IMG/VR virus record: IMGVR_UViG_3300046694_000136 | Location: 62,001 to 126,000 of that record | Length of the DNA: 64,000 bases | Direction: 5' to 3' (one strand) | Shown here: piece by piece, positions 1 through 64,000 of the stretch | Layout: every line of letters begins with the position of its first letter | Position numbering within the stretch: position 1 is the first letter of the stretch | Translations under genes and position numbers: made by a program | The notes under the pieces: generated by a model | What the model was told of the DNA's origin: nothing | The model's input: only the letters and a program-made list of their open reading frames with translations | The model's database searches: none

Positions 1-1
1 T

Positions 2-307
2 GACAACCGGGGTATCATTGGCGATAAGAACGTCTACATCGCTGTAAACCGTGCTATCGGAGCTCAGCTGAAATATCTGGTACGTGGGTTGGGCGGTACT
101 GCTGCTAACAAAGGCAACGGTATCGTCATTACACTGCCGGAAACCATCCCTTACTTCAAGACCCGTGAACAGGAACGTCCGGTTAATGAGGTGAATGCTC
201 TGTTCGTTAAGTCGATCAAGTATCTGTGGGAAGAGAAGTCTACCTGCATTGAGATTGACTCTTCGGAACACTTGTACGTTACCGATGACTTCATGGTGAC
301 CCACAAC
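2..307 (+). mobile_element. C-terminal part of an intein with LAGLIDADG-type endonuclease remnant
   Basis: Block H-like LKYLVRGLGG; blocks F/G STCIEIDSSEHLYVTDDFMVTHN followed by Thr (+1 nucleophile, nt 308-310). Confidence 0.9.
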
Positions 308-2092
308 ACGGTGTCGGTTCAGGTCATTAACTTCTGGCTGACCTACATCATGGGTCGAGGGTATACATCTCACCTCATTACCCTGAAGAGTGATAACCGG
401 GCTCAGTTCGTCAACGCCATTAAGACGATCCGTAGCAGTATTCCTAAGTTCTTGGTTAACTCGACCTATAAGGACAAGGACGCTGGTACATCGTTAACGT
501 ATAAAGCGTTTGGTGAGGATCAGGTTAATACCCTGTACATCAACGTTCCGCAACAAGGGGCTGACGCAGCAGGCGACTTGGCACGTGGTCTGACAGTAGG
601 TTCTGGTTGGTACGACGAATCAGCGTACATCAAGTACATCGACTTGATCATCGACGGTTCTGGTCCTTCCATGCTAACCGAGATGGCTGTATGTCGTTCT
701 AAAGGCCTGCCACACGGGATCAGTCACATCACAACACCGAACACAACGCTGCACCCAAGTGGTCAGTTCATGTTCAAACGTTTGATGGACTCTACCGAAT
801 GGCGAGAGAAGTTCTTTGACTGCTTCAGCGAGTCCGATCTGCATGACAAGCTGATTAAAGCGTCTCCAGTCGAAACCACGTCTCCTAAACTGGCGATGGT
901 GTATAACTACCTCCAGCTGGGTAAAGACAAGGACTGGGTGAAGTGGGTTATCGACGACCTTAACTTGAGTAAAGCTAAGGCCAAGATCGACTTGCTGTTG
1001 ATGTGGGTGGAAGACGGGGAGAACCGGTTGTTTGATGACCAGACCCGTGAAGCCATTAACAACATGAAGCGGGACGTAGTGTGGAGCAAAGAGTACAAGG
1101 ACTTTAACCTTTACATGGACTTCTTTGTTACACAGAACGAACTGGCTGAAATGTGCGCGAAGTCTTACAACGACTTCTTCTTGATCGGTTGCGATACTTC
1201 CTCCGCTATCAACAAGGACGCCTGCACCATCGTAATCCGCAGTATGAAGACTGGTAAGGTCGTTGGGGTAGGTCGATACGCTCTTACCTATCTGGACCAC
1301 GTAGCGAGCATCTTGGTGGACTTGCTGGAATGCATTCAGAACAGTATCCTGATCCCTGAACGCAACTATGCTCACCACATGATCGATACGCTCCTGATCA
1401 CGCTGCCTGCTAAGGGTATGGATCCATTCACCCGGATCTACAACACGGTCTACAACGACACGGTTGGTCACGAGAAGGAGTACGAAGAAGTTAGACGTAC
1501 TGGGTTCGCTACTCGTAGCAAGAACTTCTACCTGAAGTTCAAGCAGCACTTTGGGTTCCTCACCACAGGTACTTCTCGTAAGACACTTTACGGGTTGATC
1601 ATCGAAGCGGTAGGGAACACGGGTTATGGGTTGGCGTACAGCAAGCTTGCGGATGAACTGATTAACCTGCGGCTTAAGGCAGACCGGATTGACCACGACT
1701 CTAAGCAACACGATGACTTGGTTATTTCGTGGCTGTTGAGTTACTGGTTCATTAAGCTGGGGATGAACAAATCGCTATACGGGATTCCTCCTGGACTGGC
1801 ATTGACTGAAACCCGTAACTTGATGAACGAAGCAGCAGGTGTGAAGACTCCAGAAACGGAACCTCACATTATCCACTTGCTCCAGAAAGTCAGAGCGAAG
1901 ATCACTACACTTACGGATGAGTTGTTGTCTACGAACGATAACCTGCTGGCCTTGCGTCTGGAAGCAGAGATTCGGAAGCTGACGAAGTACCTCCCACCTG
2001 AACAAGCACGTTCGATGACGATCGACAAAGTTATCGACGACGCTCGTTTGGATCGGAACAAGCGCATTATGGATCAGCGCAGAGTTGCATAA
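2..2092 (+). CDS. terL: Large terminase subunit (phiKZ gp25-like), 5'-truncated, intein-containing
   Basis: Frame open from nt 2. After the intein: TVSVQV (residue following Walker A GK), Walker B-like GWYDES, coupling motif ITTPN, RNase H nuclease motifs IGCDTS, KDAC, IPERN and HDDLV. Confidence 0.85.
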   Translation, partial: DNRGIIGDKNVYIAVNRAIGAQLKYLVRGLGGTAANKGNGIVITLPETIPYFKTREQERPVNEVNALFVKSIKYLWEEKSTCIEIDSSEHLYVTDDFMVTHNTVSVQVINFWLTYIMGRGYTSHLITLKSDNRAQFVNAIKTIRSSIPKFLVNSTYKDKDAGTSLTYKAFGEDQVNTLYINVPQQGADAAGDLARGLTVGSGWYDESAYIKYIDLIIDGSGPSMLTEMAVCRSKGLPHGISHITTPNTTLHPSGQFMFKRLMDSTEWREKFFDCFSESDLHDKLIKASPVETTSPKLAMVYNYLQLGKDKDWVKWVIDDLNLSKAKAKIDLLLMWVEDGENRLFDDQTREAINNMKRDVVWSKEYKDFNLYMDFFVTQNELAEMCAKSYNDFFLIGCDTSSAINKDACTIVIRSMKTGKVVGVGRYALTYLDHVASILVDLLECIQNSILIPERNYAHHMIDTLLITLPAKGMDPFTRIYNTVYNDTVGHEKEYEEVRRTGFATRSKNFYLKFKQHFGFLTTGTSRKTLYGLIIEAVGNTGYGLAYSKLADELINLRLKADRIDHDSKQHDDLVISWLLSYWFIKLGMNKSLYGIPPGLALTETRNLMNEAAGVKTPETEPHIIHLLQKVRAKITTLTDELLSTNDNLLALRLEAEIRKLTKYLPPEQARSMTIDKVIDDARLDRNKRIMDQRRVA

Positions 2093-2097
2093 ATAAC

Positions 2098-2135
2098 CCT
2101 ACCCTCCAGAGCCCTTGACGGGGCTCTGGAGGTAT
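2098..2135. terminator. Bidirectional intrinsic terminator between convergent genes
   Basis: CCTCCAGAGCCC-TTGACG-GGGCTCTGGAGG inverted repeat. Confidence 0.8.
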
Positions 2136-2148
2136 AGGTGTTTATTTG

Positions 2149-2955
2149 TTACTTGGTGTTGATGTTCAGATACTGAATCATCTCTTCGTACGAACGACCG
2201 GTCAGGCTGGCCAGAGGCTTGGTACCAGCAACACGTTCGTTGAAGGTATAACCCGCCACACTTTCGGAACGGAAGTACTCAGCGTTGATCAGAGCAGCAC
2301 GATCTTTGAGCTGCAAGAGAGTACCGGAGATTGGAGCGGAGTCAAGCTTAGCCACCACGTGGATCAGATGGAGCTTCTTGTTCACCAGCACTTCGGCGAG
2401 ACCCATCATCACGTAACCACCGCCCTCAGCTTTAGAAGCTTCGCTGCGGATGATTGGGATCAGGCCGTCTTCAACATGACCTACTTGATCACGATCTTCG
2501 AAATGATCGACGGTGCAGTTGTAGGACTTCGCGAAGAAAGTCTTCTTCAGGTTGTCGAACTCCATCTCACCGGTCACCAGACGCTTGGCACAGTACTCGG
2601 CCATCTCGCGACTGAGGAAGTAGACCTCACCACCGGAACGGGTAATCTGCGAAGGGATGTTGAGGTCTACCGAGAAGCTGCCACTGAGAGACGTTTTGTG
2701 GATCAAGACCGCAATGGCTGGCCGGCCACCATGACTGTCCAGATAGAAACCGTCCATGATGTAGAAATCGCCGTATTCGGCAGGGGCTTGGTTCTTCAGG
2801 TAGAACAGGCTGACAGTAGGGTTATCAGCTGGACCAAATTCGAACTTACCGGTCATCTTGAGATCGTCGAGAGCTTTAGTGAGACTTTCTTCATTCCCAG
2901 CAGTCGTACCTTTCTTCAGTTCGTTAGCAGAAGAAGTGCGTTGGGCCATGTTCAT
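2149..2955 (-). CDS. Hypothetical protein (possible virion protein)
   Basis: 268 aa ORF, last gene of a reverse-strand operon, AAGGA upstream; AGNE near the N-terminus resembles head processing sites. Confidence 0.7.
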   Translation of the reverse strand: MNMAQRTSSANELKKGTTAGNEESLTKALDDLKMTGKFEFGPADNPTVSLFYLKNQAPAEYGDFYIMDGFYLDSHGGRPAIAVLIHKTSLSGSFSVDLNIPSQITRSGGEVYFLSREMAEYCAKRLVTGEMEFDNLKKTFFAKSYNCTVDHFEDRDQVGHVEDGLIPIIRSEASKAEGGGYVMMGLAEVLVNKKLHLIHVVAKLDSAPISGTLLQLKDRAALINAEYFRSESVAGYTFNERVAGTKPLASLTGRSYEEMIQYLNINTK

Positions 2956-2965
2956 GTTTCTTTCC

Positions 2966-3478
2966 TTACTTGCTTTGAGTCAGTGGAGTGGTAATTGGGA
3001 AAACAGGAAATTCACTGTGTTCCACTTTTTCGAATTGCTTAAAATAATCAATCATCTCTTGCGCTGTACGACAACCGAATTCATTATCGGTCACCGCGGT
3101 AACCAGCACGCCCTTGGCTTGACACGCCAGTACACAGTTGATGGTATCTGCCAGCGACGTGAAGTAGCGCTCGCCCTCGCCACGATGGAGCGTGATACTG
3201 TGCATCCCCTCAATAGGGTAACGGACCTTCATGTTCTCTTTAGGAGTCAGCATGAAGGCTTTGAAACGATGCGGAAATTGACCCGGGTAGGCGGTTTTGT
3301 AAGTCGCCATGGTGAACAGGTACTGATCAAAGTTTACTTCGAGGCCAGGTGGGATAAACACCCGTGGATCACCCGCCAGCGCTTTGGGTACGTTGAACTC
3401 AATATCGAACGAGTCGTAAGGTTGGTAACCCTTAACGATCTCATCGAAAATTTCTGCCATCGGGCTTTGTTGTTCCAT
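2966..3478 (-). CDS. Hypothetical protein
   Basis: 170 aa ORF tightly packed in the reverse operon. Confidence 0.7.
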   Translation of the reverse strand: MEQQSPMAEIFDEIVKGYQPYDSFDIEFNVPKALAGDPRVFIPPGLEVNFDQYLFTMATYKTAYPGQFPHRFKAFMLTPKENMKVRYPIEGMHSITLHRGEGERYFTSLADTINCVLACQAKGVLVTAVTDNEFGCRTAQEMIDYFKQFEKVEHSEFPVFPITTPLTQSK

Positions 3479-3495
3479 GGGTGTTTACTCGAAGA

Positions 3496-4203
3496 TTATC
3501 TGAGTTCTTGTGCAATACGGATACCAGTAACCGTCGCTTTCCCTACCGAGTTAACAAGCCCACGGAGATCGTTGAGAAGAGCGCCGGTGAAAACGTCATC
3601 GAGTTCTTCAACAGGGATCACGTTACCGGTAACAATGTTCCGCAAAGCAGTGAGCTTACCGGCCAGGCATTTCGTGATGAGGGAGCAGCGCTGACGATCA
3701 AACGAGGCAACGACCGAAACGCTAAGCAGTGGGTCGTAACCAAGGGCTTTGAATCCGGCGAAGACTTCTTCACCAATGTTCTTCCCGCACCAGGTCTCGG
3801 TATTAAGACCGCTCACCTTGAGCATTCTCATATCCAACAAGACACTGCTGCCTTCTGGCGCCTTGATGAAGGCGGAGGTTGGCATCGCGGTGGTAGCAAC
3901 GTGAGCGTGGTAAATCTTCCCTTCCACCTCAAAGGAAACCATCAGGGCATTTACCCGCATCGCGCTTACGTCGAGCTCGTCCATTACTCCCCACGGACGC
4001 TGGCCAGGAACTTGGCAAAGCGCGAAGTAGTTAGGAATGTCGACAGGTACCGTCAGAAACTGGCTATGGTGACCTTTACGACCGAAAGGATCGCCTTTCG
4101 AGTACTCGACCGCTAACGGCGCAGCCAGAACCGGGGAAACAAAGAACTTTGCAGTGTCGGTATTTTCTTCGTAAACTGGATACGCGCGGGTAATGAATTC
4201 CAT
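3496..4203 (-). CDS. Stand-alone paralog of the central domain of the phiKZ-type major capsid protein
   Basis: Start moved to ATG 4203 (AGGAAAG RBS directly after the upstream stop). Motifs YPVY..KFFVSP, FALCQ, GVMDELD, TTAMPTSAF and VTGIRI resemble the gp120-family middle region as recalled. Confidence 0.55.
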   Translation of the reverse strand: MEFITRAYPVYEENTDTAKFFVSPVLAAPLAVEYSKGDPFGRKGHHSQFLTVPVDIPNYFALCQVPGQRPWGVMDELDVSAMRVNALMVSFEVEGKIYHAHVATTAMPTSAFIKAPEGSSVLLDMRMLKVSGLNTETWCGKNIGEEVFAGFKALGYDPLLSVSVVASFDRQRCSLITKCLAGKLTALRNIVTGNVIPVEELDDVFTGALLNDLRGLVNSVGKATVTGIRIAQELR

Positions 4204-4211
4204 GATCTTTC

Positions 4212-5681
4212 CTATTCGAATAGTTCTTTCGTGATCACACGAATCACCATGTACAGTGACAGAGCAGTCCGTGTGGTTAGGACCCATTGCGGGGTCTTAC
4301 GCCCAGTGATGTCAATTACGATCTTGTCACCCAACTCTCGGATGATTTTAACCTGGTCGTTGTTACTGCGAGAAGCCCCGTACGCACCACGCATCTTAAT
4401 CAATACGTCGTACACGTTACTCCGCTTAATACCATTGGCATGCAAGTATTCAAACATGTGCAAAACAATGGTTTCAGCAAACGTTTTGTAATCGGGGTAC
4501 TTCGGGTTGTTGTACCGCTTAGCAAACTCCTGGATCGAATACTGGAGCATCTCCATACGGACGTTATCCAACACACCCGCAGCGTACTCCATCAGTTCCT
4601 CTTTGAAGAACGAACTCTCTTCAGTAAGGATCCGGTCCAGATAAAGAACATGGGCGGTTACATCTTTCGCCACGCTCTTGATACTTAATTCGTCCTTCAG
4701 TTGAACTTTAGCGGACTCAACTTTTACGATGTTGGTTTTGTTCTTCACATCGTGGAAGACTTTGTTGATGTCGTTAATAGCCCGACGCAACCGGTTCTGG
4801 ATATCACCCACCATGTAGACAATCTTCTTGTCGTTGTCCATCTTGGACCACGCTTCGTAGTGAATTCCCGTCTTAGGGTTGATGATGTACTCAGCACGAG
4901 CCTCGATGAGGGCCTTCCAGCTACCGTAGCGCTTGATGTCGTACTTCAGGCTCAAGCGGTTATAGGTCTCGTATACGACTTCCTTACGAGCTTGGAACGG
5001 ATAGTCATTATGTACGATGCTGGTCAGGCACTTGTAGTGATACATGGAAACCACGTCCACCATAGCCCGGTGTTTCTCATCCGCTTTCAACGTACTCTTG
5101 TTGATACGGAACAAGAGGTAAGGGACGGTCATGTTGAACGCGTCGCCTACGACCGCCCACTCGCTCTTGATCGCGGCGCAAGCGTGCAGGTTTTCCCGCA
5201 GCTCATCTTCATCGCAGTCAAAGATCTCGTTGAACCACTCGTTACGGTCAGCCGTGGTGAAGGTGATCTTCTCCAGACCAAGGTAAGGTGCGCCGAAGAA
5301 CGCCATGTGGTCGTGCATCCCAACTTTACGAGTGATGAAGTTGTAGACGTACTTCTTAAGGGTAAGGGCCCACTTAGAGTTAACCTCCAAGTACTGACCC
5401 ATCTTTTCGAAGACTTGCAGGATGGCGTTGGTGCTTTCGAAGTTTACCCCTTGCAGGAGCGCTTCCATCCCTGCTACATCACTCAGTTCATACTGAGGAG
5501 GTGAAGGCTTGGCGAACTCGTGAGGGTGTCTGTCTTGAAAGAGACCGAGGTATTGATCAGGTACAAAGATCGAGGGTTGCTTGTTCCAGTACTCGTTCTC
5601 AGCTTCCTCAGCCGCTCGATCCGAACTGAGGTCTTCTGGGTTGTACTGAACCGGTACTCGGCTGAAATCTAATTCTGACAT
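4212..5681 (-). CDS. Conserved virion structural protein (phiKZ gp32-like)
   Basis: Start moved to ATG 5681 (TAAGGAGG RBS); acidic N-terminus with a VAGME site; HMAFFG..LG..I.F...DR..WF signature; position near terminase. Confidence 0.6.
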   Translation of the reverse strand: MSELDFSRVPVQYNPEDLSSDRAAEEAENEYWNKQPSIFVPDQYLGLFQDRHPHEFAKPSPPQYELSDVAGMEALLQGVNFESTNAILQVFEKMGQYLEVNSKWALTLKKYVYNFITRKVGMHDHMAFFGAPYLGLEKITFTTADRNEWFNEIFDCDEDELRENLHACAAIKSEWAVVGDAFNMTVPYLLFRINKSTLKADEKHRAMVDVVSMYHYKCLTSIVHNDYPFQARKEVVYETYNRLSLKYDIKRYGSWKALIEARAEYIINPKTGIHYEAWSKMDNDKKIVYMVGDIQNRLRRAINDINKVFHDVKNKTNIVKVESAKVQLKDELSIKSVAKDVTAHVLYLDRILTEESSFFKEELMEYAAGVLDNVRMEMLQYSIQEFAKRYNNPKYPDYKTFAETIVLHMFEYLHANGIKRSNVYDVLIKMRGAYGASRSNNDQVKIIRELGDKIVIDITGRKTPQWVLTTRTALSLYMVIRVITKELFE

Positions 5682-5691
5682 GGGGTCCTCC

Positions 5692-6540
5692 TTATGTTCT
5701 GCGAGCAATGCCCATGCGTTGAGCGTCGTGTACGTTCTGCTTGTCGCTCCAAGTCATGCAAGGAGTCCAAACCTTCAGGAAGTATTCCTTGTAGTTAGTC
5801 CACGCATCCTTGTACTCAGCGATATCGTCTTTGATATCCGAGAGCGCAACACCCATCTTGACAGCGGCTTCGTTAACCGGGCTTTTCAGTTTACGGTACA
5901 AGTACGCTTTAACACCCAGCTCTACCAGCTCAGCGAACTGCAAGTAGTGGTGAGCGTGGATGCTGCTCATCGCTTCGTCGTATTCCATGATGACCTTGGC
6001 ACTCATGTTAAAAGTACCCATGTTGATACCGAAGATCACAAAGACGTTGTTACCCGTCATCTGGCAATCGGTATAGGTCTGCGGCATGGACTTGTTACCG
6101 GCCATGTTGTTAATCATGGAACCCATCATTTCGTTCACAACACCAGAACCACACTCAGCGTCGTTACCCACACCGATGCCCAGCTGACCGATAGCCGAGT
6201 TCATGGAACCGAGGTAGCACTCAGTCACCGAAACAATCTTGGCACCTCGAGTGGTCATCTCAGGAACCTTAACTTCTAGGCAGCCGTTACCGATACTGCG
6301 CATCTCTGAACCACCGAGGTCCAGGTACTCTGTCTTACCACCACCGACCTTACAGTCAGGCAGGATCAACTGGTGGATAATCTTTTCACGGATACCTTGT
6401 TCAATGGTGGTCTCGTTGACCATGTTGTACCAGTTACCGAGTACGTTGGCGTTCTTGTTAGCAAAAGCCAATTCAAAAAGGTACTCACTGATGTCGGAGT
6501 TCAAAACCCGACTGATAGCAAAATCTACTGGGTTACCCAT
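5692..6540 (-). CDS. Conserved phiKZ-like protein, probably virion-associated
   Basis: 282 aa, AAGGA RBS, late-type motif upstream, first gene of the reverse operon. Confidence 0.6.
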   Translation of the reverse strand: MGNPVDFAISRVLNSDISEYLFELAFANKNANVLGNWYNMVNETTIEQGIREKIIHQLILPDCKVGGGKTEYLDLGGSEMRSIGNGCLEVKVPEMTTRGAKIVSVTECYLGSMNSAIGQLGIGVGNDAECGSGVVNEMMGSMINNMAGNKSMPQTYTDCQMTGNNVFVIFGINMGTFNMSAKVIMEYDEAMSSIHAHHYLQFAELVELGVKAYLYRKLKSPVNEAAVKMGVALSDIKDDIAEYKDAWTNYKEYFLKVWTPCMTWSDKQNVHDAQRMGIARRT

Positions 6541-6571
6541 AATCTAATGTCCTTTGATTGGTCAGGCTAAA

Positions 6572-6580
6572 CATAACATT
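6572..6580 (-). promoter_or_regulatory. Candidate late promoter (AATGTTATG)
   Basis: Matches the RATGCTATR motif recurring upstream of virion genes; phiKZ late promoters have TATG at the start site. Confidence 0.45.
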
Positions 6581-6655
6581 TCCTTTGATTGTTTTCTTAG
6601 GAGTATTTCATTGTATGTCTTACCTATACTTTTTGATTTTTGAAGAGTGGGGGTA

Positions 6656-6780
6656 AGAGTAAGACTTATGGAGTGGAGTAGCCCGAAGGGATACGGAACG
6701 GAATAAGGATTACTCTGGGGGAGTTGGTTGGGTTGGTTAGGTTCCGGATCATGCCCTACTGCCCTAAGGCCGCAGGCCTT
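6656..6780 (+). other. Purine-mismatch hairpin, G-rich tract and GCA-triloop hairpin (structured non-coding element)
   Basis: Nested complementarity 6656-6716 with symmetric GA/GA and GGA/GGA mismatches and a C-GAA-G loop; AAGGCC-GCA-GGCCTT at 6766-6780. Confidence 0.6.
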
Positions 6781-6896
6781 TAAAGAAAAGTATTTTATTA
6801 CTGTAATTATTATAAAGCTAATTTAAACAATTTAAATAACTCTATTCCTGTTAAGGGAGTAGGGTAAGGGTCTACTATGCAAAAAGATAATAAACC

Positions 6897-6904
6897 TACA
6901 TTAC
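6897..6904 (+). promoter_or_regulatory. Early (virion RNAP) promoter TACATTAC
   Basis: Variant of the phiKZ early motif TATATTAC, upstream of the 7023 operon. Confidence 0.65.
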
Positions 6905-7022
6905 TAGAGTGAATAAACACTTGATAATCTATTTTAAGCAATCAAGATGACTGGGTAAGGGGTTAGTTGGGATAAATCATCCTTAGTAACCCTTTGAGTC
7001 GATAACTGTAAGGAAGAAGAAA

Positions 7023-7703
7023 ATGACCATTGTTTGTTATGACGGTAAGAAGATGATCGCTGATAGTCTGGCTGCTACAGGGGATATGAAGCTCCCCGGA
7101 GCTTTTCAGAAGATCTATCATCCGCTGGATGATGAGTACTGGGAGATCAACAAAACAAAGGTTATTGCGTTTGGTTTTTCTGGTGCCTTGCCGGCGATTC
7201 CTTATATTCGGGAATTATTGAGTCAAGGGGTTACTTACCGGACGATCATTAAGCCGGATATCGACGTGGTCTTCGAAGCACTGTGCGTACTGGAAACGGG
7301 CGACGCGTACGTACTCAGCACTGAACCAACTCGGGCTAAAGGTCCAAGTGCTCACGAGTTCGTTATGGTTCCGGTACCAGTTCCGGTAGCGGTAGGTAGC
7401 GGTGGTGTGTTTGCCTACGCGGCTATGGGGCCTAAAGATAAGAACCAAGCCGAGAAGGGCGTAGAGGCGGCTAAACGGCTTTGTCCTTTCTGTGGCGGGG
7501 ATAACGTGGTCTGGGAGCTCCCACCTCCTCCAGAAGTCCCGAGCAAGCGTCCAGTATCGGTTCTGCCTGAGCTGGTAAACATTGAAGAGACCTATCCGAT
7601 CAATGGGCTCAACATGGGACAGCTTAAGCACGTGGTTAGTGGGATCGTATCTGATCTGATGAAGAAAGCTGATGAACCAGTGACGGAGGTGAAGAATGGA
7701 TAA
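7023..7703 (+). CDS. Proteasome beta/HslV-like Ntn hydrolase, copy 1
   Basis: M-T1-IVCYDG..ADS, QKI, VGSGG, CPFCGG; Pro-rich linker and C-terminal extension. Confidence 0.75.
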   Translation: MTIVCYDGKKMIADSLAATGDMKLPGAFQKIYHPLDDEYWEINKTKVIAFGFSGALPAIPYIRELLSQGVTYRTIIKPDIDVVFEALCVLETGDAYVLSTEPTRAKGPSAHEFVMVPVPVPVAVGSGGVFAYAAMGPKDKNQAEKGVEAAKRLCPFCGGDNVVWELPPPPEVPSKRPVSVLPELVNIEETYPINGLNMGQLKHVVSGIVSDLMKKADEPVTEVKNG

Positions 7704-7941
7704 TCCGGAAACTATCACGATTACTTTGCCTAAAGGTAAGCTGGATTCCATTGAATCAATTACTACTCGGCCTATCGAGGGATATCCTGGGGTATCTGAA
7801 GTACTGATCAATGGGGAACCCGGTCGTCTGCTGGTCGACCTTTCTCAATTCGAAAACAATGAAAATGATCTGCGACGTCTGTACACCGGTGTCGGGGAAG
7901 GTTTTATCAAGCACCATGTGCGAAAAAATAACAGGAGCTAG
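7696..7941 (+). CDS. Small hypothetical protein within the Ntn cluster
   Basis: 81 aa, GGAGG RBS, overlaps the upstream stop. Confidence 0.7.
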   Translation: MDNPETITITLPKGKLDSIESITTRPIEGYPGVSEVLINGEPGRLLVDLSQFENNENDLRRLYTGVGEGFIKHHVRKNNRS

Positions 7942-7942
7942 T

Positions 7943-8458
7943 ATGACTACTGTAGCTTGGGATGGTAAATTGTTGGTAGCTGACTCACAGTCCACTGTTA
8001 ACGGGCTGGCTACACTTAGTGTCTCTACAAAGATCTTCCTTCCCCCTGAAGGGGTTCTTACTAAATGGACGATCCAAGGAGAGTCGGTCGCGGCAATTGG
8101 TCTAGCGGGTTGTGCCATGGCACAATATACCTTTACGGACATGCTTGCGGAGGGGCTTACCCACCGTAGTCCAGTCCCTAAAGAATCCAGCTCCTTTGCC
8201 GCGTTGGTCATTACCCATACCGGTAAATGCTTCCGGTTTAACTATCGGAAGAAAGATGGCGAGGGTCCAAGCGTCCAATTGAGTTTTTCAAACGGCAAGG
8301 ACGCAATCGGTAGTGGGGGTAGTTTTGCCAATGCTGTGATGAGTATCAATATCGACGCTGGTTTGGCAGTACAGGCGGCTATCAATGTTGATCCTAGCAG
8401 CGGTGGTTCGCTTCAAATCTGGAACTCTGCTGAGCCAGGTGTTATTTCCATTCGTTGA
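7943..8458 (+). CDS. Proteasome beta/HslV-like Ntn hydrolase, copy 2
   Basis: Probable start ATG 7943 (AGGAG RBS): MTTVAWDG..ADS, TKI, IGSGG, DPSSGG. Confidence 0.8.
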   Translation: MTTVAWDGKLLVADSQSTVNGLATLSVSTKIFLPPEGVLTKWTIQGESVAAIGLAGCAMAQYTFTDMLAEGLTHRSPVPKESSSFAALVITHTGKCFRFNYRKKDGEGPSVQLSFSNGKDAIGSGGSFANAVMSINIDAGLAVQAAINVDPSSGGSLQIWNSAEPGVISIR

Positions 8459-8472
8459 GGTTAAGGGTAATT

Positions 8473-9066
8473 ATGACAACAGTAGCGTGGGACGGTAATA
8501 CCTTAGCAGCAGATACTCTTTACGTGGCCGGTACTCGTAAGCTGGGAGGGGATTATGAAAAGATCCTGCTTCCGGAAGATACTCCATGGACAGTTAACGG
8601 TAAACCCATTCTGGCAGTTGGCTTCAGTGGGTCGATTGCGACTATCCCATGCATCAAGAAAGTTCTGGAAGCTGACGCAGTACCCGGGGTTGATCCAGCA
8701 TGTGGAGATTACAGCTTCACGATCTTGTTGGTAACCGATAAGAAAGAAGTTTACTACTGGAACTACGGCTCCACTGCTAAAGGCGAAGTGATTAACGAGC
8801 TCTTCGCTGTGGAAGGTAATCACGCTATTGGTAGCGGCGGGATTTACGGTCTAGGGGTCATGGCCATTAAAGGCGATGCAATCAACGCAGTGAAAGCCGG
8901 TATCAAAATCGATGTCAACAGCGGCGGTTACATTGACGTGTGGTCTTTCGAGACTCCTCGTCTGCTGACACGGATTAACCCCAAGGGCGGTGAAATCATC
9001 TCTGCCAAACAAAACACACCTGCTCCCGAAAAGAGCAAAGCTATCTTATGCGCCGTGAACGGCTGA
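8473..9066 (+). CDS. Proteasome beta/HslV-like Ntn hydrolase, copy 3
   Basis: Probable start ATG 8473: MTTVAWDG..AADT, EKI, IGSGG, DVNSGG. Confidence 0.8.
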   Translation: MTTVAWDGNTLAADTLYVAGTRKLGGDYEKILLPEDTPWTVNGKPILAVGFSGSIATIPCIKKVLEADAVPGVDPACGDYSFTILLVTDKKEVYYWNYGSTAKGEVINELFAVEGNHAIGSGGIYGLGVMAIKGDAINAVKAGIKIDVNSGGYIDVWSFETPRLLTRINPKGGEIISAKQNTPAPEKSKAILCAVNG

Positions 9067-9175
9067 GTTAGCCATCGCTCCATCGAGATCGTGGTGGGTT
9101 ATGGGAGGTTAGACACCACACCCCCTCTTTACAGACTATTCTCTATCTGGTCTGTGAGGGTTGCCTACAAAACTT

Positions 9176-9230
9176 CCCCCCTCTCCCCCTACTCCTTCGG
9201 GGGTGGGGGTTAGGGGGTTATATTTTTATT
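9176..9230 (+). terminator. Intrinsic terminator
   Basis: C-rich/G-rich stem around a TTCG loop, followed by a T-rich tract. Confidence 0.75.
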
Positions 9231-9260
9231 TCATTTTTTGTAACTGGGACCAGATACTAT

Positions 9261-9397
9261 GTCCCCAGTACTGATTAGTGTGTCATGGCTCTCGTCAGTG
9301 CAAGGGGTGTTGCAAACCAATGTGATCTCCCCACACTCCATTTTGGAGGCCTGGCGATGCCCTATGTGGCGTAGGCATTGCCGGGTAACTTTTTTAT
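9261..9397 (+). ncRNA. Candidate structured small RNA
   Basis: Lies between a terminator and its own terminator (9350-9395), preceded by GATACTATG; several helices and a possible pseudoknot. Confidence 0.4.
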
Positions 9398-9426
9398 TTG
9401 CAATTTGGGCTGAAATATTTCGGCTC

Positions 9427-9434
9427 TATATTAC
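9427..9434 (+). promoter_or_regulatory. Early promoter TATATTAC
   Basis: Exact phiKZ early motif with upstream TTT, 70 nt before phuZ. Confidence 0.75.
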
Positions 9435-9503
9435 TAGGTTGTAGAGCAAATAGAGAATGCTTTATAACCTATTTTTGTAACGTCAACTCAAGAGTGATTA
9501 ATA

Positions 9504-10469
9504 ATGTCTGATTCTACCGATCTGAAAATCTGGGCTTGCGGTGGTACTGGTATCAACGTTTCGGCCGAAGCCAAAGCCAAGCCTCTGACTCAAGCAATCA
9601 AAGATGCACACGTGATCGGCCTGGACAGCTCTGACGCCAACGACAGCTCTGACCTGTTCGAAATCCACCGCATCGCAGGTCTGCAAGGCGCCGGCAAAGA
9701 CGCCAACAAAATCATGGACAAAGTCCGTCCGTTCGTGAAGGCTCTCGTTGCCAGCGAAAAACCTGGTAACCACAACATCGTCGTCGTGAACATCTCCGGT
9801 GGTACCGGTCGTGGTATGGCGTTCCAACTGGTGCGCGAACTGATCGAGAAAGAAGCGATCGTTATCCTGGCAATGATCTCGGACTTCACCTCGGTCACCG
9901 AGAAAGAAAACTCGGTCAAACAGCGCACTGCTCTGGTGAACATGATCAACCAGCTCGGCAAGCCGATCTGCTTCATGGAGTTCACCGAAGACGCTGACAA
10001 AACTCGCGGTGAAGTGAACGCGGAAGTTATCCAAGGCATTGCTCTGGCCTCGGTGTTCCTGAGCAAGTACAAGTCGGAAATGGAAGTCTCCGACCTGACC
10101 AACCTGTTCAACTACTCCTACGACAACAAGGTTCCGCCGGCGCTGAGTCGTATCCAGTTCTACGACGAAGTCACTTCCAAGGAATACAACGGCCCGACTC
10201 CTGTAGCGGTTGGTAGTTTGTTCATCGACAACGCTTCGGTTCGCCAAGTGTTCCCTGGAACGGTTTACCGTAGTACCGGTATTCTGAACAAGAAGAACAA
10301 CCCGCCTGGCGATCTGAAAGAACTGCACCTGACTCTCGACCACGGTGAAGCGTACGCTGCACTGCAAGAAGAGATCAAGGCGCTGGCCGACGACAAAGCC
10401 CAACTGGCTGCCCGCTTCGTGTCCCAGAAAGACATGAGTGCCGGTGCTGCTGATGACGGCTTCTGCTAA
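9504..10469 (+). CDS. phuZ: Phage tubulin PhuZ
   Basis: ACGGTGIN, GAGKD, tubulin-like SGGTGRG, acidic C-terminal tail ADDGFC; 321 aa. Confidence 0.92.
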   Translation: MSDSTDLKIWACGGTGINVSAEAKAKPLTQAIKDAHVIGLDSSDANDSSDLFEIHRIAGLQGAGKDANKIMDKVRPFVKALVASEKPGNHNIVVVNISGGTGRGMAFQLVRELIEKEAIVILAMISDFTSVTEKENSVKQRTALVNMINQLGKPICFMEFTEDADKTRGEVNAEVIQGIALASVFLSKYKSEMEVSDLTNLFNYSYDNKVPPALSRIQFYDEVTSKEYNGPTPVAVGSLFIDNASVRQVFPGTVYRSTGILNKKNNPPGDLKELHLTLDHGEAYAALQEEIKALADDKAQLAARFVSQKDMSAGAADDGFC

Positions 10470-10486
10470 GTAGCAGACGGTAAATA

Positions 10487-10522
10487 CCTTAGTTAGGAGC
10501 GCGCGCTCCTAACTAAGGGTTT
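10487..10522 (+). terminator. Intrinsic terminator
   Basis: Perfect palindrome CCTTAGTTAGGAGCGCGCGCTCCTAACTAAGG followed by GTTT. Confidence 0.85.
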
Positions 10523-10551
10523 ATTATGCAAAACTGTATTTTTACTGGGCT

Positions 10552-10559
10552 TACATTAC
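10552..10559 (+). promoter_or_regulatory. Early promoter TACATTAC
   Basis: Motif variant upstream of the small-gene operon. Confidence 0.65.
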
Positions 10560-10596
10560 TATAGTGGGTTGTGTATTTGAAAATGAGGGCTTAAAC

Positions 10597-10890
10597 GTGT
10601 CTAAGAGCTTCTGTATTGATTTGAATCACTATCAGTTGACCCGGACCATAGGTAACGGAGGAAAGACGCTTAGAACGGCTGTAGATCGATCCGATCTCAT
10701 TAACTGTTTAGAAGGCCTCGGTTACAATAGACTTGCTGAAGTGTCTTTCGGCAATGGTCGGTTTGGTTCTATCCCTGATTTTGAAGATGTGTTGCTTAAG
10801 CAGACATTAGGTATTCCTACCTCTGCTAACGTGGAAGTTAACCGAATAGGGACAGCGGGTAACATCTATTATCTTTCCTTCACTTATTGA
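10597..10890 (+). CDS. Small hypothetical early protein
   Basis: GTG start with GAGGG RBS; first of a tightly packed operon. Confidence 0.65.
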   Translation: MSKSFCIDLNHYQLTRTIGNGGKTLRTAVDRSDLINCLEGLGYNRLAEVSFGNGRFGSIPDFEDVLLKQTLGIPTSANVEVNRIGTAGNIYYLSFTY

Positions 10891-10899
10891 GACAACCTG

Positions 10900-11475
10900 A
10901 TGATTCTTTTTAACGTGTTTGAATTGGCCAAAGATCTTTTCTTCGAAGAGAAGGTCGAAGCTTCAGTACGACAGGTACTGGCTAAGGATATGGTTGACTC
11001 AGCCGTAGAGATCTTTAATTACCCCCATCTCGAGAATGCCGAGATCTGCAAGTTCCTGGAAGAATGGGAATCTGCTTACGGGGTGATGAACATCGAAAAG
11101 GTTATGGTTGGGTTAGTCAACACCATCCGTAAAAATGTCAGAAGATCTGGTTGGGATCGCCGTTGCTTAGCTAAAGTGGAATATCAAGGTGACGGTCGTG
11201 GGTTCTTAATGGCTCGTGTGGTAATGGACTTGGATGAAACCATGGCCAAGATGCTAGCGAGTATCCCTGCTGTGGATAACTCTGAACCAGTCGCAGAAGC
11301 GGTATCTGACCATCCTGATCCGGATATGTTAAATGAACTCAACAAAACGGCTGAAAAACAGACCCGCCGGAATCTACAGGTACTATCAGGTAGTGTTGCT
11401 CCCAACCTACGATCAGATTCGCCAAAAGGTTGGCGGAGTGTGCAACGGGGAGATACGGGGAACTGGGGCGTATAA
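10900..11475 (+). CDS. Hypothetical early protein
   Basis: 191 aa ORF in operon. Confidence 0.7.
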   Translation: MILFNVFELAKDLFFEEKVEASVRQVLAKDMVDSAVEIFNYPHLENAEICKFLEEWESAYGVMNIEKVMVGLVNTIRKNVRRSGWDRRCLAKVEYQGDGRGFLMARVVMDLDETMAKMLASIPAVDNSEPVAEAVSDHPDPDMLNELNKTAEKQTRRNLQVLSGSVAPNLRSDSPKGWRSVQRGDTGNWGV

Positions 11476-11749
11476 CGAAGTAGCTCAAGGAGTCTTCCAG
11501 ATTGCTCTTGACCGGTTTGCGATGGTTAATAGAGGACTGGACATGGAGAGCTTAGCGTTCGGCACCGGCAGAGCGCGTTACCACATCAAGGATGAGGATC
11601 TGGAGAATCTGGTTGAGGATGCCTATTACCAAATAGGGGTACCGATCTTTAACTTGTTGGCGAACACGTCGTTTAAGAAACCGTTCATGTTTTGGTTGTT
11701 CCCCAACTTCCATTTGGTAGTAGCAATTAACGCGCAGGATTTCCGATGA
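11333..11749 (+). CDS. Small hypothetical early protein (true start probably near 11438)
   Basis: Fills the gap to the next gene with an ATGA overlap. Confidence 0.6.
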   Translation: MNSTKRLKNRPAGIYRYYQVVLLPTYDQIRQKVGGVCNGEIRGTGAYNEVAQGVFQIALDRFAMVNRGLDMESLAFGTGRARYHIKDEDLENLVEDAYYQIGVPIFNLLANTSFKKPFMFWLFPNFHLVVAINAQDFR

Positions 11750-12078
11750 GTCAAGTCATCACGATTACGACTACTAACGTCCATAGAGCCTTTCAGAACA
11801 AAGGTTATACGGACGAAAAGATTTGCTCTATTTTAACTGGACTAGTAAGTATTTGGAGGGTTAACGAAAATATTGAAGATATCACTAACAATGTGGTGAT
11901 GTCTGAGCTTGAAGATGATGATCTGATGGCCGCGTTTTTGTGGAACTCGGTTAGCAAAGAGTTAATCGAGACCGGGCGGTATGTACGGGAACTTTCTTTG
12001 AAGCACATGTTGGTACGTTGGTCGGTTGTTCCTTTCGCAATTATGTTGGAGTTTGAAGATGGACCCAAAACCACTTAA
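11746..12078 (+). CDS. Small hypothetical early protein
   Basis: 110 aa, ATGA coupling. Confidence 0.7.
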   Translation: MSQVITITTTNVHRAFQNKGYTDEKICSILTGLVSIWRVNENIEDITNNVVMSELEDDDLMAAFLWNSVSKELIETGRYVRELSLKHMLVRWSVVPFAIMLEFEDGPKTT

Positions 12079-12370
12079 GACGGTTAGTCATTTGGTAACC
12101 CTTGGTTATTTGGCGGATGTACAGTACTGTTTGAACTTGTATGCGGCACTGTTCACTGGTATGGGTATCACTAACACCATTCTCCAAGTCCCCGCTGCTG
12201 GTCCTGCGCATCCTATCGAAACTGAAGCTACAAGGATCAACGCAGCATTCTTTAGAGACATGCAAACCTTTAAACAACTCACGATCAGTAAAGTCAACGT
12301 CCACGTTGTCAGTGCCACGGTCAACGGTTTCAATCTTCATTTCATGATCGGGTATAACGAACCCTACTAA
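12059..12370 (+). CDS. Small hypothetical early protein
   Basis: ATG 12059 with GGAG RBS. Confidence 0.65.
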   Translation: MDPKPLKTVSHLVTLGYLADVQYCLNLYAALFTGMGITNTILQVPAAGPAHPIETEATRINAAFFRDMQTFKQLTISKVNVHVVSATVNGFNLHFMIGYNEPY

Positions 12371-12381
12371 GGTCCTTTTCC

Positions 12382-12747
12382 ATGACGCAACGGATCCTAA
12401 AGATAAACTACACCCAAGTAGCAGCTCATTTGGGTGAACGGCTAGCTCGCTCGCAGGATCCAGACACCCCTCCGCACAACCTCACTTTTGGGTGTGTTCA
12501 TGGAATCCTAACCAGCTTGTTCAACGATTACGAGGGAGAACTTAACTACCCCTTTGGGAAGGAACATCTTACTGAGGTCCCATACGGCACCATAGGTACC
12601 GAAGCTCAAGCCCTTACTGAAATCCTTTTTGCGGATCTTGGTTCGGACAGTTTCGACGACGTGGTGATTAGTAACACGCCTGGGGTTGTAACGTGGTATA
12701 AGGAGAATCCCATCATGTTCCCCTTGGTACTCATCAAAGTAAGTTGA
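12382..12747 (+). CDS. Small hypothetical early protein
   Basis: 121 aa, AAGG RBS. Confidence 0.7.
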   Translation: MTQRILKINYTQVAAHLGERLARSQDPDTPPHNLTFGCVHGILTSLFNDYEGELNYPFGKEHLTEVPYGTIGTEAQALTEILFADLGSDSFDDVVISNTPGVVTWYKENPIMFPLVLIKVS

Positions 12748-12758
12748 AGGGGGTAGTA

Positions 12759-13172
12759 ATGATCAAACCATTAATGAACGACATCGTTGATTTCAAGTAC
12801 GTGCAGTCTGGGATCATTGGCGACGAAGAACGGGGCTGCGTGATCATCGGTCCCGAGCTGAACTTCCAGGCTGCGCGCTTGATTGCTCCAGAAATTGTGG
12901 TCAAGCACGCCAACATGTTCCCGTACTTCGGGGATAAGGTTAACCAGAACAACGACCCAGGCGCTTACAACTACTTCCTGATTCGTCGTCCTAATGACTC
13001 GGTTGAAGTCATCGGCTACCCTTGGGTGAACGAAGATACGTTCAAGACTGTCTCTGGTCGAGTGCGGATCTACAACCTCAGCAACTTCAGCGAGAAGATG
13101 GCGGGTCCTATCGCTAAGCTGTTTGCTGACTTGGGAATCTCCTACACTCAGAACGATGTCGACACCCAGTGA
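12759..13172 (+). CDS. Conserved core protein (phiKZ gp49-like, SH3-like fold)
   Basis: H.N..PY..DP..Y.Y..IG.PWV signature; immediately upstream of the polymerase as in phiKZ. Confidence 0.6.
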   Translation: MIKPLMNDIVDFKYVQSGIIGDEERGCVIIGPELNFQAARLIAPEIVVKHANMFPYFGDKVNQNNDPGAYNYFLIRRPNDSVEVIGYPWVNEDTFKTVSGRVRIYNLSNFSEKMAGPIAKLFADLGISYTQNDVDTQ

Positions 13173-13184
13173 AAGTTTTCAAAA

Positions 13185-13226
13185 ACCACACCTCCTATTA
13201 GTTAGGGGGTGTGGGTAACTTTTTTA
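13185..13226 (+). terminator. Intrinsic terminator
   Basis: CCACACCTCCT...AGGGGGTGTGG stem followed by a T-run. Confidence 0.8.
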
Positions 13227-13279
13227 TTTGCCTCTTTATTTTTTCTTTAATCACTTAACACGCACGAGAGCATTGGACC

Positions 13280-15385
13280 ATGGGTGTACCTGCTAAAGTA
13301 GACGGTGGTGTAACCATCGCTGTATCACCCTTCATGGACAAGAATTACGAAACCAACCGAAATTTCCTGAAACCTTACCACTATCAAGCCGCTAACTTCC
13401 TGTCGATCGTTTACAACTACGATTACGACCATTTGCTAGAACTGATGCGGGTAGTGTTCGTACCTGCTGAGAATGGCTTTAAAGAAGCTAAGTTCAAGAT
13501 CTTCAAGAAGAACAAACACGGTGACCGGGTCGTAGAAGTTGTATACACCCGTGAGTTCTTCAATTACGTTAGACAAAAGAATTACCACTTATCTCCGTCG
13601 CTGGTAGCGTATACCCATACCGACGAAGAACAGTCCGTTAACTCGATCGCAACTGAAACCTTCATTGACTTCCGTCGTTTCTACAAAGGTAAGTTACACG
13701 AAGCCAAAGAAGTAGGTGATTCCGAAGCGGCCAAAGCGTTCCACGAGATCCAGAACGCCTTGAAGATCTTCAACAACGCCCAGTCGGGTGCAATGTCGTC
13801 TTCGGGTACTCCGCTATTCAACCACTCTGGTCATACCACTCTGACCAGTATCTGCCGTTCCCTGACTTCGACTGCAAACTTGATTAACGAACGACTGATT
13901 ACCGGTAACCGGTTACTGTTGTCGTACAACAAGACCATTGAAGGCTTCTTGGCTCAGTTGCAGTTCTCTGACCATCACCTCATTGAGGAAGTGATTAAAG
14001 AACACGGTATGAAGTACGCGACTGTTGACCAAGTCATGGACATGGTTCGTCGTTGCGCTAACTACTACTTCAGCAGCAAGTCTAAGCTGGCGAAAATTCA
14101 TCGTTTCGTTGAGTTGTTGACGGGTCTGGAACGTACCATCCTGCTGTGCGTGATGGACATTCGTGGTCTGTACACGACTAACCCGAAAGTCATGACCCAG
14201 TTCTTTGCTGAGTGGTGTGCGGTTCCTGAGATTCCAGAAGGCGCTGAGCCTGACGACTTCCTCAAGCCAACCAACGGGGACTACAAGATCCTCTGCTTGA
14301 CCAAGCTGGGCCGTGACCCAAGCAAGTTGGCAATGAACCACCTGAACCAGTACCACGTGAGTTTGGAAGCCAAGTGGTCCAAGTTCATCATGGCATTCTT
14401 CCGTTCTCGTATCCCACCGACTGGGATTTACGATGTAAAAGAGATCGTTCGTGAAAGCGTAATGACCTCCGACACTGACTCCGTGATCTACAGTGTTGAC
14501 ATGGTAATTGAGAACTTCGCTAAGGACGAAGAAACCGAGATTCGTTTCAATGGCGTATTGACGTACTTCATCCGTTGCATTGCTGTAGACCAACACGCCA
14601 AGCTCAGCGTTAACATGAACGTGGCGAAGAAGTTCCAGCATCGTCTGCACATGAAGAATGAGTTCCTGTATACAGCCTACTTCACAACCAACATGTCTAA
14701 GCACTACTTCATGCTGGAGCTGATGTGTGAAGGGGTAATGTACGAAGCGGCTAAGCTGGAGAAGAAAGGGGTTCACTTGAAGGGCGTGAAGATCGCGGAA
14801 CTGGTCCGTAACTTTACGGGTAAAGTGATGAGACAAGCACTTGATACGCTGTACAACAAAGAGAAGTTGTGCGCAGCGACCCTGCTTAAAGAAGTGGCTG
14901 ACATTGAACGAGCGTTGATCGACAATATCAGTAATGGCGGATGGTTGTGGTTGCGGAAGGATAACATCAAGCATGAATCGGTGTACGCCAATCCGGACTC
15001 GAGTATCTACTACTACCACAAGATGTGGAAAAACCTACTGGAGCCTAAATACGGCGAAGCTCCACAACTGCCGTACAAAGCTTATAAAGTAAACTTGGCT
15101 CTCGATGGCAAGAAGAAGATGGCAACCTTCATTGACAGTATCGAGGATGAGAACTTTAAAGCGATGGCTCAGTCCTTCTTTAAAGATCGTGATGGTCTGA
15201 CGTCTCTGTACGTCCCAACAGACATGATCGAAGGCATTGGGGGGATTCCTAAAGAGTTCTTGCCGTTTGTAGACATTCGGCAGGTTATCCAACAGAACCT
15301 GAAGTCGGTGTACGCAATCTTGGAATCGTTCGGTCTATACATTCTGAACGCCAAGACAACCCGACTGGTATCGGACGAACATTAA
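13280..15385 (+). CDS. Split family-B DNA polymerase, polymerase part (phiKZ gp50-like)
   Basis: Motif B LKIFNNAQSGA, motif C SDTDS, KHY and KGV motifs; 701 aa. Confidence 0.88.
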   Translation: MGVPAKVDGGVTIAVSPFMDKNYETNRNFLKPYHYQAANFLSIVYNYDYDHLLELMRVVFVPAENGFKEAKFKIFKKNKHGDRVVEVVYTREFFNYVRQKNYHLSPSLVAYTHTDEEQSVNSIATETFIDFRRFYKGKLHEAKEVGDSEAAKAFHEIQNALKIFNNAQSGAMSSSGTPLFNHSGHTTLTSICRSLTSTANLINERLITGNRLLLSYNKTIEGFLAQLQFSDHHLIEEVIKEHGMKYATVDQVMDMVRRCANYYFSSKSKLAKIHRFVELLTGLERTILLCVMDIRGLYTTNPKVMTQFFAEWCAVPEIPEGAEPDDFLKPTNGDYKILCLTKLGRDPSKLAMNHLNQYHVSLEAKWSKFIMAFFRSRIPPTGIYDVKEIVRESVMTSDTDSVIYSVDMVIENFAKDEETEIRFNGVLTYFIRCIAVDQHAKLSVNMNVAKKFQHRLHMKNEFLYTAYFTTNMSKHYFMLELMCEGVMYEAAKLEKKGVHLKGVKIAELVRNFTGKVMRQALDTLYNKEKLCAATLLKEVADIERALIDNISNGGWLWLRKDNIKHESVYANPDSSIYYYHKMWKNLLEPKYGEAPQLPYKAYKVNLALDGKKKMATFIDSIEDENFKAMAQSFFKDRDGLTSLYVPTDMIEGIGGIPKEFLPFVDIRQVIQQNLKSVYAILESFGLYILNAKTTRLVSDEH

Positions 15386-15714
15386 TGGATGCACTTAAAG
15401 AGCTCCTTGCTAAAACCATCCAGGCCGAGGAAATCCTCATTCACGAACCAACCGGTCTGAAGATTGCTTGCTTTGGTGACGACCCCACACCGGCAAATTG
15501 TAAGCATTCAAGGGGTCACCCTCCTATTGAAGTTCTGGAACACATTTACGTAGGAGTGTGTGTCTACGACAACGTCACTGACCTCCGGGTAGAGCGTTTT
15601 GAAGACATTCAGAAACTGCTGGAGATTTCCATGGAAGGTCGCGGTGGACCGCCTATGGTGGTTATATCCCCGCAGCTCCTAGAGGTCATGACAGGAGGTA
15701 TTAATGACAAATAA
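15385..15714 (+). CDS. Hypothetical protein (paralog of the next gene)
   Basis: Shares HEPTGL and VERxED with 15704. Confidence 0.7.
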   Translation: MDALKELLAKTIQAEEILIHEPTGLKIACFGDDPTPANCKHSRGHPPIEVLEHIYVGVCVYDNVTDLRVERFEDIQKLLEISMEGRGGPPMVVISPQLLEVMTGGINDK

Positions 15715-16090
15715 AACCTTAGGAATGCTTGAGGGTGCATCCATGACTGAGTTCAATAAAGATGAGACATTCACGTTAGAAATCAGCGATGACTTGGATC
15801 ACTACCATAACGCTATTTACTTCCATGAACCTACTGGGTTGCGGGTAGGAACGACCTACGACCTCTGTGTAATACCCGCCAGGACTAAAGTACCCAGACC
15901 GGCAACCATGCAAGCATTCAAGCATGTGTGGGTTACCGTTGACGATTGTGGAGAGGCTAGTCCTCTTTATGTAGAGCGATTGGAAGACGCGCCTCGACTT
16001 ATCTCGGTGCTTGAAGAAATCCACCATAAGGGCAAGATAAGTATCGTGATCTCTGAAGAGTTCTTGAAGAAGTCGATACTTAACCTTTAG
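15704..16090 (+). CDS. Hypothetical protein (paralog of the previous gene)
   Basis: AGGAGG RBS; HEPTGL, VERLED. Confidence 0.72.
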   Translation: MTNKTLGMLEGASMTEFNKDETFTLEISDDLDHYHNAIYFHEPTGLRVGTTYDLCVIPARTKVPRPATMQAFKHVWVTVDDCGEASPLYVERLEDAPRLISVLEEIHHKGKISIVISEEFLKKSILNL

Positions 16091-16103
16091 CCTTTATCAG
16101 ACC

Positions 16104-16111
16104 TATATCAC
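16104..16111 (+). promoter_or_regulatory. Early promoter TATATCAC
   Basis: CCTATATCACTAG matches the CCTATATTACTAG family. Confidence 0.65.
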
Positions 16112-16155
16112 TAGGGTAACTAAGACTTATCATCTCGTTATCCTTGGAGGTTGTT

Positions 16156-16476
16156 ATGGGTACTGTTCATTTCTTGCGTTCCAGTGATCGTAGTCATGTG
16201 TCTAGTGACTTGCTTGCTAAGCATCAAGCGATCATCGATGAAGTCAGAGAACTCCACCAGAAAGCAGGAGGATTGATAGACGAAGCCAATGCACTTCTGG
16301 ATGCTGATCTGGTGGCCATCGGGACTGACCCAAATTATAAGTACGATAATGGGGTCCGGGAAAAGTTGGCTGAGCTGCGGGGTGAGCGAGAAGCTCTTAC
16401 TCAGCGCAGTGAGCTCTTACTCAAAAGAGCGGCTGAGTATCTCGAATGGCATGACGAGCTTTTTAAAGATGAGTAA
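16156..16476 (+). CDS. Small helical/coiled-coil early protein
   Basis: GGAGG RBS, own promoter and terminator. Confidence 0.7.
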   Translation: MGTVHFLRSSDRSHVSSDLLAKHQAIIDEVRELHQKAGGLIDEANALLDADLVAIGTDPNYKYDNGVREKLAELRGEREALTQRSELLLKRAAEYLEWHDELFKDE

Positions 16477-16480
16477 TAAT

Positions 16481-16508
16481 GGGAGAGTGGGCTCGCGCCC
16501 ACTCTCCC
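16481..16508. terminator. Bidirectional terminator
   Basis: GGGAGAGTGGGC-TCGC-GCCCACTCTCCC between convergent genes. Confidence 0.82.
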
Positions 16509-16521
16509 TTATCTATGCTCT

Positions 16522-17631
16522 TTATTTTTTGCCCAAGTTTTCTTCGTTCAGCTTGTTCACCAACATTGCCAACTCGTAGAACCAGCCTTTGAAGTAGGCT
16601 TCTGGAACACGGGCCAAGTTCTGGATACGCAAGTGGTGTGTCTTGGCAATCATGGTGTTGACATCACCAGCTTTATACCCACCTTCATTACAGTAGGTCA
16701 GGTAGATAGCCAGCAGCTTCAAGATAGCCGGTTCCCAAATCCACATGGTCTGGGAGAAAATAGCGTTGTTACCTGCCCGGATGTAGTTGAAGTACGGTTC
16801 CGAGTAGATGCTGACAATGGCTTTGATGAAGTGATCGAAGTTAACCAGACGACGATTCTTGTAGTAGCCTACCAAGTGACGGATCAGCTCGCCGTAGAAC
16901 CGCTGGTCGTTAGCAAGGGTGAACCGTACCTTATCCGTCGTAATTAATTCTTCACAGGAGACACCATTTATAACGTGCTCATACAACACGTTGATGACAC
17001 TCAGCTGGTTATGCATCAGCTGGGCATAGACGAAAGGATACTGAGCGATGTAGGCTCCAGGTCCTGTGTCGCGTTCCCGATTAAGTTTTTGGTAACCCCA
17101 CCATCCTACTGCCAGCTCTACGAGATCCACACCCATGACTGCCAAGTCGCCAACAGACGACAAGAGGTAGTTAACCGGTTTGGTCACGTTGTGCTTGTAG
17201 CCGTTGGAGGTAATAGTGGAACACAGAGGGACCACAGGTCTCAACTGGTCCAAGTCCAAGGTCGCTTCATCGTAAACCTTGGTGTTGTCAATCAAGCACC
17301 AGTGCTCTCGAGTGTTGTTTCTGTAGAACCCGTCACTGATTGCTTGACCCACTCTGTTCGGAGAAGTAATCTTGAACTGAGTGCATAATGAATATGCTCG
17401 TAGCCGAGTGTAATCAACAACGTACTTCAAGCTCCAGTCTTTATCGATGCTGAGCTGTTGCAGAATCCCTACCAAGATGTGTTCGTTCTCAACGTTAAAA
17501 GGTTGATCAGCGGTCCACTCAAGGAAGGCGTTTCTGTTGAAGTCTGTTTGTCGACGCATATTGTCGACTTCTGGGAATCGGAGTATTGGGTAGCGTGTTC
17601 TGGACGATGCAGGAAACGATAAGGTTCTCAT
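16522..17631 (-). CDS. Conserved core protein (phiKZ gp52-like)
   Basis: 369 aa, reverse gene between polymerase and chimallin as in phiKZ-like genomes. Confidence 0.6.
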   Translation of the reverse strand: MRTLSFPASSRTRYPILRFPEVDNMRRQTDFNRNAFLEWTADQPFNVENEHILVGILQQLSIDKDWSLKYVVDYTRLRAYSLCTQFKITSPNRVGQAISDGFYRNNTREHWCLIDNTKVYDEATLDLDQLRPVVPLCSTITSNGYKHNVTKPVNYLLSSVGDLAVMGVDLVELAVGWWGYQKLNRERDTGPGAYIAQYPFVYAQLMHNQLSVINVLYEHVINGVSCEELITTDKVRFTLANDQRFYGELIRHLVGYYKNRRLVNFDHFIKAIVSIYSEPYFNYIRAGNNAIFSQTMWIWEPAILKLLAIYLTYCNEGGYKAGDVNTMIAKTHHLRIQNLARVPEAYFKGWFYELAMLVNKLNEENLGKK

Positions 17632-17742
17632 AACTAGTTATTTCCGTTTGTCGTTCTATTCTATACACACACTAATATTCCGGGCGAGATCCCGGAAAGT
17701 CCAGAGTGCGTTTAGTAAATTTGGGCTAATGATTTAAAGCTG

Positions 17743-17752
17743 CTATAGCATT
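17743..17752 (-). promoter_or_regulatory. Candidate late promoter (AATGCTATAG)
   Basis: Recurring RATGCTATR motif. Confidence 0.45.
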
Positions 17753-17799
17753 CCCGTCGGTTGGAGTGGAAAGTTACAGTAGCTAAATAATTTGAGGCC

Positions 17800-17807
17800 T
17801 ATATTAC
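17800..17807 (+). promoter_or_regulatory. Early promoter TATATTAC for chimallin
   Basis: AATTTGAGGCCTATATTACTAG. Confidence 0.78.
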
Positions 17808-17900
17808 TAGTACGAATCGAAGATATAAATGTGTGTAGGCATACACTGTGCGATTCTGCTAACAGTCACCCTTTCTTAAGAAAAGATGGAGTTATACCTT

Positions 17901-19886
17901 ATGGCCGTTCAACAAAACCGCAAAGGCGCGGGCAGCAATTCCTGGGATGGTAAAAATGGCAACGCCGCAGAGTTCTCCGCTCTGTCGGAACTCTTCCATA
18001 CCCCTTCCATGTCGTCCGACAACCGCCAGTTGCCGGAAGTTGATGAGGTGATCGAGATCCTCAAGAAGGGCTACACTGCGATGAGTGAATCCACCATCCA
18101 GCCTGCCCAACGCGCAATCATCCCGACTGTCGACAAAGTGTCGCCTGTCATCAGCTCCACCCTGCCGGGTCTGGTAATGCACCGCCTGGTCGGCCAGAGC
18201 GTCTGGGTCATGCTGGTACTGTTCTCCAACAAGGACAACGCCATCGCGACCGAAACCGTTCAAGTGCTTCAGCCTATGGGCATGCCGCACAAGACCTCGG
18301 TCCTGCTGACCCCGACCAACTACTTCACCCACGAGCTGGTCGACAACCTGAAGAAGCACTTCAAGGGCGTCCTGGAAAACGAAGGCCTGAAAGGCGAAGT
18401 CGAGATCATCAACCTGATGACCGAAGACTTGGAAATGCTGCAACACTCCCAGGCCGGTGAGCCGAAAGAGCGTCCACAGCGCATCGCCAACTACCTGAAA
18501 GGCGAGTGGGAAACCGCGGTGTTCTGCAAACTGTCCTCGGAGTATCCGAAGCACAAGCAGACTCTGCCTTCGCCGTTCAAAGATCCTGATGCACCGTACG
18601 GCAAAGACGGCTGGGCCGAAGCACGCGTTACCGCAATCGACGGCAAGGTCTCCCGCGCCGGCACGCTGATGCCGTCCAACATGGAACTGGTGATTTCGAC
18701 CACCAACAACCCGAACAGCAGCAACAACAACCAGAACAACCCGAACTCGAAAGGGATCGTGCGCGCTCTGGCTACTGTTCAGTTGTCGGCCATCAGTTAC
18801 CAAATGCACATGCAGAACATCGCGGCCATCTCGCAGGCCGGCGGTCAAGCCGATGCTATCCAGGCGTTCCTGGGCATCAACGGCGGCATGTACATGAACG
18901 GCTACCGTCCGCTGCACCCGGTCATCACTCTCGACCACGCCAACGCGGAAGAGATGATGAACTACAACAACGGCCTGTTCCCGCACTACTACGCGCTGTT
19001 CGCGCTGATGTGCACCAACACCGACTACATCTTCACTGAACCACTGCGTCGCGCCAACGTCGGCTCCCGGGGCAACCTGAGCTCCTTCGAACCGCGCATC
19101 GAACAGCTGGTTGCTCAGGCGTTCACCGGTGTTCGTCCAGTAATGGACGACAAGACCATCCTGGACACCGAAGCAGTCAACAAGTGGATCCACCAGAACA
19201 TCTCGCCGAACGCTCTGTTCCGCAGCAACGTGATCCTGGGCGGCCTGTCGTCCCCGGTGAACAAGCACCTGGAAGTTCTGTCGGATCCGGTCCTGGCCAA
19301 CCGTCAGTCGGCGGTACAAACCATGATCGCGGTAATGGACGCAATCTCCAAAGGTCGTTTCTCGCAGATCGTTGCGGAAAACGTCAAGTCTGGCAAAGGC
19401 TGGAAGCCAGGCGATGTTGCGCTGCACCGCACGAAGATGATCGCGGTGAACGGTCTCGCGAAGAACCCACAAGGTCGCGAGCTGAACACCCTGGAAGTCG
19501 ACGAAATGTACCTCGGTACTCACAAAGGTAAGGCTGGGCTGCAACAGTCCATGAACTACCTGAGCGTGCTGTACGGCACCAACAACGAAGAAGTTCGTTC
19601 GCGTTGCCAGAAGCTGCGTATCGAAATGACCACCGGTCTGTTCGATGGTCACGTGCACATCAACAACTTCGGTTACTCCTGCGTCTGGGATCCGCATCTG
19701 ATGGCTGTTATCGGTGCCGCTCTGTCGGAAATCGGTACGCTGAACGTTGCGAACACCTACAGCTCGATGCGTCCGAACAACATGGCGTTCATGCCAATGG
19801 CTGGTCTGCAAACCGTTACGTCGGTCGGCAACAGCAACAACATGAACCTCCTGGGTGGTTTCGGTAACGGCGGGATCTGGGGCTAA
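17901..19886 (+). CDS. chmA: Chimallin, major nuclear shell protein (phiKZ gp54/PhuN)
   Basis: About 660 aa, very strong codon bias, early promoter, immediately upstream of nvRNAP beta'-N, low-complexity termini; start set by GGAG RBS. Confidence 0.85.
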   Translation: MAVQQNRKGAGSNSWDGKNGNAAEFSALSELFHTPSMSSDNRQLPEVDEVIEILKKGYTAMSESTIQPAQRAIIPTVDKVSPVISSTLPGLVMHRLVGQSVWVMLVLFSNKDNAIATETVQVLQPMGMPHKTSVLLTPTNYFTHELVDNLKKHFKGVLENEGLKGEVEIINLMTEDLEMLQHSQAGEPKERPQRIANYLKGEWETAVFCKLSSEYPKHKQTLPSPFKDPDAPYGKDGWAEARVTAIDGKVSRAGTLMPSNMELVISTTNNPNSSNNNQNNPNSKGIVRALATVQLSAISYQMHMQNIAAISQAGGQADAIQAFLGINGGMYMNGYRPLHPVITLDHANAEEMMNYNNGLFPHYYALFALMCTNTDYIFTEPLRRANVGSRGNLSSFEPRIEQLVAQAFTGVRPVMDDKTILDTEAVNKWIHQNISPNALFRSNVILGGLSSPVNKHLEVLSDPVLANRQSAVQTMIAVMDAISKGRFSQIVAENVKSGKGWKPGDVALHRTKMIAVNGLAKNPQGRELNTLEVDEMYLGTHKGKAGLQQSMNYLSVLYGTNNEEVRSRCQKLRIEMTTGLFDGHVHINNFGYSCVWDPHLMAVIGAALSEIGTLNVANTYSSMRPNNMAFMPMAGLQTVTSVGNSNNMNLLGGFGNGGIWG

Positions 19887-19908
19887 GCAGTACTGCTGTA
19901 ATTGAGTA

Positions 19909-19952
19909 GTGGGTTAGGGGGCTTCGGTCCCCTAACCCCTATTCTTCTTTTT
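19909..19952 (+). terminator. Intrinsic terminator
   Basis: GGGTTAGGGG-GCTTCGGT-CCCCTAACCC followed by a T-run. Confidence 0.85.
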
Positions 19953-19973
19953 TAAATTTCAGGAGTTAGCTTT

Positions 19974-21629
19974 ATGTTTGTACCCAACTTAACTCCCAGT
20001 AATGAACTAGCGATCAAGATGCTGACGCGGTTCAGTGAAGAGAACCTGGATCCCATGCCATGGTTCGCGCGGTTCGCCAGTAACTTGACCTCGTCGCTGG
20101 AAGATGATCCGCAATTCTCTAAACCGTTGTATCCGGATTTCCCTGACTATAACCACATGCACGATACCAGCCGGTTGAAGCATGTGTACCTGAACGAATT
20201 CGACTTCAACTTGGAAGAAGATCGTGAACGGTTGGCACGGATTACCCGGATGGAGTTCGAAGAGAACTCTTTTGAAACAGTCGCGAAGTGTCAGTACGGT
20301 TGTACGAAAGGTAACTACCTGCTTAATAGTGGACGGGTCTGTAAGAAGTGTGGTACTCCGGTAGAGATCTTCCTGAACGAGGGTGAAGACACTCGCGTAT
20401 GGTTGAAATGTCCGGAGGGAGTGGAGAAGTTTATCAACATCGGCTTCTTTACTACGTTCTTCAACAACATTTTGATTGCTAACCCCAGTCCTTCTATTTC
20501 GGTACCTCGGTTCTTTGTTGATCCGGTTTACCGCGCCGAGCAAAAGAAGAAACGTAACGGTTCCAACATTGCGTTGAACCAACTGCTGCAAGATCTAAAG
20601 ATTACCCAGATTAACCTGAACACGTTTTACCAGAACTGCGATGCGATCATGGAATACATTCTGGTCGGCAAGGGGGCGCGTTACTCCAAGCTGAAGAAGG
20701 ATGGTCCTGAAGCGCTGGCCATGTACTACAAGTTCAAAGATATTGCGTTCTGCGATTACATCAAGGTTCCAGCTCGTTACTGTGTGGTACTGGAGAAGAC
20801 CGGGAAAGAAGTACTGAGCTACAAGCACCACCCGGAGACAGCTAAGCTCTACCACGCCATTGCAGATACCGCGAAAAGTAACTCATTGGTGAAGTTGGGT
20901 CAGAAAGACCTGTTGAAGAACATTGATATCACCGGTAAGAACTTGGTAGCGCTGAGCGACCAATATCGTGAGACCAATAACCCTAAAGGTATCTTCAACA
21001 AGCCAGGGATCAACCGTAAGCACGTTTGTGCGGGTCCAGTCCCTGTAACCGGCAGATCGGTTATTACGTCTCAAACAGGCATCATCAACGCTGATGAGAT
21101 CATGGTGCCTTGGAAGCTCATGAATCAGATGTACGAAACACCGATCCTGAGTTTCCTGTATCGCAAAGGCTACAGCCCAGTTAAAGCAAAACTGCTTCAC
21201 CGCAGAGCGTCGTATGAGATTGTACCGGAGATCGATGAGTTCTTCCGTGATGCGGAAGAGGGTCGCAAGATGGTTATGCTTGCGGGTCGTAACCCTTCGA
21301 TTGAATATTTGAGTCGTAAAGCGTTCTTCCCACGTGTTAACCGAGACCTGACAGATGAAAGCGTCAAGATCCCGATTACTGGTACACGGGAATTTAACGC
21401 TGACTTTGACGGGGATCAGATGTATTTGATCGGGCTCATTGATAACGAGTCCAAGGCGAAGGCATACGGAGCGTGGGGTCACCATCAGGTACTCGATCGA
21501 AACGTGCCTTTTAAAGTCAGTCGTTATGCTGGACAAACGGTTACAACACAGATGAACCTTAACACTATGTTGATGCAAACACCGTTGATGACCAGTCTGC
21601 CGGAGGGTCAGAACTTTGAACAGCGCTGA
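19974..21629 (+). CDS. Non-virion RNA polymerase beta' N-terminal/catalytic subunit (phiKZ gp55-like)
   Basis: Zn ribbon CQYGC..CKKC, GRSVIT, RNPS, catalytic FNADFDGD. Confidence 0.93.
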   Translation: MFVPNLTPSNELAIKMLTRFSEENLDPMPWFARFASNLTSSLEDDPQFSKPLYPDFPDYNHMHDTSRLKHVYLNEFDFNLEEDRERLARITRMEFEENSFETVAKCQYGCTKGNYLLNSGRVCKKCGTPVEIFLNEGEDTRVWLKCPEGVEKFINIGFFTTFFNNILIANPSPSISVPRFFVDPVYRAEQKKKRNGSNIALNQLLQDLKITQINLNTFYQNCDAIMEYILVGKGARYSKLKKDGPEALAMYYKFKDIAFCDYIKVPARYCVVLEKTGKEVLSYKHHPETAKLYHAIADTAKSNSLVKLGQKDLLKNIDITGKNLVALSDQYRETNNPKGIFNKPGINRKHVCAGPVPVTGRSVITSQTGIINADEIMVPWKLMNQMYETPILSFLYRKGYSPVKAKLLHRRASYEIVPEIDEFFRDAEEGRKMVMLAGRNPSIEYLSRKAFFPRVNRDLTDESVKIPITGTREFNADFDGDQMYLIGLIDNESKAKAYGAWGHHQVLDRNVPFKVSRYAGQTVTTQMNLNTMLMQTPLMTSLPEGQNFEQR

Positions 21630-22254
21630 TGCTTTTAGCTTCTCCATCTCGGGTAGTCATACCGAGAGCTCGATTAACCGTTACGCGGACTATCTGAACC
21701 GCGCCAACAGCGCGTTGAATCGGTTCGGTGGTTGGTTAGGTGATCAAGCAGCGAAGAACATGGAGTCGTTTGATAACTTCCTCAGCTCCCGTGCTTGGGA
21801 AATGGGTAAGCGGCTCCTGAACAAAGAAGATGGTGAGTTTGTTGGTCGTTATTCGATCGGTTACTTGGGTAGCATGAATGCCCAGCAACAGGCAGACGGC
21901 TACATGCGTGACGTGATCATGGCTAACCCTATTATCCAGCAGTTGTACATGGATGGTGAGGTTGATGGTTACGGCGGTGAGTTCAGTCACTTCGCTCGTG
22001 GCATCGGTGAGGAAAACTTGATCTGGCGTCGGATGTTCGACGGCGTGGTTAACTTGACCAAGCAGGATGAAGTGAATCACTTGAGTCGCGTGTCGTACAA
22101 CGACTCGGCAGTTGGTAAGTACAGCTACCGGGATAAAGTTTACGCTCACAAGACGCACGCGGCAAGTAATCACCACATCGCTACAACTCAGTTCGACATC
22201 ACGTCGAGCAATGGTAACAAGCGAACGTCGTTCTTGGATCTGGTTGACGAGTAA
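21616..22254 (+). CDS. Conserved core protein (phiKZ gp59/Imp3-like by synteny)
   Basis: TTG start with GGAGG; QQA..M...IMANP..Y..GY..GE..RR..DG signature. Confidence 0.5.
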   Translation: MNSADAFSFSISGSHTESSINRYADYLNRANSALNRFGGWLGDQAAKNMESFDNFLSSRAWEMGKRLLNKEDGEFVGRYSIGYLGSMNAQQQADGYMRDVIMANPIIQQLYMDGEVDGYGGEFSHFARGIGEENLIWRRMFDGVVNLTKQDEVNHLSRVSYNDSAVGKYSYRDKVYAHKTHAASNHHIATTQFDITSSNGNKRTSFLDLVDE

Positions 22255-22267
22255 CTCCTAAAAATAC

Positions 22268-22310
22268 AGGTGAGGGGTAACGCCCTCACTTGTTTACTCC
22301 CTTTTCTTTT
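22268..22310 (+). terminator. Probable intrinsic terminator
   Basis: GTGAGGG-GTAACG-CCCTCAC followed by a T-rich tract. Confidence 0.6.
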
Positions 22311-22350
22311 TTCTCTTCTTATAGAGGGTTATTTTTATTGGGAGTTATTT

Positions 22351-22761
22351 ATGGGCCGGTATTGCATTGCGACAATGGACACCCGTAGCGGCGGCTGGGA
22401 GACTGAATCACCAACTAACGCTATCTCTCTCCATACCACTTATTTCTTTGCAGCTCGAGAGAATCAGGACAAGCTACTGGGCAACGTCCCTAACTTCTAC
22501 GGACTCTGGCAGAAGTACGGAGAGACGCCAGAACGGTTGATGGAGAATCTTAAGTCCATCTTTACCGACTACATGAAAGAACAGTTCGATGAAGTTCTTA
22601 TTGGAGTCGTTAAACAAAATATCACTGGGCAGGCAAATAACTACAGGCTAATATTGACCGGGAAGATTGTGGTCGATGGAGCTGTCTACGACTTGGCTGA
22701 AACCATCCTGGTTACCGGCGAGTTTTACAAAGTCCTAACTAACGAGAGACTGAAACAATGA
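22351..22761 (+). CDS. Conserved core hypothetical protein
   Basis: ATG 22351 with GGAG RBS; ATGA overlap with the next gene. Confidence 0.7.
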   Translation: MGRYCIATMDTRSGGWETESPTNAISLHTTYFFAARENQDKLLGNVPNFYGLWQKYGETPERLMENLKSIFTDYMKEQFDEVLIGVVKQNITGQANNYRLILTGKIVVDGAVYDLAETILVTGEFYKVLTNERLKQ

Positions 22762-23636
22762 ACCAGATGGAACGCGATCAAATCATCGAGAACGACTTGG
22801 GCTGGGCAAGAAGCATCAAAGTCAGCGAGATCGATGGCAAGCTCATGATGGGCAACAACGGGGCTCCTCTCCCGTTTAACGTCTCTCACGTTATGAAAGA
22901 AGAAGAGTTCGTCAAGAAGTGGATGCTGGCCTTTGCGGTGGGTAACCGTCTGGGTGTCAACTACTTCAACCAAGGCGAATGGTTCAGTTTCTCCTACGGT
23001 GGTACTCGGGCAGTCCTGATCGTCGGCCTGAACCCTGCTACGGGCGTCTACGACCCCATCTTCATCGTTCCCCCACTCACCACAGTCAACTTGACCAAAG
23101 AAGACCGTGAGAAGCTCCGTCTGGCCGCTGGTGTGATGTACGCCAACAGCGAAGATGCTTCGAAGAAGAACGATATCAACGCCAACCTCTCTGTTGCCAA
23201 CACTCTGGCTGACGAGCGCATCGGTCTGGAAGCACAGCCGATGGAAATGAGCGATCTGGTACGGGCTGACTTCTTCGCCAAGTACAACATCGTTCCTGAA
23301 GTTGAGCGTGGTGTTTACTTCGTTCGTGACGTGGTCCGTGGTGCCGAAGTCAAAGACGACAACGGTCGTGTTATCCGTCCGGGTCTGGAAACCTCCCTCG
23401 CAGACCTCGATAAGACCCGCAGCATCCTGCACCGTGAACACTTCGGTAAGCAGGTAACCAAAGAAGAGTACAAGTTCCTCAACGAACTCAGTCTCGGTTG
23501 GTTCGACATCAGCAACAAAGTAGGCGTGGATTACATTACCGACGGCGGCGACAATTTGGACACTCCTGTGAATAAAGAAACACAGCAGGTCCAATCTACT
23601 ACACCGGCAGTACCAGATTCACCATTTGAGTGTTAA
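22758..23636 (+). CDS. Conserved hypothetical protein
   Basis: 292 aa with phage-typical codon bias. Confidence 0.75.
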   Translation: MNQMERDQIIENDLGWARSIKVSEIDGKLMMGNNGAPLPFNVSHVMKEEEFVKKWMLAFAVGNRLGVNYFNQGEWFSFSYGGTRAVLIVGLNPATGVYDPIFIVPPLTTVNLTKEDREKLRLAAGVMYANSEDASKKNDINANLSVANTLADERIGLEAQPMEMSDLVRADFFAKYNIVPEVERGVYFVRDVVRGAEVKDDNGRVIRPGLETSLADLDKTRSILHREHFGKQVTKEEYKFLNELSLGWFDISNKVGVDYITDGGDNLDTPVNKETQQVQSTTPAVPDSPFEC

Positions 23637-23660
23637 GTTTTTAGGGTAAGGGGATTACCA

Positions 23661-24776
23661 ATGCGGGCTCTGGCATGTTCCGATCAACACACGCTGCACC
23701 CAACCACTCCAACGCATCATGTGCTGGGGAACATGTCACAGTTCTTCTACAAAGATAACGATCTCAACAACATTGACATTGTGTTCTTTGGCGGGGACAT
23801 GATGGATCGTCTGGTGGACGCTCCTAATGCTGACTTGTTAAAGGTTAAGGAATGGTTTAAAGGGTTCGGCGATCGATGTACTGCAAGTAAGACAAAAGTT
23901 CTGTTGTTGGAGGGGACCTTTTTCCATGAATGGGGTCAACCAAAGCACTTAGTGACTGTGGTACCAACAGGCTTTGACTTGCGTTATGTCGACAAGATTG
24001 AAGTTGTACGTTACACAGATCTCGATGATTTAACAGTTTTGTGCATTCCAGATAACCTTCAGGCTATGACTCCTGATGAGATTTGGGAAGCAGCTTTAAA
24101 TGTTCTGAAGCAAAACAATCTGGACAAAGTGGACATGGTGTTATTCCACCAAGCGTTCACTGACCAGCTACCGACCAAGATGAGACACGTCACTCACGAT
24201 CAGGCGCGATGGGAATCCATTTGCACCTACTTTATCTTGTCGGGTCATATTCACACCCCGTCAGTTGTTGGTAAACGTTACACGATGGGGTCGTTCGATC
24301 GGATCAGTCATGGTGAGGAACATCCAAAGGGTGGTTACCTCATTGATCTGGATAAGAAGAAAGAAACATTCAACATCCAGTTCTGGGAGAATAAGCGAGC
24401 GCTCCCTTATGTGACGTTGACGGTTAAGGAAGATATCTCAACAGAAGTATTGGTTAAGAAACTTCGCGAATTCATCCGCGATAAGAATTTACCCCCTTTC
24501 TCTCAAGTCAGGATTAAGGGCGGACCGGCAGACATTGTTACTCCGGTCATCAAGATCTTTGAGAAGGAGTTTACTCAGTACGGGTTCAAGGCCAAAAACA
24601 TCAAGGCTGAAGAAGAGCTTGTAGAAGAGGAAATCTATTCAGACAGTACCTACAGTGGAGTATCCGTCACTAAAGACAATATCTCCACATTACTAGCCAA
24701 AGAAGCCACGAGCGAATTTGCTGATAAACAAATCGACATGGCTGAGGCGTTGGCAGTGTTGGAGGAATTCAAATGA
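23661..24776 (+). CDS. sbcD: Mre11/SbcD-like metallophosphoesterase nuclease (phiKZ gp65-like)
   Basis: SDQH, GGDMMD, EGTFFHE, FHQ, SGHIH, GSFDR..HGEE..KG. Confidence 0.85.
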   Translation: MRALACSDQHTLHPTTPTHHVLGNMSQFFYKDNDLNNIDIVFFGGDMMDRLVDAPNADLLKVKEWFKGFGDRCTASKTKVLLLEGTFFHEWGQPKHLVTVVPTGFDLRYVDKIEVVRYTDLDDLTVLCIPDNLQAMTPDEIWEAALNVLKQNNLDKVDMVLFHQAFTDQLPTKMRHVTHDQARWESICTYFILSGHIHTPSVVGKRYTMGSFDRISHGEEHPKGGYLIDLDKKKETFNIQFWENKRALPYVTLTVKEDISTEVLVKKLREFIRDKNLPPFSQVRIKGGPADIVTPVIKIFEKEFTQYGFKAKNIKAEEELVEEEIYSDSTYSGVSVTKDNISTLLAKEATSEFADKQIDMAEALAVLEEFK

Positions 24777-25567
24777 GAAGTCTAGGTGCGTTGGGGATGA
24801 GCATCGGCACGTCCCTTGCCATCGAGCAACCGGAGGCAGCTGCACAGATTCGAGGTTCTGACGTTATACTCTTTAATTTGCTTACTTTGATCCGTAACGC
24901 TCACGATGCGTACGAGAGCAAAGAAGACAAGGCTGACCTTAAGCCTGAACAACTTATGGAAGACGTTGTAAACGACCTCAAGATGCTCAGCAGGTGGTTA
25001 GAGGAGGTTCGCAAGACTAAACCGCTCCAGTTGATCGTTTATTATCCGTCGTATTTCTCGATGAAGTTCAGATTCCCTTTGGCTGACTTAGCAAAGCGTG
25101 AAACGGACAACCAGAAGAAGTTCGACAAGCTATCGGATAAAACCGCTGACCTTATTTATGACAAGTACAAGAAACTGATTGAACGTACTGATATTGGAAT
25201 GCCGTCATTTAAAGGTAAAGGGATTGTAATGACTCACCGTGTGGTTGACCTAGCTGTGCATGATCATGTACTCAGGTTAACTTTGATGGAATCCTACACG
25301 GGGAAGCTTAAACCCTACACGCAGTGGTACACGAAGCTCACCGGTGGGAAAGAGCTTTACTACCTGCCGTTTAACAAGCTCACCATTCAAATCTTCGGTG
25401 ACAAGTCAACAGACTTTGCCTCTTCTTCCAAAGCCATTAAGGATCTGGTCAAGAAGCTGGCTCAGGATTCCAGCTGGACCCCTGCCACTACGGTAAGCAG
25501 GTGCCGTCTCAACATCAACATGTTAAACGATGGTATTGATAAAGCAGCGTTACTGAAAATGCTTTAA
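24773..25567 (+). CDS. Conserved core protein (phiKZ gp66-like)
   Basis: SIGTSLA.E, NLLTLIRN, L.ESYTG.LK..WYTKL signature; synteny. Confidence 0.6.
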   Translation: MRSLGALGMSIGTSLAIEQPEAAAQIRGSDVILFNLLTLIRNAHDAYESKEDKADLKPEQLMEDVVNDLKMLSRWLEEVRKTKPLQLIVYYPSYFSMKFRFPLADLAKRETDNQKKFDKLSDKTADLIYDKYKKLIERTDIGMPSFKGKGIVMTHRVVDLAVHDHVLRLTLMESYTGKLKPYTQWYTKLTGGKELYYLPFNKLTIQIFGDKSTDFASSSKAIKDLVKKLAQDSSWTPATTVSRCRLNINMLNDGIDKAALLKML

Positions 25568-25615
25568 TAATACTGTCGACACCATATTCTTGTACCGAAT
25601 TAAGGAATTTTTCGC

Positions 25616-26305
25616 ATGGCACAGCCAAACAACAACGCCCGCCGCAAGACCATCTTCGACGACTGGAAACAGCCTCAAGCCGCTACCATTGATCCGGTAC
25701 AAGGCGGTAAGTATCCGGCGACCTGGATTATCCAGCAGAAGTCGAACGGCAAGATCGTCATGAAGATCAACGACGGTATCTACGATCCGAACTCCAAGTC
25801 GAACGTCCACAAAGAAGTGGAGATGAACTGGTCGGACCGTAACGCCCTGATGGAAGGCATCAAGGAGGCCTGCGCGGATCCATCGTTCGAAACCAGCCAG
25901 CTGGTCGTTCGTAAGAAAGACTTCATCAAGTCCGGTGGCCAGAGCAAGATCTCTGACAACCCGATCGTTAAGGCGATGTTCACCATCGACCGCGACAAGA
26001 ACTCCGGCGTGATCAGCGTGACCTACCGTAAAGGTGAGTACAACGCCAAGATCGTCTTCCGCGGTGCCAACGACACCGTGCTGTACCGTAAAGACTCCAC
26101 CGGTAACAAAGTTGAAGACCATGGCACCCTGTCCCGTTGGGCGGCCAAGGCCTGGGTTAAGTGGCACCAGGATCCAGTGAACCAAATGGAACGTGAGATG
26201 TACGAGCCGCCTGCTCCTAAAGAAGGCGCATTCCCTGCCAAGAATGACAAGCCTCGTAACGATAGCGACTTCGATTCGTCCTATGACGACGACGCCGACT
26301 TCTAA
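25616..26305 (+). CDS. phiKZ gp67-like protein with SSB-like acidic tail
   Basis: Beta-rich basic body, ends DSDFDSSYDDDADF; synteny. Confidence 0.55.
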   Translation: MAQPNNNARRKTIFDDWKQPQAATIDPVQGGKYPATWIIQQKSNGKIVMKINDGIYDPNSKSNVHKEVEMNWSDRNALMEGIKEACADPSFETSQLVVRKKDFIKSGGQSKISDNPIVKAMFTIDRDKNSGVISVTYRKGEYNAKIVFRGANDTVLYRKDSTGNKVEDHGTLSRWAAKAWVKWHQDPVNQMEREMYEPPAPKEGAFPAKNDKPRNDSDFDSSYDDDADF

Positions 26306-26320
26306 GGACTAGTGAGATAA

Positions 26321-26354
26321 AGAGAGGGAGGGAAACCTCCCTCTCCCCTCTTTT
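26321..26354 (+). terminator. Intrinsic terminator
   Basis: GAGAGGGAGG-GAAA-CCTCCCTCTC followed by a pyrimidine/T tract. Confidence 0.78.
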
Positions 26355-26379
26355 CCCTATAGGTGGAATTTTTAAAACC

Positions 26380-26387
26380 TATATTAC
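26380..26387 (+). promoter_or_regulatory. Early promoter TATATTAC
   Basis: TTTTTAAAACCTATATTAC. Confidence 0.78.
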
Positions 26388-26417
26388 CAGTGTGTTAGGT
26401 AGCCTCTGGAGTTGCTG

Positions 26418-27977
26418 ATGTTAACGATTGAAGTTATTCGAAAATCCATGAAGGGAATGAAGGCTATGGTTGTAGCCCTCAATGAACACTCCCTCAGGTT
26501 TAACGGCGACAACTCTATTAAACTGGAGAAGTCCAACAAGGGTAATATTAAGTCACAGGAAGGTAAACTGTTTGATGCGTTTAACGATTATGTTGAACGT
26601 TACTTTGATTCTGAAGAACGGCTAGCGTTATACAAGCTGTACGAGAAAGCTCACCGGATCTGCGAGAACCCGACTTACCGTGGGTACAAAGTAGAACTGC
26701 CTGAGATCAAACCGATCATCAACCAGATCTTGGATTTCATCCAGCCAGCTCGGTTCATGGACTTCGTCGGTAACTCTCGGCATCTGGTGATTCCTCCAGA
26801 GTTGAATGTGGCAGCCAGCAAAGGGTACTACCCTGCTGAAACCACGATCACCGAAGAACATTACGTTCACTTGGTGAAGATGACTCTGCTGGTTCGCAAC
26901 ATCTATCCGATTATCTTCTCGCTGACGTATCGTTATGCTGGGTTCATGAACATGAGCTTTGCAGAATTCGTTTGCGGTGACTTGATCAAGGACAACCCTC
27001 ACATCATCAATACCGAGGGCTGGCGTAAGCTGTTGCTGTATGTGGATTATTCATTCAAGAAGCGTGGGGAACCGTTAAAGGTCGACGGTGTGGGAAGCAT
27101 GGAGTATTTCGTGGAGCATGTGCTCTACAATACTGTCTTCACACGTTTGTGCTGTGCCATTATTCCGGAAACGGAAGAAGGCAAGAACTTGGCAACTGCG
27201 ATCAACGCTGCTGTACGGCAGCATGAGTCCAGTGGCGCTAAGTGGCGTCGTAAGGACGACGGTTATGAAGGGGAAGAAGAGAAGCGTTCGCTGTATGAGC
27301 GTTATCAAGCGAAAGAGGACGTTAAGTCTACCGACGAAGAAGTTGAAGCTGAATTCTTCTCGATGGGTTTGATGGACGAGTGCGACAATGAACGTCACAC
27401 GGATCGCTTTGCCATCCCATGCATGTCACTGGGCATCAAGCAGCCAGATCTTGTAGAGAAGATCTTCGACAACATCCCACCCAACTGGGAGTTCGAGCTT
27501 GCACCTCACAACCTTAAATTACTGCAAATGGTATTTAAGGGTGACATTTCTATCATGATTTACTGGGCGGCTAACTATACCCAACTGATGGCAGCCATTG
27601 CGCTGGCTCAGGTTCGGTTAGCTGAATGGGGTTACGAGTACCTCCCGACTATTGTTGGGGCTATTCATGATCCAAACGGCATGCGGTCTATTGCCGATAT
27701 TCTGAAGTTGACCTCGACGGATAAAGATTATCTGGAGAGTATCTGTGACGTCCAAAGTAGAAACGATGAGGGTCGATCCTTCAACGAAGCTATTGAAGAC
27801 GCTACCGACTTCTTGGAAGGTCTTGCAGCGGGTCAGTGGAAATCCAACTTGGAGTATGGTGTTCTTAACGAACTCGAGATTTACGATCGAGTCGAACGCG
27901 GTGCCTTGTTTGAGATCGAGATTGAACCCAAGATACGTGAAGAGTTTATGCGTTTGGTTAGGCAAATCAGCGAATAA
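26418..27977 (+). CDS. nvRNAP promoter-specificity (sigma-like) subunit, phiKZ gp68-like
   Basis: About 520 aa helical protein, early promoter, position between gp67-like and gp69-like genes. Confidence 0.65.
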   Translation: MLTIEVIRKSMKGMKAMVVALNEHSLRFNGDNSIKLEKSNKGNIKSQEGKLFDAFNDYVERYFDSEERLALYKLYEKAHRICENPTYRGYKVELPEIKPIINQILDFIQPARFMDFVGNSRHLVIPPELNVAASKGYYPAETTITEEHYVHLVKMTLLVRNIYPIIFSLTYRYAGFMNMSFAEFVCGDLIKDNPHIINTEGWRKLLLYVDYSFKKRGEPLKVDGVGSMEYFVEHVLYNTVFTRLCCAIIPETEEGKNLATAINAAVRQHESSGAKWRRKDDGYEGEEEKRSLYERYQAKEDVKSTDEEVEAEFFSMGLMDECDNERHTDRFAIPCMSLGIKQPDLVEKIFDNIPPNWEFELAPHNLKLLQMVFKGDISIMIYWAANYTQLMAAIALAQVRLAEWGYEYLPTIVGAIHDPNGMRSIADILKLTSTDKDYLESICDVQSRNDEGRSFNEAIEDATDFLEGLAAGQWKSNLEYGVLNELEIYDRVERGALFEIEIEPKIREEFMRLVRQISE

Positions 27978-28004
27978 ACGAATTAAGATAGATGGAGAAC
28001 AGCG

Positions 28005-29450
28005 ATGGCTGAAATTACTACTGTACTGCAACGCGCTTATTTTGGTATCGGCACGACTCAACACGACCACGTGCACCGGCATAGCACGTTGCATCTGGAG
28101 AACGTCGAGATCGACCGACTCCGTCACGAACAAGAGAAGGGCGGGATTCTTCCCAAGACTCTCCACGACGTCGCAATGAACTCCGGTCAGCTCTGCTCGC
28201 AGCCTCAAGGCTATGTCTCGGTTGAAGAAGGTATGAACATGCGTCGTGGCATCTGCCTCCTCCAGTTCGAGATCTATTCGAACGCGGCAGAAGCGTCCAA
28301 CATGTCCGTCGTCTGCTACTTGGTCGGCGGTAACAGCTCAGCCGAGAATGGCCTGGATCCTACTACTCGGATTCAACCGGTTCGTTGCTGGAGCACGCTG
28401 ACCTCGCAGACCAACGATGCCCAAGGCTATCCAACTGTTCGCCAAGTCGTCGACACTACACACCAGTTCCTGCTGGGGGATCCGTACGGCGCTAAAGAAA
28501 TGGCGGCAGTGCGTCCGTATGACGTGGCCAGTGCTGCATTGGGCTTTGCTGTCAGTGATGGTGACGGCTCCGCTCAGAACTATTGCGGTGTAGCCAACTC
28601 CGACCTGACCAATCAGTTGCTGATGTCGAAGACTCAGAACCTGAACCCAACTCACTACGCGAAAGAGCTGTTGAAGTTGGCGGTACAGACTGGCGATGAA
28701 GTCAGTCAGAACGGTCAAGACATGGCGTGGGCTATTGGTGACTACATGACCACCAGCAGCCTGAACGAGATCTCTCCGCACGATAACCCATTCATGCAGA
28801 CCATGATGAGTGTGCTGAGCGTTCACAGTCTGGCAAGCTTCCGTGGTTGGTCGATCGATGAAATGGTTGAAGTATGGCCAAACTTCCTCGACGTACTGAA
28901 CCTGGACAACATGGACGTAACCAAGTTCGCTGCCGATGATACTACGTTGGTCACCAGCGACTACGGTCGTGTGAACCAGCACGAGATCATCGCATCCGAA
29001 GCGGCCATGATGTGTGTACACCAACTGCTGGCGTGCGGTCTGATGTCGTATCAGTTCAGCGCGACCAACAACCCGACGGCTTTCGACGGGATCGGTGGTG
29101 ACGAAGGTGGCGGTGTATCGTTCTCTCCAGGCAAGGCAATGTCGGTTCTGGATAACGACACCAACATGGAAGGTCGTACCGAAACGTTCAACCGTCAGTT
29201 CACTGATGCGTTCTTCGCCAAGTACACTGGTCCGTACGCTCACCTGCGAACGCTCATCAACCTGAACATGGAGTGTCATATGTTCGGTGAGACCCGCGTG
29301 ACCATCTCGTTCGGTAACGAGTACCACAACGGTAAAACGTTCAGCAACGCAACCTATTACATTAACCATTCCAGTTCTTCCATCTCTGGTACCGAGAACG
29401 GTCTTTCAGAGTCCCGGAACTACTTGAGCAACATCAAGGAATACTTCTAA
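28005..29450 (+). CDS. picA: Nuclear protein import factor PicA/Imp1 (phiKZ gp69-like)
   Basis: 481 aa directly after the gp68-like gene; RPYDV motif; assignment mainly by synteny. Confidence 0.6.
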   Translation: MAEITTVLQRAYFGIGTTQHDHVHRHSTLHLENVEIDRLRHEQEKGGILPKTLHDVAMNSGQLCSQPQGYVSVEEGMNMRRGICLLQFEIYSNAAEASNMSVVCYLVGGNSSAENGLDPTTRIQPVRCWSTLTSQTNDAQGYPTVRQVVDTTHQFLLGDPYGAKEMAAVRPYDVASAALGFAVSDGDGSAQNYCGVANSDLTNQLLMSKTQNLNPTHYAKELLKLAVQTGDEVSQNGQDMAWAIGDYMTTSSLNEISPHDNPFMQTMMSVLSVHSLASFRGWSIDEMVEVWPNFLDVLNLDNMDVTKFAADDTTLVTSDYGRVNQHEIIASEAAMMCVHQLLACGLMSYQFSATNNPTAFDGIGGDEGGGVSFSPGKAMSVLDNDTNMEGRTETFNRQFTDAFFAKYTGPYAHLRTLINLNMECHMFGETRVTISFGNEYHNGKTFSNATYYINHSSSSISGTENGLSESRNYLSNIKEYF

Positions 29451-29461
29451 GGTGACCCGCC

Positions 29462-30976
29462 ATGAATGAACTCAATAAGCTGTACAAGGACATGCTGTTG
29501 TCCTGGAACACCCAAGTCAAAACTGATGGGCGTATCCTGCTGGACTTGGACGGCGATGAGTATCCCATCACCATCGACGGGATGAACCTCTACCTGCCGA
29601 CTACTGACGTCCTCGACGAAGTAGCAGTGGGCAAGGTCTTCTTCCACCCAGCGTGTGAAGATATCACCTCGAAGGAAACCGAAGTCTTCAAGGTGTTGCG
29701 TAAGGTTACTTCCTTGCGTCTCCTGAGCGCCTTCCGTTCGGTCCCTCCGGTGTTGCTACCGCTTGCAGGTCCTAAGCCTAAGAGTTCGTGGAACCAACGC
29801 GTGCTGGACCTCCTGGAGCCTCTCAAGAGCGCTAAAGGCGCCGTGGTTAAAGAACTGACGGATCTGTTCGGTCGTCTGCATGTGGAAGTTGAAGAGAACG
29901 GTCTGGATAACCGCTTCGTCCACTTCAAGACCACCAAGTCCAGCGGTAAGTTGTCGAAGGCTACCGGCGAGAAGGTTTACTACACCACCAAGCCGGAGTT
30001 CCCGTTCTACAACGAACTGGTTCGCCGTCTGGCTCGTACCGAAGGCAAGACCGACAACCAGCAGATCGAAATCAACAACCACAGCGTGTCTCGTGCTGCG
30101 GTGAAGTTGGCTATCCATCTGTTCCAGCACATCGTTCCAGCAGTGCTGTCGCCAGACGATCACGTCCACGAAGCGAATACTCCGATTGCAGCACGTATGG
30201 TTTCGTACCTGGGCTGTTACGCAGATATCGCCGAGCAGATCAACAAGGTCCAAGGTACCTTCCGGGCAGAGTTTGCCAAGGCCGGTATCTACCCGATCAA
30301 CTTGAGCTGGACCGAAGATCTGGAAAACCTGCCTGAGTGGTATAAGCAGGTTCCGAAGATGGACTACAACACCCACAACACCCACGAAGAAACCGTCCAT
30401 CAAGCAGCAGGACGTCAAGACTTCGCCGGGCTGATGTCGGTAAGTAGCAACATCAACCAAACGCCGGTCCAACAAACCCCGGGTAGCCAAGTGCAACAAG
30501 CGGGTGCAGGTATTGACCCAATGACTGGCTTCGTGATCACTCCACCACCTCAAGTGCTGGCGTCTGACCGCCTGACCCGTTACGAGTGCAACTTCGGTAC
30601 TGGTCGGGTGACTCACTACGGTGTTGACACTCTGACCAACCTGCCGGTCATGTACATCTGTACTCGTCAGGGTTCGTTCTTGGAGCGTCAAACTCCAAAC
30701 CCTAATGCCGGCATGATGAACATGTTGGGTGGTTTCAACATGGGCATGGGTGGCATGGGTGGTATGAACGGCATGGGTGGTATGGGTAACATGAACCTGA
30801 TGGCCCAGCCACAACTGCTTCCGAATGGCATGATCCAATTGCCAAACGGTCAGATCATTCACCCGGCTCAGCTTCAACAGCAACAGCAACCTGTGATGCC
30901 AACCGGTTCTCCAAGCGTAACCAACTTGGATAACAACAGCGGTAGCGGCTTCAGCAATAGCCCGGCCTGGGGTTAA
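29462..30976 (+). CDS. phiKZ gp70-like core protein with long Q/G/M/N low-complexity tail
   Basis: LYLPT..FFHP.CE...KE signature; synteny; GGM repeats and poly-Q in the tail. Confidence 0.62.
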   Translation: MNELNKLYKDMLLSWNTQVKTDGRILLDLDGDEYPITIDGMNLYLPTTDVLDEVAVGKVFFHPACEDITSKETEVFKVLRKVTSLRLLSAFRSVPPVLLPLAGPKPKSSWNQRVLDLLEPLKSAKGAVVKELTDLFGRLHVEVEENGLDNRFVHFKTTKSSGKLSKATGEKVYYTTKPEFPFYNELVRRLARTEGKTDNQQIEINNHSVSRAAVKLAIHLFQHIVPAVLSPDDHVHEANTPIAARMVSYLGCYADIAEQINKVQGTFRAEFAKAGIYPINLSWTEDLENLPEWYKQVPKMDYNTHNTHEETVHQAAGRQDFAGLMSVSSNINQTPVQQTPGSQVQQAGAGIDPMTGFVITPPPQVLASDRLTRYECNFGTGRVTHYGVDTLTNLPVMYICTRQGSFLERQTPNPNAGMMNMLGGFNMGMGGMGGMNGMGGMGNMNLMAQPQLLPNGMIQLPNGQIIHPAQLQQQQQPVMPTGSPSVTNLDNNSGSGFSNSPAWG

Positions 30977-30984
30977 CAGGTAGC

Positions 30985-31027
30985 AATAATAACCAGCAGG
31001 GTCACCCCCTGCTGGTTATTATTTTTT
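30985..31027. terminator. Bidirectional terminator
   Basis: AATAATAACCAGCAGGG..CCCTGCTGGTTATTATT. Confidence 0.85.
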
Positions 31028-31044
31028 GTCTTAAAAAACTATTT

Positions 31045-31374
31045 TTATGCTCTGGCTGTATTATTACGTGCAATGCGTGTGTTTAATGCGCTTTCATTGA
31101 TCCGATAGATCACCGTCAGCTTGGTGATGTCCTGATGAGGATCAGTGATTCCGTTGATGTACGCAGTCGTCCACCAGAGGTAAGAAGGAATACCCATTAC
31201 CCGTAGAAAACGATAGAAGTCATTTTTGTAAGCCTGTTGGATAGCGGGAACTACCTGCTGGAAGACAGTCGCCTCCTTACGGATGAGTTCTAATTCAGAC
31301 CTAACTAACGTTTTGTACCGCTCCGTATAGAAGACATCTTTACCATTGCTGAAATCGTTATTGGGAAGTGGCAT
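31045..31374 (-). CDS. Small conserved protein, possibly LysM/T4 gp53-like
   Basis: 109 aa, GAAGG RBS; the LWW...YINGI.DP pattern resembles LysM-type wedge proteins (weak). Confidence 0.55.
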   Translation of the reverse strand: MPLPNNDFSNGKDVFYTERYKTLVRSELELIRKEATVFQQVVPAIQQAYKNDFYRFLRVMGIPSYLWWTTAYINGITDPHQDITKLTVIYRINESALNTRIARNNTARA

Positions 31375-31409
31375 AAGTAACCTTCAGGTGGAGTCAATAA
31401 ATTTAGAAC

Positions 31410-31419
31410 CTATATTATC
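31410..31419. promoter_or_regulatory. Early promoter TATATTAT (+) overlapping a late-type motif GATAATATAG (-)
   Basis: AATTTAGAACCTATATTATC in an 85-nt divergent gap. Confidence 0.55.
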
Positions 31420-31459
31420 TTCCTGAACCTATATACCCTGATGTCGAAGAGGTCACTTG

Positions 31460-33700
31460 ATGAATGAGTTCGAATTTAACTTAACAGGTATAACGGATGC
31501 AGTCCGTTATAAATACGGGTGTGGTGAAAACCAACTTCATCCAGCGCTGATTGGTGTTAGCAGTAACTTAATTGTTTTCCCTATGTGTTCCTCTGCCGGT
31601 CGTATGTACATGGCCGGTAACATGATTCCCAAATCTGTTCCTACTGAAGGTGCAGGTGTTCGTTGGCTCATGAGTGGTAACGAACGTAAATACGGTAAGA
31701 CTTCTCGTAAAGTAGAAGCGCCGAGCAACATGATCGTGGAAGAAGTGTTCAGTATCCAAAGTTTGGACCTGAGCAAGAACACAGACGCATGGCAGCCGAC
31801 TCATATCGTTTATAAGAACGACGAGAAGAACGCCTACGACCTGATGGATCTTCCGGCTTACCACACTCAGAACACCAGTGTGGGTTGGGAGTACGTTTAC
31901 GACAAAGATGTACTGCGTAAACTGAAACCCGGTGCATGGTTACCGAAGGGTACGGTCTTTGCACAAAGTCCTCGTATTGACGAAGACGGCATCTGGCGAT
32001 TCTCGATGCCGACTAAAGTGGCCGCCTATTCGGACCACCGGACTGAAGAGGACGGTATCGTCATCACCGAGTCGTTTGCTGAACGTTGCGCGTGTATGTT
32101 CAAACATATCCGCGGGTTCAACTGGAACGAGGATGAATACATTCCGTTGATGCTGTACGGGACTGAAGAGAATCCTTCTCCATTCCCTCAACCGGGTGAA
32201 CCTATCCGTGAAGACGGTCTCGTGATGGGCTTCCGTAAACGTATTAAAGAGAATGCCTTGGTGAGTCTGACCAAGAAAGCTCTGCGTGAACCGGACCCAA
32301 CTTACGACCACCTGCTTTATGCTCCGCGTGACTGTGAAGTTACAGCGGTCCATGTTGAATCGGATCGTAGCAAGAACAAAGCCAACAACCGCAACACGAC
32401 GTACATCCCGCAACGCCATAACCAAATGCTGGATCGTTATGAGCGTAAGCGTAATGAGATGTGGGTGGCCGTGCTGAACTGGTACGAAGGCAAAGTTCGT
32501 ATGAGTCGTAATGGCAAGATCGCTATGACTCACCGCCTGAACACTTTTATCCGTGATGCTTACGGTAACTACACTGACCGTACTGGCCGTCCTAATCCAC
32601 TGTTCCGTTCCATTAAGCGGGAGAAGTACAAGGATTGGAACGTTACCATTGAACTTAAGCAACGCATGACTGGTCGTGTGAAGTGGAAGTTGTCTGGTTT
32701 GAACGGTGACAAAGGTGTTGTGATCAGCATCATCCCCGATGACCATGCGCCGATGTATGCGGACGGTACTCGGGCAGAAGTGATCCTCAACAACATTCCG
32801 GCTTTCCGCCGGCAGATCTACGCGTTGTTGTTGGAGTTGAGTATCAACTTCTTGACCATGCACATCCATCGTGAAGTGCAGCACCTCCGTAAAGAAGGTG
32901 ATTACCGTGGTGCCCACCGGATCCTGATGGAGTACTTCGAGCAGGGCTTCCCTGAGTTCGCTGAGATGTTCAAACTGGCGACCGAAGAAGAGTCCGATCT
33001 GATCGAGTACATTGATAACGTGAGCAAGAAGAACATCTCTATTCACATTATCAGTAACTCCAAGCTGTTCGGGGTTAACTTGATCAACAAGCTGCGGGAG
33101 CGTTATAAGTACCAGCCGCAGAAAGCAACCTGGGTCAACTCGTTGGGTGAGAAGCAAGAGACTGCGAACCCGATCATGATCAGTATCCAAGACTTGATCC
33201 TTCTGGACAAGTTCGGTAGTGACATGAGTGCTCAGTGCATGCCCAAGTCTAACTTGTTCGGCATGCCAGCGAAGATGAGTGACAGTGACCGTTACAGCTT
33301 GCCAATGAACGATAAGGGTAACAAGAACACTGCTGAGACTGAAGGTCGTTGGGTAACCAGCCAGTCAGGTGGTCAAGAGGTTGTGAAGTTGTTTTCTTTG
33401 GCATACTCACCCGAGAACCGCATCAGCGCAGTTCGTCGTTGGGTGCGCGCTAACGATACTCACAACATTCCTCAGATCATTAAGCCTGAAGAGTACGTGA
33501 ATAACCGTGCGTTGAACATGTCCGTCAGCATGATGAAAGACTCTGGGTTGGCTCTGCGTAATGAGTTGCCTAGTGACATCGTCAGCAACGAACACTTGCA
33601 AGGTTACAACGAAACCCGTTTGGGTGGATTCTTGGCTGAACTTAACGAGAAAGAAGCGGCACTCAAAAGCCAACAACAGGGTGGGCAAGTATCCTCATGA
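31460..33700 (+). CDS. Non-virion RNA polymerase beta C-terminal subunit (phiKZ gp71-73-like)
   Basis: SSAGR.YM, EEDGIVITESFA, KLSGLNGDKGVV, ETEGR. Confidence 0.9.
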   Translation: MNEFEFNLTGITDAVRYKYGCGENQLHPALIGVSSNLIVFPMCSSAGRMYMAGNMIPKSVPTEGAGVRWLMSGNERKYGKTSRKVEAPSNMIVEEVFSIQSLDLSKNTDAWQPTHIVYKNDEKNAYDLMDLPAYHTQNTSVGWEYVYDKDVLRKLKPGAWLPKGTVFAQSPRIDEDGIWRFSMPTKVAAYSDHRTEEDGIVITESFAERCACMFKHIRGFNWNEDEYIPLMLYGTEENPSPFPQPGEPIREDGLVMGFRKRIKENALVSLTKKALREPDPTYDHLLYAPRDCEVTAVHVESDRSKNKANNRNTTYIPQRHNQMLDRYERKRNEMWVAVLNWYEGKVRMSRNGKIAMTHRLNTFIRDAYGNYTDRTGRPNPLFRSIKREKYKDWNVTIELKQRMTGRVKWKLSGLNGDKGVVISIIPDDHAPMYADGTRAEVILNNIPAFRRQIYALLLELSINFLTMHIHREVQHLRKEGDYRGAHRILMEYFEQGFPEFAEMFKLATEEESDLIEYIDNVSKKNISIHIISNSKLFGVNLINKLRERYKYQPQKATWVNSLGEKQETANPIMISIQDLILLDKFGSDMSAQCMPKSNLFGMPAKMSDSDRYSLPMNDKGNKNTAETEGRWVTSQSGGQEVVKLFSLAYSPENRISAVRRWVRANDTHNIPQIIKPEEYVNNRALNMSVSMMKDSGLALRNELPSDIVSNEHLQGYNETRLGGFLAELNEKEAALKSQQQGGQVSS

Positions 33701-35712
33701 TGCAGTTTAGTCTTCGAGAGTTTGCGAACATTCCAGAAGAGATGATGTTGCGCTGGCGAGGTTATCGATGTCCGGTAACCGTAGTCGACGACGAAGGTGA
33801 GTCTGTTGAGTCTGACACCTATGTGCTGATGTTGACGTGGTTGGGGTTGATTATCCATCGACACTACAACCACATCCCTTATTCGATTAAGGAGTTGATC
33901 CCCTCGAATAAGGTGGCTGGTAATACAGACAAGATGATCACCTACGACGACGACGTCCAGACCGTCCCCATTAACTACATGCTCGCCAAGCTGCTCCCAA
34001 CTATTAAAAGCTTGGCAGAAATTGATGACATCAAGCGGATGATCCACATCTGGCAGAACAAGCTCCATAACTTATCCGTAGTGATGGGTGAAGGTTCTTC
34101 GCTGTCAGCCTCTGCTGAGTCCGTGGGTGATCTCATGGCCGATGATGGGGTAATGGAGATCCGTGATCAGATCCTCGAGAAGAAGATCTCGATCGATGAA
34201 GGTGAAGATAAGTTCAACCACCACATCAAGTCAGCAGAAACCTTGGACCGTAACGTCATGGCCATGCTGGCTCGGACTGGCGGTGTAAGTGTGAACCAGG
34301 CGTATCAACTGTCCGTGATGCGGGGTGGGGTGTTCAGCTTGAACAACACCATTCACCCCAATGCGGTCTCTGTACCGTACGCTCACGGCATTACTAACTT
34401 GGCGGATTCGCTGGGTGAGAAGAATGCGTCTGGTAAAGCTCTAACCAACAACGGTAAAGCGTTGAAGGACTCGGAGCTGTTTCACCGTAAGACCCACATC
34501 CTGACTGCTGTTGTGCGTGGCATGAGCTTCGGTTGGGATTGTGGTACTCGGATCGCTGTTCCTGTCAAGATTGCCAGCATGAACGTTGCCATGGGGCTGC
34601 GCGGCAAGTGGCAACAAATGCCTGCCGGCAATCTCCAGCTTATTGACAACGATAATGTCTGGGACATCAAGGTTGGGGAAACGGTCTACATTCGTTCGGT
34701 TGCGTTCTGTAATAGTCGCGACGCTGGTGTTCCGTGTGGAACATGTTACGGGATGATGGCGACGTCAATCCCGTTTAACCAGATGATGGACAAGATTGCT
34801 AACGTGGGCATGTGGTCAGCAACCTCTATCTGTAACCCGATGGGTCAGGGGATGCTTTCTACTAAACACTTTATCCGAAATGCAATTACACGGCAGTTCG
34901 TCCCGCACAAGCGCGACACGAATATCATTTCCAGTAATGGCGATGAGATCTTCTTGAATCCTGAGGTCATTGAACCTGGCTGTGACATGGTCTTGGGAGC
35001 AGATATTGTTAACGTCCTTTCGGACATCCGAAGCTTGGGTGACCTTAACGCCGTTAGTCTGGAGAAACTGCCGTATTTCGCTGAAGTGACTTTCCGTTAT
35101 GCAGTTGAAGATATCATGATGGGCGGTAAAACGATTCAGCAACACGCTGCCCATACATCGATCTCCTCTCGTAAAGCGCGGTTCTCGTTGGAATTCCTCC
35201 GTTATGTGTTGGACTACGGTTGGGAGACTCTCGGGAAGAAGCATGTCAAGATCGACCTGAGCCATTGGAATGTAATGGAGCCTGTGTTTAGTCTGCCATT
35301 CATCCGGGAAGACTTGGATGCTCACCGTGCTCGTGTTGAGAGCTTCATCACCTTTAGCAAGCGTAACTCTACGTGGAAAAATCAGGTAGTCACTCCGAAG
35401 ATCTTTGGTGAGGTGCTAACTGAGTACTGGACACTCATTGCTCAGGAAATTAAAGGTATTAACGTCGTACACCCAGAGTTGATGCTGTACAGCTGTCTGA
35501 CAGCGACTCCAGGGGGTATTGACGCATCGATCCCAATGGGCGATGTGCCTAAGTACTTCTCCAGTTTCGAAGAGGCTGTAATCGGTCGAGGTATTGGCCA
35601 CCTGATGATCTACGAGCGACAGCAGAACGTACTGAACAAGATGAAAACTTTCCGGATGGTCAACCGTCAAGGTAGTCCGTTGGAGGCTTTCTTCGCACTG
35701 GGTGTTGGTTAA
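33697..35712 (+). CDS. Non-virion RNA polymerase beta' C-terminal subunit (phiKZ gp74-like)
   Basis: DCGT, RS..FC, CGTCYG, trigger-loop-like NVG..SAT....GQ.MLSTKH. Confidence 0.9.
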   Translation: MMQFSLREFANIPEEMMLRWRGYRCPVTVVDDEGESVESDTYVLMLTWLGLIIHRHYNHIPYSIKELIPSNKVAGNTDKMITYDDDVQTVPINYMLAKLLPTIKSLAEIDDIKRMIHIWQNKLHNLSVVMGEGSSLSASAESVGDLMADDGVMEIRDQILEKKISIDEGEDKFNHHIKSAETLDRNVMAMLARTGGVSVNQAYQLSVMRGGVFSLNNTIHPNAVSVPYAHGITNLADSLGEKNASGKALTNNGKALKDSELFHRKTHILTAVVRGMSFGWDCGTRIAVPVKIASMNVAMGLRGKWQQMPAGNLQLIDNDNVWDIKVGETVYIRSVAFCNSRDAGVPCGTCYGMMATSIPFNQMMDKIANVGMWSATSICNPMGQGMLSTKHFIRNAITRQFVPHKRDTNIISSNGDEIFLNPEVIEPGCDMVLGADIVNVLSDIRSLGDLNAVSLEKLPYFAEVTFRYAVEDIMMGGKTIQQHAAHTSISSRKARFSLEFLRYVLDYGWETLGKKHVKIDLSHWNVMEPVFSLPFIREDLDAHRARVESFITFSKRNSTWKNQVVTPKIFGEVLTEYWTLIAQEIKGINVVHPELMLYSCLTATPGGIDASIPMGDVPKYFSSFEEAVIGRGIGHLMIYERQQNVLNKMKTFRMVNRQGSPLEAFFALGVG

Positions 35713-35786
35713 CCCTTTAGTTTAGCGGCTGCTTAACCGGACGGGGGTCCCGAAAGGGCCCCCTCCTACCGACTTAAGAGGTCGTT

Positions 35787-37313
35787 ATGCGTACAACAGT
35801 CACGATCAGTAAGGCGTATCATTACTTAAGGATATTTGATTACCACCCGGATTTCGTTAATAACGTTATAAAACCGTTTTGCCGTATGCACATGTACCAG
35901 ATGGGGATGAAGCCTAACGCCCAAACCCGTCAGATGGAACGCGTGCTGGATCACGTATTTGCGAGATCTAACCACGACAAGACAGAGTATCGTTTCTCAG
36001 TTAACTTACTGCAACAGTTCTTGGACTTTGCAGTGTACCGCGGTTACGATCGTTCTCGGATTACAATCATCGACGAACCGATCATTGAACCTGTCAGGGT
36101 AGACTTTACCTTTCAGGAAGGATACGAAACACCACGACCGGGTCAGGTGGAATGGACTGACTACATGTTGAGCGAAGGTTACCTTAAGGTAAACAACGAC
36201 AACACAGGTGGTGGTAAAGGTTACATGTCCATCTATGCGATGGCTAAGCGGGGGATGCGAACTGTCATCACCATGCAGCCGCGCTACATTCCGATCTGGA
36301 AAGGGGAGCTACACAAGTTCCTTAAACTGGATCCTGGTGATTTGCTTGTTTGGGAACACCCATTACCGAAGTTAGTAGAAGCTTTTAATAACGGTACGGT
36401 TAATCCTAAGATTGTTATCTTGCCAATGTCCCGGATCGAACCCTTCTTAAGGAAGAAAGAGATTCCAGACCCTGTAGACCTTGATGATGTATTCAAGGCT
36501 ATCAGGCCGGGGACGCGCATTATTGAAGAAGGGCACGAGGCTATTCACCAAGTGTTCTCCTCTTTGATGTACGGCAACCTGTTGATGACGTATGTACTGT
36601 CAGCAACGTTGAAGTCCGATGATGCGTTTGTTAACCGTGTCTATGAGTGGCTGTTCCCTGTCTCTGAGCGTCTGAGAGAAGCGAACGACCAGAACTACAT
36701 CGATACCGTTGCTCTCTTGTACAAAATCAACCTGCGCAAGCACAAGGTCAAGTATGAGAGGTATGGGGCCTACGATGACAAGGTATTTGAAGAAAGTATC
36801 TTGGCGTCTAAGGAGATGACGGACTTCTTCTTCGAGCTATGGGATAAAGCGTTCCAAGAGTGGTACATACCGTTCAGAGAGGAGGGAACGAAAGCCTTGT
36901 TCTTCTTCTCCCGGAAGCAGATGTGTAAAGAGATGCGCAAACGTTTCCTAAAGAAATATCCAGGATGGGATATGGAGACGTTCTTGGCTAGTGAAGAGAA
37001 GGACAAAGAGAAGTACAAGAAGCATGAAATACTCTTCACGACGCAGGGTAGCTGCGGTACCGGTAAAGATATTCCGGGACTGATCCGTGTATTCTGTAGC
37101 CATACCGTGTTTTCTACACAAACCAACCGTCAGATGATCGGTCGTCTACGCGAAATCTTCAGGATGTTCGGCGGGCTCATTACCCCTATGTTCATCTTTG
37201 GTGTCTGCGTTGACATCGATAAACATCTGTCGTGTATGGATAAACGTAAAACTGCTTTCGCGGCTAAGTCCAAGTCGTTCAAGCGGATGAACCTGGATTG
37301 CGCTCTGGAGTAA
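35787..37313 (+). CDS. SF2 (RAD25/UvsW-like) helicase, phiKZ gp75-like
   Basis: TGGGKG, IIEEGHE, SAT, TGKDIPGL, QMIGRLR. Confidence 0.82.
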   Translation: MRTTVTISKAYHYLRIFDYHPDFVNNVIKPFCRMHMYQMGMKPNAQTRQMERVLDHVFARSNHDKTEYRFSVNLLQQFLDFAVYRGYDRSRITIIDEPIIEPVRVDFTFQEGYETPRPGQVEWTDYMLSEGYLKVNNDNTGGGKGYMSIYAMAKRGMRTVITMQPRYIPIWKGELHKFLKLDPGDLLVWEHPLPKLVEAFNNGTVNPKIVILPMSRIEPFLRKKEIPDPVDLDDVFKAIRPGTRIIEEGHEAIHQVFSSLMYGNLLMTYVLSATLKSDDAFVNRVYEWLFPVSERLREANDQNYIDTVALLYKINLRKHKVKYERYGAYDDKVFEESILASKEMTDFFFELWDKAFQEWYIPFREEGTKALFFFSRKQMCKEMRKRFLKKYPGWDMETFLASEEKDKEKYKKHEILFTTQGSCGTGKDIPGLIRVFCSHTVFSTQTNRQMIGRLREIFRMFGGLITPMFIFGVCVDIDKHLSCMDKRKTAFAAKSKSFKRMNLDCALE

Positions 37314-37349
37314 GTTCAGAGCGTGTCCTTCCTTTTGTGGGTGATCAAC

Positions 37350-37805
37350 ATGCTACCTCACTTAACCAGCCAAACACTGGTACTGTTAAAAACCGGCTGC
37401 AACGGGGTAAATTCAGTCCTCGGTGAAATCGGTGTTATTAAGTGCCTAGAGGATTACCTCAAGTACACCCGAACTGGTAATGCTGTTTGTGCCATTGCGG
37501 GCGAAGAGTTGGTGTGGAAAGATCCGGAGTTCGTTGAAGATTTTGTCGACAGTCATCTCTTTGATAAAGACGGTGTACCGCTGTTGTCGACATGCGGAGA
37601 GGAATTTCACGCTGCATTAAACGATCCAACCAATGCCAAGATCGGTTACGAGATGGAGATCTTTGATTCAGTCGAAGGACTCTTCATCAGCAATCAATCC
37701 GTGTTGGGGGATCTCGCCACTAATTATTGCATCGAGAACTGGGAAGTTGTTCGTCAACTCCCGGGACTAATGGTTCTGTCTGTTAAGGGAGCTAAAGTCA
37801 AATAG
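37350..37805 (+). CDS. Hypothetical protein
   Basis: ORF in the operon after the helicase; ATG 37350 preferred. Confidence 0.68.
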   Translation: MLPHLTSQTLVLLKTGCNGVNSVLGEIGVIKCLEDYLKYTRTGNAVCAIAGEELVWKDPEFVEDFVDSHLFDKDGVPLLSTCGEEFHAALNDPTNAKIGYEMEIFDSVEGLFISNQSVLGDLATNYCIENWEVVRQLPGLMVLSVKGAKVK

Positions 37806-37834
37806 ACAACAATAGGTACGTCACTAACCAGCCG

Positions 37835-38644
37835 GTGTTTCTGGAATACAGAAGCAATATTGAATGGGACTCTGTTATCCAAGAGATTATGGAAGAGATC
37901 CTTGACAATGCATTTCGTTATGGCGATGGATTTGGAGGCTTTAGTCTATTCGGGGGTACTCCTAGTTGGGCTAACCCTGTTTGGATAGAAGACCGAGTTC
38001 GTGGCCTGTTGTTTGACGAAGACGGTTGGCCTCGCCGGAGTGTCGATGATGGTGAGTATTGGGAGTTCCTTAGGGCTCCTAAGACTGTGGTGAATAGGTA
38101 CACCGCAATCATCACCGATATCACGGAGAGACTTATTGTCGACAATGCGCTTCTGCTTAATTCCCTGTATTCACGCTATCTAGTAGAGAGCACAGAATAC
38201 ACCAGAACCGTTCGAAACCACATCATAATCAAGCTCACTGGGTGGGACAAAATGGCTAAGCAATCTTTTGCACCAGTTCCGAAGAACGTGAAATCCGTTA
38301 TCATCAGACTCCCGAGCTCGCCGACGGACAATGTTGACAAACAGTTCATGTTACGACTGCTGGTGGTCGAGCGCATTCGTGCGTACATCGACGTGCTGGA
38401 TTTTAAAGCACTCCAGGAGGAACTCCTCCAAAAACGTATCACCATTCCGGTGTACTACGAAACGGACGAACAAAAGAAAGACTACTTCGAGTCGGAGGCG
38501 ATGGAGATCAGAAGTCTCTACGACCGTATCGAGCTGGATCCTTTGTTCAAAGAAGACTTCATGTCCCTCAAACCCTACCAAGGCCACAAGTGGGACCTCA
38601 AGTCCACCACTGAACACGCCATCCTCCTGTCTATCGAGGTTTAA
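37835..38644 (+). CDS. Hypothetical protein, apparently two modules
   Basis: 269 aa; start uncertain (frame open from 37796). Confidence 0.65.
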   Translation: MFLEYRSNIEWDSVIQEIMEEILDNAFRYGDGFGGFSLFGGTPSWANPVWIEDRVRGLLFDEDGWPRRSVDDGEYWEFLRAPKTVVNRYTAIITDITERLIVDNALLLNSLYSRYLVESTEYTRTVRNHIIIKLTGWDKMAKQSFAPVPKNVKSVIIRLPSSPTDNVDKQFMLRLLVVERIRAYIDVLDFKALQEELLQKRITIPVYYETDEQKKDYFESEAMEIRSLYDRIELDPLFKEDFMSLKPYQGHKWDLKSTTEHAILLSIEV

Positions 38645-38645
38645 T

Positions 38646-39209
38646 GTGGAATTCCTTATTGTCAAGCTGGACCCGGATACTCGTGATGAACTGTATTCGG
38701 ACATCAACCCCAATCTCGTTGACTTCGTTCTGCTGGAAGCCATCACCCTCGCCGGTAAAGAGATGATCAACAACCCTGATGCCATGATCGAAGCCTCAGG
38801 TGATGAAGTCTATCACCTGAACGATCCTGACATCGACATGGAAGACAGTATCCGCGCAATCCTCGACGTGATGGTGGAAACCGACAAACTCGCCGGCGTC
38901 GACACCACTGCTGAAGGTTACGACATCGAAGAGAAGTACCCGTTCATTTCGGACAAACTGGTACTGGCGCTGTCGTCGATCACCTTTGCTAACAAAGTTG
39001 GCGAAGTGATCATGTTCCACAACGTTATCTCTAATCCGAAGTTTGCCCAAGGCGTACACGTCAAAGGCACTCACCTGGGTAACGTCGCTACACTGTCGTT
39101 GACACCACTGGCTGAAGCTGCTCAAGCGGCGGTTGCGGTATCGAAAGCGGTAGAGATGGTCAAAGAGCAACTCATCAATGACCTGAACTCCCACATCAAG
39201 AAAGGCTGA
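38646..39209 (+). CDS. Acidic hypothetical protein
   Basis: GTG 38646 with GAGGT RBS; the longer ORF call is overlap. Confidence 0.72.
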   Translation: MEFLIVKLDPDTRDELYSDINPNLVDFVLLEAITLAGKEMINNPDAMIEASGDEVYHLNDPDIDMEDSIRAILDVMVETDKLAGVDTTAEGYDIEEKYPFISDKLVLALSSITFANKVGEVIMFHNVISNPKFAQGVHVKGTHLGNVATLSLTPLAEAAQAAVAVSKAVEMVKEQLINDLNSHIKKG

Positions 39210-39223
39210 CACCCCCACTTAAT

Positions 39224-39258
39224 ACCCTCCTAGCCCTTGACGGGGCTAGGAGGGGTTA
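39224..39258. terminator. Bidirectional terminator
   Basis: CCCTCCTAGCCC-TTGACG-GGGCTAGGAGGG; same loop as the 2098 hairpin. Confidence 0.82.
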
Positions 39259-39276
39259 GGACCTTTCTTTTTTTTT

Positions 39277-40581
39277 CTATTTCAATGCGATATCAAGGTC
39301 AAGGATTGACGTCTTGCTACCAGCGGTGTGAGCGGCCTTCATACGTTGCAACATCATTCGGGTAGGGATCAACACGATCTCGGAGCTAAGACGTTCTCCG
39401 TAAGCTCCTAGGCCTATCCCGCAGCAGATCTGGCAATACTCACCATCAACCAAGATACAACGGTTGGTAACACGGACTTGAGTAGGCTTACCTACCAGAC
39501 TGTCCACGTTCTCCTTGGTAATCAGGGTAGTTGCTTTGTTGATAGACGCATAAACACCAATCCAGTACTTCTTGTTGGACTTGGCGATCAACACTGTCTC
39601 AGTAGAAGGACTACCGCAATCAGGAGTGGTCATGGAAACCACTGCACGACCGATCAGGCGCAGAGTTTCCTTAACCTGACTACCACCTTCACCTGTTGCC
39701 ATGGAACGGCTGTACGAGCCTGCTACGGCGGTGTTGATGTACGCAGCCAGATGAGTAACGTCCCAGCCTTCATCCAGAGACTGAGTAAGCGCAACCCATC
39801 CATCCCCAGTGTCATTCGGCTCAATACCGAATGCAATGAACATCCGCTTCCGGCTGTTATCGATGAACTTCTTGTTAATGAAGAATTTCTTACTGGGTCC
39901 TTCCAGCATCTTCTTCATGTCCAGTGCTACAACCTGGTCCACGATGGTGGTGAAGACAACCGGGTCATTCAGTTCGTGAGCATGCTCTTTGAAGAGACGA
40001 TCACGAAGCGCAATAACTTCAGGGTCTACTGTCAGGGCATCCAGACCGCCCGGCTTGATGTAGTGGGTCCCCAAGCCTTCGAGGAAGTTACAGTTGTGGG
40101 TGAACATGAGACATTCATCCACAGAGGCTTTGCCCTGAGGGACTGTTTCACCCTGTTTAGGGTTGTCAACCATGATCTCCCGGAAGAGGTCTTCAAAGAA
40201 CCCTTTGGTAAATTCACGGTTAACGTATTCAACAGTACCCTTGAACGGTTCCCAGATCAGGATGATGTTGAAGATGAACAACCCGAAGGTGGTCTTAACC
40301 GGTTTACCTTTCAGGATAGGGTGGAAGTCACCCGGCAGTTCCAGCAACTCATCCATGTAGAAGAGAGGTTCATTGACGTTACCCCCTTCAACCCGAACAG
40401 GCATGCCATCGATAAGGGTCCAGTGATAACCTTTCTCGATATAGACCGCATGAGGTTCCAGTTTGAACAGTTCAGACGAATCAGGGTCTTCGAACTGAAT
40501 AGTGATCAGGGACTGGATACTGCCCTTGCTGTCGTAACCGTCATTGGTAATAAAGTGCTTGAGGTATTCGAGCTTATTCAC
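39277..40581 (-). CDS. Virion RNA polymerase beta' middle subunit (phiKZ gp80-like)
   Basis: SLDEGW, GSYSR...T..GG..VK (bridge helix), DCGS, CQICCG, MKAAH. Confidence 0.85.
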   Translation of the reverse strand: MNKLEYLKHFITNDGYDSKGSIQSLITIQFEDPDSSELFKLEPHAVYIEKGYHWTLIDGMPVRVEGGNVNEPLFYMDELLELPGDFHPILKGKPVKTTFGLFIFNIILIWEPFKGTVEYVNREFTKGFFEDLFREIMVDNPKQGETVPQGKASVDECLMFTHNCNFLEGLGTHYIKPGGLDALTVDPEVIALRDRLFKEHAHELNDPVVFTTIVDQVVALDMKKMLEGPSKKFFINKKFIDNSRKRMFIAFGIEPNDTGDGWVALTQSLDEGWDVTHLAAYINTAVAGSYSRSMATGEGGSQVKETLRLIGRAVVSMTTPDCGSPSTETVLIAKSNKKYWIGVYASINKATTLITKENVDSLVGKPTQVRVTNRCILVDGEYCQICCGIGLGAYGERLSSEIVLIPTRMMLQRMKAAHTAGSKTSILDLDIALK

Positions 40582-41476
40582 TGATGATTACCCCTTCAAT
40601 CATTTCTTCTATTCTGGTGATCGAGGTAATGTCTTCAATCACACTGTACAGATACTGAGAGACCTTCTCTTTCAGCCAATGGTCGTTGATCTCGGAGATA
40701 AGGTAGAAACACAACACTTCCTTGGCGTACGCAAGGTTAGCTTCCACGGTATTAACCGCTAGGAGCTCCTCTAGGTAGTCTTTAAAGAAGTTTAGGTACG
40801 TTGGCATAGTGCCACCAGCCTGACCGTTGTTAATCAAGTGGTCGTACGCCTTAGTGCCTTCCAGAAACGCTTTGTTAGCTATCACCCGGTTAACAATGTT
40901 ATCTGGAGTGTTGGCCATCTCCTCGGGACTGAAGAGAGTATCCTTAATAGCTTTCAACGTTACTTCGGAAATGTCTTCGATCATGCACTCGTATTCCGAC
41001 AGATCCTCATCTTCACCCCATAACTTCTGCATAGCCTGAAGGAGACGATTGACCGGCGGAATGTCCATGCATTCTAAAAGGGACTTCAGTCCGATGAGAT
41101 CTTGATAGTCTTGGAGACTCAAGAAGAAGTCCAGCAGTTTGCTCAACTCCTTGAGCTTGTCCTCACCAACCACGTCTTGATTGAGGGTAACTCCCATTTC
41201 AGTCAGCAGATTAATTGTATTGACTGTCAACATTACAAAGACAGCCTGCTTCTTGACCGGCATGTCCAGGTCAGTGTTAGCAAGCACGTCAGCAATCTGG
41301 CTAGGGAGAACCGAGTTCTCATCCGACAGCATAATTAAATTAAACGCGTTATCCAATATTTTAGCCTGTAGAGGCGGGATAGCACTGCGGAACGTAAACC
41401 ACATCCCACCGACCATAGTGTCGGCGAGGTTACCTTCCTCGTTCAAGTCTACTGATTCTTCGACATCGATAAGCAT
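40574..41476 (-). CDS. Hypothetical helical protein co-transcribed with the vRNAP subunit
   Basis: 300 aa, GAGGG RBS, overlaps the next start. Confidence 0.72.
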   Translation of the reverse strand: MLIDVEESVDLNEEGNLADTMVGGMWFTFRSAIPPLQAKILDNAFNLIMLSDENSVLPSQIADVLANTDLDMPVKKQAVFVMLTVNTINLLTEMGVTLNQDVVGEDKLKELSKLLDFFLSLQDYQDLIGLKSLLECMDIPPVNRLLQAMQKLWGEDEDLSEYECMIEDISEVTLKAIKDTLFSPEEMANTPDNIVNRVIANKAFLEGTKAYDHLINNGQAGGTMPTYLNFFKDYLEELLAVNTVEANLAYAKEVLCFYLISEINDHWLKEKVSQYLYSVIEDITSITRIEEMIEGVIISE

Positions 41477-41505
41477 CGATTAACCCTCTGTTTAATTCAA
41501 GGAAG

Positions 41506-41515
41506 CTATAGCATC
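41506..41515 (-). promoter_or_regulatory. Candidate late promoter (GATGCTATAG)
   Basis: Recurring motif 30 nt upstream of 41476. Confidence 0.45.
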
Positions 41516-42367
41516 ATGGCAACTAAAAAACAAAGCATGAAAGCCAAAAAAGACACTCGCAAGAAGACGAAAGCGAAGGTTCGGGTTAAATCATCGCAGA
41601 GCAGTGTCTTCGGTCAACGTAGCGCCGGTGGCTTCCACGACAAACGCGTCAGCATCTACGACCTGATCAACGACGTCAAAAGCGGCGCCACTCACATCAA
41701 GTCCAAACTGGCCAAAGGCGAGATTCCTGAAGTAGGGATCGATCGTCTGGACTTCCTGAAAGGTATTCAGGAAACCATGGGCCAAGTGATCAAGATGCAC
41801 GGCGGTATCGCGGTGTACATGCTGCTGGCTGAGAACGAAAGCCGCTTCCAGATCACTCCTGAGAACGCCGAGCGTATCGAGGGCTACGAGCGTTCCGTTG
41901 TTCGCTTTGTAGAAAACGTTGATGCCGTGGTTCTGCTGGACCAAGCCAAGAAACTGCCAGAAGATTACATCGAACTGGTTATCGACATGGCCGACGTACT
42001 GCGTGACCTGATGGTTATCCAGCACATTCCTACTTACGAGATGCTCAAGCGTAAGGAACAGGAAATCAACCGCTACATCACCGAACACCTGCCAACCGGT
42101 ATGGACGTCTTCGAATACACCCGTGGTCTCCACGAAGAGCGTATCAAGCAGGTCGGTCCTCTGTACGTGACCACTGAAGGCGTCAGCGCCAAAGAGATCG
42201 CCGACATGGTCCTGATGACTCAGGATCTCATGAACGAGAATGGTGAAGACGTTGTTGTCTCCGTTGACACCAGCAACATCAAGCCGGACGAGCATCCTGA
42301 CGTCGAGCCGGTTAAAGATATCCCGCAAGACCCTATTACCGAACAACGTATCAAGGACGCTCAATAA
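41516..42367 (+). CDS. Hypothetical protein with Lys-rich N-terminus and acidic C-terminus
   Basis: 283 aa, AAGGA RBS. Confidence 0.75.
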   Translation: MATKKQSMKAKKDTRKKTKAKVRVKSSQSSVFGQRSAGGFHDKRVSIYDLINDVKSGATHIKSKLAKGEIPEVGIDRLDFLKGIQETMGQVIKMHGGIAVYMLLAENESRFQITPENAERIEGYERSVVRFVENVDAVVLLDQAKKLPEDYIELVIDMADVLRDLMVIQHIPTYEMLKRKEQEINRYITEHLPTGMDVFEYTRGLHEERIKQVGPLYVTTEGVSAKEIADMVLMTQDLMNENGEDVVVSVDTSNIKPDEHPDVEPVKDIPQDPITEQRIKDAQ

Positions 42368-44082
42368 TGGCTGACGAAAACAAACCGACCGAACCCACGG
42401 AACAGTCCGCTCTGGCCAGCGCTGTAGCAAGCGCCATTCCTCCGGCACCCAAGGTCTTCAGTTACGGCGATACCCACACCCCCGAGAACACCCCACTGAA
42501 GGTTCCGGTAAACTCTCTGCCTGAATCGGTAGGTAAGCTGGAAGACAGCGACGTCACTCGTGGTCAGGGCTTCACCACGGTGTACATCGGTAACAGTAAG
42601 GAAGACTACACTGCTGTTCAGGAACTGGTTTCCATCTGGTTCTCGATCAGCAGCATCCGTAACGCTTCCAAAGGCAACCGTATCAACCAGAGCATGCTCA
42701 ACGCTGCCATGGCTGAATGGAAACAGTACTGTGATGACAACTTCCCGGGCGTTACTTACGACGAGATGGAAGCGCGTGCGGCGGATATGTACCGCTACCT
42801 CCAGAACACGTCGGACCCGATCATGGTCAAGACCCGCATGATGCTGGAAGATGTTTCCAACGTCTACAAGGCCTCTGACACCATCGTGGTGGGTGATATC
42901 ACCGGCATGATCCCGAGTGCTACGGCTAAACCCAACAGCCTGTCTGAAGAGATGGAGCGTGGCGCTTCCCGCGGTAACTCCAGTCCGTACCTGTACTCGG
43001 TAGGTCTGCGTAACAGCTTCTGTAAGTTCCAGTTCTCCCGTGGTCACAAGACCGATGCGGCGATCATGATCAACGAGATCAACGCGACCATTCGTGGTTA
43101 CGTTCGTACCGTCGGCGGTAATTCTCTGGTGTTGTCGACCATTGCCGGTTACCGTGCTGTCTGGAACTGGCTGGTTCCTTATATCACCAGCTCCAGTGTT
43201 GACGGCGTTGCTGACTTCAACGATCTGGCTCGGGTTATCCGTTTCCGTGACATGGAAGTTATCCTGGCTGCGCTGCTGGCGTCCTTCGAAGACGATGAAG
43301 CCAACATGGACCTGCGTTGCTTCAACATGGGCTGTGACTGGAGCTCGTACGAGAAGATCAACCCTGCGCTGCTGGTTCGCGCTCGTCCGGTAGCTCATAC
43401 CGAACAAGAGCTGGCTGTTCTGGGTAACATCTTCAACGGTACTGCCCGCTACAACATCCGTCAGGTTCTGGACTTGATCGACAATGCCACCTACGGCATC
43501 GAAGATAACTACCTGTACAACGAGAAGCAGACCATCCGCTTGACTATGGGTTCGACTTCGTTGGCTGAGGCCTTCGCTGCGCTGGACTACATGGTTACTC
43601 AGGTGGATCCGCAGATCGCCAGTGCACGTAGCACCCTGACCGACCAGGCTGCTCTGGAAGCTCAGATCGGTATCATCCTGAGCGGTGTTGGTGGTTGCGA
43701 GTTCCTGCATTGGGTTAAAGAGTTCGCTCTGCTGCCTGAACCGGGTACCGAAGGCGAGCCGAAGATCTTCAAGCGTCGTGACTCTGACCAGCTCGAGTTC
43801 AACAAAGGCCTGCGTGGCGTGTTGAAGGTAGACCCTTACCTCGACAACCAAGTTACCCGGTTCGCGTACACCGTTGGTCCGTACATGACCAAGACCTTTA
43901 TTGGTCTGCGTAACTGCAAGTGCCCGAAATGTGGCAAGGGTGCTGAAGAAGTGAACGGTCAAGCTCGCAACTTGGGCTACACCCCGATCGATGTGTTCAT
44001 GACTTTTTTTACCCATACCCAGTTCATGTTGGTGCGTCAAGCGGAAGCGAAACAGCGAGTCGAGCTCGCAGCCCGCTCTTAA
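42367..44082 (+). CDS. Conserved Zn-ribbon protein (phiKZ gp77-like), putative tail/baseplate assembly chaperone
   Basis: 571 aa; CFNMGC and CPKC pairs; ends with FF encoded on a T7 slippery run. Confidence 0.6.
   Translation: MADENKPTEPTEQSALASAVASAIPPAPKVFSYGDTHTPENTPLKVPVNSLPESVGKLEDSDVTRGQGFTTVYIGNSKEDYTAVQELVSIWFSISSIRNASKGNRINQSMLNAAMAEWKQYCDDNFPGVTYDEMEARAADMYRYLQNTSDPIMVKTRMMLEDVSNVYKASDTIVVGDITGMIPSATAKPNSLSEEMERGASRGNSSPYLYSVGLRNSFCKFQFSRGHKTDAAIMINEINATIRGYVRTVGGNSLVLSTIAGYRAVWNWLVPYITSSSVDGVADFNDLARVIRFRDMEVILAALLASFEDDEANMDLRCFNMGCDWSSYEKINPALLVRARPVAHTEQELAVLGNIFNGTARYNIRQVLDLIDNATYGIEDNYLYNEKQTIRLTMGSTSLAEAFAALDYMVTQVDPQIASARSTLTDQAALEAQIGIILSGVGGCEFLHWVKEFALLPEPGTEGEPKIFKRRDSDQLEFNKGLRGVLKVDPYLDNQVTRFAYTVGPYMTKTFIGLRNCKCPKCGKGAEEVNGQARNLGYTPIDVFMTFFTHTQFMLVRQAEAKQRVELAARS
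44004..44010 (+). other. Predicted programmed -1 ribosomal frameshift site (T TTT TTT)
   Basis: In-frame X XXY YYZ heptamer; the -1 frame is open 43947-44579. Confidence 0.65.
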
Positions 44083-44579
44083 TCACGGGGCAGGCTTTCC
44101 ATAACGATCAGTACAGGCAAGCGTTCGCTAACTTAGCGGACATCGATCAGTCTATCTTCACGACTGAACAGCTTGCCTTGAACAAAGATCTGTTATACGA
44201 CATGAATATGGGTTATATCGACGTCAAGCGAATTCGACCCGGTCATGGTGCTCTCTATTACGAGGCCGAGAATGAGTACAATCATCCTTGGTCAATGGAA
44301 TACGTGATGGAACAGTATCATTTCCATAAGCTGCACGAGTTCATGACGTTGACGGAATACCTGAACACACCTGCCTTTATGGTTAAGCGAATCCTTAAAG
44401 GCAGTGCTAAAGGCAAAGCTGATCGCGCTAAATGGGATGAGGAGAAAAGGAAGGAAGCTGAGCGGCTCAAGAAGGGTCAGTTCAAGGACACTTCCAATCC
44501 CAACATGCCTATTGAAGATGAGCAACTTGCTGAAGCATGGAAACTTGCCAATACAGAAATGGGAGGCAAGAACCAATAA
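44010..44579 (+). CDS. -1 frame extension of the upstream gene (ORF track 44178..44579)
   Basis: No RBS or convincing start of its own; the frame reaches back across the slippery site. Confidence 0.62.
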   Translation, partial: YPYPVHVGASSGSETASRARSPLLITGQAFHNDQYRQAFANLADIDQSIFTTEQLALNKDLLYDMNMGYIDVKRIRPGHGALYYEAENEYNHPWSMEYVMEQYHFHKLHEFMTLTEYLNTPAFMVKRILKGSAKGKADRAKWDEEKRKEAERLKKGQFKDTSNPNMPIEDEQLAEAWKLANTEMGGKNQ

Positions 44580-44590
44580 GCTTATATCTC

Positions 44591-44620
44591 AGGCCTCCCC
44601 AAAGGGAGGCCTGGGTATTT
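44591..44620 (+). terminator. Probable terminator
   Basis: AGGCCTCCC-AAA-GGGAGGCCT hairpin followed by TATTTT. Confidence 0.65.
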
Positions 44621-44674
44621 TATGGTGTACACCCATGTAGCACTTTATTTTCTATTCAGGAAGGGGCCCCTTTC

Positions 44675-45286
44675 ATGAGCAAACGCGAAGATTACGTTGC
44701 ACCGGTAGTTGAGAAACTATCCGGCGAGCAACTGCCTGCTGTGGAGGTTGTTGAAACCGCCCCAGTAGTTAAAGCGGAGACTGCACGTCTTCCGGGTATT
44801 GTTATCCCCACACAGATCGGTGTTGGTAAGCTGCTGAACGCCAAGGCGACCGCAGTGACCGACATCCTGATCAGCCGTGTTGAAAAGCACCTCGGTCACA
44901 CCATCGGCGAAGTTGGCTTTGTCGATAAAGAAGATCGGGCTAACGAGCAGGGCGGTTTCATCAATACCGTTCTGGGTAGCTTGGAGCTGGACTTCGACAA
45001 GTATGTGGTCTTCACTGACTACCTGCTGACCCAGCTGCGTGAAAACGCTGCCTCGATCAACACGGGTAAACTGCTTCGTCATATGGCCGGCTTGCCCGAG
45101 TCGTACGACAAAGACAAGGTTCGCAAGTACACCACGTACATGTCGTTCCTGACCCGCATTGCGTTGAACTGGAACATCCGCTACAAACTGAACACCCTGA
45201 TCGACGTTAACTTGTTCGTCTCGGGTTTCAGCGAGAAAGGCTCGGAAAACATCACCACTTATTTCAACCAGCTTCAGAACGTTTAA
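44675..45286 (+). CDS. Probable virion structural protein
   Basis: ATG 44675 after AGGAAGG; first gene of a head-protein operon. Confidence 0.65.
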   Translation: MSKREDYVAPVVEKLSGEQLPAVEVVETAPVVKAETARLPGIVIPTQIGVGKLLNAKATAVTDILISRVEKHLGHTIGEVGFVDKEDRANEQGGFINTVLGSLELDFDKYVVFTDYLLTQLRENAASINTGKLLRHMAGLPESYDKDKVRKYTTYMSFLTRIALNWNIRYKLNTLIDVNLFVSGFSEKGSENITTYFNQLQNV

Positions 45287-45296
45287 GGATTCCATC

Positions 45297-46307
45297 ATGA
45301 GTCAGGAAAACGCAATGCAAGACGATATCGTTATCGACGAGAACGAAGAGTTCGTCGCACCTGAATCCAGCCACATCGAGCTGGTCTTCCAAGCCCTCGG
45401 TGACACTGTCAATGCCGTTGCTGGTACCGAAGGTCTGACCACCGCTCAACTGTACTTCCACGGCGTTCTGAACGCGTCTGGCCAGCTGAGCTACACCGAC
45501 TCGGTCTCCGGTGCTGAAGGCTTCTTCGCCAACGTGAAAGAAGGTGCTTCCAAAGCCATCGCTTACATCAAGAAGATGGTCAAGGAAATCTGGGGCTTCT
45601 TCTTCAAGAAGCAAGGTCCGGAAGAAGCCAAGGCTGTTAAGGAAGCTGTTGCTGGTACCGCTGCCGACCTCGCCAACGTCGAGAAAGTCAAATCCGGCCT
45701 GAAGAGCGCCGCTGGTTCCGACTCGAAAGAGCTGGTTGAACACATCAGTAAGGCGAGCACCATCGCTGAACTGAACACCGTGTCGAAAGACGTGGCGAAG
45801 AAGAACACCAAGGCTCAGCAAGGTCTGGTCGTCAAGATCAACCAACTGGTTGAATCGCTGGAAGCCGAAGTCAAGCTGGCTGAAGAAGTCGAAACCGAAG
45901 CCAAGAAGTCCGGCGAAGCAGGTTACACCGCTTGGGCATCGGGCGTGAAAGGCGGCGTGTCGGGTACTCAGTCCCTGATCACCACCCTGAAAGGTATTCG
46001 CGATCTGGCTGACCTGAAGGCTGCTGAAGACACCCTCGGTGCACTGAAGTCTCACGTCGAGATCATCAGCCGCGCTCTGGAAGCCTCCGGCGGTACCGAA
46101 TCCCGCGTTCAGGGCATGATCGACACCCTGTCCACCCTGGATGGCAACAACTCCGCCAGCGACGAACAGAAGAAGCAAGGCGACGACAACCTGAAAGCTC
46201 TCCAGCTTTTCGTTAAGTCGGCTGCTCGCTACTCTGCTCTCCTGAAGCGCACCCTTTCCCATATGAAATCTGTCAACACTGCCACCGGCAAAGTGTTCGG
46301 CGTTTAA
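45297..46307 (+). CDS. Internal head protein, processed (paralog A)
   Basis: Acidic propeptide with VAGTE and VSGAE sites, YIKKM...W.FFFK helix. Confidence 0.72.
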   Translation: MSQENAMQDDIVIDENEEFVAPESSHIELVFQALGDTVNAVAGTEGLTTAQLYFHGVLNASGQLSYTDSVSGAEGFFANVKEGASKAIAYIKKMVKEIWGFFFKKQGPEEAKAVKEAVAGTAADLANVEKVKSGLKSAAGSDSKELVEHISKASTIAELNTVSKDVAKKNTKAQQGLVVKINQLVESLEAEVKLAEEVETEAKKSGEAGYTAWASGVKGGVSGTQSLITTLKGIRDLADLKAAEDTLGALKSHVEIISRALEASGGTESRVQGMIDTLSTLDGNNSASDEQKKQGDDNLKALQLFVKSAARYSALLKRTLSHMKSVNTATGKVFGV

Positions 46308-46317
46308 GGAGTCCTCG

Positions 46318-47361
46318 ATGGACGAAGTAATGAGCGAAGACGAACTGAGCATGGAAGTGGCTATCCCTGCTCCGGAACACATCGAAACCATCCTCGACGG
46401 CGTCAGCGACTCCCTCGACCAGGTGGCGGGTACCGAAAGCTTGACCAACGCACAGGTTTACCTGGGTTCGGTTCTGGCTGCCAACGGTTACATCCGCAAG
46501 AACCAGGTTGGTCAGGAAGGCTTCTTGGCGAAAGCCGGTGAAGGTTTCAAAGCCGCTGTTGCCTACGTCAAGAAGATGTTCACCAACCTCTGGGACTTCT
46601 TCTTCAAGCGTGACGCACCGAAGCTGGTAGCTGAGGCCAAGGAAGAGGTCAAGGCTGCTGAAGACGCCCTCAAGGTCATCGAGTCCGGCGGTAGCAACGA
46701 GAAAGAAACCACTGAAGCGCTGACCAACATGCGCAAAGTGATTCTGGCTCTGAGCCACGAACCTGACACCAACAAGTCTGCTCTGGATCAGATCCTGAAA
46801 GAAGCGGACGAAGCGATGAAGGGCGATCAAGCCAAGAAGAAAGCTGCCGTTCTCATGATCGGTCGTGAACTTCCGAAGCTGAACAAGCGCTCGACTACCG
46901 CCATGAAGAAACGTGTCGACGACATGGTTCGTGTCCTGGTTGCGACCGAGAAGGCTGTCGACGCTGTTATCGACAAAGGCGAAGGTGTCAACGCTGCTTC
47001 GATCGAAAGGGTCTACGGCGCCAAGCTGAAGTCTGAGAAAGGTGAAATCGCTGGTGTCCTTGCCAAGTTCCAAAAGGCCAGTAGCGAAACCACTCCGGCT
47101 AACCTGAAGGACTGCTACACGTACACCTCGCAATCCATTGAAGCGGCAAGCCGTGCGCACACATCGCTGAAAGAGGGCGAGACCTCCATCAAGGCTGAAA
47201 TCGCCAAGCTGGAAGCCGGTGAGGAGTCTACTCTCAAGAGTAGTGTTCAAGACCTCAAACGTCTGCTGAGTTCGGTTACCTCTTTGGCCCAAGTGACCAA
47301 GGAACTGCTGGGCTCCAGCCGTCAGTTGCTGAAAACCGGTAACAAGGCTTTCGGCTACTAA
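46318..47361 (+). CDS. Internal head protein, processed (paralog B)
   Basis: VAGTE, VGQE, YVKKM...W.FFFK; N-terminus aligns with paralog A. Confidence 0.72.
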   Translation: MDEVMSEDELSMEVAIPAPEHIETILDGVSDSLDQVAGTESLTNAQVYLGSVLAANGYIRKNQVGQEGFLAKAGEGFKAAVAYVKKMFTNLWDFFFKRDAPKLVAEAKEEVKAAEDALKVIESGGSNEKETTEALTNMRKVILALSHEPDTNKSALDQILKEADEAMKGDQAKKKAAVLMIGRELPKLNKRSTTAMKKRVDDMVRVLVATEKAVDAVIDKGEGVNAASIERVYGAKLKSEKGEIAGVLAKFQKASSETTPANLKDCYTYTSQSIEAASRAHTSLKEGETSIKAEIAKLEAGEESTLKSSVQDLKRLLSSVTSLAQVTKELLGSSRQLLKTGNKAFGY

Positions 47362-47373
47362 GTTGCAAACCTG

Positions 47374-47410
47374 TACCCCTACCCCGAGCCTTCCGGCCGG
47401 GGTAGGGGTT
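47374..47410. terminator. Bidirectional terminator
   Basis: ACCCCTACCCCG...CGGGGTAGGGGT. Confidence 0.82.
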
Positions 47411-47418
47411 ATGGCTGC

Positions 47419-49239
47419 TTATGCTGCTTCGTTGAAGAACTCTTGGTTAGTGAACTTCTTGCGAGGTTTCTTACCGGCTTTGATATCTACCAGCAATTCT
47501 TCCTTGCCTTGTTCTTTCATGATGCGTTCAAACACTTCTTGAATCTTGTCAGCTTCTGGGAACCCGAACAATGAGTTACACAGACCAATAGCGTTAGCCT
47601 CAGCACTACTTGCAAAGTTAACACCGATCTCACGGAACTTGTTAGCATCCGCCCCTTGAATAACCACAGTCTCAACTTGAGTCGTACGGTTACTCACGTT
47701 ACCTGCCAAACCACCGTGAGGATAAGCGCCCTCAACGTCGATGTCATCGTTCATCCGACGACCCTGACTGATAACGTCCAGAAGCCCCTCAAAGATCGCA
47801 TAACCAACGCTAGCGTTCTTCTCAGTGTCGAGGAGGGCAATCCAGTTCTTAAGCGTAGGAAGCTGTTCTGTGAAGCTTGTGTCACGTTTGCTCGGAGTAC
47901 TGCCCCACACAAAGCCATTATCCCGAGCTACGAAGCTAATCGTGTCAGAAATAACCTTAGGCTGAGATGAGTAGTTAAAGAACTCAGAGTACTTGAGCAA
48001 CATCCCCAACGACAGTGTCAAGTCATTTGTCTTATCGTTGATGTATTCAATAACCCAGTTGTCGCAGATGCAATAACTGGAGTACAGATACGGATACTTC
48101 TTCTGCATGTAACGGTGCCACTGAGGAGAGCCCGGCAACAAGTGAGCGCCTTCTTCGGTGTACAGCTTACCACTCACCCCTACAGCTTTGGCACAACCTT
48201 CCAGTGACGTATCAGGCTGCTTGCCATCCACAGGCTGACGTTTGATACAGAAGAAGGACATGTAGTCGACCCACTTCCACTTCGCCATGCAGCGAACCGT
48301 TGGCCACTTCTCTTGAGGGTCCAGCGGACTACTACTACCGTCTTCCTTGATCTTGTGAGTCCGACCCAAGTCCAGTTTGTAGAAACGGAACTCTTGAGGG
48401 ATAGATGGATCGCAGTAAGCATCATCGAGGTTATAACCCTCGTTAGCCAACGCACGTTCCATTGCCTTCATGTCGTATTCAGCGTTCCAGCTAGTGATCC
48501 AGTCAGGACCCCACTCGTGGAACTTGTCCAGCATCGCTTTAGCTACTTGACCCGGAGTGTCAAAGAGCTCATAAACGATTTCAGCAACCTTACGTTCGAT
48601 CTTGTGTTTCGCTAAATACTTGTCTTCGGATTCTCGTAACCGTGCAATGATTTCTTCATCACTAGGTTGTCGTCCATCCGCTTCCTTGTAGAACCCACGA
48701 ACCCCTGCGAAGTACACCCGATGCTTCATGGTCAAAGCGGCCATGATCATAGGACGAGTGGCATCGTCTTCCCACTCCATATCTGCTTCAACGTCGAATG
48801 ACGCAACAGAGTAAGGTTCCTTCTCTTGGTATTCCCCGTACTTCTTAAAGAACGCATATTTAACGTGAACAGGTGGGGTCTGGTCCAAACCAAATACAAA
48901 CTGGTTGTTCGACACATCACGAATGTTTGCTTTGTAATCCAAAGCCCCGTAGATCTGTTTCTTAACCATCGATGCGATCTGGCAACGAGGAAGTCTGTAC
49001 TCCCGAACCGCACTCTGTTCGATGTAATCTTTATGTTGCTCGAACTTCCGACGCTCTGGTTTTACGATCCACACCGGCTGCTTGTAATTCTTGATTGCAA
49101 TGAAAGAATCGCTACGAGTCTGATCTTCGTGAATGTTGGTAATCTTGACACAGGTCAGGTCGTCTCTAGACACCTTACTTACTGAGTAAGTGGCGTTTTT
49201 ACAAACCTTGGCGATGATTGGTGAAGTGTTCTCGGTCAT
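47419..49239 (-). CDS. Split family-B DNA polymerase, 3'-5' exonuclease plus motif A part (phiKZ gp82-like)
   Basis: ExoI FDVE, ExoII WNAEYD, ExoIII YCICD, motif A DIDVEGAYPH. Confidence 0.87.
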   Translation of the reverse strand: MTENTSPIIAKVCKNATYSVSKVSRDDLTCVKITNIHEDQTRSDSFIAIKNYKQPVWIVKPERRKFEQHKDYIEQSAVREYRLPRCQIASMVKKQIYGALDYKANIRDVSNNQFVFGLDQTPPVHVKYAFFKKYGEYQEKEPYSVASFDVEADMEWEDDATRPMIMAALTMKHRVYFAGVRGFYKEADGRQPSDEEIIARLRESEDKYLAKHKIERKVAEIVYELFDTPGQVAKAMLDKFHEWGPDWITSWNAEYDMKAMERALANEGYNLDDAYCDPSIPQEFRFYKLDLGRTHKIKEDGSSSPLDPQEKWPTVRCMAKWKWVDYMSFFCIKRQPVDGKQPDTSLEGCAKAVGVSGKLYTEEGAHLLPGSPQWHRYMQKKYPYLYSSYCICDNWVIEYINDKTNDLTLSLGMLLKYSEFFNYSSQPKVISDTISFVARDNGFVWGSTPSKRDTSFTEQLPTLKNWIALLDTEKNASVGYAIFEGLLDVISQGRRMNDDIDVEGAYPHGGLAGNVSNRTTQVETVVIQGADANKFREIGVNFASSAEANAIGLCNSLFGFPEADKIQEVFERIMKEQGKEELLVDIKAGKKPRKKFTNQEFFNEAA

Positions 49240-49319
49240 TTCCTAGTTCCGCATTTTATGCCTACTTGGACGCTATAATGATAGCCATCTGAGTCACTTT
49301 TTACTCTGGAGCATCTTTC

Positions 49320-50693
49320 ATGATCGACATGGATTTTCTTGTTCGCAAAGAACAAGTGGCTGGTCTGGAGTTTATGAACTTCCAGAACGATTCGTTTTAC
49401 GTAACATTGGTAAGCATCCTTAAAGAGCACCTCAGCTACGCAACCAAGGTCCCGGTGCTCCAGAAGACTGTACAGGAACCCCTGCTTAAAGTTCTGAAAG
49501 ACTATACTGGTTTCGAGAACATCAACGTCAAGTTCATGGAGGATAACAACCTCTACATGGACACCGGTTACTTCTCCCCTGGTCACGTTATCAACATCAA
49601 AGGTGTTGAGTACTGGCTGGACAGCACCGATACCACTATCTACCGTTGGTTCACCCAGAACAAGGACAAGATCTTTAAAGGGTCTGTGGACTACAAGACG
49701 GGCAAGGTAGCAGGTTCGTTCTGCACCATTCCTCTGGAGCTGGGGATCAACGTTAACGTCAGTGAATACTTCGGGGTTAAAGAAACCGAGAAGTGGAAAG
49801 TAACCACTGAAGATTTGTTGGCTGGTGGTATTGTACATGAAATGGGTCATGCGTTCAGCGGGTGCATGATGATGGCAACAGCGTTCAGTGACAACATCGT
49901 TGCTCAAGCCTCCATTGCTGCGTACCGTAACTGCAAGCGTGACGAGGACCGTGTGGTAGTGCTGAAAGATTCGGCTACACTGCTGGGTCTCAAGACACCT
50001 AAAGCTGATGAGCTGATCGAGTTCGCTAAACAGGCTAACGACGAATCCTTCTTGATGTACTACACCAAGATGACCGCTCAGCGTAACAACCAGCGTGCCC
50101 TCTCGGTAGGTGTAGCTGAGATGACCTCAGAGGTCGCTGCTGACATGTACGCCATCCGTATGGGTTGCAGCAAGGGTATCGTGGCGGCTGTCGGTGTTCT
50201 CACTTCCCGTGGTGTTATCGCGTCGTTCATGAGCAACTTACTCATGAGTACCATGGCAGGGATCTGGTTAGCTTATGCTGCTGCATTGCCACCACTTCTG
50301 TTGGGCGGGGTTGTAAGCGCACCTGTTCTGATTGGTGCAATGGCCATTGGCTTCACGCTCAGTTTCACGTTGAACTACTTTGCTCCTTCTTATTCTGGTG
50401 TGTACAACTCGGATGCTCGTCGTCTGGAAGACGCTGTCCGTCAGTTGATCGCCAAGCTGAAGGAATGCAAGGGCATGCCAGCTCCTGAAAAGAGCAAGCT
50501 GTCCGCTGAGATCGGTCAACTGCTGAAGGTTCTTGAACAGAACCGTACTTGGTTCGACAACACTGTTATTTACCGTGCTATGGGCTGGGTGTTCTCAGGG
50601 AGTGACTTTAAGCTCCGTGAAATCGAACACTACACTCAAGCGCTCAACAACAATGAAATGACTGTTCTGGCTGAACGTCTGAAAGGAGTTTGA
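49320..50693 (+). CDS. Virion protein with zincin HExxH motif and hydrophobic segments
   Basis: VAGLE processing-type site, HEMGH, EVAADMYA, long apolar stretch at about aa 305-355. Confidence 0.68.
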   Translation: MIDMDFLVRKEQVAGLEFMNFQNDSFYVTLVSILKEHLSYATKVPVLQKTVQEPLLKVLKDYTGFENINVKFMEDNNLYMDTGYFSPGHVINIKGVEYWLDSTDTTIYRWFTQNKDKIFKGSVDYKTGKVAGSFCTIPLELGINVNVSEYFGVKETEKWKVTTEDLLAGGIVHEMGHAFSGCMMMATAFSDNIVAQASIAAYRNCKRDEDRVVVLKDSATLLGLKTPKADELIEFAKQANDESFLMYYTKMTAQRNNQRALSVGVAEMTSEVAADMYAIRMGCSKGIVAAVGVLTSRGVIASFMSNLLMSTMAGIWLAYAAALPPLLLGGVVSAPVLIGAMAIGFTLSFTLNYFAPSYSGVYNSDARRLEDAVRQLIAKLKECKGMPAPEKSKLSAEIGQLLKVLEQNRTWFDNTVIYRAMGWVFSGSDFKLREIEHYTQALNNNEMTVLAERLKGV

Positions 50694-50696
50694 CCC

Positions 50697-51140
50697 ATGT
50701 CTCATCTTAAACGAGTTATCGCTTTCCGTGGTTATCTGGTCGACCACGGCATCACCTGCAACAAGAATCAGACCAAGGCGACCGAAGAAGCGTTCATCCG
50801 TGCACTGATCCAGTACAACTGCAAGATGAACAACACCTTCCATTTCGGTAACAACGCCGAAGAAACCATCTGGGAACAGATGGATACCTGGAACTCGGTG
50901 TTCCCAATCAACGCCCGCTTCATCCTCGAGTCGGCCAAGAACCGTCTGGCGGAGATGCACAAGGAACTGTGCCGTACCGGTACCTTGGCGTCGAGTAACT
51001 TGTACGAAGTCGTGTTCGACGTTGAAACCCACAACGCTGAAGGCAACGTGGTTCCTTCCAAGTTCGTAGCGACCGACAACGATCTGTTCACCGATCTGGT
51101 TGGCTATCTCTACAAAGAACTGGTAGGTCACCATGAATAA
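50697..51140 (+). CDS. Probable virion protein
   Basis: 147 aa, AAGGAG RBS, structural operon. Confidence 0.68.
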   Translation: MSHLKRVIAFRGYLVDHGITCNKNQTKATEEAFIRALIQYNCKMNNTFHFGNNAEETIWEQMDTWNSVFPINARFILESAKNRLAEMHKELCRTGTLASSNLYEVVFDVETHNAEGNVVPSKFVATDNDLFTDLVGYLYKELVGHHE

Positions 51141-52653
51141 CAGTCCTCTGAACGCGTACCTGCAAAAGAGCGACCCGGTCGATCAGTGGAAACCAGGTGA
51201 AGGTGGACAGCTGGTCGATCTGGATGAGTTCTACGCCGAAACGGATCAAGATAAAGCAGACTTCATGGTTCAGGGTACCGAGTCGTTCTCCCTGAACCGT
51301 CTGGACCGTAAGCTGGCCAGCATCTTGGGTATCGAGTCGTATACCCAGATGGACTCTCACGCTTCTGAGCGTAATGCACTCTTGGGTGCTGAGGGTTTCT
51401 TCTCGGTGTTGTATGAAGGCTTCCAAAGCTTCATCGAAAATATCATCAAGTACATCCGTATGGCCATCGACTGGGTGGCCAACACTGTTAAGGGGATCTT
51501 CGGTTTCCGTAAGAGTGAGCGGATCGAAAAGGCGATCGACAGTAAGCTGGGTAACCTGAAGACTGAGTTCGAGCAAACCTTGAACGGTCTGGGCTTCCCG
51601 GGTGGTAACTACACTCTGGAGAAGTTCATAGGTACTCTGCCTAACGGTATTGACCGAGTGGGTCAGTTGACGGTCATGAAGACCAAGTTCGAATCCGACA
51701 AGGAAGCGATCGAAGGCCTGGGTGCGTCGATACCGCTGTTCCAGCAGACCATTGCTGAGCTGACCAAAAGCTCGAACAAAGCGGTCAAGTCTTTCAATGA
51801 CTTCAAACGCATGATTCAAGAAGAGTACCAAAAGACTCGTGTACGTCGGGTCAAAGGTGAGGGTGTTGACTTCGCTCAGTCTCCTGAAGTAGCCCGTATC
51901 CTGAAAGGCTGCGCTGAAACCACTCTGGCTGTCTCCAGCGCCACTGTGGTCCCACTTGTGGCTGAACTGCTGGGCTCGCTGTACAAGGTGACCTTCAGCA
52001 ACGATGAGCTGACCAACGGCTTTGCTGACGTTCGTAAGCGCTTGGACCAAATGGTTCAATTGGAATCGGTGAAACTCAGCCAAGGTAACGCGACTCAGCT
52101 GATGACCACTATCCAAGGTCTGAACGCTCACTACGCCAATGTTGCGGATAACTCCATCGACATGTCAGGTATCAACCTGAGGCAGTTGGGTACCGCCATT
52201 GACAAGAGCGATGCTGACAAGATCAAGGCCATGGGTGATTACTACAATGCACCTATGATCGTGGCTGAATACCAAGCGGTAGCGCTGGCTGTACGTAACT
52301 ACACCCAGTTCTGTCAGTTGGTGACTCGTCAGCTGTCGATGGTCGGCCGTCAGATCGACAACCTGGTCCGTTGGCATGCCCGGGGTTACCTGTGGTTCTA
52401 CCACGCTCTGCTGGATGACCTTCAGAAGCTGCGTGAACTGAACCTCGAAGCCAAGCAGCAAGGTCACAACCCGATGATGGGTCCTGACGGTACACCGGCT
52501 GTCAAGTTCGAGTTCATTGACGAGGCGGACGCCAAGACCTTCATGGAGAAGTTCGGGGGTACCTCCCAGGAGATTATCGATAAGGATATCGGGAACCTCA
52601 AAACTATTTACAACAACCTTGTTAAAGAAACTGGGATGGGAAGAACGATATGA
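51133..52653 (+). CDS. Internal head protein, processed
   Basis: QGTE, LGIE and LGAE sites in an acidic N-terminus, followed by an amphipathic helix. Confidence 0.7.
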   Translation: MNNSPLNAYLQKSDPVDQWKPGEGGQLVDLDEFYAETDQDKADFMVQGTESFSLNRLDRKLASILGIESYTQMDSHASERNALLGAEGFFSVLYEGFQSFIENIIKYIRMAIDWVANTVKGIFGFRKSERIEKAIDSKLGNLKTEFEQTLNGLGFPGGNYTLEKFIGTLPNGIDRVGQLTVMKTKFESDKEAIEGLGASIPLFQQTIAELTKSSNKAVKSFNDFKRMIQEEYQKTRVRRVKGEGVDFAQSPEVARILKGCAETTLAVSSATVVPLVAELLGSLYKVTFSNDELTNGFADVRKRLDQMVQLESVKLSQGNATQLMTTIQGLNAHYANVADNSIDMSGINLRQLGTAIDKSDADKIKAMGDYYNAPMIVAEYQAVALAVRNYTQFCQLVTRQLSMVGRQIDNLVRWHARGYLWFYHALLDDLQKLRELNLEAKQQGHNPMMGPDGTPAVKFEFIDEADAKTFMEKFGGTSQEIIDKDIGNLKTIYNNLVKETGMGRTI

Positions 52654-53357
52654 GTCCTGAACTGCGTGAATTTAAAGCCAATGCAATGGCTGAACTGGTA
52701 AGCCTCAAGGAGATCGGTGTAGCGGTCACCAAGAAGCTGGAAGGTCCTGTTGAGATCACCGAGGCTTACAGCATCGTTGATAAGCTGTGGTTGCCTGCTG
52801 AAGCCAACCGCCTCAAGACCGAGCTGTCCGGTGAGTTCCCTGATCGTAACGGCAGTGTCATCCTGAACTCGCCTTTGACCGGTGAAACGTCTCTGTTGCT
52901 GGAAGTGCCTAAGACTCTCGAGTTCATGGCCAAAGCCTTCCCGGAGATCATCCTCAAGGTCAACGAGATCTACGCTCAGATCAACAACCTGGGTATCAAC
53001 AACCAGGAAGCGATCGACAAGTACAACAGTTTCCGTAAGGAGCCGGCTAAGTTCGCTGACTTCGTGCAGGACCTGTGGTATCCGGACAGCGACTCGTTGC
53101 AGAACGGTACCGTCAAGACATGGAAGGACATCGGTCGTGACAGCTATCGCGTCGAGAACGGCGACTACCTGCTGATGGTAGATTACGGTGAAGTTATCCG
53201 TAAGTCTCAGGACCATTTGAAAGAATGTCTCCTGGACACCCTCGTCTCTCAGGACATGCGTCTGGGTGATGTGGACTACCGTGCAGAGCAACTGATCGGG
53301 ATGATTGAAATGATCGGTCTGTTCTCTGATTACCTCAGCGAAGTAGATCTGGGCTAA
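52650..53357 (+). CDS. Hypothetical protein (structural operon)
   Basis: 235 aa, ATGA coupling. Confidence 0.7.
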   Translation: MSPELREFKANAMAELVSLKEIGVAVTKKLEGPVEITEAYSIVDKLWLPAEANRLKTELSGEFPDRNGSVILNSPLTGETSLLLEVPKTLEFMAKAFPEIILKVNEIYAQINNLGINNQEAIDKYNSFRKEPAKFADFVQDLWYPDSDSLQNGTVKTWKDIGRDSYRVENGDYLLMVDYGEVIRKSQDHLKECLLDTLVSQDMRLGDVDYRAEQLIGMIEMIGLFSDYLSEVDLG

Positions 53358-53368
53358 CACCTTAAACA

Positions 53369-53405
53369 GCTACCCTACCCAGCCCGTAAGGCTGGGTAGG
53401 GTAGT
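53369..53405. terminator. Bidirectional terminator
   Basis: CTACCCTACCCAGCC-CGTAA-GGCTGGGTAGGGTAG. Confidence 0.85.
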
Positions 53406-53417
53406 ATGTGTGTTACA

Positions 53418-56348
53418 TCAAACGATCGAACGCATCCGGATGTCGTGTGGTTGGAAGATGGTATCAACCGACTCCTTAACCCCCAGCAGTCCATCACTGG
53501 TCAACTCCAGACGTTTACGGATACTGAAGCCTGTGAGGTTATCCAGGTTACTGATAACGTCCACAGTACTGTCACCCGCCATAGCGCTCAACTTAACCGC
53601 CACCACTTCCTCACTGATGTTTACCGAGCTGACTTGAGCTTGGAGCGCTTCAGTGGAGATAGTAGTCTTGTTGTACAGCCCCAAGTTCAACTGCTTAGGA
53701 TCACTGGCGGCCAATGTAGCTTTAAGTGCAGCGTTACGCATCCCCGACTCAGTCAAGTAGTAAGTGACCACAAAGGACAGATCCTGACGGAGTACCCCTT
53801 CATAGTTACTGTTGATCACCACTTGCTGATAACCCAGCTTACTTCTCGGCTGGAAGAACAGGTTGGTCTGGTTGATCGTCTCAGACGACAGACGCTCCAT
53901 GTCACCGATGATGGTGTTAGTGAAGTAACGTTTGGTATCCGCTGCAAACTGGATATCGTATTCGTCCTTACTGAAGAAGTAGTTCCCATCGAAGGCTACG
54001 AAGTCCCAATGGTATTTCTTCTTCCGAGGCTCCAGCTCTACCGGCAAGCCGTTCTCGTACACCACGTCAATACCCGCCCGGTACTTCAGTGTAGGGGTAA
54101 TGCCATCAGCCCCATACATGATATCGCCTTTGCGGTACTCAACGATTGGATCACCCGCGTCATCGAACTGCAACTGACCATTAACCCGAACGTACTTGGT
54201 TTCCTCGTAAGTAGCAGGAACATCCACCGAGTAACGCTTGTACTGAGCTTCACCGACCAATGGACGGATGCGGCTGTACATGTTCTTCAGGTGTTTGCCG
54301 AAGGTTACGTTGTACGTGGTCTCGAGGATACCCACCATCTCTTCAGGGAAGATGGAACCATCGATCTTCGGATCCAGCAGCGAGCGAGTGAGGTCTTGGT
54401 CACCCTCAACGCAGAAGATGAATGTCATGTCTGTTGCCAGAGCACTACGCACCTTGTCCTGCTGAGAACCGAACTGGTTAAAGTTGTTGAAGTACAACAG
54501 ATCATTCAAATCCACATCGAAACGACTGTCGAGGTAGAACTCCCAGTTACGCTCCCCGCTGCTGTTAACCGAAATCAACTTACCTGCCAAGTTAGCGGTC
54601 TGACTGGTTTCAGGAGGAGAGATAGATAACTGGATGCCCAACTGCTCGTTGATCAACTGCTTGTATGCATTGTCCGACTTGGTAGTCAGGTAAATGGTGT
54701 AGCCGTCTTCTCGGTGAGCAATAGACAAGCTACCAACACCAACGCCCAGACCCAATGCAGGGTTATCCCGTACGTAGGTTTGGTAGTTGATCAGTGGAGT
54801 GTCCAAGTTGTAGGTACGCAGAGACACCTGATCGTCCGTAACGTCCAAGACGTAATAGAACGGGGTGTAGACCAGCGTCTTGTTAGCCAGCAGGTCAACC
54901 TTACGCTCGGAGGAGAGGTTCAGGTAACCTTCCTTGGTGTAGTTATTAACCAGCACCGAAGTCGGCTGAGAGATGTCGAACAGGACGTTGTGAGGGACAG
55001 TAACACGATCCCCGTTGTCCTTAGCCACACCACTACCCAACAGGTCTTCAATCGACGCCAAGTAACTACCAACGTAGCAACTCATTGGAGCCAAGAAGTC
55101 TTTGTTCGACTGATACGGTAACTCACCGCTCAATGCAAACTGACGACCGGTCACGTAGTCGATTACCAGTACCGAACTGTAGCCGTTGTTCAGGGCCACA
55201 CCTTCCACGTTCTTCTCGGTGATAGGCAGTGTACGGATCTGCCGACCGTCGATAACCCGCTGCTTCATTTCAACGAACGACGTTGGACTACGACCACCCT
55301 TGACGTTATCCACCGCTTGCCATACCACGTTACTGGCATTACGGAAAGGAGCAGAGTACTCGTTCAGATTACCGAGACCATAACGATAATCCTGATAGTT
55401 CGGAACGATGCTCGATGGAGACACGTCCTTCAGGTCTTTAACCAGAGCGCCCTTGGTGGTGTAGGTGTAGATACGAACCGTACCAACACCCAGACCGTTG
55501 GAGATGTAAACGTCAGGGATCTCAAAGCTCACCCGCTTGTTAACAGTGTCCAGCTCACAAGCCAGAGTAACCGTCAACGGATCAAAGACCGCTTGGTCAA
55601 ACGCCACCACGATCTCTGTCATCCCGGTACTGTTTACCAAGAAGGCACGGATACCGTACAAGTGGTCGGTGTAGTTGTAAGTACCCGAGCAACCCGACGC
55701 GCTGTTGGCAGTGATGTTCTCAATGCCTTTGCAGCTCATCTGAAGTACAGGAACGTACATCATCAAATACTGCACGTCGTTTTGGAGTTTGAACATCGGC
55801 TCGATAAGGTTGCTACTGATCGGACTCAGCGGGTTGTTGGTATCCGAATCGAAGATGATGTTCCAACCACTTCGCTCGTTGTACAGGATACGGATCCCGT
55901 TCATGATGGAGAAGTCATACCCGTTGATAGGGATGATCGTGTCCTTCGGAACCAGCAGCTCTTTATACGTAACCGACAGTTGACCCTGCTGCTCAGTACG
56001 GTCACGGGCCAGACCCATAAACGTTTCCACCGACAGAGCCAGCATGAGGGTGCTGGTAGCGGCGTCAGCGAACAGGCCGTAGGTTTCCTGGCTACTCATG
56101 TTGCGACTGAGCTGAGAGATGTTGCGGGCGTGCTTAGCGTGCAGTTCACTGGTCGCATCAGCGATACGGTTAAAGAACCCGCTCGCTGTACCGAGGATCA
56201 GGGTGTACGCCAGAACTGCCGGGTGAGCTTTACTGTTGATTTGCTTGAGACCATTGAAGTAGCCGTCTTCAATCCCGTTAACCACTAGGTTAATACCCCG
56301 CATGGGGTTAGCGGCCAGCAGTTCGAGTTCTTCTTGACTCAGATTCAT
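53418..56348 (-). CDS. Large baseplate wedge-like structural protein (phiKZ gp87-like)
   Basis: 976 aa beta-rich; IYTYTTKG, GG...E...R..IT pattern typical of wedge/J-like proteins; synteny. Confidence 0.62.
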   Translation of the reverse strand: MNLSQEELELLAANPMRGINLVVNGIEDGYFNGLKQINSKAHPAVLAYTLILGTASGFFNRIADATSELHAKHARNISQLSRNMSSQETYGLFADAATSTLMLALSVETFMGLARDRTEQQGQLSVTYKELLVPKDTIIPINGYDFSIMNGIRILYNERSGWNIIFDSDTNNPLSPISSNLIEPMFKLQNDVQYLMMYVPVLQMSCKGIENITANSASGCSGTYNYTDHLYGIRAFLVNSTGMTEIVVAFDQAVFDPLTVTLACELDTVNKRVSFEIPDVYISNGLGVGTVRIYTYTTKGALVKDLKDVSPSSIVPNYQDYRYGLGNLNEYSAPFRNASNVVWQAVDNVKGGRSPTSFVEMKQRVIDGRQIRTLPITEKNVEGVALNNGYSSVLVIDYVTGRQFALSGELPYQSNKDFLAPMSCYVGSYLASIEDLLGSGVAKDNGDRVTVPHNVLFDISQPTSVLVNNYTKEGYLNLSSERKVDLLANKTLVYTPFYYVLDVTDDQVSLRTYNLDTPLINYQTYVRDNPALGLGVGVGSLSIAHREDGYTIYLTTKSDNAYKQLINEQLGIQLSISPPETSQTANLAGKLISVNSSGERNWEFYLDSRFDVDLNDLLYFNNFNQFGSQQDKVRSALATDMTFIFCVEGDQDLTRSLLDPKIDGSIFPEEMVGILETTYNVTFGKHLKNMYSRIRPLVGEAQYKRYSVDVPATYEETKYVRVNGQLQFDDAGDPIVEYRKGDIMYGADGITPTLKYRAGIDVVYENGLPVELEPRKKKYHWDFVAFDGNYFFSKDEYDIQFAADTKRYFTNTIIGDMERLSSETINQTNLFFQPRSKLGYQQVVINSNYEGVLRQDLSFVVTYYLTESGMRNAALKATLAASDPKQLNLGLYNKTTISTEALQAQVSSVNISEEVVAVKLSAMAGDSTVDVISNLDNLTGFSIRKRLELTSDGLLGVKESVDTIFQPHDIRMRSIV

Positions 56349-57418
56349 AGAGCACCCCAGTATTCCATTTCCATGTTCTGTAAGTTAATCCAAGGGTACA
56401 TGCCGTATTGGCCAGCCATGTATTCCCGGAACGAATATTTCTTGTAGTACCGACCTCTAACCGACGGGTGCATGTTGGGGTTACGGTACAAGGTGTTGTC
56501 GTTAAAGGCTTTAGCAATCGAGATGTTGTTAAAGCGGAAACCCTGACAAGTATAAGTCACTTCGAACTCATCTTGCCCCTGGCCACGCAGAGTGTTCTGT
56601 GTCCGGTCAATGGTACTGTAAGCACCAGACGGGAACGTGGTAGGCCAGCCCCCGCCACAGCAGAAGATCCACTCGATGTTGCGCATGTTCTTGTTCATAA
56701 TCAAGTGGTAAATACGTGTGGTGTAATCTTTGTAGTTACCGGCCAACGGTTTCCAGTACGGTTCCATGCCTTCGTCACCGAGGGTCACTGCTTCAATGTA
56801 GTGAACCCAAGTGTTGAACAGAGCAGGGATAATGCCCGGCTTGACGTTGTGGAAACTCTGGTGAATCTCGAAGTCGTAGTTGACTTTCAGGATTCCGTCG
56901 ACATACGCATAAACCTCTCCCCTGAACCCAGCAGTACTTTTACCAGTACCCAAACTCAAGTCAGGGAACCCCGAACTTACTTTCAAATAGTTCGTTAAAA
57001 CTGGGATCCAAGGGCACAGCGGATCGTAGACTTGGTTAAGTCCACTGTTAGCAGCACCCCACTTAGGGTCGAGTATTCCTTTGATATAAGCAGCAGGACT
57101 ATTCGGTCTAGGACTGACCAAGTTGGCCAGTTGACTGTGTAGCTGAACATTCGAGTCCGACAGGTTTAAAGACGGTCGAGTGCAGAACATTAATCCTATG
57201 GTGTCGTCGGGGATAGCAGCCATTGCATGGCCAGGTCCTAAGACTCTAATGCCCCGCAAACTGTTTATTAGAGCGGAGTCGAACCCAGGTCCACCGTTTT
57301 CGGAATAGACTGTATTGAGCCACTCGCGGTAGTTACTGTTGTTCAGTTGCTCCCCAGGAGAATTTACCCCGGGTGTCTTGTTGAAGAAATCCTGGGAGTC
57401 ATTCGTTTCATCAGCCAT
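56345..57418 (-). CDS. Tail-tube-related baseplate protein (phiKZ gp88-like)
   Basis: F.TRP.LNLS, GFPD, DYTTRIY, WPT..P..; synteny. Confidence 0.6.
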   Translation of the reverse strand: MADETNDSQDFFNKTPGVNSPGEQLNNSNYREWLNTVYSENGGPGFDSALINSLRGIRVLGPGHAMAAIPDDTIGLMFCTRPSLNLSDSNVQLHSQLANLVSPRPNSPAAYIKGILDPKWGAANSGLNQVYDPLCPWIPVLTNYLKVSSGFPDLSLGTGKSTAGFRGEVYAYVDGILKVNYDFEIHQSFHNVKPGIIPALFNTWVHYIEAVTLGDEGMEPYWKPLAGNYKDYTTRIYHLIMNKNMRNIEWIFCCGGGWPTTFPSGAYSTIDRTQNTLRGQGQDEFEVTYTCQGFRFNNISIAKAFNDNTLYRNPNMHPSVRGRYYKKYSFREYMAGQYGMYPWINLQNMEMEYWGAL

Positions 57419-57449
57419 TTCAATACCCAATGATTAAAGGTGAAAATAC

Positions 57450-58568
57450 ATGAACACGCAAAACCACATGGTTGGAGATATCCTGAACGTCGGTTCTTTC
57501 TTTCTGGATATCATGAAAAAGCTGTATCCGGATAATAAGGACATCGCTGGAGCCACCAACGTTGCTGACGTGATGCGACAGACATACGATGTGGTCTCGA
57601 CTACCTCGATTGGCCAGAACGCCCGGCGTACTCTGCTCTCCCCAATGGTCGTGATCCAAGGCGACCTGCTGCATCAGGATTACATGCCGGATCTGATCAC
57701 AGTGATCAACATCCGTGACATCGTTGCTACCCTGTCGCACTTCGCTATCCGTAACGCTGAACAGATCGGTGTGAACATCTCCACCTACCTGGGCCGTGTT
57801 AACCCAAACCGTGCGGGTCTCCAGTCGCTGATCGCCGGCATCGAGTCCTTTGCTGCGGGTAACATTGACCCGAACCGTCCAAAGCCGGGTGAAGGTTCTT
57901 TCACTGTTAACGGCAAGACCATCCAGGAACTGCAAGAATACGTTCCACTGTCGATCGGTCGTGTTGTGAACGCTACTGTCTTCGGTAAAGACGGTACGTC
58001 GGTTGACCTGCCACTAACCTTCCGCCAGATCATTGTTCCGGCTTCGACTGAGTCTCTGGAAAACACTTTCGGTGTTGCCAAGATCGAAGACGGGTTCAAG
58101 ATGCGCTGGATCATGAAGAACAACGGCGAGATCACCAACCCGGAATGGTTCGACGGTGAAGACATCATCCGTGAACGTTTCAAAGCGCTACGTAACGATG
58201 ACACCAAGTACTACACCGAGTCTCAGGCTCGTGACGTACGTAACAAAGTTGAAGCCGTGCGTACTGGCGTTATCAGTCTGAACACCATGGCAAACACTTT
58301 CATCATCACTGAAGATGAAAAGCAACAAATCGAGATGCAGATTGGCAAGAACTTCTCTAACCCGAAGTCGCGTCAAGACATCTTCAAGGTTGTTAAAGCC
58401 AACACCATCGTCGTAGTTGATGAAGGCCGCGGCTCGTTCACCTTTTACACCAACGGTCAGATGATGCCTGAAATCTACACGCGTCGTGACTTGGCAATCA
58501 AATCCAAGAAAGAGCCGGCTGTTAGCAGCCTGGAAGGTCTGGTCAAACTGCTCAACGGGGGCATCTGA
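57450..58568 (+). CDS. Head/inner-body protein (phiKZ gp89-like)
   Basis: NPNR...IAGIE site, LSIGRV.N; divergent from gp88-like as in phiKZ. Confidence 0.62.
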   Translation: MNTQNHMVGDILNVGSFFLDIMKKLYPDNKDIAGATNVADVMRQTYDVVSTTSIGQNARRTLLSPMVVIQGDLLHQDYMPDLITVINIRDIVATLSHFAIRNAEQIGVNISTYLGRVNPNRAGLQSLIAGIESFAAGNIDPNRPKPGEGSFTVNGKTIQELQEYVPLSIGRVVNATVFGKDGTSVDLPLTFRQIIVPASTESLENTFGVAKIEDGFKMRWIMKNNGEITNPEWFDGEDIIRERFKALRNDDTKYYTESQARDVRNKVEAVRTGVISLNTMANTFIITEDEKQQIEMQIGKNFSNPKSRQDIFKVVKANTIVVVDEGRGSFTFYTNGQMMPEIYTRRDLAIKSKKEPAVSSLEGLVKLLNGGI

Positions 58569-59458
58569 TGAAAATCACGGATTACGTCAGCAACGTACAA
58601 ACGTTCAAGAAAAGCGAACTGAGCCAACTGGTTACGGTTCTTCAGGTTACCGCTTCTGATCTCCTGGGTAACCTGGAGCGGATGCGCGCTAACAAGATCA
58701 ACCTCGATACTCAGATCGGTCAATGGGCGATCACCAAGAGCATCGTGACCGGTCTGAACAACAACGGCTACCGCGGTATCAGTTTCGACAAGGCTGTTGA
58801 AGCGGCTCTGAATACTGTTGTCGATCTGTCTGCTGCGCTGGACAAGTTGATCAGCAAAGACAAGGACAACGTCTGGGACGGTAAGTTGATCAACCTGCGT
58901 CAGGCCAACATCCTGATGTCGATCGAGCAAATCGATCAGTGGCTGAAATACACCACCTTGGTCTACAACGTTCTGATCAGCCTGAACAACAAGGCCAACC
59001 AGCACGTCGACAGCACTGCCAGTAAGCTCGACCTGCGTTTCCTGACCCAGACTCTCGAGTACTACAAAGGAACCCTCCTGTGGCTCCTGAAGGGCTCCAA
59101 GGCTATCACCGCCGATTTGAACAACATCGCTGAAGTAGAAATCAGTGAAGCGTCGATGGGCGTAATGGAAGGCAGCGGTATGAAAACCCTGCTAGCCAGT
59201 CAATCGCTCGGTATCCACAACTTCAACCCGAAATACTGGTGGAAGTTGAATCGCATGAAGAACCACGTTGAGGAGATCGAACAGATCCGCCTGAACAACG
59301 AGCACTTCGCGATGAAGATCAGCCAAGCGGTCAACCTGAAGAACGGCACCAACGATGCTGCTCTGGAAGATCGGATCGAAGACTACCAGGACCGTATCCT
59401 GAAAGGGACTGCGCGCATCGCTGAGATCGACAACATGTACCGGAGCGCCAATGGCTAA
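58568..59458 (+). CDS. Head/inner-body protein (phiKZ gp90-like)
   Basis: 296 aa helical, FNP.YW motif then coiled coil; synteny. Confidence 0.58.
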   Translation: MKITDYVSNVQTFKKSELSQLVTVLQVTASDLLGNLERMRANKINLDTQIGQWAITKSIVTGLNNNGYRGISFDKAVEAALNTVVDLSAALDKLISKDKDNVWDGKLINLRQANILMSIEQIDQWLKYTTLVYNVLISLNNKANQHVDSTASKLDLRFLTQTLEYYKGTLLWLLKGSKAITADLNNIAEVEISEASMGVMEGSGMKTLLASQSLGIHNFNPKYWWKLNRMKNHVEEIEQIRLNNEHFAMKISQAVNLKNGTNDAALEDRIEDYQDRILKGTARIAEIDNMYRSANG

Positions 59459-59966
59459 TTATCGTTCATTCGGCAATGGCTTCGTTAACGACGCACTCTC
59501 CGATACTGAACTGGATAACATCTTCAAGAACTTCGCTCTGATGCGTCAGGACGGTATCTTGGATTTCAATCTGGTCATCAACGGTGATCTGTCGATCGAA
59601 ACCATGCGTGAAGCAAAGCGACTGATGGGTGGTAGTTTCAGACAATTTATGGAAGCCAACTACAACGGCGGCTCGGGTCCTTTGGCAACGTTGGTTAAAG
59701 ACGTTGTCCATTTCATCAACGGCAAGATGTCTCCTACACCGTTGATTACCGTGATCAACTTCGAAGAGAACAAAGCCAAGGCGGTGGTTAAGACCCGTTT
59801 GGCTGCGTACAGTCCTTCGAAGCGTACGTCGGGTAACCTGGCCCTGCTGGAAGACGGCTATGTGGTTCACGACTCGGACTTCTTCCACCTGATGGCGGGT
59901 ATTGGTCCGGCTCACGTTATTCGATTCCTTCAACTTATCGGCGGTGGTAGCTACTATGGACAATGA
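59451..59966 (+). CDS. Virion protein (phiKZ gp91-like)
   Basis: 171 aa, coupled in the structural operon. Confidence 0.55.
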   Translation: MANYRSFGNGFVNDALSDTELDNIFKNFALMRQDGILDFNLVINGDLSIETMREAKRLMGGSFRQFMEANYNGGSGPLATLVKDVVHFINGKMSPTPLITVINFEENKAKAVVKTRLAAYSPSKRTSGNLALLEDGYVVHDSDFFHLMAGIGPAHVIRFLQLIGGGSYYGQ

Positions 59967-61260
59967 TCAAGATACACTGTCGGCTCAGATGGCGGCAGTT
60001 AACACAGCAAAGTCCGTCGAGTTGTTCGGCGCGCTCCGTAACACCATTACACTGAACGAAGTCCAGACCACCCTCGACAATTCCGCAGATCGTGTTCTGG
60101 AAGCCCAAAAGCTCCTGGAAGCAGTAGAGCCCTTCGAAGTCAGTCCTGCGCTGGTAGAACTGGTCGATGAGCGTCTTGCTCGTGCCGGTGTTGATATCCC
60201 TCTGGAAACCGGCTTTGCCGAAGTACAGGGTGCTGAGGCACTGGGCCACACTCTGCTGCCAAAGAACTTCCTGTTCACTCGTCTGACTGGCTGCGAGAAC
60301 TTCCTGACTCAGTTCTTCAAGGACTCCCGGGAAGTGGCGATCCAGATCGGTGCTTCGTTCCGCGACACTTGGGTTATCTTCACTCAGTCCGAAGAAGACC
60401 TGAACAAGGCGCTGGATCTGCTGGAAACTCAGATCAACAGTCAGCCTGACTTCATCAGCACCAACTCCTTCATTCTGGAGTTCCGTCTGTTCAACCTGTT
60501 CAAGGTGAATGGCAAGGTGAATGGCGACTGGACGGGTAACCTGAGCAAGCTGAGTTCCACCATCTCGGCGTTGAGCTCTGGTTACTACCTGAACAACAAG
60601 CAAACCCTGAATGCTCTGATGAGTTACTTCGGTGGGTTCACTTCGTTGACTCAGGAAGGCGCAATGGAGCGTTTGCAGATCCTGCCGATCAGCATCCCGG
60701 ACATCCCGTTCAAAGAGTGCAGCTACCCGAACCGTGCTCACGAAAGCCTGCTGGTTACCAGTAAACAGTCGGTAGAGCTGATGGGCGGTGCGTACTTCTT
60801 CGACACTCGTCTGAAGAACCGTCCGAAGCGTTGCGAGACCATCGACTTGATCAGTGAGTTCATCGACCTCCACATCAAGAACGACCGTACTGGTTTCGAG
60901 AACAACGCCCCTCAGACCCACGACCAGGTCGGTACTGAAATCAAAGCGTTGTCCAGCCGTGAAATCAAAGCGATCGTCAAGTCGCTGCGTGCTCTGTTGA
61001 AGGACTGGTCGTCTATGTTCGAGAAGAGCGAGAAGTTCAAGGTCGGTGATGCTGACTTCAACGACATCATCAAAGGCATCGTTGATGCTGAGATCGATGA
61101 GACCACTCGGATGTACATCGCCAAGTGGTTCGGTGCGTTGATCCGTCATAACCAGATGGAGCTGTTGACCATCCGTGTTGGTGTGGCTAACTATCTGACT
61201 CTGATCGTTAACGGTCTGATCCAGATCTGCAACAATTCCATCAAGGTTAACGCCGAGTAA
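59956..61260 (+). CDS. Internal head protein, processed
   Basis: ATG 59956; VQGAE and LTGCE sites; ELMGG motif. Confidence 0.65.
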   Translation: MDNDQDTLSAQMAAVNTAKSVELFGALRNTITLNEVQTTLDNSADRVLEAQKLLEAVEPFEVSPALVELVDERLARAGVDIPLETGFAEVQGAEALGHTLLPKNFLFTRLTGCENFLTQFFKDSREVAIQIGASFRDTWVIFTQSEEDLNKALDLLETQINSQPDFISTNSFILEFRLFNLFKVNGKVNGDWTGNLSKLSSTISALSSGYYLNNKQTLNALMSYFGGFTSLTQEGAMERLQILPISIPDIPFKECSYPNRAHESLLVTSKQSVELMGGAYFFDTRLKNRPKRCETIDLISEFIDLHIKNDRTGFENNAPQTHDQVGTEIKALSSREIKAIVKSLRALLKDWSSMFEKSEKFKVGDADFNDIIKGIVDAEIDETTRMYIAKWFGALIRHNQMELLTIRVGVANYLTLIVNGLIQICNNSIKVNAE

Positions 61261-61272
61261 AGGGGAACAGTC

Positions 61273-62280
61273 ATGAGTTCAGGTAACAAGACTCAATTGG
61301 CTGTTTGCCTTGAACAGCATCTGGAACTGTCGCGGTCTAACGATGAGCTGGGCCGTATCGGTCGTAGTCTCATTGCGGTGGCCGGGACTGAAGACTTCCA
61401 GAACGTTAAGGACAATGCAGTCAGCGCGTTGAACGCTGTAGGACGCGGGCTGTTCGCTGCGGGTAAATGGGTAGGCGGTGGTACTCTCGACATCGCCTTG
61501 AAAGGGTTCACTGTTGCAGGTAACCAACTGAGTAAGTCTTTCTCGGAAAACGGTACGCTCATTAAGAACGTGCTGAAGGACGTTGCTAAGACGTCGGATA
61601 AAGACCTCAAGGTTCCTGCGGCTAAAGCGTCCCTGATCACAGTCTCGGGCGATGCCAGTCATATCCTTCAAGACATGGAGGTGTTGGCCAAGGCACTCGA
61701 GCTGTGGGTTGCGCACAACAAAGACGTAATGAACTTTCTGGATAAGGAACTCATTACTCTGAAGAAGCTGAAGTCTGCCAACAAGGCTGAACAGATCCAT
61801 GCGATCATCGATGAGTTCGAAGGGTTGAAGTACCCTGAGTTCAAGTTGGGGAACAACATGGGTAAAGCTGTTAAGTCGGACGTGCTTCCGGGTGGCCGTG
61901 TCTTTATCTTCTCTGATGAGGGCACCCCGAAGTACTCTATGGGTGGCGATGCTCCTTCTGGTGAGGCCAAAACCTTGATGATGTCGAAGAGTGAAATCTC
62001 CGATGTCATGAACAAATTGGATAAGGTTAACGAACTCCATTTGAAGGTTAAGGAATCCTATGACGGTTACACGGCTTTCATCAAGTCGTGGGCTGATATG
62101 GTCAAGGGTGTCGATGGCAACCTGAGCCAGTTGGACAAGGTCAGCAAAACGATCCTTGGTGAATGCGAGAAACTCATGAGCGGCAATCAAGGCGCACTCG
62201 CATTTTATAGCGGATTCACTCCACGTGTTGTCGGCTATGTCGACAAGTACATTCATGGTGTGCTTGGGGTCTTCGCTTAA
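61273..62280 (+). CDS. Internal head protein, processed
   Basis: VAGTE site; SDVLPGG motif typical of phiKZ inner-head paralogs. Confidence 0.68.
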   Translation: MSSGNKTQLAVCLEQHLELSRSNDELGRIGRSLIAVAGTEDFQNVKDNAVSALNAVGRGLFAAGKWVGGGTLDIALKGFTVAGNQLSKSFSENGTLIKNVLKDVAKTSDKDLKVPAAKASLITVSGDASHILQDMEVLAKALELWVAHNKDVMNFLDKELITLKKLKSANKAEQIHAIIDEFEGLKYPEFKLGNNMGKAVKSDVLPGGRVFIFSDEGTPKYSMGGDAPSGEAKTLMMSKSEISDVMNKLDKVNELHLKVKESYDGYTAFIKSWADMVKGVDGNLSQLDKVSKTILGECEKLMSGNQGALAFYSGFTPRVVGYVDKYIHGVLGVFA

Positions 62281-62327
62281 TTGTTTATAAACAACCCTCT
62301 CTTTCGTTAACGAAAAGGATACACGAA

Positions 62328-63662
62328 ATGTCGAAATCCCATCTTGACTACCTGATGATGGTATCTGGTACTGAAAGCCTGAACGGTGGCGACACTGGCG
62401 GCGAGAACATCGATACCGGCGCTGGCAACCTGGGCGGCGGTAACACCGACACCAGCAACATCGAAGCCGTCATCGAAGAAGCACGCGCCGATACCGCCGA
62501 AGCTCAGGTTGTTGTTGAGCAAGCGGCACAAGCAGCTGAAGCTGCTGCTGAAGTCCTGGAACAACACGAAGAAGTTCTGCAAGAACTGACCGAAGAAGTG
62601 GCCGGCGTTGAATCGATGCGCACTGGCGCTACCACCTTCAACGGCATCGCGTTCGCCGATCGCTACAACCGCTGCGTTAAGCTGAACGCCCAACTGGGTG
62701 GCCGCAACTTCAACCTGTGCGGCGCTGAATCCCTGAACGACCTGGCCACTGCCAAGCTGTTCGCTGTTGCTGGTGTCGAAGGCTTCATGGACACCATCAA
62801 GGCCGGCGCAAGCAAGGCGATCGAGTTCATCAAGGGCATCTTCAACTCCATGATCAACTTCTTCGTTGGTCTGAAGTCCACCGCCGACGGCCTGGAGCGT
62901 CAAGCCAAAACCCTCGCGACCACCATCGCCGAGAAAGCGCCGAAGTCGACCATTAAACTGGGCGCCTGGAACATCGGTTGCGACTACGCCAACGCTGGCC
63001 TGAAAGGCATCGACGGCATCCTGCACGCCGGTGTGTTCGACCTGATCTCCAGCTCCCTGCCAGCCTTCATGGACCTGAGCAAGAAACTGGACGGCATCGA
63101 CGTAGGTCAGTTCCGCACTGCCTACAAGAAAGTGACCGACGACATCAAGGAACTGGCCAAGGCTGCTGGTAAGCCAAACGTCAGCCAGACTGCCGACAAG
63201 ACTTCGGTCCTGATGGTTCACGCTGGCTTCCGCGTCTTCGCTGCTTTCAGCGAGAAGTTCGAAACCGAAGCTGAAGCTGTTTCCGCTGCTCGTTCGATCA
63301 AACTGACCTTCGGCAAAACCGACGACGCCGGCAAGTTCACCAAGGGCGAAACCGAGCTCAAGGCAAGCAAGGGTCAGCTGCAAAGCACTCTGAAAGGCGT
63401 GCACGATTACGTGGCCGAGCTGCGCGACAGCAAAGTTGCTGCCAAGTTCTCGAAAGCTGAACGTGACCGCGTCATCGGCACCCTGAACGTCCAGATCAAA
63501 GGCGACCACAGCGAAAGCGACGGCAAGCGTGATCAGGCGAAGAAAGCAATCGAGCTGTGCAAAGCGATCTACGTGTCGGCCTCCGGCCTGACTTCGTCCG
63601 TCGACCGCCTGTACATCTACCTGGCCAACCAGATCCTGGGCGCTGTTAAAGCTCACTTCTGA
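62328..63662 (+). CDS. Abundant internal head/inner-body protein (phiKZ gp93-97 family-like)
   Basis: Long acidic propeptide with VSGTE, VAGVE, CGAE and VAGVE; strong codon bias. Confidence 0.72.
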   Translation: MSKSHLDYLMMVSGTESLNGGDTGGENIDTGAGNLGGGNTDTSNIEAVIEEARADTAEAQVVVEQAAQAAEAAAEVLEQHEEVLQELTEEVAGVESMRTGATTFNGIAFADRYNRCVKLNAQLGGRNFNLCGAESLNDLATAKLFAVAGVEGFMDTIKAGASKAIEFIKGIFNSMINFFVGLKSTADGLERQAKTLATTIAEKAPKSTIKLGAWNIGCDYANAGLKGIDGILHAGVFDLISSSLPAFMDLSKKLDGIDVGQFRTAYKKVTDDIKELAKAAGKPNVSQTADKTSVLMVHAGFRVFAAFSEKFETEAEAVSAARSIKLTFGKTDDAGKFTKGETELKASKGQLQSTLKGVHDYVAELRDSKVAAKFSKAERDRVIGTLNVQIKGDHSESDGKRDQAKKAIELCKAIYVSASGLTSSVDRLYIYLANQILGAVKAHF

Positions 63663-63682
63663 TTGCCATCGGTGCGTTGAAC

Positions 63683-63730
63683 CTAACCCGCCTGCCCTAA
63701 CCGGCAGGCGGGTTAGTCTTCTTTCTATTT
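63683..63730 (+). terminator. Intrinsic terminator
   Basis: CTAACCCGCCTGCC-CTAACC-GGCAGGCGGGTTAG followed by a T-rich tract. Confidence 0.85.
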
Positions 63731-63737
63731 GCATTTT

Positions 63738-63746
63738 GATGCTATG
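63738..63746 (+). promoter_or_regulatory. Candidate late promoter (GATGCTATG)
   Basis: TATG-containing motif between a terminator and a head gene. Confidence 0.55.
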
Positions 63747-63778
63747 TGCTAATTATCCACTCGATAGGTAACTCACAC

Positions 63779-64000
63779 ATGAACGGACAAAGTGTGGCTC
63801 CTTTACGGTATATCGTTACCCCGACTCTGAAAGATATTTCTGATCAGGACCGGGAAGAATTCGAAGCCGCTGAAGCACAGCCGGTAATGGCAGAACTCTC
63901 TGCCGAGAACGATCAGGTAAGCGGTACTGAAAAGTACTACAACTACATCCTCCACTCGCAAGCTCTGGTTTCCGCTGAGCTGGGTAGTGTCACCGGTGCT
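63779..64000 (+). CDS. Internal head protein, 3'-truncated by the window edge
   Basis: MNGQSVAPLRY...DQVSGTE...VTGA, open to the end of the window; not in the ORF track. Confidence 0.65.
   Translation, partial: MNGQSVAPLRYIVTPTLKDISDQDREEFEAAEAQPVMAELSAENDQVSGTEKYYNYILHSQALVSAELGSVTGA

What the first reader, a model, noticed from the sequence alone, without database searches (positions are those of the whole stretch)
3496..4203. Stand-alone copy of the major capsid protein's central domain
Seen: a 235 aa ORF next to virion genes. From memory, the phiKZ-type MCP middle region runs PVY..KFV..P, LL.ISQ, GVMD..D.LD, T..LP...F..AP, and this ORF follows the same order while lacking the rest of the ~750 aa protein. 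Inference: an excised capsid-surface domain acting as decoration, assembly factor, or decoy for capsid-sensing host immunity.
Basis: partly seen in the sequence, partly recalled or inferred. Interest (0 to 1): 0.62.

Follow-up and report, generated by a model that had tools for sequence, protein, structure and literature searches.

The report
Stand-alone capsid insertion-domain gene in hypervariable cassette
An uncultured nucleus-forming jumbo phage related to Pseudomonas phage EL has a real extra gene that encodes only the surface-exposed insertion domain of its own major capsid protein; related uncultured phages carry it too, in a fast-evolving three-gene cassette, and what it does is still unknown.

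Summary
Window 3496-4203 (minus strand) is a 235-aa gene with its own ribosome-binding site. It matches PhiKZ_MCP (Pfam, 59.5 bits against a cut-off of 27) over profile positions 145-326 of 635 only.

It aligns end to end with residues 205-435 of this phage's own 742-aa capsid protein, which lies outside the window. That stretch corresponds to phiKZ gp120 247-462, the insertion (I) domain on the capsid's outer surface. With an alignment it folds confidently as an autonomous domain (pLDDT 95), and Foldseek matches only the phiKZ and phiKp24 capsid proteins.

It is not a one-off relic:
- At least 12 copies of 224-236 aa with the same boundaries exist in uncultured EL-like phages.
- Ten of the eleven copies in the tree form one clade next to the EL-group capsid I domains.
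- The copies share conserved residues of their own.

The gene heads a cassette (I copy, p170, p268) between a head-gene operon and the terminase gene. Flanking genes are 84-96% identical between these phages, while the I copies are 28-42% identical. In three phages the I copy is fused to p170. No cultured phage has the cassette.

Function is inferred, not shown. A capsid-lattice-binding accessory head module is my favoured reading.

The parts
3496..4203 (-). Gene for the stand-alone MCP insertion-domain copy (235 aa, P0001)
   Evidence: Pfam PF25620 E 2.4e-16, profile 145-326/635. 30% identity to own MCP 205-435, E 3e-35. AF2 pLDDT 95. Foldseek matches only phiKZ and phiKp24 MCP, TM 0.70-0.73.
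4207..4213 (-). AGGAAAG ribosome-binding site, 3 nt upstream of the ATG, overlapping the stop codon of the upstream gene
   Evidence: Read directly from the sequence.
2966..3478 (-). p170 (P0030), second cassette gene. It is fused to the C-terminus of the I copy in three other phages.
   Evidence: Homologues at 42-76% identity in L008, L012 and L014. Fusion proteins of 417-418 aa with a proline-rich linker in L014, L047 and L048. No Pfam, PHROG or Atlas match.
2149..2955 (-). p268 (P0031), third cassette gene
   Evidence: 18 homologue clusters at 42-51% identity, all from uncultured contigs. Syntenic in every cassette seen on a contig that reaches it. No family match. No match in cultured phages.
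2103..2132 (.). Perfect 12-bp hairpin (CCTCCAGAGCCC, loop ttgacg, GGGCTCTGGAGG) between the convergent p268 and terminase genes. Probably a bidirectional terminator that closes the operon.
   Evidence: Read from the sequence. The same stretch matches itself inverted in L008 and L012. The consensus scan did not call it, because no T-run follows.
4212..5708 (-). Conserved upstream flank: EL gp13-like head protein (phrog_2921). The true start is probably near 5669, because homologues are 459-485 aa.
   Evidence: PHROG E 1.5e-147. 74% identity to EL gp13. 84-96% identity in cassette-bearing phages. Annotated 'putative structural head protein' in RisingSun.
5692..6540 (-). DUF7484 head-to-tail adaptor homologue, first gene of the co-directional operon
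   Evidence: Pfam PF24302 E 3.5e-73. PDB sequence matches to Goslar gp233 and PHIKZ042. gp233 is the dodecameric adaptor under the portal.
2..2092 (+). Conserved downstream flank: C-terminal part of the large terminase gene, convergent with the cassette
   Evidence: 92-95% identity to the 1093-1097-aa ORFs at the same position in L017 and L036. The EL gene at this position is annotated as the large terminase subunit.

Best explanation
Shown:
- The ORF is a functional gene that arose by partial duplication of the major capsid protein gene in an ancestor of a subgroup of EL-related nucleus-forming jumbo phages.
- It keeps exactly the insertion (I) domain and folds on its own.
- It is the first gene of a three-gene cassette (I copy, p170, p268). 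The cassette ends a tightly packed operon that begins with the head-to-tail adaptor gene and a gp13-like gene annotated as a head protein in a related phage.
- The cassette diverges many times faster than its flanks, and the drop in similarity is sharp at its edges.
- In some phages the I copy and p170 are one polypeptide.

Inferred:
- In the capsid, the I domain sits on the neighbouring subunit's A/P-domain junction and pairs with another I domain across capsomer borders.
- I propose the free copy uses the same surfaces to bind the capsid protein or the assembling or finished shell.
- It would then act as a capsid-targeting module that brings p170, and perhaps p268, to the head. That makes it an accessory decoration or assembly factor whose variable parts are under diversifying pressure.
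For: Identity and fold:
- Pfam and PHROG matches limited to the middle of the MCP profile.
- Own MCP 205-435 corresponds to phiKZ gp120 247-462, and the I domain is 248-472 in PMC11297242.
- A profile of the family aligns to the I-domain region of solved MCPs: 11bt 242-469, 8bfl 63-288, 8y6v up to 471.
- AF2 with alignment A1 gives pLDDT 95.2 and pTM 0.88.
- Foldseek hits only 8bfl and 8y6v, E about 1e-13, TM 0.70-0.73.

A selected gene family:
- The exhaustive search finds copies of 224-236 aa with the same start and end.
- Ten of the eleven copies in the tree form one clade (support 97/95). With the eleventh copy (L013) and the EL-group MCP I domains they form a larger clade (80/99) in which the branching order is unresolved.
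- All I-domain invariant residues are kept (P9, V10, D38, R42, H45, L62 and others), and the family has conserved residues of its own (F20, Q48, Y59, C63, W71, G144, F151).

Link to p170:
- Fusion proteins in L014, L047 and L048 are kept over 73% divergence, with a proline-rich linker.

Link to the head:
- Gaps of 8-17 nt between the gp13-like gene and each cassette gene, with the gp13-like ORF overlapping the adaptor gene, and a terminal hairpin.
- The operon starts with the adaptor homologue.

Hypervariability:
- gp13-like 84-96% and terminase 92-95% identity, against I copy 28-42%, p170 42-76% and p268 42-68%.
- Contigs of run X8 align to both flanks and stop at 2151 and 4209, exactly the cassette edges.

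The known I-domain contacts come from PMC11297242 and PMC13742148.
Against: - No direct evidence of binding. The complex prediction of mature MCP (119-742) with the I copy scored 0.00, which is no verdict either way.
- In the solved phiKZ and Goslar capsids every I-domain docking site is already filled by MCP itself, so a free site for a copy is not obvious.
- Those virion atlases contain no such protein, but those phages also lack the gene.
- Very fast divergence is unusual for a protein that must fit a conserved lattice. It is more typical of host-interaction or counter-defence genes.
- Copies in L010 and L044 lie among small accessory genes rather than head genes.
- p170 and p268 have no recognisable fold or family, so the proposed cargo role is a guess.
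Confidence: 0.4

Rival explanations
1. Counter-defence or competition factor that does not enter the virion. The free I domain mimics the exposed part of MCP and titrates a host, prophage or satellite protein that binds MCP. That protein could be an MCP-sensing immune receptor or a capsid-assembly hijacker. Alternatively, the copy poisons the capsid assembly of co-infecting relatives.
For: - The cassette diverges extremely fast and is swapped as a unit between highly conserved flanks, which is the pattern of arms-race loci.
- It is clade-restricted and absent from cultured phages.
- There is a tandem duplication in L008.
- Copies sit in small-gene accessory arrays in L010 and L044.
- Bacterial sensors that bind MCP directly are established: CapRel, Avs7 and Dsr1 (papers listed, read).
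Against: - A faithful mimic of an immune trigger would be expected to trigger the sensor, not to silence it.
- The copies are only 30-38% identical to the phage's own MCP I domain, which is poor mimicry of surface epitopes.
- The gene sits in a head-morphogenesis operon, not in an early-gene block.
- No defence system that senses a chimallivirus MCP was identified here.
Confidence: 0.27
2. A neofunctionalised fold. The I-domain scaffold was recruited as a generic binding domain for a target unrelated to the capsid, such as a host envelope or a cytoplasmic component. It works together with p170 and p268 and retains no capsid affinity.
For: - The domain occurs in three architectures: alone, N-terminal to p170, and C-terminal to an unrelated 200-aa region in P0006.
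- It occurs in at least three genomic contexts.
- The C-terminal two thirds are highly variable.
- The family has conserved residues that MCPs do not share.
Against: - Every residue invariant in MCP I domains is also invariant in the copies.
- The conservation profile along the chain parallels that of the MCP I domains. This fits a retained ancestral interaction as well as it fits pure fold maintenance.
- The predominant context is a head operon.
Confidence: 0.23
3. A decaying remnant of a duplicated or recombined capsid gene, with no function.
For: - It covers only a third of the parental gene.
- It is absent from EL and from five complete, more distant relatives.
- It diverges quickly.
Against: - The frame is open, with identical domain boundaries, in at least 12 copies that have diverged to 28-55% identity.
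- The family has conserved residues of its own.
- It has its own ribosome-binding site.
- The fusion with p170 is maintained.
- It is confidently predicted to fold autonomously.
- Against a near-identical strain there are 4 synonymous and 3 non-synonymous changes, dN/dS about 0.23. That is too few changes to carry weight.
Confidence: 0.05
4. A specialised vertex or penton capsid protein, like T4 gp24, which is a full-length paralogue of gp23.
For: It is a paralogue of the MCP encoded in a head operon.
Against: It lacks the N-arm, P domain and A domain that form the HK97 shell, so it cannot be a shell subunit. In phiKZ and Goslar the pentons are made of MCP itself.
Confidence: 0.02

Closest known systems
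Insertion (I) domain of phiKZ-type major capsid proteins (phiKZ gp120 residues 248-472, PDB 8y6v; phiKp24, PDB 8bfl; Pfam PF25620)
   Same: Homologous in sequence and predicted fold over its whole length. All invariant residues are kept, and the N-terminal boundary matches to within a residue or two.
   Different: It is a separate gene without the HK97 shell domains, the propeptide or the I-domain linkers. It evolves several-fold faster and carries conserved residues of its own.
Capsid decoration or cement proteins (for example phiKZ gp35 and gp244, lambda gpD, T4 Soc and Hoc)
   Same: A small accessory protein encoded with the head genes. In the MCP, the I domain itself staples capsomers together at two-fold axes, much as cement proteins do.
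   Different: No evidence that it is in the virion. It is unrelated in sequence to known decoration proteins, and none of them is described as a copy of an MCP domain in the papers searched.
T4 gp24, a capsid-protein paralogue used at vertices
   Same: A paralogue of the MCP retained in the same genome.
   Different: gp24 is a full-length HK97-fold subunit. This protein is a single accessory domain. What is stated about gp24 is my own knowledge.
Hyperplastic internal-protein loci of T4-like phages (a conserved capsid-targeting part plus variable cargo, for example IPI*)
   Same: A hypervariable cassette near the head genes, with a more conserved N-terminal part and a variable remainder, sometimes fused to another domain. 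The comparison rests on my own knowledge of T4.
   Different: There is no short capsid-targeting peptide. The conserved part is a folded domain derived from the MCP. Packaging and proteolytic processing were not tested.

Membership tests
PhiKZ_MCP (Pfam PF25620), i.e. a major capsid protein | Score above the family's gathering threshold | tested here: met
   59.5 bits against a cut-off of 27.
PhiKZ_MCP (Pfam PF25620), i.e. a major capsid protein | Complete HK97 shell core (N-arm, P domain, A domain) spanning the profile | tested here: not met
   Only profile positions 145-326 of 635 are matched. The protein ends before the conserved N.N..NFGYR return linker. The own MCP covers positions 37-635.
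PhiKZ_MCP (Pfam PF25620), i.e. a major capsid protein | N-terminal propeptide removed by the prohead protease | tested here: not met
   The protein starts 8 residues before the PVY motif that opens the I domain. There is no equivalent of MCP residues 1-204.
MCP insertion (I) domain, at domain-level homology | Same fold and boundaries as gp120 248-472 | tested here: met
   Own MCP 205-435 corresponds to gp120 247-462. Foldseek TM 0.70-0.73 to 8y6v and 8bfl, with no other fold at E below 0.03.
Capsid decoration protein | Present in virions, bound to the outer capsid surface | not testable with these tools
   No cultured phage carries the gene. The complex prediction with MCP gave no verdict.
Vertex-type MCP paralogue (T4 gp24-like) | Full-length HK97-fold subunit able to form pentons | tested here: not met
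   Only the I domain is present.
Anti-defence decoy or sponge | Binds and neutralises a host immune protein | not tested
   No candidate host system is known, and the host itself is unknown (rhizosphere metagenomes). Neither PADLOC nor any other defence or anti-defence library was searched for these proteins.

The most novel reading that the evidence does not exclude
The MCP-derived I domain has been turned into a portable capsid-address module. A hypervariable cassette uses it, free or fused, to place rapidly changing partner proteins (p170, p268) on or in the jumbo-phage head. Alternatively it intercepts host or rival factors that grip the capsid protein's exposed domain. Either way this would be a previously undescribed arms-race locus built from a piece of the capsid protein itself. 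It would also be a living intermediate between insertion domains and separate decoration proteins.
Probability: 0.3. Interest if true: 0.75.

Novelty: new variant of a known kind. Interest (0 to 1): 0.58.

Why it matters
Insertion domains of HK97-fold capsid proteins and separately encoded decoration proteins do similar jobs, and their evolutionary relationship is debated. This is a natural case in which an insertion domain exists both inside the capsid protein and as a free, selected gene in the same genome.

Its position in a cassette that changes far faster than the neighbouring head genes, together with its recurrent fusion to an unknown partner, points to a variable head-associated or capsid-mimicking function in nucleus-forming jumbo phages. 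That group is studied intensively for immune evasion and for therapy.

The domain is small and predicted to fold on its own. The family therefore offers a tractable handle for asking what the I domain binds. It could also serve as a tag for displaying or delivering proteins on jumbo-phage capsids.

Tried and rejected
- Single-sequence AF2 of P0001 failed (pLDDT 35). It was replaced by the alignment-based model.
- phmmer of P0001 alone against PDB sequences found nothing. The family profile did find matches.
- Megablast of the locus against cultured phages found nothing.
- The word-based protein search for P0001 found only the protein itself. The exhaustive search was needed to find the family.
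- Complex prediction of mature MCP (119-742, A4) with the I copy (A5) scored 0.00 in two runs and controls were not run. This is no verdict, and I do not use it as evidence for or against binding.
- I tested whether p170 and p268 are further pieces of a split MCP. hhalign probabilities against the MCP profile were 0.2 and 0.1, so the idea is rejected.
- p170 against p268 gave a weak similarity (probability 45%, E 2e-4 over 115 columns), left open.
- The ESM Atlas gave no usable leads for p170 or p268. tblastn of both against cultured phages found no match.
- P0006's N-terminal 200 aa is not a gp13-like fragment.
- The apparent dN/dS of 0.42 for the gp13-like gene against L046 is an artefact. 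My ungapped comparison ran across an indel-rich 5' region.
- The sigma-70 and terminator consensus scan was uninformative for this phage.
- Hits of P0001 to a 3759-aa RTX/cadherin adhesin (P0020) and to a low-complexity protein (P0029) are treated as repeat or composition matches, not homologues.
- Literature searches found no description of stand-alone I-domain genes. That library is incomplete, so this does not prove the family is undescribed.

Full report
**1. The ORF**

The finding's coordinates hold a 235-aa open frame on the minus strand. The ATG is at 4203 and the stop at 3498-3496. An AGGAAAG ribosome-binding site sits 3 nt upstream and overlaps the stop codon of the preceding gene. 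A longer reading from the ATG at 4287 would start inside that preceding gene, and homologues begin at the equivalent of 4203.

The protein (P0001) scores 59.5 bits against Pfam PhiKZ_MCP (cut-off 27), but only over profile positions 145-326 of 635. It scores E 9e-23 against the PHROG 'major head protein', positions 226-420 of 746.

**2. The genome**

The window is bases 62001-126000 of a 234.5-kb IMG/VR virus record with direct terminal repeats. The window encodes:
- PhuZ tubulin,
- the nuclear-shell protein,
- a multisubunit RNA polymerase beta-subunit homologue,
- a divergent family-B DNA polymerase.

This makes it a nucleus-forming jumbo phage. Its nearest cultured relatives are Pseudomonas phage EL and its kin: the gp13-like protein is 74% identical and the MCP 58%. 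Sequencing runs that hold the locus are mostly rhizosphere metagenomes.

The genome has one full-length MCP (P0002, 742 aa), outside the window, covering Pfam profile positions 37-635. A profile of the stand-alone family finds no further convincing copy in the genome.

**3. Which part of the capsid protein it is**

P0001 aligns end to end with own-MCP residues 205-435 (30% identity, E 3e-35). In a multiple alignment these residues correspond to phiKZ gp120 247-462.

The phiKZ capsid structure paper (PMC11297242) defines these gp120 segments:

| Segment | gp120 residues |
|---|---|
| N-arm | 164-204 |
| I-domain linkers | 205-247 and 473-484 |
| I domain | 248-472 |
| P domain | 485-539 and 680-717 |
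| A domain | 540-679 and 718-727 |

The I domain is an extension of the HK97 E-loop on the outer surface. It sits on the A/P/linker junction of the neighbouring subunit and pairs with another I domain across quasi-two-fold axes. The Goslar structure describes the same packing.

A profile of the family aligns to the same region of solved capsid proteins: 11bt 242-469, 8bfl 63-288, and 8y6v up to residue 471.

Folded with a 19-row alignment, P0001 gives a compact, mainly beta model with pLDDT 95.2 and pTM 0.88. Foldseek against the PDB returns only phiKp24 (8bfl) and phiKZ (8y6v) capsid proteins, with E about 1e-13 and TM 0.70-0.73 by the query. Nothing else scores below E 0.03.

**4. A family, not a relic**

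tblastn against 50,697 cultured-phage records hits only full-length MCP genes, one place per record. The exhaustive HMMER search over 1.84 billion representatives gives a different picture. Its best hits are short proteins of 224-236 aa that match P0001 from about residue 5 to the end (P0004, P0007, P0008, P0009, P0011, P0012). Full-length MCPs score lower.

In the alignment:
- all short copies start a few residues before the invariant PVY motif;
- all end with a Q.LK-type C-terminus just before the MCP's conserved N.N..NFGYR linker;
- they share a 2-3-residue deletion relative to MCPs.

[quoted passage not shown] Together with the eleventh copy (L013) and the EL-group MCP I domains they form a larger clade (80/99) in which the branching order is unresolved. 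Bootstrap values are rough.

The copies keep every residue that is invariant in MCP I domains. They also have conserved positions of their own: F20, Q48, F49, Y59, C63, W71, G144 and F151. Open frames with fixed boundaries after divergence to 28-55% identity argue for selection.

Against a near-identical strain (L046) the gene shows 4 synonymous and 3 non-synonymous changes. That is too few to carry weight.

**5. The cassette**

In the window the minus-strand gene order is:
1. DUF7484 adaptor homologue (5692-6540)
2. gp13-like head protein (4212-5708)
3. I copy (3496-4203)
4. p170 (2966-3478)
5. p268 (2149-2955)

The gaps between the gp13-like gene and each cassette gene are 8-17 nt, and the gp13-like ORF overlaps the adaptor gene. 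A perfect 12-bp hairpin at 2103-2132 follows, and then the convergent large terminase gene.

The same arrangement occurs in L008/L009, L012 (same phage as L036/G006), L014, L017, L046, L047 and L048. L013 and L007 show it as far as their short contigs reach. Variants:
- L008 has two tandem I copies, 39% identical to each other.
- L014, L047 and L048 encode a single 417-418-aa protein: I copy, proline-rich linker, then p170. The fusion is kept although the fused proteins have diverged to 73%.

EL has only a 98-aa gene at this site. Five complete but more distant genomes (gp13-like 62-69% identical) have other small ORFs there, and only the full-length MCP matches the I-copy profile.

Copies in L010, L011 and L044 lie in other contexts. 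In P0006 the domain is C-terminal to an unrelated 200-aa region.

**6. Hypervariability**

| Gene | Identity between cassette-bearing phages |
|---|---|
| Adaptor | 82-94% |
| gp13-like | 84-96% |
| Terminase | 92-95% |
| I copy | 28-42% |
| p170 | 42-76% |
| p268 | 42-68% |

At the DNA level, similarity of 77-88% in the flanks collapses inside the cassette. Contigs of a related phage in run X8 align to both flanks and break off at 2151 and 4209, which are exactly the cassette edges.

p268 alone has 18 homologue clusters. None is more than 51% identical to the window's copy.

Along the I copy, conservation peaks at residues 41-80 and 141-160. This parallels the profile of the MCP I domains but at a lower level overall.

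**7. What p170 and p268 are**

Nothing is recognisable for either protein:
- no Pfam or PHROG family;
- no ESM Atlas lead;
- no homologue in cultured phages;
- no relation to the MCP.

The two may be distant paralogues of each other.

**8. Mechanism**

The shown facts are the domain identity, the predicted autonomous fold, family-level selection, membership of a head operon, the physical link to p170, and fast cassette-wide divergence.

From the known contacts of the I domain, I infer that the free copy retains affinity for the capsid protein or lattice. It would then serve as a capsid-addressing accessory module, acting as a decoration or assembly factor that carries p170.

I could not confirm binding. 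The only complex job gave no verdict.

The main rival is a non-virion role in conflict with host defences, satellites or competing phages. The arms-race-like variability supports this rival, and so do the accessory-gene contexts of some copies. A faithful mimic of an immune trigger should set the sensor off rather than block it, which weakens the rival. So does the poor similarity of the copies to the phage's own MCP.

A third reading is that the fold has been re-used for an unrelated target.

The relic and vertex-protein readings are disfavoured by the data in sections 3 and 4.

**9. Novelty**

The domain is known and Pfam already recognises these proteins. In the papers I could search, I found no description of stand-alone I-domain genes, of this cassette, or of its fusion forms. 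I therefore file it as a new variant of a known kind: an MCP-derived accessory gene family.

Noticed in passing
window 7023-9066 (+): Three consecutive genes (226, 215 and 203 aa) each match the HslV-family peptidase PHROG 1040, whereas the EL record shows one such gene (gp15) within the roughly 11-kb stretch examined. This looks like a tandem triplication of a proteasome-like peptidase.
   Followed up: no
window 5370-5669 (-), 5' part of the gp13-like gene: Against a strain that is otherwise 99-100% identical (L046), the first 300 nt or so of the gp13-like gene are full of substitutions and indels. This is a local mosaic patch in a conserved head gene.
   Followed up: partly
L008:2633-4124: Two tandem I-domain copies (230 and 260 aa, 39% identical). 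The second belongs to the same sub-clade as the fused forms.
   Followed up: partly
P0019 (L045:836-1849): A 337-aa metagenomic protein that seems to contain two tandem, shortened I-domain-like units (motifs H/YxxLxLPxxVPNxLxLC twice). It has no Pfam hit and sits on a short contig.
   Followed up: no
P0020 (3759-aa RTX/cadherin/He_PIG adhesin) against P0001 residues 103-172: Six repeats of a bacterial Ig/cadherin-type adhesin match the beta-rich middle of the I copy at E 2e-7. This may be compositional, or it may hint that part of the I domain is Ig-like.
   Followed up: no
window 2966-3478 and 2149-2955: p170 and p268 show a weak profile-profile similarity (hhalign probability 45%, E 2e-4, 115 columns). 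They may be distant paralogues.
   Followed up: partly
G000:C1:203500-203739 (outside the window): A marginal match (E 1.3e-3, 15 bits, one internal TAA) to positions 81-165 of the stand-alone I-domain profile. Probably noise.
   Followed up: no
window 2-2092 (+): The terminase ORF gave no PHROG or Pfam hit at the thresholds used, although it is 92-95% identical to the ORFs of about 1095 aa at the same position in related contigs, where EL has its unusually long (1088-aa) annotated large terminase. The window holds only its C-terminal part.
   Followed up: partly

What the first reader, a model, noticed from the sequence alone, without database searches (positions are those of the whole stretch)
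6656..6780. Strand-specific DNA hairpin built from GGA zippers and GNA triloops
Seen, outside in: AGAGTAA/TTACTCT, GA:GA, CTTAT/ATAAG, GGA:GGA, GT/AC, GGA:GGA, GTA/TAC, G:A, CCC-GAA-GGG; a second hairpin AAGGCC-GCA-GGCCTT follows. Every mismatch is purine:purine and symmetric. Known: sheared GA tandems, (GGA)2 zippers and C-GNA-G triloops are unusually stable in ssDNA, and N4 virion RNAP promoters use such triloops. Inference: a signal that folds on the top strand only (origin, primase, packaging or vRNAP loading site) at the early/late divergence point.
Basis: partly seen in the sequence, partly recalled or inferred. Interest (0 to 1): 0.7.

Follow-up and report, generated by a model that had tools for sequence, protein, structure and literature searches.

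The report
Purine-zippered hairpin in a jumbo-phage RNA
A 61-base hairpin whose nine mismatches are all purine-purine is real, single-copy and the best-conserved part of an intergenic region in phage-EL-like jumbo phages, and it most likely folds in a small late RNA rather than in single-stranded DNA.

Summary
H1 (6656-6716) has 20 Watson-Crick tiers and 9 G.A/A.G/G.G tiers, with no other mismatch. It is the top hairpin of the 234.5 kb genome.

The genome is a phiKZ-like, nucleus-forming jumbo phage (PhuZ, multisubunit RNAP); its closest cultured relative is Pseudomonas phage EL.

H1 occurs once per genome, always between the DUF7484 late gene and the HslV-like/PhuZ early operon. I found it in five further metagenomic relatives and in EL.

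EL keeps the same arm length with about half the bases changed: 8 compensatory pairs and again only purine-purine mismatches. The purine strand is the more stable one in all three lineages tested.

Evidence favours RNA. A phiKZ-type late promoter motif (ATTGTATG, +1 = G6617) sits 30-33 nt upstream in every carrier. A G.U-rich 5' stem (H0) starts at +2. A covarying GNA-capped hairpin (H2) follows.

The N4-like vRNAP reading fails: H1's triloop is not conserved, H1 is not repeated, and the genome's early promoters are a linear motif. No expression data could be obtained, so the transcript and its function are inferred.

The parts
5692..6540 (-). DUF7484 gene (late, virion-type), the left neighbour
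   Evidence: Pfam PF24302 E 3.5e-73 and phrog_3179. Homologues are annotated as virion structural proteins in some phages.
6572..6579 (-). Late-promoter motif ATGTTATG for the DUF7484 operon; predicted +1 at 6572
   Evidence: Matches AT[TG]NTATG. CATA[AG]CAT is kept upstream of DUF7484 in nearly all of the roughly 30 relatives. TATG with G as +1 is the phiKZ late promoter (PMC4666361).
6610..6617 (+). Late-promoter motif ATTGTATG pointing into H0/H1; predicted +1 = G6617
   Evidence: One of 19 AT[TG]NTATG sites in the genome. Eleven of them lie 32-82 nt upstream of the next same-strand ORF, against about 0.5 expected. The motif is kept as ATTGTATG, ATCGTATG or ATTATATG, 30-33 nt before the G5 run, in every H1 carrier.
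6618..6658 (+). H0: 5'-terminal stem-loop (UCUUACC / GGUAAGA plus an inner stem); its 3' strand is the upstream G5-TAAG block
   Evidence: RNAalifold consensus, fold of 6617-6716 and inverted repeat I1. The inner stem changes compensatorily (window UGA/UUG, L002/L049 UAG/CUA). L018 pairs a different pyrimidine tract with the same G5-TAAG block.
6656..6716 (+). H1: 29-tier hairpin with 20 Watson-Crick tiers, 9 purine:purine tiers and a 3-nt loop
   Evidence: It is the conservation peak of the intergenic region: 0.89-0.99 identity against 0.2-0.84 in the other bins.
6717..6723 (+). Downstream G5 block (GGGGGAG or GGGGGTG) directly after H1
   Evidence: Conserved in all carriers, including EL. 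It also follows a short GAAA-loop hairpin in relatives that lack H1.
6724..6765 (+). Variable spacer
   Evidence: Identity falls to 0.39-0.64; its length and sequence differ among relatives.
6766..6780 (+). H2: 6-bp GC-rich hairpin with a C-GNA-G triloop
   Evidence: Stem covaries (AU<->GC in 3 sequences, GC<->CG in 1) while the loop stays G-N-A (GCA, GAA, GTA). In my own reading of the EL sequence, CTACC-GAA-GGTAG sits at the matching place. H2 is the only intergenic C-GNA-G hairpin with a stem of 5 bp or more in the genome. It is not followed by a T run.
6781..6840 (.). AT-rich tract containing a TATTAC..GTAAT palindrome
   Evidence: A similar palindrome is present in EL. One sigma-70-like match on the - strand is no more than chance.
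6842..6862 (+). H3: small hairpin CTATTCC / GGAGTAG
   Evidence: Compensatory change between window and L002 (T:A to C:G), read from the alignment.
6892..6919 (+). Early-promoter motif for the HslV-like/PhuZ operon
   Evidence: 30 nt identical in L002. The same motif occurs elsewhere in the genome. The k-mers CCTATAT and ATATTAC are enriched upstream of genes. It resembles the AT-rich early promoters of phiKZ-like phages (PMC10914365).
7023..7703 (+). First of three HslV-like peptidase paralogues; PhuZ follows at 9504-10469
   Evidence: phrog_1040 and phrog_4733.

Best explanation
H1 is the core of a structured RNA made from the top strand.

Proposed mechanism:
1. A phiKZ-type late promoter (ATTGTATG, +1 = G6617), read by the phage's own non-virion multisubunit RNA polymerase, starts a rightward transcript.
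2. Its first 100 nt fold into two adjacent hairpins. H0 (6618-6658) begins at +2. H1 (6656-6716) is a 29-tier rod in which 2-7 bp Watson-Crick blocks alternate with tandem G.A or G.G.A purine tiers.
3. After a variable spacer, the small GNA-capped hairpin H2 (6766-6780) ends or punctuates the unit.
4. The product is either a free RNA of about 165 nt (about 200 nt in phage EL) or the leader of a late read-through transcript into the HslV-like/PhuZ operon.

I think the purine tiers do three things. They keep a long helix stacked and stable only on this strand. They prevent it from being a perfect duplex. They give a sequence-specific surface for a still unidentified protein partner.

Shown: the fold, its strand specificity, its conservation and covariation, the promoter motif and its enrichment, single copy, and fixed synteny.
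Inferred: that the transcript exists, where it ends, and what binds it.
For: 1. Structure under selection. Six window-clade sequences and EL align without gaps over the hairpin. Eight pairs change on both sides (0 of 500 shuffles reach this), and 70.7% of cells pair against 29-43% when partners are slid. All 59 other cells are G.A, A.G or G.G.

2. Strand. The purine strand is much more stable as RNA in three lineages: window -21.3 vs -14.5, L019 -21.7 vs -14.9, EL -24.8 vs -11.2 kcal/mol.

3. Promoter. AT[TG]NTATG occurs 19 times in 234.5 kb, and 11 sites lie 32-82 nt upstream of a same-strand ORF. TATG with G as +1 is the nvRNAP late promoter of phiKZ (PMC4666361). The phage has beta- and beta'-like RNAP genes. 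The motif is kept 30-33 nt before the G5 block in every carrier. This site is the outlier of its class: the next ORF is 406 nt away and has its own early promoter.

4. The 5' stem H0 starts at the predicted +2, covaries, and is rich in G.U pairs. L018 uses 4 G.U pairs in a 13-bp version (my own pairing of the L018 sequence). Relatives lacking H1 carry a GAAA-tetraloop hairpin in its place. Both are habits of RNA rather than DNA.

5. H1 is the conservation peak, above the neighbouring coding DNA.

6. The tiny ORF inside H1 is broken (ATG TAG) wherever position 6671 is T, which is the case in 4 of the 6 complete window-clade sequences.

7. No late-promoter motif on the bottom strand lies to the right of H1 (my own reading), so the complement is not expected in late RNA.

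8. Precedent: phiKZ and 201phi2-1 make many short promoter-proximal RNAs under 250 nt (PMC10914365 and PMC11512511).
Against: - No expression data. The only runs that could be laid were DNA-like: uniform depth and Nextera adaptors.
- There is no Rfam match.
- H2 has no U tract and is not like the genome's usual long perfect terminator hairpins, so the 3' end is uncertain.
- C-GNA-G triloops (H2, three of seven H1 loops, and several in the EL unit) are best known as DNA mini-hairpins.
- Covariation for H1 rests on essentially two lineages, the window clade and EL.
- No phage-encoded L7Ae, RNase III or CsrA was found as a partner.
Confidence: 0.6

Rival explanations
1. H1, with or without H2, folds in single-stranded top-strand DNA and acts as a cis signal: an origin, a primase or helicase loading site, a packaging start, or a polymerase loading site. 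The adjacent 60-nt AT-rich tract would help unwinding. In one variant, the late or middle promoter makes a G-rich RNA that stays as an R-loop and primes replication, as at T4 oriF/oriG or the T7 primary origin.
For: - Sheared tandem G.A, the (GGA)2 motif and C-GNA-G triloops are well documented as very stable in DNA (PMC11014236, PMC13037366).
- Sheared purine pairs occur in the ssDNA replication hairpins of Streptomyces telomeres (PMC5449611).
- The element is single-copy per genome, as expected for an origin or pac site.
- H2 is the only intergenic C-GNA-G hairpin in the genome, and its loop is conserved while its stem covaries.
- An AT-rich tract lies next to it.
- The purine strand is also the more stable one with DNA parameters.
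Against: - There is no GC-skew inflection at this position and there are no iterons.
- The locus is one of more than 40 strand switches in the crude ORF map.
- The triloop of H1 itself is not GNA in most relatives.
- H0 relies on several G.T pairs, which are poor in DNA.
- Predicted DNA stability is modest: -7 to -8.5 kcal/mol for 61-63 nt.
- The element is absent from phiKZ, RisingSun and closer relatives that share the same replication genes and synteny, which is odd for an essential origin.
- The fixed-distance late-promoter motif has no role in a pure ssDNA model.
Confidence: 0.15
2. The sequence works as double-stranded DNA: an operator-like array of GGA/GA half-sites bound by a phage regulator that controls the back-to-back late promoters or the early-to-late switch. 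The hairpin potential would be a by-product.
For: - It sits 40-100 bp from two divergent late-type start sites.
- Primary sequence conservation is very high within the window clade.
- GGA recurs at 5-nt spacing on one strand.
Against: - EL keeps the pairing geometry and arm length while changing about half the bases, with 8 compensatory pairs. That is a signature of a folded single strand, not of a duplex binding site.
- A dimer-binding palindrome would place the mismatch motifs on opposite strands. Here all are purines on one strand.
Confidence: 0.07
3. A decaying palindrome or a former terminator with no present function.
For: The genome is rich in long perfect palindromic hairpins, so such sequences arise easily.
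Against: - It is the most conserved segment of the region.
- Mismatches are exclusively purine:purine in two diverged lineages.
- The total of canonical tiers (Watson-Crick plus G.U) stays at 20-21 even where individual tiers change.
Confidence: 0.03

Closest known systems
Promoter-proximal short RNAs of phiKZ-like phages (phiKZ 5'UTR-derived RNAs of about 71-196 nt; 201phi2-1 sRNA005, conserved upstream of the gp182-type tail gene, including in EL)
   Same: The phage group and polymerase system are the same. A phage promoter is followed within 250 nt or less by hairpins, and the unit is intergenic or in a leader. Conservation by genomic position among giant phages has been reported for one such RNA (PMC10914365, PMC11512511).
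   Different: The locus differs: DUF7484/HslV-PhuZ, not the tail gene. There is no sequence or model match in phiKZ. The long purine-zippered rod is not described for those RNAs. Expression here is untested.
N4 virion-RNAP hairpin promoters
   Same: Both are strand-specific hairpins with a 3-nt loop in a phage that carries its polymerase in the virion.
   Different: By my own knowledge and PMC4496689, N4 promoters have 5-7 bp stems, a conserved purine-centred loop, several copies at early genes, and a single-subunit vRNAP. Here there are 29 tiers, a variable loop, one copy, multisubunit RNAP genes, and a separate linear early-promoter motif.
Sheared tandem G.A, the (GGA)2 motif and C-GNA-G mini-hairpins (human satellite III TGGAA repeats; GCGNAGC DNA mini-hairpins)
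   Same: The local sequence rules are the same: 5'-GA-3' opposite 5'-GA-3', and GGA opposite GGA flanked by Watson-Crick pairs. The 3' arm even reads CGGAA CGGAA. H2 has a C-GNA-G loop.
   Different: Those are studied as DNA oligomers or repeats. Here the motifs are embedded in a unique, conserved 61-nt hairpin that is probably RNA. Tandem G.A is also the most stable tandem mismatch in RNA (my own knowledge).
ssDNA replication hairpins with purine:purine pairs (Streptomyces telomere palindromes, parvovirus termini, G4-type ssi sites)
   Same: Folded single strands with sheared purine pairs and GNA-type loops that are read by replication proteins.
   Different: Those lie at genome ends or in ssDNA replicons. 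This one is internal in a 234 kb dsDNA phage and carries no other origin marks.
HIV-1 RRE stem IIB / Rev, and lambda nut boxB / HK022 put RNAs (my own knowledge)
   Same: Purine:purine pairs (G.A, G.G) inside a helix can form a protein-binding groove. Small GC hairpins with G-purine-A loops just downstream of a promoter can modify the transcribing polymerase.
   Different: No homology and no partner protein identified. This is an analogy of possible mechanism only.

Membership tests
N4-type vRNAP hairpin promoter | Short stem (5-7 bp) with a conserved 3-nt loop, purine at its centre | tested here: not met
   H1 has 29 tiers. Its loop is GAA, TAC, TTC or TCC among relatives.
N4-type vRNAP hairpin promoter | Several copies in front of early genes | tested here: not met
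   One copy per genome in four complete genomes. Early genes carry a linear CTA[CT]ATTAC motif instead.
N4-type vRNAP hairpin promoter | Phage encodes a single-subunit N4/T7-like virion RNAP | tested here: inconclusive
   PF00940 gave no hit, but its control rang nowhere. Multisubunit beta'-like (over cut-off) and beta-like (weak) genes are present, as in phiKZ and EL.
phiKZ-type late (nvRNAP) promoter | TATG with G as +1, immediately upstream of late transcripts | tested here: met
   ATTGTATG lies at 6610-6617. The extended motif AT[TG]NTATG has 19 sites, 11 of them 32-82 nt upstream of same-strand ORFs. The rule comes from PMC4666361. Only the motif was tested, not activity.
phiKZ-type late (nvRNAP) promoter | Transcription actually starts there late in infection | not testable with these tools
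   The runs that could be laid were DNA-like.
Promoter-proximal small RNA of giant phages | Start site followed within 250 nt or less by a terminator, giving an abundant short transcript | tested here: inconclusive
   The promoter motif and downstream hairpins H1 and H2 are present. H2 lacks a U tract and differs from the genome's usual terminator hairpins. Transcript abundance is unknown.
Intrinsic terminator | GC-rich hairpin followed by a U/T run | tested here: not met
   No terminator-like site on either strand of 6400-7100. H1 is followed by a G5 block, H2 by TTTAAAG or TATAA.
Sheared tandem G.A / (GGA)2 motif | 5'-GA-3' opposite 5'-GA-3' (or GGA opposite GGA) bracketed by Watson-Crick pairs | tested here: met
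   all tandem mismatches have this polarity, in the window clade and in EL.
Sheared tandem G.A / (GGA)2 motif | Sheared pairing geometry with cross-strand purine stacking | not testable with these tools
   Needs NMR, a crystal structure or chemical probing.
C-GNA-G triloop mini-hairpin | G-N-A loop closed by C:G, conserved | tested here: met
   This applies to H2 only: GCA, GAA or GTA with covarying stems. For H1 it is not met.
Replication origin | Skew switch, iterons or initiator boxes, an unwinding element | tested here: inconclusive
   No skew switch and no iterons, but an AT-rich tract is present. Phage origins often lack these marks.
Any Rfam family | Covariance-model match | tested here: not met
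   Only a chance hit, E 2.8 and 17 bits against a cut-off of 114.

The most novel reading that the evidence does not exclude
H0-H1-H2 plus the neighbouring AT-rich tract is the cis-acting start signal for replication or packaging of EL-like nucleus-forming phages. It would act either as an extruded top-strand DNA hairpin or as a promoter-launched G-rich RNA that persists as an R-loop primer. That would be the first mapped origin-type element in this phage family, and one defined by purine-zipper geometry.
Probability: 0.12. Interest if true: 0.8.

Novelty: new variant of a known kind. Interest (0 to 1): 0.5.

Why it matters
Nucleus-forming jumbo phages transcribe with their own polymerases, and little is known about their non-coding RNAs or cis signals. 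This element has four useful properties:
- It is small and single-copy.
- It is more conserved than the genes around it.
- It has no family in Rfam.
- It is present in a cultivable, genetically tractable phage (EL on P. aeruginosa).

That makes it directly testable. Its architecture is a long helix held together by regularly spaced G.A and G.G.A tiers, with the count of canonical tiers (Watson-Crick plus G.U) held at 20-21. That is an unusual natural example of a motif known mostly from oligonucleotide studies. It should define a specific protein-nucleic-acid interaction: a late regulator, an antitermination or processing factor, or a replication factor.

Tried and rejected
- blastn of 6000-7600 against cultured phages found no match. 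Relatives were reached through the DUF7484 protein instead.
- Rfam: nothing.
- Pattern scans for more distant carriers gave only known carriers plus chance hits: L009, L010, L012-14, L048, L052, L054 and L062.
- The covariance model R1 found no copy in phiKZ, RisingSun or three closer metagenomic genomes, and no second copy in four carrier genomes.
- Read laying: runs X3-X6 hold a near-identical phage at low DNA-like depth. Runs X26-X31 hold an EL-like variant at uniform depth with Nextera adaptors. Neither says anything about transcription.
- In that EL variant no listed difference falls in L017:2185-2402, and one contig covering 2308-2393 has none. Five weaker differences were hidden by the tool, so I make no strong claim from this.
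- A coding reading was rejected. The 12-codon ORF in H1 is stopped at codon 2 in four relatives, the EL ORF is unrelated, and the 30-37-codon frames after H1 are not conserved.
- A CsrA/RsmA-sponge reading was considered because there are 7 GGA in about 170 nt. It was set aside because the conserved unit is GA rather than GGA in EL, and the motifs are buried in the helix.
- A MITE or insertion reading was rejected: the element is single-copy with fixed synteny.
- A phage-encoded L7Ae, RNase III or CsrA partner was not found.
- A sigma-70 promoter on the - strand at 6836-6809 is no more than chance.
- The PF00940 test was uninformative because its control was silent.

Full report
**What the window is**

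The window is bases 62001-126000 of a 234,503-bp virus record with terminal repeats.
- Around the finding lie a leftward DUF7484 gene (5692-6540) and a rightward block of three HslV-like peptidase genes (7023-9066), followed by the tubulin PhuZ (9504-10469).
- A phiKZ-capsid-like ORF and beta-/beta'-like RNA polymerase genes are also present.
- This is therefore a phiKZ-like, nucleus-forming jumbo phage.
- Its closest cultured relative is Pseudomonas phage EL, with 64% amino-acid identity on DUF7484. EL has the same gene order: gp014 divergent from gp015 (HslV family) and gp016 (PhuZ).

**The observation**

- H1 (6656-6716) has 29 tiers around a 3-nt loop: 20 Watson-Crick, 4 G.A, 3 A.G and 2 G.G, with nothing else.
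- ViennaRNA returns exactly that drawing for the top strand. Z-scores are -4.1 (DNA) and -5.3 (RNA), and no shuffle folds as well.
- In a genome-wide scan that lets purine:purine tiers pass free, H1 ranks first with score 20. Twenty shuffled genomes gave maxima of 12-18.8.
- The other long hairpins of the genome are perfect 14-17-bp palindromes of a different kind.
- H2 (6766-6780) is present as described.

**Conservation**

DUF7484-guided and pattern searches recovered H1 in five further metagenomic phages (L002, L019, L049, L051, L053), in a truncated contig (L018), and in EL.
- Within the window clade the stems are almost invariant while the flanks diverge. In 20-nt bins, identity to the window is 0.89-0.99 across H1, 0.39-0.64 just after it, 0.2-0.4 in the early leader, and 0.66-0.79 in the neighbouring coding DNA.
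- The few changes are telling. G6663 to T turns a G.A tier into T:A. G6671 to T turns the middle G.G into a wobble. In L019 the single G.A next to the loop shifts by one tier.
- EL has arms of identical length (27 nt from TAAG to the loop) with about half the bases different. It has 18 Watson-Crick tiers, 2 G.U tiers, and 9 tiers that are again only G.A, A.G or G.G.
- On the gap-free alignment, 8 pairs change on both sides and 70.7% of cells pair, against 29-43% when partners are slid. No shuffle matches this.
- Across 7 sequences, all 59 non-canonical cells are purine:purine.
- The covariance model finds one copy per genome in four complete genomes, always at this locus. It finds none in phiKZ, RisingSun or three closer relatives.
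- In phiKZ the DUF7484 homologue is PHIKZ042, and its 578-nt upstream region has no such hairpin.
- In three relatives at 58% identity, the same place holds a short hairpin with a GAAA tetraloop followed by the same GGGGGAG block.

**Which strand, and DNA or RNA**

The purine strand is the stable one in three lineages.

| Lineage | RNA, purine strand vs complement (kcal/mol) | DNA, purine strand vs complement (kcal/mol) |
|---|---|---|
| Window | -21.3 vs -14.5 | -8.4 vs -5.4 |
| L019 | -21.7 vs -14.9 | -8.5 vs -6.9 |
| EL | -24.8 vs -11.2 | -7.2 vs -5.6 |

Four observations point to RNA.

1. There is a promoter motif upstream.
   - ATTGTATG lies at 6610-6617. The motif AT[TG]NTATG occurs only 19 times in the genome.
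   - Eleven of the 19 sites lie 32-82 nt upstream of the next ORF on the same strand, where about 0.5 would be expected.
   - TATG with G as +1 is the experimentally defined late promoter of the phiKZ non-virion polymerase (PMC4666361).
   - The motif is kept 30-33 nt before the G5 block in every H1 carrier, including EL.
   - This site is the odd one out in its class. The next ORF is 406 nt away and has its own early promoter (6892-6919), so the transcript is a non-coding RNA or a long structured leader.
2. The consensus RNA fold puts a 5' stem-loop, H0, from +2 (6618) to 6658. Its 3' strand is the conserved G5-TAAG block. Its inner stem changes compensatorily. In L018 a different pyrimidine tract pairs with the same block through four G.U pairs. 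Many G.U pairs and a stem beginning at the start site fit an RNA better than DNA.
3. The relatives without H1 use a GNRA tetraloop hairpin at the same place.
4. No late-promoter motif on the bottom strand lies to the right of H1, and the bottom-strand late start (6572) lies to its left. The pyrimidine version should therefore not be made late.

Against the RNA reading:
- I have no expression data. The runs that could be laid were DNA-like.
- H2 lacks a U tract.
- C-GNA-G loops are best known from DNA.

**The rest of the unit**

- H2 covaries in its stem (AU<->GC three times, GC<->CG once) while its loop stays G-N-A.
- EL has CTACC-GAA-GGTAG at the matching place, plus further C-GNA-G hairpins before an AT-rich tract.
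- H2 is the only intergenic C-GNA-G hairpin with a stem of 5 bp or more in the genome.
- The spacer between H1 and H2 is free to vary.
- All ten cultured EL-like phages carry the 230-nt EL unit at 99.6-100% identity. None annotates it as RNA, and some place spurious small ORFs on it.

- The N4 comparison fails on stem length, loop conservation, copy number and promoter type. The polymerase evidence also points away from it: multisubunit RNAP genes are present, but the search for a single-subunit enzyme was uninformative (see the membership test).
- Cumulative GC skew shows no turn at 68.6 kb, and the crude ORF map has more than 40 strand switches, so this divergence point is not special.
- There are no iterons.
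- An essential origin would not be expected to be missing from close relatives with the same synteny.
- Even so, single copy, the adjacent AT-rich tract and the DNA-like triloops keep a DNA-level or R-loop role alive at roughly one chance in seven.

**Most likely working**

1. The late polymerase starts at G6617.
2. H0 and H1 fold side by side as the RNA emerges.
3. H2 ends or punctuates the unit.
4. The RNA then acts either as a free small RNA or as the leader that decides whether late transcription continues into the HslV-like/PhuZ operon.

The purine tiers are regularly spaced, limited to G.A and G.G, and constant in number (8-9) even where individual tiers change. They look like a recognition surface for a protein. 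They would also keep a 29-tier helix from being a perfect duplex. These last steps are inference.

**Novelty**

Short promoter-proximal RNAs are known in phiKZ and 201phi2-1 (PMC10914365, PMC11512511). This locus, this fold and this purine-zipper design are not in Rfam, not annotated in any EL-like record, and not found in those two papers' descriptions as far as I could read them. I rate it a new variant of a known kind, with moderate interest, and directly testable in phage EL.

Noticed in passing
window 10487-10518, 30985-31023, 53370-53404 (genome 72487-72518, 92985-93023, 115370-115404), and at least 9 more sites in the genome outside the window: A family of perfect 14-17-bp GC-rich palindromic hairpins, many of the form TACCCTACC(C)AGCC-loop-GGCTGGGTAGGGTA, lies between genes and reads the same on both strands. 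They are probably this phage's bidirectional terminators, like the conserved terminator motif reported for phiKZ.
   Followed up: partly
whole genome; in the window e.g. predicted starts at 6572(-), 6617(+), 44624(+), 49260(+), 63746(+): AT[TG]NTATG is a sharply defined promoter-type motif: 19 sites, mostly 32-82 nt upstream of ORFs. At genome 60750 it is followed at once by a terminator-like hairpin, which may be another promoter-proximal short RNA.
   Followed up: partly
window 6892-6919; genome 5440-5470 and other sites: An early-promoter-type motif (AAC)CTA[CT]ATTAC[CT]AG.GTGAATAAACA recurs upstream of rightward early genes. Its k-mers are 6-7 fold enriched in upstream regions.
   Followed up: partly
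window 7023-9066: Three tandem HslV-like peptidase paralogues precede PhuZ, whereas EL is annotated with one.
   Followed up: no
window 3496-4287 (-): A 263-aa ORF matches only the middle of the phiKZ major capsid protein profile (positions 145-326 of 635). It could be a capsid-fold paralogue or a fragment.
   Followed up: no
L020-L022, first 150 nt upstream of DUF7484: Relatives at 58% identity have TTGTATAC instead of TTGTATG. In place of H1 they have an 8-bp hairpin with a GAAA tetraloop running into the same GGGGGAG block. This suggests H1 is an elaboration of an older, smaller stem-loop.
   Followed up: partly
window 6617-6623 versus 6653-6658 and 6659-6665: The leader GUCUUAC is complementary to both copies of a tandem GTAAGA repeat. 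Pairing with the second copy would open the base of H1, so a conformational switch is possible. The repeat is absent from EL (pairs I1 and I5).
   Followed up: no
window 6754-6767 and 6851-6864: A 14-nt, 86% complementary pair brackets H2 and the AT-rich tract. It is only weakly kept in relatives (pair I2).
   Followed up: partly
L017:2182-2184 (EL unit, loop of the CCCC-GGA-GGGG hairpin): An EL-like variant in runs X26-X31 has the three loop bases replaced by their reverse complement (a loop flip), while the stem is unchanged.
   Followed up: no
runs X3-X6 (one sample, 'organism A'): A phage differing from the window by 5 substitutions in 1.8 kb is present at low depth in a sample filed under a single organism's name, which may hint at the host or habitat. 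None of the substitutions is in H1.
   Followed up: no

What the first reader, a model, noticed from the sequence alone, without database searches (positions are those of the whole stretch)
7023..9066. Early operon of three proteasome-beta/HslV-like Ntn hydrolases plus a small partner
Seen: three divergent paralogs, each starting Met-Thr (after start correction) with ADS/T, a conserved Lys (xKI), GSGG and (D)xxS/CGG, behind an early promoter. Copy 1 has CPFCGG and an extra tail; an 81 aa gene is interleaved; no HslU/AAA+ gene is in the window. Known: this residue set is the Thr-nucleophile active site of proteasome/HslV/Anbu-type proteins. Inference: a phage hetero-oligomeric, ATP-independent proteasome-like particle or deconjugase/transpeptidase, possibly destroying defence proteins or reversing ubiquitin-like tagging; a parallel to the phage's nucleus and spindle.
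Basis: partly seen in the sequence, partly recalled or inferred. Interest (0 to 1): 0.75.

Follow-up and report, generated by a model that had tools for sequence, protein, structure and literature searches.

The report
Phage proteasome-like peptidase gene cluster
A giant nucleus-forming phage carries an operon, probably expressed early, of three diverged HslV/proteasome-beta-like threonine peptidases plus a small conserved protein. The protein family was already named by bioinformatics, but no one has tested it, and this multi-copy, fast-shuffling arrangement has not been described.

Summary
Window 7023-9066 holds four tightly coupled + strand genes:
- c1: 7023-7703, 226 aa
- an 81-aa gene: 7696-7941
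- c2: 7943-8458, 171 aa
- c3: 8473-9066, 197 aa

c1, c2 and c3 are 29-31% identical to one another. Each matches PHROG 1040 ('peptidase HslV family'). All three keep Met-Thr, the Asp17 and Lys33 equivalents, the oxyanion Gly and GSG. The AlphaFold models superpose on HslV and proteasome beta (Z about 17), with residue 2 on Thr1.

[quoted passage not shown] Phage EL gp15 is the single-copy ortholog at the same site, just upstream of PhuZ.

Four features are not described in what I could search:
- Arrays of 1-3 copies in EL-like jumbo phages.
- A constant c1+c3 pair in this subclade, with c2 and the small gene as come-and-go modules.
- A strictly conserved proline-rich tail motif in c1.
- Mosaic alleles that diverge far more than the flanking genes.

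A phiKZ/EL-type promoter motif precedes the operon; chimallin and PhuZ carry the same motif. A terminator-like hairpin follows the operon. The genome matches no Pfam AAA or AAA_2 model.

The hetero-oligomer, anti-defence and deconjugase ideas remain untested. I found no direct evidence for or against them, and allele shuffling argues mildly against an obligate hetero-ring.

The parts
6889..6907 (+). phiKZ/EL-type (putative early, virion-RNAP) promoter motif, AATAAACCTACATTACTAG. It lies about 115 nt upstream of the c1 ATG.
   Evidence: TAYATTACTAG with up to 1 mismatch occurs 7 times in the window, all on the + strand, against 0.87 expected. It also precedes PhuZ (9427) and chimallin (17800). 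It is invariant in L058 and L061. It matches the published predicted consensus for EL (WTTTYAAACCTACATTATY) and phiKZ (TATATTAC) (PMC7058600). EL's annotated PhuZ promoter, and a similar site upstream of EL gp15, match it too.
7023..7703 (+). c1: PPH/HslV-like Thr1 peptidase, 226 aa, with a C-terminal tail. It is the ortholog of EL gp15. The Asp166 and Ser169 equivalents are both Cys (C154, C157).
   Evidence: phrog_1040 E 2.4e-20. AF2 pLDDT 87.8. HslV Z 17.1, with residues 2-169 matching HslV 1-174. The ortholog clade has support 99/98. The Cys pair is conserved in 9 of the 11 c1 orthologs tabulated.
7521..7553 (+). Conserved proline-rich tail motif of c1-type proteins, P-P-P-E-V-P-S-K-R-P (consensus P[PG]xP..[PLK]SxRP).
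   Evidence: R176 and P177 are invariant, and P167, P170 and S174 are at least 90% conserved, in 33 tail-bearing homologs. The motif is modelled with pLDDT 86-97. c2 and c3 lack it.
7696..7941 (+). 81-aa accessory protein, translationally coupled between c1 and the next paralog. Its fold and function are unknown.
   Evidence: Homologs P0155 and P0157-P0160 are always placed after c1. dN/dS is 0.14-0.27. It has no Pfam, PHROG, NCBIfam or PADLOC match. The ESM Atlas model is poor, with pLDDT 0.50.
7943..8458 (+). c2: compact PPH/HslV-like Thr1 peptidase, 171 aa, with the full canonical residue set. It is an accessory paralog.
   Evidence: phrog_1040 E 4.2e-24. AF2 pLDDT 94.2. Foldseek gives proteasome beta at probability 1.0. 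VIA-align gives Z 17.6 to HslV and beta2. Only one ortholog was found (L061, 51% identity). It is absent from L058, L059, L062-L070.
8473..9066 (+). c3: PPH/HslV-like Thr1 peptidase, 197 aa, with the canonical residue set and its own conserved C-terminal tail ending AILCAVNG.
   Evidence: phrog_1040 E 4.1e-20. The ortholog clade has support 100/99. It occurs together with c1 in every variant of this subclade. The tail motif is seen.
9177..9240 (+). Terminator-like element: a GC-rich hairpin followed by a U-rich tract. It closes the operon before the PhuZ promoter at 9427.
   Evidence: RNA fold -33.1 kcal/mol, z -3.3, with 0 of 200 shuffles as stable. It is conserved in L058 and L061.

Best explanation
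The locus is one transcription unit of an EL-related, nucleus-forming jumbo phage: a phiKZ/EL-type promoter motif, then c1, the small gene, c2 and c3, then a terminator-like hairpin. It encodes three paralogs of the PPH class of proteasome/HslV homologs.

How each enzyme probably works: there is no propeptide. Host methionine aminopeptidase would remove Met1 and expose Thr as both the N-terminal nucleophile and the general base partner, backed by the Asp17 and Lys33 equivalents, the oxyanion-hole Gly and the GSG loop. Each product is therefore most likely an active N-terminal-threonine peptidase. c2 and c3 carry the canonical set. c1 has the same triad but a Cys/Cys second shell and a conserved proline-rich tail.

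How the paralogs relate: c1 is the core gene of the clade. c1 and c3 form an old, constantly retained pair. c2 and the 81-aa protein are accessory modules that are gained, lost and recombined.

Likely role: the phage has no unfoldase of its own. The genes diverge two- to five-fold faster in dN than their neighbours, and alleles are mosaic. I therefore infer that the enzymes cut a limited, changing set of targets early in infection. Host or defence proteins are the most probable targets. I also infer that the paralogs are diversified specificities rather than fixed parts of one obligate particle.

Shown: the fold, the catalytic residues, the operon structure, the phyletic pattern and purifying selection.
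Inferred: Met removal, catalytic activity, early timing, oligomeric state and substrates.
For: Family and fold:
- PHROG 1040 matches.
- A family profile hits PDB proteasome beta5 (E 9e-8), HslV (2e-5) and BPH (6e-5), with the TT.., aaDS, K, GSG and DxxSGG blocks aligned.
- AF2 pLDDT 94 and 88.
- VIA-align Z 17.6 and 17.1 to HslV and beta2, with model residue 2 on target Thr1.

Catalytic columns: T, D, K and G-S-G are kept in all three copies and in nearly all 44 clade copies.

Operon: start and stop codons overlap or abut. The promoter motif is shared with chimallin and PhuZ. A terminator-like hairpin follows.

Synteny: EL gp15 ('peptidase HslV family') sits at the same site.

Ortholog clades: c1, c2 and c3 each form a supported clade.

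Architectures seen in the subclade:
- c1-c3
- c1-small-c3
- c1-small-c2-c3
- c1-small'-small-c2-c3

Selection:
- dN/dS is 0.14-0.24.
- dN is 0.15-0.45, against 0.065-0.13 for the flanking genes.
- Amino-acid identity is 51-79%, against 82-90% for the flanks.

Discordant allele relationships: window c1 is nearest L058 and L066, whereas window small and c3 are nearest L067.

No AAA or AAA_2 domain, and no homolog of the RAY HslU-like protein, is found in the genome.
Against: - There are no expression, activity, localisation or interaction data for any PPH protein. None was found in the searchable literature.
- The higher dS of these genes shows older or recombined alleles. It is not proof of an arms race.
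- c1's replacement of the Asp166 and Ser169 equivalents by Cys may weaken catalysis.
- Related arrays contain copies with Ser1/Arg33/GTG (L010_g3, L071_g3). That pattern fits non-catalytic subunits of a complex better than independent enzymes.
- Host HslU could still serve as the unfoldase.
- The phage also encodes a chaperonin, so a housekeeping proteostasis role is not excluded.
Confidence: 0.55

Rival explanations
1. Obligate hetero-oligomeric, proteasome-like particle. c1, c3 and (where present) c2 co-assemble into mixed rings. The 81-aa protein acts as an assembly factor or regulator. This would be a viral parallel to the subunit diversification of 20S proteasomes.
For: - The genes are translationally coupled in one operon.
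- c1 and c3 co-occur in every variant of the subclade.
- Arrays of 2-3 copies recur in EL-like phages: 22 of 111 loci, and all 22 are in EL-like jumbo-phage loci.
- In the three-copy arrays of L010 and L071, the third copy has Ser1/Arg33/GTG. That set looks catalytically impaired, yet the copy is kept as a full ORF, as inactive beta subunits are.
- c1 and c3 each carry distinct conserved C-terminal motifs that could be docking elements.
Against: - EL and several relatives have a single copy, so homo-oligomers are the ancestral working state.
- c2 and the small gene are dispensable between near-identical backgrounds. The c1 genes of L058 and L066 are 96% identical, yet only L066 has the small gene.
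- c1 and c3 alleles are reshuffled relative to each other. That is not expected for co-adapted ring interfaces.
- All three window copies keep the catalytic triad.
- No multimer model could be computed.
Confidence: 0.25
2. HslU hijack. The phage peptidases dock onto the host's HslU (or another host AAA+ unfoldase). They replace host HslV and redirect ATP-dependent degradation.
For: - The closest solved folds are HslV: E. coli 4g4e at Z 17.1, and the HslVU complexes 1e94 and 1g3i at Z 16.2-16.5.
- The N-terminus MTT(I/V) has no propeptide, as in HslV.
- The phage has no unfoldase of its own.
Against: - The models have only one helix where HslV and proteasome beta have the H1-H2 pair. This is the PPH/RPC trait noted in PMC8665760. 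It changes the face that I understand, from general knowledge, to contact the activator ring.
- No NCBIfam HslV model matches.
- The host is unknown.
- Nothing here tests binding.
Confidence: 0.12
3. Phage proteostasis or maturation. The peptidases act on phage proteins, in quality control alongside the phage chaperonin or in processing of early or injected proteins, rather than on host defences.
For: - The genome encodes a GroEL-like chaperonin, as EL does (PMC7185714).
- The operon sits between the structural gene block (PhiKZ_MCP-like, DUF7484) and PhuZ. It is retained at this site across the EL-like clade.
- Overall selection is purifying.
Against: - Housekeeping enzymes with phage substrates would be expected to evolve like their neighbours. 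These genes show 51-79% identity against 82-90% for the flanks. They also show presence/absence variation and copy-number change.
- The family also occurs in unrelated 40-50 kb phages and prophages, where a chaperonin context is not evident.
Confidence: 0.2
4. Non-degradative Ntn enzyme. It would be a connectase-like sequence-specific ligase or transpeptidase, or a deconjugase that removes a ubiquitin-like or other tag. It would act as a monomer or dimer rather than as a chamber.
For: - The subunit is compact and lacks H2 and the S12/H5 elements.
- The authors of PMC8665760 note that several new homologs may not form stacked rings, and that connectase is a ligase.
- The modular, independently shuffled paralogs fit stand-alone enzymes.
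Against: - There is no similarity to connectase beyond the shared superfamily. The best structural matches are HslV, beta subunits and BPH.
- No ubiquitin-like, Pup-like or ligase partner was identified in the operon.
- This is entirely inferential.
Confidence: 0.1

Closest known systems
[quoted passage not shown] 2021, Bioinformatics; PMC8665760)
   Same: - Phage-borne group I proteasome-like homolog.
- Thr1/Asp17/Lys33/Gly47 core.
- No propeptide.
- Second helix (H2) missing, and no S12/H5.
- RPC adds a C-terminal extension, as c1 and c3 do.
- Function is untested in both.
   Different: - PPH was described as a protein of about 140 aa. Here the sizes are 171, 197 and 226 aa.
- Tandem arrays are not mentioned in the passages of that paper I read.
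- Nor are the c1 tail motif P[PG]xP..SxRP, the c3 tail, the Cys/Cys second shell of c1, or the associated 81-aa gene.
- RPC was reported only from Proteobacteria. I could not fetch its reference sequences to test whether c1 belongs to it.
Pseudomonas phage EL gp15 (PPEV_gp015, YP_418048.1, annotated 'peptidase HslV family')
   Same: - Ortholog of c1, at 36% identity in the multiple alignment (35% over the N-terminal part by tblastn).
- Same tail motif (ELPPIPETPSKRP).
- Same position between the DUF7484-like gene and PhuZ.
- A similar promoter-like motif lies upstream.
   Different: - EL has one copy and no small gene.
- EL gp15 has the canonical Asp and Ser (DIFSGG) where window c1 has CPFCGG.
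HslV (ClpQ), the peptidase of the bacterial HslUV protease
   Same: - Best structural match: Z 17.1-17.6, rmsd 2.0-2.3 A over 142-145 residues.
- Met-Thr-Thr start without a propeptide.
- GSGG and SGG motifs.
   Different: - Only 17-21% identity.
- No hit to NCBIfam, and no individual Pfam hit.
- No hslU gene next to it or anywhere in the genome.
- One helix of the H1/H2 pair is missing.
- It carries extra tails.
20S proteasome beta subunits and BPH (beta-proteobacterial proteasome homolog)
   Same: - Same Ntn sandwich and the same catalytic residue set.
- The profile hits beta5 at E 9e-8 and BPH at 6e-5.
- Several diverged paralogs sit in one system, as with eukaryotic beta1-7.
   Different: - There are no alpha subunits and no propeptide.
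- The subunit is much shorter.
- Ring stoichiometry is unknown.
- Here the paralogs are gained and lost between close relatives. That is unlike fixed proteasome subunits.

Membership tests
Ntn-hydrolase proteasome/HslV superfamily | Four-layer alpha-beta-beta-alpha sandwich fold | tested here: met
   AF2 models have pLDDT 94.2 (c2) and 87.8 (c1). Foldseek gives probability 1.0 to beta subunits. VIA-align gives Z 17.6 and 17.1 to HslV and beta2. c3 was not modelled. Its membership rests on the PHROG match and the alignments.
Ntn-hydrolase proteasome/HslV superfamily | N-terminal Thr nucleophile with Asp17, Lys33, Gly47 and Ser129 (GSG) | tested here: met
   T2, D14, K30, G-x-x-G and G-S-G are present in c1, c2 and c3. 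They align to the proteasome motifs. Model residue 2 superposes on Thr1. Exposure of Thr by Met removal is inferred, not shown.
Ntn-hydrolase proteasome/HslV superfamily | Asp166/Ser169 second shell (DxxSGG) | tested here: inconclusive
   c2 (DPSSGG) and c3 (DVNSGG) meet it. c1 has CPFCGG, and this substitution is conserved in most c1 orthologs. The consequence for activity is unknown.
PPH (PMC8665760) | Phage-encoded, no propeptide, lacks helix H2 and the C-terminal S12/H5 elements | tested here: met
   DSSP of the models shows a single helix (c2 60-69, c1 58-68) followed by coil before the next strand. c2 ends right after the last strand. The trait is as described.
PPH (PMC8665760) | About 140 residues; membership of the authors' sequence cluster | tested here: inconclusive
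   The sizes are 171, 197 and 226 aa. The cluster reference sequences could not be fetched. The proxies used were PHROG 1040 and the nearest relatives, which are all phage or metagenome proteins beginning MTT(I/V)AWDG.
HslV of HslUV | Encoded with, and activated by, the AAA+ unfoldase HslU | tested here: not met
   Pfam AAA_2 and AAA give no match in the 234.5-kb genome, while the controls are positive. There is no homolog of the RAY HslU-like gp116. Use of host HslU is not testable here.
HslV of HslUV | Recognised by curated HslV/Proteasome sequence models | tested here: not met
   There is no NCBIfam match at E<=1. No Pfam Proteasome match was found for the window proteins; only 4 of 37 family members reach PF00227.
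Self-compartmentalising ring protease (HslV dodecamer, BPH or 20S tetradecamer) | Stacked 6- or 7-fold rings enclosing the active sites | not testable with these tools
   Only monomer prediction was available and model coordinates are not exposed. Multimer prediction or EM is needed.
Hetero-oligomeric proteasome-type core | Fixed set of co-inherited, co-adapted paralogous subunits | tested here: inconclusive
   The c1+c3 pair is always retained. However, c2 and the small gene are facultative, and c1 and c3 alleles are discordant.

The most novel reading that the evidence does not exclude
A virus-encoded, unfoldase-independent, multi-subunit proteasome-like particle. c1 and c3 (plus c2 where present) would form mixed rings, with the 81-aa protein as a dedicated assembly or regulatory factor. 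The particle would be made early by a nucleus-forming phage to remove host defence or tagging proteins. Its subunit composition would be remodelled by gene gain, loss and recombination. That would make it a live example of how homo-oligomeric HslV-like rings become hetero-oligomeric proteasomes.
Probability: 0.2. Interest if true: 0.8.

Novelty: new variant of a known kind. Interest (0 to 1): 0.5.

Why it matters
Phage proteasome homologs (PPH) are a recognised family, but I found no experimental study of them in the literature I could search. This locus gives the family concrete, testable handles:
- A conserved c1+c3 pair.
- Facultative modules (c2 and the 81-aa protein).
- A tail motif (P[PG]xP..SxRP) as conserved as the active site.
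- A cultivable single-copy reference, EL gp15 in Pseudomonas aeruginosa.

If the paralogs co-assemble, this would be the first viral hetero-oligomeric proteasome-like core. It would also serve as a natural model for subunit diversification.

If they act separately on host proteins, they would be a new class of early, fast-evolving phage effectors in nucleus-forming phages.

Either way, the current blanket annotation 'peptidase HslV family' hides three distinct ortholog groups.

Tried and rejected
- Megablast of the locus against GenBank phages found no match.
- Single-sequence phmmer of c2 against PDB found no match. A family profile was needed.
- Pfam, NCBIfam and PADLOC gave nothing significant on the four proteins.
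- Word-based homolog search of c2 returned only 4 hits. The exhaustive profile search was far richer.
- Runs X3-X6 were laid in the hope of transcript ends. They are low-depth, DNA-like contigs and give no expression information.
- RAY gp116 is cited in a preprint as a nuclear 'HslVU family' protein, and I considered it as localisation evidence. I rejected it. It is a 569-aa HslU-like AAA+ ATPase. Its neighbours gp117 and gp118 are unrelated to PPH, and the window's genome has no homolog.
- ESM Atlas look-alikes of the 81-aa protein are weak: RecX_N-like at TM about 0.5, from a model with pLDDT 0.50. I do not trust them.
- Rfam and tRNA scans of the flanking conserved non-coding DNA were negative.
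- The sigma-70 promoter scan found nothing relevant upstream of c1. That is expected for a phage using its own RNA polymerases.
- Multimer prediction and inspection of model coordinates were not possible with the tools. I therefore could not work out where the c1 tail motif packs, or the ring geometry.
- An S1-pocket comparison by eye suggests the paralogs differ. The residues around the oxyanion Gly are c1 GFSGALP, c2 GLAGCAM and c3 GFSGSIA. I did not push this further without a structure-based numbering.
Full report
THE GENOME
The window is bases 62001-126000 of a complete 234.5-kb virus genome with direct terminal repeats, from the IMG/VR collection. It is an uncultivated relative of Pseudomonas phage EL. 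It encodes:
- a PhuZ tubulin at 9504-10469, 44% identical to EL PhuZ over the aligned part;
- the nuclear shell protein chimallin at 17886-19886 (phrog_4795, E 2e-101);
- split multisubunit RNA polymerase genes.
Elsewhere in the genome there is a GroEL-like chaperonin, as in EL. The DNA recurs in rhizosphere metagenomes.

Four + strand genes fill 7023-9066:
- c1: 7023-7703, 226 aa
- an 81-aa gene: 7696-7941, whose start overlaps c1's stop
- c2: 7943-8458, 171 aa
- c3: 8473-9066, 197 aa

Homology, orthologs and Shine-Dalgarno-like sequences all point to the Met-Thr starts. Each of c1, c2 and c3 matches PHROG 1040 'peptidase HslV family' (E 2e-20 to 4e-24). They are the only such genes in the genome. 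They are 29-31% identical to one another.

FOLD AND ACTIVE SITE
- A 37-sequence family profile hits solved proteasome beta5 (E 9e-8), archaeal beta, HslV (2e-5) and BPH (6e-5). The TT.., aaDS, K, GSG and DxxSGG blocks align to Thr1, Asp17, Lys33, Gly128-Ser129-Gly130 and Asp166-Ser169-Gly170.
- AlphaFold2 models are confident: c2 pLDDT 94.2 and c1 87.8.
- Foldseek returns beta subunits at probability 1.0.
- VIA-align gives Z 17.6 (c2) and 17.1 (c1) to HslV and beta2, at 2.0-2.5 A over about 145 residues. Model residue 2 lies on the target's Thr1.
- Both models show a single helix where proteasome beta and HslV have the H1/H2 pair. c2 stops after the last core strand.

[quoted passage not shown] The proteins therefore belong to a family that has a name. 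I found no experimental work on it.

CATALYTIC RESIDUES ACROSS THE CLADE
In a table of 44 copies from EL-like phages:
- the Asp17 equivalent is invariant;
- Thr is present in 41 copies;
- Lys33 is present in 42.

c2 and c3 carry the full canonical set. c1 keeps the triad, the oxyanion Gly and Ser129, but has Cys at both the Asp166 and Ser169 equivalents (CPFCGG). This substitution is conserved in 9 of the 11 c1 orthologs tabulated. It is therefore a selected feature of that ortholog group, not decay.

COMPARATIVE ANATOMY
In EL, the single gene gp15 sits at the same place, between a DUF7484-like gene on the other strand and PhuZ. Across IMG/VR, Logan and JGI contigs, the same site holds one to three copies. 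Of 111 fetched loci, 22 have two or three copies, and all 22 are in EL-like jumbo-phage loci. All 83 GenBank phage records with a hit have one copy.

A maximum-likelihood tree resolves three ortholog groups in the window's subclade:
- c1: support 99/98
- c2: support 100/98
- c3: support 100/99

A separate duplication occurred in the L009/L012 lineage.

Within the subclade, whose flanking genes are 82-90% identical, I found these architectures:
- c1-c3: L058, L059, L062, L070
- c1-small-c3: L063-L067, L069
- c1-X-small-c3, where X is an unexamined gap of about 260 bp: L068
- c1-small-c2-c3: the window and its twin contig L007
- c1-small'-small-c2-c3: L061

So c1 and c3 are a constant pair, c2 is the rare addition, and three copies is the unusual state.

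THE 81-aa GENE IS REAL BUT FACULTATIVE
- It has homologs at 36-86% identity.
- They are always placed directly after c1 and translationally coupled.
- dN/dS is 0.14-0.27.
- The c1 genes of L058 and L066 are 96% identical, yet only L066 has the small gene.
- It has no recognisable family or reliable fold.

EVOLUTIONARY TEMPO
- c1, c2 and c3 are under purifying selection (dN/dS 0.14-0.24).
- They are far more diverged than their neighbours: amino-acid identity of 51-79% against 82-90%, and dN of 0.15-0.45 against 0.065-0.13. dS is also higher.
- Allele relationships are discordant. Window c1 is closest to L058 and L066 (78-79%). The window's small gene and c3 are closest to L067 (86% and 76%).

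The cluster is therefore a recombining island of old alleles inside a conserved backbone. That pattern is typical of host-interaction genes. It is also not what co-adapted subunits of one obligate complex would be expected to show.

TAILS
- c1-type proteins share the motif P[PG]xP..[PLK]SxRP directly after the core. Arg and Pro are invariant in 33 homologs, EL gp15 among them. The motif is modelled with high confidence against the core. A variable linker and an amphipathic helix follow.
- c3-type proteins share a different tail ending AILCA(V/P)(N/G)G.
- c2 has no tail.

I could not inspect coordinates, so the role of these motifs (docking, autoinhibition or targeting) is open.

TRANSCRIPTION SIGNALS
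- The motif TAYATTACTAG (up to 1 mismatch) occurs seven times in the window, all on the + strand, against 0.87 expected.
- It lies 126 nt before the c1 ATG, 77 nt before PhuZ and 86 nt before chimallin.
- It is invariant in relatives.
- It matches the published predicted promoters of EL and phiKZ (PMC7058600) and EL's annotated PhuZ promoter. A similar site precedes EL gp15.
- From general knowledge, the phiKZ TATATTAC element is the early, virion-RNA-polymerase class. Early timing here is an inference from this motif and from the company it keeps.
- A stable GC-rich hairpin with a U tract lies at 9177-9240 (z -3.3) and closes the unit.

NO UNFOLDASE
Pfam AAA_2 and AAA find nothing in the genome, while the controls are positive. 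The HslU-like gp116 of Erwinia phage RAY has no homolog here. That RAY protein is an ATPase, not an HslV-like peptidase. Its reported nuclear localisation therefore says nothing about this family.

INTERPRETATION
The best-supported reading is an early operon of PPH-class Thr1 peptidases, each probably active after Met removal. It has:
- a core gene (c1);
- an old partner paralog (c3);
- facultative modules (c2 and the small protein).

The fast, mosaic evolution and the lack of a phage unfoldase point to a limited and shifting set of targets early in infection, most probably host proteins. Operon coupling, the constant c1+c3 pair, and impaired-looking third copies in the arrays of L010 and L071 support it. 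Single-copy relatives, facultative members and independent allele shuffling count against an obligate complex. Use of host HslU, a phage proteostasis role beside the chaperonin, and a connectase-like non-degradative chemistry are the other live options. None can be settled without multimer modelling or bench work.

VERDICT
- The feature is real.
- The fold claim is correct.
- The family is already known and annotated.
- The multi-paralog, modular operon, with its tail motifs and small gene, is a new variant worth a bench test in phage EL and with these metagenomic genes.

Noticed in passing
window 6650-6721 (also L001:3491-3563 in phage EL, L010:5541-5610, L058, L061, L063-L069): A conserved hairpin of about 72 nt, framed by G-runs (GGGGTAAGA...TCT(T)GGGGG), lies in the divergent intergenic region between the DUF7484-like gene and c1. 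Its stem sequence differs between the window clade, EL and L010, but pairing is kept: 8 of 19 pairs show compensatory changes. There is no Rfam or tRNA hit. The functional strand and the role are unknown.
   Followed up: partly
window 6541-6890 and 9067-9500: Both intergenic regions flanking the operon are more conserved than the peptidase genes themselves. The upstream region has 79% mean column identity across three phages. Blocks such as GTTAGACACC and GAGGGTTGCCTACAAAAC upstream of PhuZ are shared even with EL. They may be regulatory elements or small RNAs.
   Followed up: partly
window 6897, 9427, 10552, 16104, 17800, 24686, 26380 (+ strand): The motif TAYATTACTAG recurs, and only on the + strand: 7 sites against 0.87 expected. 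It precedes c1, PhuZ and chimallin among others. It is a candidate map of phiKZ/EL-type early promoters in this phage.
   Followed up: partly
window 7778: One low-depth contig of run X4 lacks a single base inside the 81-aa gene. Runs X3, X5 and X6 do not. This is probably an assembly or sequencing error, but it could be a frameshift variant of the facultative gene.
   Followed up: no
G000:C1:~207.9-209.6 kb (outside the window; loci L118/L119): The genome encodes a 553-aa GroEL-like chaperonin (Pfam Cpn60_TCP1, above the cut-off), as phage EL does (gp146). The phage therefore carries both a folding machine and proteasome-like peptidases.
   Followed up: partly
L010:7274-7954 and L071:1473-2171: In two different three-copy arrays, the third paralog starts Met-Ser, has Arg in place of Lys33 and has GTG in place of GSG. 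This is a shared, probably inactive or re-purposed variant, kept as a full-length ORF.
   Followed up: partly
L060:225-905 and L060:916-1590: In this relative, both paralogs end with the same C-terminal residues (...PVLH and ...EVLH). This hints that the extreme C-termini are functional docking motifs.
   Followed up: no
L061:4497-4760 and L068:4679-4935: L061 has a second 87-aa gene between c1 and the 81-aa homolog. It is only weakly similar to the small gene (25% identity). L068 has a gap of about 260 bp at the same position, which I did not examine.
   Followed up: no
L120:1353-3062 (Erwinia phage RAY gp116): RAY gp116 is an HslU-like AAA+ ATPase, reported as nuclear in a preprint. It has no HslV/PPH-like gene next to it. 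So some chimalliviruses carry the ATPase half alone and others the peptidase half alone.
   Followed up: partly
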